Part shown: in pieces, positions 1 through 10,970 of the stretch
Layout of the letters: each line of letters starts with the position of its first letter
Position numbering within the stretch: position 1 is the stretch's first letter
Origin: an uncultured bacterium
GTDB lineage: Bacteria > Babelota > Babeliae > Babelales > RVW-14
Direction of reading: 5' to 3'
Assembly (NCBI GenBank): GCA_963759805.1
Contig: CAVXAT010000017.1
Span: 1-10,970 of the forward strand
DNA: 10,970 nt
Program-made: the position numbers and the translations under genes
The notes under the pieces: generated by a model
Told to the model about the DNA's origin: nothing
Database searches by the model: none
Seen by the model: the letters and a program-made list of their open reading frames with translations, nothing else

Positions 1-275
1 TGAGCGATCATGCGCTCTTCACGCTCTTCTTCTTTATCAGCACTTTTTCCCACTTCACGCCCAAGCAAATTTCCAACAAGACCACCAATAACCGCGCCTG
101 TTACCTTATCATGCCTACCGGCAACAGCGGTTCCGACTAATGCACCGGATGCCGCGCCAAATGTTCCGCCAGCAGACTCATTTTTGCCACAGCCAGAGAA
201 AAGCTGGAGCAGTAGCGTTGAAATTACAAACAACGACCCAAATTTAATTACATTACTTTGTCCTAAATTACACAT
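1..275 (-). CDS. Glycine-zipper lipoprotein, 3' end outside the window (not in the supplied ORF track)
   Basis: Manual translation from ATG at 275 is open to the window edge: MCNLGQSNVIKFGSLFVISTLLLQLFSG-CGKNESAGGTFGAASGALVGTAVAGRHDKVTGAVIGGLVGNLLGREVGKSADKEEEREERMIA. It has a hydrophobic signal with a lipobox-like FSG-C and two GxxxG-rich helices. Confidence 0.85.
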   Translation of the reverse strand, partial: MCNLGQSNVIKFGSLFVISTLLLQLFSGCGKNESAGGTFGAASGALVGTAVAGRHDKVTGAVIGGLVGNLLGREVGKSADKEEEREERMIA

Positions 276-309
276 AAAAAACCCTTTGCTGTTATTCAAA
301 GCCATTTTG

Positions 310-753
310 CTATTTTTCGTTAGTACAATTAACTTTGGCAGACTCTACATCTACCTGTTTTATATCTTTTTTTATCTCTTTAATACACGTTGCATCTACT
401 TGTTGTTTTATGTCTTTTTCGGCTTTCTTCTTTTTCTTATGCGCAAGGCAGTTTATTAAAACGCTACCAAGCGTTGTTACTGCACCGTACGCTATCGAAA
501 TCACCCCACCGCCCATGGCGATAGATGCTGCCGTTCCTACAACACCTCCAACAACTGCTCCGACCACGGCTCCCTTTTTCTTGTCCTTTGATAATTTTGC
601 ACCAATTGTGCTACCAATAGAAGTTCCCAAAAGCGTTGTAAAAAAACTTTTACCCTGCTTACTGCAACCCGCAAAAAGTGCGATTATAAAAAAAGGAACA
701 ATAAATTTTCTAATCCTGAACAAAAATCTAAAAATAACCATTATAACCCCCAC
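310..753 (-). CDS. Glycine-zipper-containing putative lipoprotein
   Basis: Basic N-terminus, hydrophobic stretch and lipobox LFAG-C, then LLGTSIGSTIG...GAVVGAVVGGVVG glycine zippers and a Lys-rich tail. Start is GTG 753 or ATG 741. Confidence 0.75.
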   Translation of the reverse strand: MGVIMVIFRFLFRIRKFIVPFFIIALFAGCSKQGKSFFTTLLGTSIGSTIGAKLSKDKKKGAVVGAVVGGVVGTAASIAMGGGVISIAYGAVTTLGSVLINCLAHKKKKKAEKDIKQQVDATCIKEIKKDIKQVDVESAKVNCTNEK

Positions 754-781
754 TTAAATATCAAATCTCTTCTTAAACTCG

Positions 782-883
782 CATCCTTCGACAGGCTCCC
801 AGGCTTCGCCCTTCGTGGCTACGCCGGGCACAGCAGGACGAGCGCCATTAAGTAGGCGCGCTCGTGGTGAGCTTGTCGAACCA
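782..883. repeat. GC-rich intergenic palindromic (REP-like) element with a nested 36-nt hairpin at 799-834; may also terminate or stabilise the bat transcript
   Basis: TTCGACAGGCTC (787-798) pairs with GAGCTTGTCGAA (869-880) with one G-T wobble. ACGAGCG (838-844) pairs with CGCTCGT (859-865). GC content is clearly above the flanks. Confidence 0.7.
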
Positions 884-922
884 TCACCCCTGGGTGACGC
901 GCCGTGTTTCAGAAGAAGTCTA

Positions 923-1726
923 CTAAATAACCTCCACTGCGCTCTGGCTTATCCAGCCAATCTGTCCATTTATTTTAACTTTATAAAACCCATTTGAGGC
1001 CTTCTGGATAATAACCTCTTTGGCCTCGGTCACAAAACTTAAAACCTGATAGTTGGTCCCCGGACCGGATAAAAGCTTTGCGCTAGCAGTTATTACAATC
1101 CCAAACTGCTTACATTCAAAGTTGTATTTACTAACTAACATTAAACCAGAAATAGCTATAAATGTAAACAGCATGGCGGCCAGAAGCCTCTTTCGTAGCC
1201 TAAATAATTTTCGAATGAACACAAAAAGAAATATCCACAGTATCAAAAATACAAACTGAAAGAAAAACAGCGGCGTTGCGCGAATAAATGAGGTTATTTG
1301 AATTTTTAAATTTTTGAAAATTTTAAATACTGCTTCGGGTTTTTTGTCTTTTTCCCCGGCCTTTTGTTCCTTGAGCTTTTCCTTCACCATTTGAATGTTA
1401 TTTAAAAGCTCAGTTCTATCAGATATTCCCCAATATTTTTCGGCTCTACGCCAGTATAAATGAGCAAGCCCAAGCTTATTGAGTTTATAAGCACAATTTC
1501 CCAAATTATAATTCACAACGGCATTCTTATCCTGAATTTTTTTATAAAATTCCATTGCCGATTCGAATTGCCCCTCTTTGTAAAGACTGTTTGCCTTATC
1601 AAAAATCGATTGATAGTTGATCTGTTCTTGCTCTGCATTCAGATAAACAGATAAAAATAGCGATAAGAAAATCATCACTATAAATCTGTAATTAAATCTG
1701 TAATTTTCCAAGCGCCTGTTTTTCAT
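923..1726 (-). CDS. batE: BatE-like protein: signal/TM, TPR, two TM helices, C-terminal SH3-like domain
   Basis: TPR motif FDKANSLYKEGQFESAMEFY...VNYNLGNCAYKLNKLGLAHLYWRRA; two hydrophobic helices; SH3b-like C-terminus (LLSGPGTNY...FYKVKINGQIGWI); AAGGA RBS upstream; directly follows batD. Confidence 0.85.
   Translation of the reverse strand: MKNRRLENYRFNYRFIVMIFLSLFLSVYLNAEQEQINYQSIFDKANSLYKEGQFESAMEFYKKIQDKNAVVNYNLGNCAYKLNKLGLAHLYWRRAEKYWGISDRTELLNNIQMVKEKLKEQKAGEKDKKPEAVFKIFKNLKIQITSFIRATPLFFFQFVFLILWIFLFVFIRKLFRLRKRLLAAMLFTFIAISGLMLVSKYNFECKQFGIVITASAKLLSGPGTNYQVLSFVTEAKEVIIQKASNGFYKVKINGQIGWISQSAVEVI
1681..1704. repeat. Perfect 12-bp tandem duplication (TAAATCTGTAAT x2) in the 5' end of batE
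   Basis: Seen directly; encodes NYRF-NYRF in frame. Confidence 0.85.
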
Positions 1727-1743
1727 TTGTGTATCCTTAATAT

Positions 1744-3600
1744 TTAAGCATCTTGATTGGTTAATAACATTATCCAGTACTGACCTCTTTTAAATAAGTT
1801 ATCTGCCTGCACCGGATTAGTTTTTTGCTCCGTTGTAATAAAATGCAAGCTGGCACACTCATTCAAGTAATCAGTAAACTCGTTAATTTTTTTCTCGTCC
1901 CAACCGAAATCTAAAAGTTTTTGTTCTATAAAATCCATTGTAATTAATTGGGCAGAAACATCAAAACGTACTGCCAACAGGTTTAAAAATAGTGCATAAA
2001 TTTTTTCAATTTTATTTTTACTCTTCAATAATTCAAACTCACTTTGGAATTTTGAAAGACTTGTTTTTTTAGAAAATAGCTTGTATGCCTTGCTTGAAAG
2101 GCAAATGGCAACCAATTTTTTATGTACGTTAAAGATAAAAAATACCGGAAATAAAAGCAAAATCAAATATATCCAGAATGGGATTTGTAAATTATTAGAT
2201 TTACTTGATTTGAACTCTTCTTCAATAAACCCTATGTCCCTGGATATCTGTTTGGAAATTTTTGGCTTGGGTTCCTGTTGATCTAGCTGCTGGTCTAACT
2301 GTTGCCCCGCCGGCAATGTTGCCTTTGCAGCAGGCTCCCCTGCCGGCTGTTTTATGGATAGCATAATCTCGTCTGTTTTTAATGTTTTATAAGATTTGGA
2401 ACTTGTATCAAAATATGTAAATTTTTGCGCCGGAATTTTTATCTCCCCTGCGCTTGAAACCTGAATGACATATTCAAACCTTTTTTTACCCCCAAAATCT
2501 CCCATAGAATAATCCGGCGTAAAGTCATTTTTAGATTCATAATTTTTTATAAAATCGGGCATTGCAAGTTTTGGGGTTGAAATCTGATCAAAATTACCCG
2601 CCCCATCTATCTCTAGTTTCAAAGTGATTGCCTCGTTTACTAGTGCCGACGTTTTATCTACTGACATTGTAAATGTTTTAAATACCCCAATCCCATCTAC
2701 AGATTCATTTGTTTTAGGTAATGGTTTGATATCTATCTTTAGGATATTACTGTGTGATTCTTTTTGTTGAAGTTGCATCTGATCAAAAAAACCACCAAAA
2801 AAATCATCCCCAAATATCCCCCTTGATTTTCGTTTGGTTCTAACCTGGGCTTGATAAACAACTGTAGCGGGATTTATTGTCTTATTTCCGGATTGCAGAG
2901 ATACTAAAACAAATTTTTTCTCAATAATATCAACAAGTTTATTATTTCTAAGCTCTTGGCGATTTTGTTGCTGCCCAAAATCTTTGGAGGAAAATCCTGA
3001 AAAACTCATATGTTCGATGCCGATTTGTGCAACCGGCTCGCTTACCGTTATTTTCAAAGTAACAATAAATGGCTCCCCTTGAAAATATGTTTTTTTATCA
3101 GATAAAAGCTCACAAACAAGATCTTGCTGGTCACCATGCATATCTTTTAAACTTTCACCCGATGCAGTTTTAACTTTTGATGGATCTTGAGGGTGATTTA
3201 TCACCCTGAATTGAACAGTGTTTGACTTTACAACAGTTCCGTTCTTTTCCTCTTGCGCCGGACCTACTGTTAAAGAACCCTCTTGATCAGCAACAACATT
3301 AAGTATGACATTTTGTTCAACTGAAACTTTACCGTTAACAAAGCTTTGGCTATTCATCTGAGATTTTCCAAGCACTTTTAACTTATTCAGTCCCTCAATG
3401 TGCAAAGTCCCCTCGCCTCCATTTTTTACAACCACTTTCAATTGAAATGGCGTTCCCACAAAAACGGTAGGTTGGCCGGTTTTCTCATTTTCCAGCGCTA
3501 AGTTTTGTACATCAACCAACTCCAAGCCCAACTCAGTAGCAATTAACCCTGAAGTCACAGCAAAGATAATCAAAATCGTTTGCATTAATTTTATTTTCAT
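1744..3600 (-). CDS. batD: BatD family protein
   Basis: Signal peptide; beta-rich modules (VFVGTPFQLKVVV, YFQGEPFIVTLKI, VNEAITLKLEIDGAGN, IPAQKFTYFD); a GIFGDDFFGGFF loop; one C-proximal TM helix; operon position after VWA-VWA-TPR. Confidence 0.88.
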   Translation of the reverse strand: MKIKLMQTILIIFAVTSGLIATELGLELVDVQNLALENEKTGQPTVFVGTPFQLKVVVKNGGEGTLHIEGLNKLKVLGKSQMNSQSFVNGKVSVEQNVILNVVADQEGSLTVGPAQEEKNGTVVKSNTVQFRVINHPQDPSKVKTASGESLKDMHGDQQDLVCELLSDKKTYFQGEPFIVTLKITVSEPVAQIGIEHMSFSGFSSKDFGQQQNRQELRNNKLVDIIEKKFVLVSLQSGNKTINPATVVYQAQVRTKRKSRGIFGDDFFGGFFDQMQLQQKESHSNILKIDIKPLPKTNESVDGIGVFKTFTMSVDKTSALVNEAITLKLEIDGAGNFDQISTPKLAMPDFIKNYESKNDFTPDYSMGDFGGKKRFEYVIQVSSAGEIKIPAQKFTYFDTSSKSYKTLKTDEIMLSIKQPAGEPAAKATLPAGQQLDQQLDQQEPKPKISKQISRDIGFIEEEFKSSKSNNLQIPFWIYLILLLFPVFFIFNVHKKLVAICLSSKAYKLFSKKTSLSKFQSEFELLKSKNKIEKIYALFLNLLAVRFDVSAQLITMDFIEQKLLDFGWDEKKINEFTDYLNECASLHFITTEQKTNPVQADNLFKRGQYWIMLLTNQDA

Positions 3601-3610
3601 AATCGAATCC

Positions 3611-4729
3611 TCACCAAGGTTTTTGCCCGGATTGCAATGGTTTTTGGTCTTTGACTTGTCTTTGAATAATTAATTTTTGTAAACTGTCTTCGTCGCTTTG
3701 TAAATTCTCAAGCATCAATCTCATCGATTTTTCTTCGGCAGACTCTTTTTGAGTCTCTTGCCCCAAGGCTTGCTGCGCCTGTGCCTGTTGCGCCGCTTGT
3801 TGCTCAGACCCTTTTGATTGCTGTGATTCTTGCTGCTCACCTGCCTGGGCCTGATTTTGTTCTTTTTCGTGCCCAGAAGACCTATCTTGTTGGTTCTCTT
3901 GCTTTTGTTCTTGCCCAGATTCTTGTTTTTGCTCGCCAGACTGAGATTTATCTTGCTGGCCATTTTGTTTTTGCTGTTGATCCTGTTGGTTTTGTTGATC
4001 TTGCTTAGATTTATCTTTTGATTCCTGATCTTTGGAATCTTTTTGATCTTTCTGGTCTTTTTGATCTTTCTGGTCTTGTTGATTTTTCTGGTCTTGCTGA
4101 TTTTTCTGGTCTTTTTGTTTTTGCTTATCTTGATCGTTTTTTTTGTCCTGATTTTGATCTTTATTTTGCTGATCTTTTTGCTTATCTTGTTTATCTTGAT
4201 CCTTTTTGTCGTCCTTTTTCTGATCCTGTTTTTGTTGCTGCTTTTTCATTAATTTTTCTAGTAACTCTTTTGCTTTTTTTAAGTTTGTCTTTGCGGGTAC
4301 ACCCTCTTTATTTAGCTCTAAAAGACCTTCATAATTTTTCACTGCCTGTTTTGCATTCTCGATGGCAACACCAAGTTTATCCTGCTCTACCTTCGTACTC
4401 TCACTTTCCCAATTCACAGGTAACTGCGACAGTGCATTTTTATAGCAGCTATTTGCAAGATTAAAATAAGAACGTTCTTTCAAGTTCTTGTTTTTGGCAT
4501 TACTAACAGCACGTTCAAAGTTGTTTTTAGCAGAGTCATATTTACGAGTTTGATACAGCGCGACCCCAAGATTGTAGTTAATATATGGATCGTCCGGATT
4601 ACTTATCTGCTCAATTGCCAAACCACGAACGTTTTCTTCCGGCGATTTTTTATCGTAACTACTAAACAATCCCGGATAAATTTTAGGAACAGGAAGCATG
4701 AAAAGCAATGCTATAAATATTTTTTTCAT
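3611..4729 (-). CDS. batC: BatC-like TPR protein with long Gln/Lys/Asp low-complexity linker
   Basis: TPRs (YINYNLGVALYQTRKYDSAKNNFERA; SYFNLANSCYK), AKTNL motif, Q/K/D-rich linker, C-terminal LMLENLQSDE...KPW end typical of BatC; follows batB. Confidence 0.85.
   Translation of the reverse strand: MKKIFIALLFMLPVPKIYPGLFSSYDKKSPEENVRGLAIEQISNPDDPYINYNLGVALYQTRKYDSAKNNFERAVSNAKNKNLKERSYFNLANSCYKNALSQLPVNWESESTKVEQDKLGVAIENAKQAVKNYEGLLELNKEGVPAKTNLKKAKELLEKLMKKQQQKQDQKKDDKKDQDKQDKQKDQQNKDQNQDKKNDQDKQKQKDQKNQQDQKNQQDQKDQKDQKDQKDSKDQESKDKSKQDQQNQQDQQQKQNGQQDKSQSGEQKQESGQEQKQENQQDRSSGHEKEQNQAQAGEQQESQQSKGSEQQAAQQAQAQQALGQETQKESAEEKSMRLMLENLQSDEDSLQKLIIQRQVKDQKPLQSGQKPW
4044..4115. repeat. Four near-identical 18-bp tandem units within the batC linker
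   Basis: TGATCTTTCTGGTCTTTT / TGATCTTTCTGGTCTTGT / TGATTTTTCTGGTCTTGC / TGATTTTTCTGGTCTTTT; encodes QDQKNQ / QKDQKD repeats. Confidence 0.85.
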
Positions 4730-4747
4730 AAAATTTCCAGTTAATTT

Positions 4748-5752
4748 TTAAAGTATAAAGTCAATCAAAAGTAAAGACCAAGCCACCCCCAAGAACCACG
4801 GATACTGATCGTGAAACAGAGAAAACTGTTTGTCCGCAAACTTCTCCTTCTCAAAGCCTTTTACTATTTTCACAAGCTGATCAACATCGCTATCTTGATA
4901 GGTAGCTCGAATGTACACTCCGTTGAGCCCCTGCGTTATCTCTTTTAATTTTTCTTCATTAAGCTTGGTTGTAACGACCTGTCCATTGTCATCTGTCTGA
5001 TGCCCAATCTGTTTTCCAAAATTATCCAATAGTGGAATTGGCGCACCTTCAGGAGTTCCAACCCCAAGGGCAAACAGCCGTATATTGTTACTCGAAGCCA
5101 AACTTCTTATGTTACCCAAATTCGTAGAAAAATCTTCACCGTCCGTTATGATCACAACAAGCTTATTTTTGCGATCCGGAGTTTGCAGGTAAACATTTAT
5201 CGCTTTTTGCAAGGCAGAAGCAATTGAAGTCGTACCGGATGCAATCGTTTCCACATCAACATTTTTCAAATACATCATGAATGCTGCATGGTCAATAGTT
5301 AATGGTGACTGCAAAAAGGCAGATCCGGAAAAAACAATAAGTCCAACCCTGTCCGCCGCTATCTTTGAAACTAAATCTCTGATTTTTAACTTTGCAAATT
5401 CTAATCTGTTAGGCTTTAAATCTTTGGCAAGCATGCTGCGCGACACATCAAGCAGCACCAATAAATCACGCCCTTCCTGCGCTAAATTTTGTTCATTTTT
5501 ACCCCATTGAGGCTGCAATGTTGCCAAAAATATTGCCAAAATTGCAGTACACAGAAAAAAAGTTTTTAACTTTAGCTTAATCTGTGAGAATCCCGGAAAA
5601 ACAGTTGTTTTTTGAGATTCATGATAAAGCTGTAAACTTCTGTTTCTTACTTTGAAATAATTTCTTATTACAAGAACAATAAAAAACAAAAATATGGGAA
5701 AATAAACAATTTTATCGATTCCTGCCCAGTGAATTCCAAAAGTGTTTACCAT
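4748..5752 (-). CDS. batB: BatB-like VWA-domain membrane protein
   Basis: N-terminal TMs, QPQWG, MIDAS DVSRSM, DLKPNRLEFAK, DRVGLIVF, PLTID, GT.IASAL, IITDGED, GVGTPEGAPIP, C-terminal TM. Confidence 0.9.
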   Translation of the reverse strand: MVNTFGIHWAGIDKIVYFPIFLFFIVLVIRNYFKVRNRSLQLYHESQKTTVFPGFSQIKLKLKTFFLCTAILAIFLATLQPQWGKNEQNLAQEGRDLLVLLDVSRSMLAKDLKPNRLEFAKLKIRDLVSKIAADRVGLIVFSGSAFLQSPLTIDHAAFMMYLKNVDVETIASGTTSIASALQKAINVYLQTPDRKNKLVVIITDGEDFSTNLGNIRSLASSNNIRLFALGVGTPEGAPIPLLDNFGKQIGHQTDDNGQVVTTKLNEEKLKEITQGLNGVYIRATYQDSDVDQLVKIVKGFEKEKFADKQFSLFHDQYPWFLGVAWSLLLIDFIL

Positions 5753-5753
5753 A

Positions 5754-6746
5754 TCACAACCCTCGCCAAATCAAGAACCTTAATAGAAATTCTACGCCTA
5801 ACAGAGCCAAAATAATCCAGATAAAAGTCAAAAAGGCTTCATAGTAGTTGTGGAAAAGTTCACTTTCAATCTTTGTTTTTTCAAGTTTATCAATTGTGTC
5901 ATATGCCAAGCGCATCTCTTTTGAATTTCCAGCCTTGAAGAATTTGCCGCCTGTTTTTTGTGCAATATCTTGCAGTAATGGAACATTCAAACCTTGCTCA
6001 GGAACCTGCTGCCACCCGAACATCGGATGGTTAATAAAACCGCCCTTCTCATTGCCTATGCCGATTGTGTAAATTTTTATGTCAAACTGTTTTGCCATCT
6101 CTACGGCAACCTCAGGCTCGATTCGTTCCGGTGGAGTTGGGGATCCATCCGTCAATAGAATGATAATTTTACTCTTGGCTTTTGAGCTACGTAAGCGGTT
6201 GATTGCCGTGGCAAGCCCTGTTCCAAGCCAGGTCCCTCGTTGATCAATATCCCCAATTTGCAGGCTTCCAATAATCTCTTTTAATATTATCTTATCAAGT
6301 GTCAGCGGGCAACGAGATATGGCTTCCATCCCAAAAATCACAACACCAATGGGATCATTTGGCCGTTTTTCAACAAATCTGATGGCCTCGGTTTTTGCAA
6401 CATCAATTCGTGATTTACGTTCTGACAAATCATCAATCAGTTGCATACTATCAGAAACGTCTATAGTCAAAACTATATCAACCCCCTCAACATTTACCTT
6501 TGATCTTTCGTCAACCCACTGCGGCCGCATGATCAAAAACAGTAGACCAACAAGTGTAACTACACGAAGAAAAAATAGTACTTTTTTAAATAAATTTGAT
6601 TTTATAAAATTTGAACCCAAAAAGGCTTTAATAAGAGGATATTTGTAAACAGGTGATTTATAAAATTTGAAACGATACAAAAATGCTAAAATAAGGATTG
6701 GAACAAACAGATAAATCAGTTGAAAATAAGCCAACCTTAAAAACAT
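5754..6746 (-). CDS. batA: BatA-like VWA-domain membrane protein
   Basis: N-terminal TMs, RPQW, EGVDIVLTIDVSDSM (MIDAS), RPNDPIGVVIF, CPLTLD, GLATAINRLRSSKAKSKIIILLTDG, IKIYTIGIG, IAQKTGGKFF, IDKLEKT. Confidence 0.92.
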   Translation of the reverse strand: MFLRLAYFQLIYLFVPILILAFLYRFKFYKSPVYKYPLIKAFLGSNFIKSNLFKKVLFFLRVVTLVGLLFLIMRPQWVDERSKVNVEGVDIVLTIDVSDSMQLIDDLSERKSRIDVAKTEAIRFVEKRPNDPIGVVIFGMEAISRCPLTLDKIILKEIIGSLQIGDIDQRGTWLGTGLATAINRLRSSKAKSKIIILLTDGSPTPPERIEPEVAVEMAKQFDIKIYTIGIGNEKGGFINHPMFGWQQVPEQGLNVPLLQDIAQKTGGKFFKAGNSKEMRLAYDTIDKLEKTKIESELFHNYYEAFLTFIWIILALLGVEFLLRFLIWRGL

Positions 6747-6749
6747 AGT

Positions 6750-7499
6750 CTACTCTTTCCGTAATTTTTCAAGCTCCACTTTGAACCAATCCTGAACATG
6801 CGCTACAAATTCATCACGTGTTGCAAAGGATGAGCTCATGATTGGTTTGCCTATACTAATTTTAGCGACTTGCGTGCCATAATCAAGACAGATACTTTTT
6901 TTGGGCAAAATTTTGTGAAATCCATAAATGGCAATGGGGACCACGGGGCGATCTAATTTTTCTGCAAAAATTGCAAACCCCGGGAAAAAATCATGAATCT
7001 GTCCATCGTCATAACGTCTCCCTTCCGGAAAAAGTACCAAATGACGCTTTTCACCTTTTGTTAATTTTACCGCATCTGAAATAACTTTTTTTAATGAAAT
7101 CGAATTTTCTCGATTAACAATCACATGCATTCTTTTCATGATAAATCCAAAAATTGGAATTTTGGTGTAAGAAATTTTGCTAATCCAAACTTTAGGCTGA
7201 TCTTTTAAAATCACCTCAACCATTGGAATATCTAGGCTGGATGTATGATTCATGATGTAAATTGCCGGATTTTTAGAAAAATAAAGTAGATTTTCTTTTC
7301 CACGTATTTCGTATTTTATCGAATTTAAAAAGAAAAGCAGTCTAGAACATGTGCTCATAAATTTGTGGTAAATTCTATTATCGTAACGATATGACGTTGG
7401 CAACATTGTAATTGGCAGACAAAGCAGTGCCGTTATTGCCATTGTTACTGCACTCAAGGGGTATGTTATGCAGGATCTAATCAGTTTCATTTTCTTCAT
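6750..7499 (-). CDS. plsC: 1-acyl-sn-glycerol-3-phosphate (lysophospholipid) acyltransferase
   Basis: Catalytic NHTSSLD (HX4D), KIPIFG, LFPEGRR, PVVPIAI. The true start is probably ATG 7499 or 7490, overlapping the upstream stop at 7477-7479, rather than 7580 from the ORF track. Confidence 0.88.
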   Translation of the reverse strand: MKKMKLIRSCITYPLSAVTMAITALLCLPITMLPTSYRYDNRIYHKFMSTCSRLLFFLNSIKYEIRGKENLLYFSKNPAIYIMNHTSSLDIPMVEVILKDQPKVWISKISYTKIPIFGFIMKRMHVIVNRENSISLKKVISDAVKLTKGEKRHLVLFPEGRRYDDGQIHDFFPGFAIFAEKLDRPVVPIAIYGFHKILPKKSICLDYGTQVAKISIGKPIMSSSFATRDEFVAHVQDWFKVELEKLRKE

Positions 7500-8322
7500 G
7501 CTCAAAAATACTTTTGCTATAAAACATGTTCCTATTGGTATCGTAAAACAAAAACAAAATACACAGCCAAAAGATTTCAAACATTAATTTTGAGTATTTT
7601 ATAAAAATTAACTTCAACTCTGCAAATCTTAAAGCCCCCGACTGCAAAAGCTTCAATGAACTGTTATTCAAGAGTAACATATCTGTATTTTGTCCCGTAC
7701 AGGCTAAAAACTTCAGCAGATAGTCAAGTCCCAACAACAGCACCAAGAATATTAAAAATACAGGAATATTGTAAAAGATAAGATTTGCAGCCTTTTCTAT
7801 ACTTGTAAGAAAATCCTTAAATCTGCTCGTTGAATCAAGCCAATAAAAAATTATAAGTAGCTCAAAAGTTTGGAATACAATCTTAAATACCCAATGAATT
7901 GTTGGAAATTGAGTTATTCCACATATCACTAACAGTGTCAAAAACAACATTTGAAATATCATAAAAATAAATAAACCGCGTATGTATTTAAAAAACATGC
8001 TCTTTAAATATGTTTTAACATCCGGCTGATCTTCGCGTTTACGTATTAAGATTATGATAGCGCTATAAATTATAAACCAATTTATATCCGTAATTTCAAC
8101 AAAAAATCTAAACCCGGCCCCGGATGTTACATTTTTTGCTACCGCCTCCGCCAAAATTGCCATTAAACAAAGGTCCACAACAAAAAACCAACGCATGGTG
8201 AGAACTGCGTTCTTTATGACATTTAGGTAATTTTTTACTACGCTAACCAATCCGGTTTTAATTCTGCCGGGCAAAAAGGTCGAAAGTGATGTTTTCCAAT
8301 GCAGTAGAACTTGCTCAATCAT
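7477..8322 (-). CDS. Multi-pass membrane protein of unknown function (paralog of 8325-9038)
   Basis: 281-aa ORF with about 6 hydrophobic segments; starts 2 nt after the upstream stop and overlaps the plsC start. Confidence 0.8.
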   Translation of the reverse strand: MIEQVLLHWKTSLSTFLPGRIKTGLVSVVKNYLNVIKNAVLTMRWFFVVDLCLMAILAEAVAKNVTSGAGFRFFVEITDINWFIIYSAIIILIRKREDQPDVKTYLKSMFFKYIRGLFIFMIFQMLFLTLLVICGITQFPTIHWVFKIVFQTFELLIIFYWLDSTSRFKDFLTSIEKAANLIFYNIPVFLIFLVLLLGLDYLLKFLACTGQNTDMLLLNNSSLKLLQSGALRFAELKLIFIKYSKLMFEIFWLCILFLFYDTNRNMFYSKSIFEHEENETD

Positions 8323-8324
8323 GT

Positions 8325-9038
8325 TTATTTTGCTCCGAATATATCAGGGTATGCGTGTTTAAACCTTAGATACAGGATTGATAAAAAAGATAGTTGCATA
8401 AAGCGCAAAACTGTCAAAACCAAATTGGATGTAATCGTTAACGCGATTTCTGATGTAGTTACGTGTCTTACCTCTCCCGGATCAAACAACATTCCCGAGC
8501 TATGTATAAAAAGTATAAAAACAATGCCGGTTGATAGCGTCCATAGCGCCAAATCTATAATTAATGCGGTTGCAGGAAAGTAGAAAAAAAAGATAAATCC
8601 ATTTTTAATTGAATGCATTAGCCCACTAAAATTAACACGTGAATCCAGATAAAACAAAGTGCAAACAATCAAAACCGTACCAATAACAATAAAACTGTAT
8701 GGCAACAACAGCAACAGTGCCAATGGAATAGCTTTGAAATACTGCCAGAAATAGTACATATCCTTACGCTCTGTTGAAGCTCTACTGCAAAGAATGTATG
8801 CAAAGAACACTACGCAATGGGTCAAGTGTATACGTATGGCATTGCAGGTAGTTACATGTGTGCTTGAGATAAAAAGATTTGAGATTTCAACCAATCCCAA
8901 CCACCAAAAGTATTTTAAAAACAGTTTAATCGAATGAACAAAATTGTTCAGCGATGCAAGCACCACTAACTTAAACTGCCCCCAGGCAAAAATGCCAAGG
9001 GATTCTTTCCAATATTTTAAAAATTTCTGGGAATCCAT
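8325..9038 (-). CDS. Multi-pass membrane protein of unknown function (paralog of 7477-8322)
   Basis: Hydrophobic ORF. Start moved to ATG 9038 (MDSQKFLKYWKESL) because of a GGAG RBS just upstream and N-terminal alignment with the neighbour (MIEQVLLHWKTSL). Confidence 0.8.
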   Translation of the reverse strand: MDSQKFLKYWKESLGIFAWGQFKLVVLASLNNFVHSIKLFLKYFWWLGLVEISNLFISSTHVTTCNAIRIHLTHCVVFFAYILCSRASTERKDMYYFWQYFKAIPLALLLLLPYSFIVIGTVLIVCTLFYLDSRVNFSGLMHSIKNGFIFFFYFPATALIIDLALWTLSTGIVFILFIHSSGMLFDPGEVRHVTTSEIALTITSNLVLTVLRFMQLSFLSILYLRFKHAYPDIFGAK

Positions 9039-9091
9039 AGCTCTCCAAAGTAAAAAATTTGTCCGGGATAACCAAACCTGACTACCAGAAT

Positions 9092-9119
9092 AGCTTAAAA
9101 CAAATTGCAGAAATCTCAA
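9092..9119 (-). promoter_or_regulatory. Candidate sigma70 promoter for the minus-strand operon
   Basis: TTGAGA (9119-9114), 16-nt spacer, TAAGCT (9097-9092), about 55 nt upstream of ATG 9038. Motif match only. Confidence 0.4.
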
Positions 9120-9207
9120 ACTTTGTTGATAAAAACCACATGAACCACTTTATATACCGAATAACCTGAATTTAATATTAAAGTAATAATACACAGTCTC
9201 AATAACG

Positions 9208-9244
9208 TAGGCCGTAAGTTTTTGTTATAAAAACTTACGGCCTA
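9208..9244. repeat. Perfect 16-bp inverted repeat (hairpin; terminator-like or operator-like)
   Basis: TAGGCCGTAAGTTTTT - GTTAT - AAAAACTTACGGCCTA; an A-rich tract follows on +, which is U-rich 5' of the stem on the minus strand. Confidence 0.85.
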
Positions 9245-9465
9245 ATAAAAAACTCTTTTAATAAAAGTTAATTAGACTTTTAAAAACGGTTTATTCGAAT
9301 TTAGCGTAAATCTAACATGCTTTATAAATTTCAAATAGATTATAATCGCAAGAAAATGGCTTAGCTTGGGCGTTTGATTAATTTTTAAATATATATAATT
9401 ATAAATATAACTATAGCATAGAACAGGTAAAAACAACCGTTCAGTCAAATTAATTGGGGGTTACA

Positions 9466-10248
9466 ATGAATCGTTTTTTTAAAAAATTGCTTACTACTCT
9501 GGCACTACTTTCTTTATGCCAACTCACACTAGAAACAGGGGTTTTAAACGAAATATTTTCAAAAAGTTTGAGCTCCATAATCATTCATCAGCTACAAAAT
9601 ATCAGATACATTTCAAATTAAAAGCTTGCAATAAAAATTCTTTCGATGCAAGAGAGCAAAAACTTTATGCGTATACGAAAAAACTAAGAATAAATTGCAA
9701 ATTAAAATGCCATCTGTTTTTATTTTTCATGCACAAAATTCTGCGCTTGAATACAATGCATTTAACACATACTTGAAAAAAGAACAACCTATCGTCATAA
9801 TGGGAAACGCTTTAACACAAAAATGGATGGCTGGCTGGTTTACAGATCAAGAGATAGAGGCGATTCTTGCACACGAATTATGCCACATAAAATATCATCA
9901 TGCATTAATGCTAGGTTTTTCTAATTTAATTTTAATTAAATCATTATCGCCAAAAAAATTAGCCCTAAAAAAATTAGCCCTATCCGAAAGCTGGAGAAAT
10001 TACGCGGGATATAAAAGCTATAGCAGTCTTGAAAATCCAACTAACTTGATCAGCGCACTTATCAAGTTAGAATGTTTAAACACTAAAAAATCAAAATCTA
10101 AAAAGGCCTTTGAGGCGAACCATCCAATCACGAGAAATGAGACTGTAAAAAAAAGTTTCACTTCCCCGTTAAGCGATCATCCATCAACAGCACACGTATC
10201 GCATATATTAAAAAACAAGCTGCGAGACAAAAACAAGCTGGTAGATAA
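9466..10248 (+). pseudogene. M48 (HtpX/Ste24-like) zinc metallopeptidase, multiply frameshifted (pseudogene or indel-error-ridden sequence)
   Basis: GGGGG RBS, ATG 9466 and signal peptide MNRFFKKLLTTLALLSLC (stop 9619-9621); EQKLYAYTKKL in a second frame; IKMPSVFI..NAF..EIEAILAHELCHIK (HExxH 9872-9886) in a third; RKLEKL and DIKAIAVL in shifted frames; LISALIKL; SDHPST followed by shifted RIAYIKKQ...stop 10246-10248. Confidence 0.75.
9952..9981. repeat. Perfect 15-bp tandem duplication (AAAAAAATTAGCCCT x2)
   Basis: Seen directly; KKLAL-KKLAL in the M48 frame. Confidence 0.85.
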
Positions 10249-10255
10249 AAACAAG
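10211..10255. repeat. Degenerate 18-bp-period repeat (AAAAACAAG core x3) at the 3' end of the M48 gene
   Basis: AAAAACAAGCTGCGAGAC / AAAAACAAGCTGGTAGAT / AAAAACAAG at 10211, 10229, 10247. Confidence 0.7.
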
Positions 10256-10364
10256 ATTGACGAAACGTATTTAAGCAAGTTAATGAATGAGTCAGAGACC
10301 AACACTTCGGAATTTTTGAAACAAGTTCTCGAGTTTAGAGAAGCGCGGGAGAATGCAACAAACT

Positions 10365-10970
10365 TTAGGAGCTTTTGAAGCAAACCCTACACTCAACTTG
10401 ATCCCAATCTGCACATGCCTTGTGCTGTGCAACACTGTCATCAGCTATTTTAATAAACATATCAGCTTGTGCCACATTTTTGCCCGAACTTATCGTTGAA
10501 ACTTTAAGCTCCGCAATCATTTTTTCAATATCACGCCCAGAGAATCCATCAATTTTGTACGCCAATTTTTTAATTAACTCTTGATTAATATCATCGGATA
10601 AAGACATTTTTTGCTCTTTGGTCCGGCCATTTATATTAATCTTAAATGTTCCATTCTTGATGTGTTTATCAAGATAAAGCCCGAGCATTTCCTCGCGCTG
10701 GACAACACCTGGCAGCGGAATCTCTATTTTTTGATCAATTCTGCTCAAAACAGCAGGATCCAGGTCTTCAGGATGATTAGTAGCCAAAATTAACATGTAT
10801 TTTTCTGAGCTGGAATTTGTACGAGAAAGAAAGGCATCAAAACAAAAAGTATAATCAAGCCACGTTTGCCATGTTCAGCCCAATCAAAAATTTCGTGTAA
10901 CTTTTGAATAGCAAGTTGTTCGGAGTACTGCAGCAATAGCAATACGCAACTCAACCAAAGGAACAGGGCA
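10365..10970 (-). pseudogene. AAA+ ATPase (ATAD3-like), 5' end outside the window, disrupted by frameshift/deletion at Walker B
   Basis: Sensor-1/SRH region LILATNHPEDLDPAVLSRIDQKIEIPLPG and lid motif GFSGRDIEK. The same frame extends upstream as FDAFLSRTNSSSEKY; a different frame gives AIQKLHEIFDWAEHGKRGLII. No hhhhDE lies between them. Confidence 0.75.

Follow-up and report, generated by a model that had tools for sequence, protein, structure and literature searches.

ATAD3 is an essential protein of animals, plants and apicomplexans, and human neurological disease has been linked to it (PMC8042885, PMC13249166). Its coiled coils lie outside the inner membrane, in the intermembrane space, and its AAA domain lies in the matrix (PMC13249166). 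ATAD3 occurs in animals, plants and protists and is absent from yeast (PMC3790746), and a 2026 paper reports that apicomplexans, plants and algae have homologues and that fungi have none (PMC13249166). Our literature searches found no paper that combines ATAD3 with Dependentiae, Babeliales, Babela, Chromulinavorax or Vermiphilus, and ATAD3 and 'TM6' co-occurred only in ATAD3 papers whose titles concern other topics. Among the matches listed for ATAD3 and prokaryotes, the titles and the first parts of the abstracts describe no bacterial homologue, and searches for ATAD3 with bacterial homologues or LECA, for DUF3523, for 'ATAD3-like' and for 'ATAD3 homolog' returned no paper on a bacterial family. 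The available portions of three Dependentiae genome papers (PMC6561590, PMC4378268, PMC4776705) do not mention ATAD. The bacterial ATAD3-like family that we describe below is likely a large branch that has not been described in papers.

The stretch of DNA analysed here (hereafter the window; 10,970 nucleotides) is the entire contig C17 of a 1.50 Mb genome (G000) that is assembled in 21 contigs with a GC content of ~35-40% and has an estimated completeness of 88.7%. As the window is a whole contig, the ATPase gene at its right-hand end runs off the contig. A first-pass annotation of this DNA had described a bacterial AAA+ ATPase resembling ATAD3 at this end and had quoted several peptides from it. 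All of these peptides were found on the minus strand, in two frames, and they are far beyond chance, as Pfam recognizes an AAA domain in both parts of the gene and the homologues are 72-88% identical. The contig end contains the following features:

10365..10840, minus strand: C-terminal 158 codons and stop of an ATAD3-like ATPase (ORF listing, translation, Pfam AAA positions 92-131)
10841..10937, minus strand: variant contig tip, matching C13:136-232 with 3 mismatches (pairwise alignment and blastn)
10938..10970, no strand assigned: terminal 33 bases with no match elsewhere in the assembly (blastn-short of 10841-10970 against all 21 contigs)

The segment at 10365..10840 encodes the last part of the AAA core, with sensor 1 (LATN) and the SRH arginine (LSRI), followed by the GFSGR-bearing lid (sensor 2) and the C-terminal helix. 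Its translation, AFLSRTNSSSEKYMLILATNHPEDLDPAVLSRIDQKIEIPLPG...GFSGRDIEKM, runs on the minus strand to a stop codon at 10365-10367 and is in a different frame from KLHEIFDWAEHGKRGLII, the peptide encoded by the tip at 10841..10937. When we used this stretch of the window as a query, a second genomic place was found at the start of contig C13, where bases 1-77 are identical to window positions 10764-10840 over exactly 77 bases. Contig C13 carries the first 386 codons of the ATPase on its minus strand (1158..1, with the ATG at 1158), in a frame that leaves the contig open at ...ATNHPED. Relative to C13, the last 130 bases of the window contain a 58-base gap (C13:78-135 is absent), which causes the change of frame; the missing bases encode DEADSFLRDRKGLDAFRIALV, a stretch comprising Walker B (DEAD) and the helix behind it. 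The frame change is this 58-base gap and not a single-base frameshift.

Joining the frames, as the first-pass annotation had proposed, does produce one open frame of 518 codons that ends at the window's stop, and it is achieved by joining two contigs, C13 and C17, through their overlap. The joined 518-residue protein is identical at 444 of 518 positions (86% overall) to a full-length homologue of 509 aa (P0001). A same-genus genome (G003) has, in this order, a partner gene, an intact 509-aa ATPase and a 78%-identical homologue of the window's ORF at 8325..9119, and this gene order makes C13 and C17 neighbours. A length of 77 bases is a common assembler word size, and an exact 77-base overlap together with a short dead-end branch is the trace that a de Bruijn assembler leaves at a fork. 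In our reading the tip is either artefactual or from a minority haplotype. Bases 10938..10970 are most likely an assembly-graph tip or chimeric sequence. A search of public sequencing runs detected none that contains this DNA, the best share of words being only 0.10.

The first-pass annotation had also suggested inspecting the upstream sequence for an N-terminal coiled-coil or transmembrane region; the corresponding part of the gene lies on C13. The joined protein begins with a hydrophobic leader (residues 1-24), continues with a mostly helical, charged region to residue ~170 (~150 helical residues) and has a second hydrophobic helix at ~175-203. The leader has no basic n-region, so its cleavage is uncertain. 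Behind the second helix follow PSLIQETS (212), Walker A (GPPGTGKT, 281), Walker B (LIILFDE, 336), sensor 1 (LATN, 379), LSRI with the one SRH arginine (392) and GFSGR (459). The AAA module is complete in the joined protein, and the contig-tip variant alone lacks Walker B. Pfam AAA (PF00004) matches the C13 part with an E-value of 5.1e-21 and the window part with 6.9e-06. Pfam found no Peptidase_M41 or other extra domain in the protein or in P0001, and no NCBIfam model passed, the best rows all being far under their cut-offs (FtsH: 55.9 bits vs a cut-off of 600). An AlphaFold model of P0001, built as a monomer from a 24-sequence alignment, has a mean pLDDT of 73, with 86-94 in the AAA half, and places helices at residues 2-21, 40-84, 90-154 and 174-209. 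The best Foldseek matches of this model belong to the classical AAA clade (FtsH, Ycf2-FtsHi, Rpt, p97 and Msp1; 17-25% identity).

With the C13 part of the protein as query, the nearest matches were 12 proteins (P0001-P0012) of 72-88% identity, 11 of them of 504-514 aa and one a 412-aa partial sequence, and more distant members of the family carry the names Dependentiae and Babeliales. The tier that follows these homologues consists of proteins with the architecture PF12037+PF00004 (E 1e-36 to 1e-25); among its members are proteins named as ATAD3 from a mite and a copepod, as well as a nematode protein and a choanoflagellate sequence (P0061 is Salpingoeca). The C13 part is ~28-38% identical to ATAD3. 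Proteins named as other AAA types appear only at 1e-19 and weaker, with CDC48-type proteins from ~1e-15. Automatic JGI labels call these bacterial proteins ATAD3A/B.

Profile comparisons extend this affinity beyond the AAA domain. An hhalign comparison of 24 bacterial with 13 PF12037-type sequences gave a probability of 100 and an E-value of 2e-84 over 365 columns, spanning positions 137-512 of the bacterial profile and 194-563 of the PF12037-type profile, from the pre-membrane helix to the C-terminal helix. The match starts ~60 residues ahead of the membrane helix, and hhalign gave no alignment of the first ~135 residues with the ATAD3 N-terminus. The bacterial family and named ATAD3 have in common a juxtamembrane motif, P-x-L-x-x-E-[ST]-S, ~69-70 residues ahead of Walker A; in the nematode ATAD3 (P0051) PSLVRETS is at 277 and Walker A at 347, and none of the generic AAA rows P0088-P0120 contains the motif. 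The hhalign match aligns the motifs of the two groups. Against the family HMM, PF12037-type ATAD3 proteins reach 289-348 bits, compared with 75-142 bits for generic AAA proteins, among which the genome's own FtsH is counted. Within the genome, the four ATAD3-like genes score 243-771 bits, and in the comparison that puts FtsH at 94-99 bits they score 243-585 bits. In the reverse search, the nematode ATAD3 found the four ATAD3-like genes of this genome at 1.3e-52 to 2.2e-36 and FtsH at 7.5e-9.

The N-terminal ATAD3 model itself, PF12037 (ATAD3_N), was absent from the Pfam matches of the C13 part at E<=0.01 and from those of P0001 at E<=1. In a search of the genome its score was 10.4 bits at the homologous position (C13:514-759) and 16.9 bits for the paralogue on contig C1, against a cut-off of 25. 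Four bacterial-type proteins of 471-615 aa (P0179, P0192, P0255 and P0030) do pass PF12037, through the C-terminal part of the model.

Compared with the described systems, the bacterial protein is like ATAD3 in having one membrane helix followed by P-x-L-[IV]-x-E-[ST]-S at the same distance ahead of Walker A, in FDWA, AFLxRT, the single SRH arginine, GFSGR and the C-terminal helix, in the 365 aligned profile columns, and in a helical or coiled-coil part that lies across the membrane from the AAA domain, an arrangement that is predicted for the bacterial protein. FDWA and AFLxRT, on which the first-pass annotation had relied, are indeed common to the window's family and ATAD3. The bacterial protein differs from ATAD3 in its length (~510 aa vs ~570-630 aa), in a hydrophobic N-terminal leader that stands in place of the ATAD3 N-terminus, with ATAD3_N below threshold, in being coupled translationally with a partner gene that belongs to no known family, and in lying outside the eukaryotic clade. 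With FtsH/AFG3 it has in common a membrane-anchored classical AAA module, and FtsH models and structures top the Foldseek list (E 2.6e-16); however, the family protein has no protease domain, and the genome's own FtsH groups with the outgroups in trees. The likeness to CDC48/p97, Rpt/PAN and Msp1/ATAD1 consists of the AAA fold and motifs (best PDB sequence matches E 1.8e-21, residues 251-385 only) and is confined to the AAA domain, with no common membrane helix or juxtamembrane motif; CDC48, moreover, has two AAA domains. In the stretch that we take to be pore loop 1 from general AAA architecture, the bacterial consensus is SGADFxQF, in which the aromatic is kept, and that of ATAD3 is SGGDVGPMG. 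An aromatic residue in this putative loop is compatible with substrate threading and is no proof of it.

To place the family relative to eukaryotic ATAD3, we built three trees, all from the best domain envelope of each protein. The 46-row set is a subsample of the 96 rows, and a Haematococcus fragment was dropped before all trees. The eukaryote-type rows of the 46-row trees comprise seven named eukaryotes and four proteins classed by strong PF12037 matches; these four, like most bacterial-type rows, were classed by length and Pfam architecture. As the protein search with P0060 listed only stramenopile-like ATAD3, the trees are without Amoebozoa, plants and excavates, and the named eukaryotes are holozoans and stramenopiles only. 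As outgroups we used the FtsH of the genome itself together with five AAA proteins that are CDC48-type or generic, a set without Bcs1, Msp1 or katanin-type proteins. The supports were as follows:

FastTree, 96 rows x 468 columns: family and ATAD3 against generic AAA 100; eukaryote-type rows as one clade 94
IQ-TREE, LG+G4, quick, 46 rows x 437 columns: family and ATAD3 against generic AAA 98; eukaryote-type rows as one clade 100
Careful tree, LG+C20+F+G4 PMSF, 46 rows x 437 columns: family and ATAD3 against generic AAA 100/98; eukaryote-type rows as one clade 100/99

All 29 bacterial-type rows fall outside the eukaryote-type clade, which has a support of 100/99 and occurs in every one of the 200 bootstrap trees. 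The window's protein does not fall inside the eukaryotic ATAD3 clade, as orthology would have it, and forms a clade with P0001, P0012 and P0013 (99/92). In the best tree the eukaryote-type clade lies inside bacterial diversity, beside groups that contain a protein of an Oligoflexales MAG and one of a Chlamydiae MAG, with backbone bootstraps of only 37-79. An arrangement with all bacterial-type rows as one clade, a group named after the tree had been seen, was not rejected (delta lnL 6.3, p-AU 0.199). Forcing the window's clade together with the eukaryote-type rows, a group likewise named after the tree had been seen, was rejected (delta lnL 52.5, p-AU 5.7e-06).

The first-pass annotation had preferred ATAD3 to FtsH, ClpX and MoxR as the relative of this protein, and the best non-family matches, hhalign, the reverse search and the trees agree with this preference. 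The outcome that it had set against its own reading, placement among generic bacterial AAA ATPases, was tested in these trees; the family groups with ATAD3, apart from the FtsH- and CDC48-types. Judged from sequence, the window's gene is a bacterial variant of the ATAD3 kind, with an affinity to ATAD3 at the level of the family and not as an orthologue, and ATAD3 is the family's nearest relative outside bacteria.

The family is widespread. Using a family HMM threshold of E<=1e-45, which was set above the FtsH score, we found matches in 88 of 201 sampled genomes of the phylum, in 79 of the 177 high-quality ones and in all 22 genomes of the window's family. Two to six matches are present in many of the genomes, and some of these lie in tandem. 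A search of 1.84 billion cluster representatives with a threshold of E<=1e-30 returned 3,349 proteins, of which the best 150 were all below 1e-88. A search of genome contigs with the Walker A pattern alone yielded 80 loci of generic AAA type, from Actinomycetota, Xanthomonadales and other groups, and HMM rescoring showed only two-domain ORFs of 790-881 aa without the motif; as these loci are only generic AAA, they carry no taxonomic information on the groups nearest ATAD3. The search for paralogues that the first-pass annotation had suggested revealed three other ATAD3-like genes in the genome, which together with the window's gene are:

C13/C17 joined: the ATAD3-like gene of the window
C1:264412-266091: ATAD3-like paralogue
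C2:183103-184695: ATAD3-like paralogue
C8:9805-11349: ATAD3-like paralogue

We consider it probable, as a joint reading, that positions 10365-10840 (minus strand) are the last third of a 518-codon gene for a membrane-anchored ATPase of a large bacterial family allied to ATAD3, in a bacterium that is likely one of the Babeliales/Dependentiae and protist-associated, and that the break in its frame is most likely a tip or minority variant. Against the second part of this reading one may hold that the gene is truly broken and that the 58-base Walker B deletion is the real state, or a common haplotype, of a decaying paralogue. The tip sequence is present in the assembly, its three substitutions besides the deletion have the look of a separate haplotype and are unlike random read error, and the three other ATAD3-like genes could compensate for a loss; since the 58-base-deleted tip is real assembly sequence with three further mismatches, there may be another haplotype in which the gene is broken. 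We nevertheless find a truly broken gene unlikely, given that an intact version exists on C13 and overlaps the window by exactly 77 bases, as at a typical graph junction, that the tip ends after 130 bases in 33 unmatched bases, that the C-terminal part in the window is intact within a protein of 86% overall identity to full-length homologues, and that both same-genus orthologues are open frames (514 and 520 aa). The most likely cause of the broken frame at the end of the contig is an assembly tip or a minority variant, with the gene itself not dead, and for annotation the apparent pseudogene in the window is a gene split over two contigs. Against the first part stands the idea of a generic bacterial AAA ATPase (FtsH-, CDC48- or MoxR-like) whose ATAD3-like motifs are chance or convergent. 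Pfam and NCBIfam do recognize only a generic AAA domain, and searches of the PDB by sequence and by fold lead to CDC48, FtsH, Rpt and Msp1; the PDB searches could not favour ATAD3, because no ATAD3 entry was among the PDB matches listed. This idea leaves unexplained the homology beyond the AAA domain (membrane helix, P-x-L-x-x-E-[ST]-S, C-terminal helix), the 3-fold gap in bit score between ATAD3 and generic AAA proteins, the agreement of the reciprocal search and the support of 98-100 for the split from the outgroups, and a Peptidase M41 or other extra domain was not found. We give it a negligible probability: hhalign, HMM scores, the reverse search and the tree refute a generic AAA identity as far as sequence evidence can.

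For an ATAD3-allied protein in such a genome, the first-pass annotation had offered host-symbiont transfer or, alternatively, a bacterial lineage informative about the origin of ATAD3. A recent transfer of eukaryotic ATAD3 from a protist host into the symbiont lineage would suit the life of Dependentiae inside protists, as reported in two genome papers (PMC6561590, PMC4378268), and would suit the fact that the nearest non-bacterial matches are ATAD3. We consider it very improbable, as the single eukaryote-type clade (100/99) leaves out all 29 bacterial-type rows, joining the window's clade to the eukaryote-type rows costs 52.5 lnL (p-AU 5.7e-06), identity to ATAD3 is only ~28-38% with no ATAD3_N head common to both, and the family is deep and wide in the phylum (88/201 genomes, 22/22 in the window's family, often with several paralogues). 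This judgement covers the holozoans and stramenopiles sampled, and supergroups such as Amoebozoa and Discoba lie outside the comparison. As an exclusive grouping with eukaryotes was rejected, recent host-to-symbiont transfer is not supported. The other suggestion, a lineage informative on ATAD3 origin, fits the data. ATAD3 and the bacterial family share an ancestor; as to the direction of descent, the best tree, with its weak backbone, favours an origin of ATAD3 within bacterial diversity. It is possible, if somewhat doubtful, that mitochondrial ATAD3 descends from this bacterial family, a diderm, envelope-spanning, partner-coupled AAA+ machine having been taken over by an early eukaryote. If so, the bacterial machine became the ATPase at the contacts of the mitochondrial inner membrane with the outer one, Dependentiae and other lineages (Oligoflexales and Chlamydiae MAGs) still carry the envelope machine, and the bacterial protein with its partner would be a working prototype for studies of the ATAD3 mechanism. 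A large bacterial family with the membrane helix, motif and AAA module of ATAD3, an orientation predicted to be alike and a conserved partner gene offers a concrete hypothesis for the origin of ATAD3, and its simpler proteins could serve structural and biochemical work.

The proposed machine includes a partner, encoded directly ahead of the ATPase:

C13:1158-2438: partner gene, a 426-codon ORF upstream of the ATPase and co-directional with it

The stop codon of the partner and the ATG of the ATPase overlap as TGATG. Using single-pass phmmer (1225 ORFs), we found homologous ORFs in 5 of 5 loci of relatives and before the genome's own C1 paralogue (E 1e-192 to 6e-06), and no other ORF of the genome was hit. 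The partner protein has hydrophobic ends; it has no Pfam or NCBIfam match, and the ESM Atlas gave no usable match. The paralogues on C2 and C8 are without an upstream partner, and two co-directional ORFs follow them instead.

The conserved, translationally coupled partner suggests a two-component, ATP-driven envelope machine. In the mechanism that we propose, the leader would export the helical N-terminal part across the inner membrane to the periplasm, the second helix would fix the ATPase to the inner membrane and keep the AAA ring, which is probably hexameric, on the cytoplasmic side, and the ATPase and its co-translated partner would act on the cell envelope through ATP hydrolysis. Equating the periplasm with the intermembrane space, we infer an orientation of the ATPase that is predicted to equal that of ATAD3.

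Several observations concern the surroundings of these genes. The C2 and C8 paralogues are near-identical from the membrane helix to the C-terminus, and their N-terminal parts, which are predicted to be periplasmic, are unrelated, as if swapped. Two genes upstream of the C1 paralogue, a 523-aa ORF (G000:C1:261523-263094) has a C-terminal tail (DSVKGEPAKLVRV...) almost equal to that of the C1 ATPase, and the family HMM does not detect it. On C13 (locus L009), a 134-aa ORF at 2575-2979 (minus strand) lies immediately upstream of the partner gene. Its product combines a leader and a glycine-rich stretch with a charged helical middle and a hydrophobic helix at the C-terminus, and Pfam gave it no match that exceeds the family cut-off.

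Next to the ATPase stop, which it overlaps by 14 bases, the window contains on the plus strand (9695-10378) a 227-aa ORF with HELCH (HExxH). It part-matches HtpX/Peptidase_M48 (Pfam E 5.7e-06; NCBIfam HtpX 36.6 bits vs a cut-off of 355). In the same-genus locus L004, the ATPase and the gene that follows it are ~190 bases apart (938-1128), and this interval contains no ORF of at least 90 aa. The window's ORF looks like an HtpX-like remnant or insertion. Two multi-pass membrane ORFs of 281 and 264 aa lie at 7477-9119 on the minus strand and belong to no Pfam family; the 264-aa ORF (8325..9119) is 78% identical to the ATPase-adjoining gene in the same-genus genome. No Rfam match was found in the window, and a scan of the window for promoters and terminators gave nothing above shuffles. 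Further along, a Bat-like (aerotolerance-type) gene row occupies 923-6746 on the minus strand and is preceded by an acyltransferase gene:

6750-7580: acyltransferase, preceding the row
5754-6746, minus strand: VWA protein
4748-5752, minus strand: VWA protein
3611-4729, minus strand: TPR protein
1744-3600, minus strand: BatD
923-1726, minus strand: TPR+SH3 protein

The TPR protein at 3611-4729 contains a long K/D/Q-rich low-complexity stretch, with imperfect tandem repeats of 9, 18, 36 and 66 bases at 4025-4246. At the other end of the window, 3-753 on the minus strand encodes two adjacent small glycine-zipper ORFs (Rick_17kDa_Anti / YMGG-like) that resemble membrane proteins or lipoproteins.
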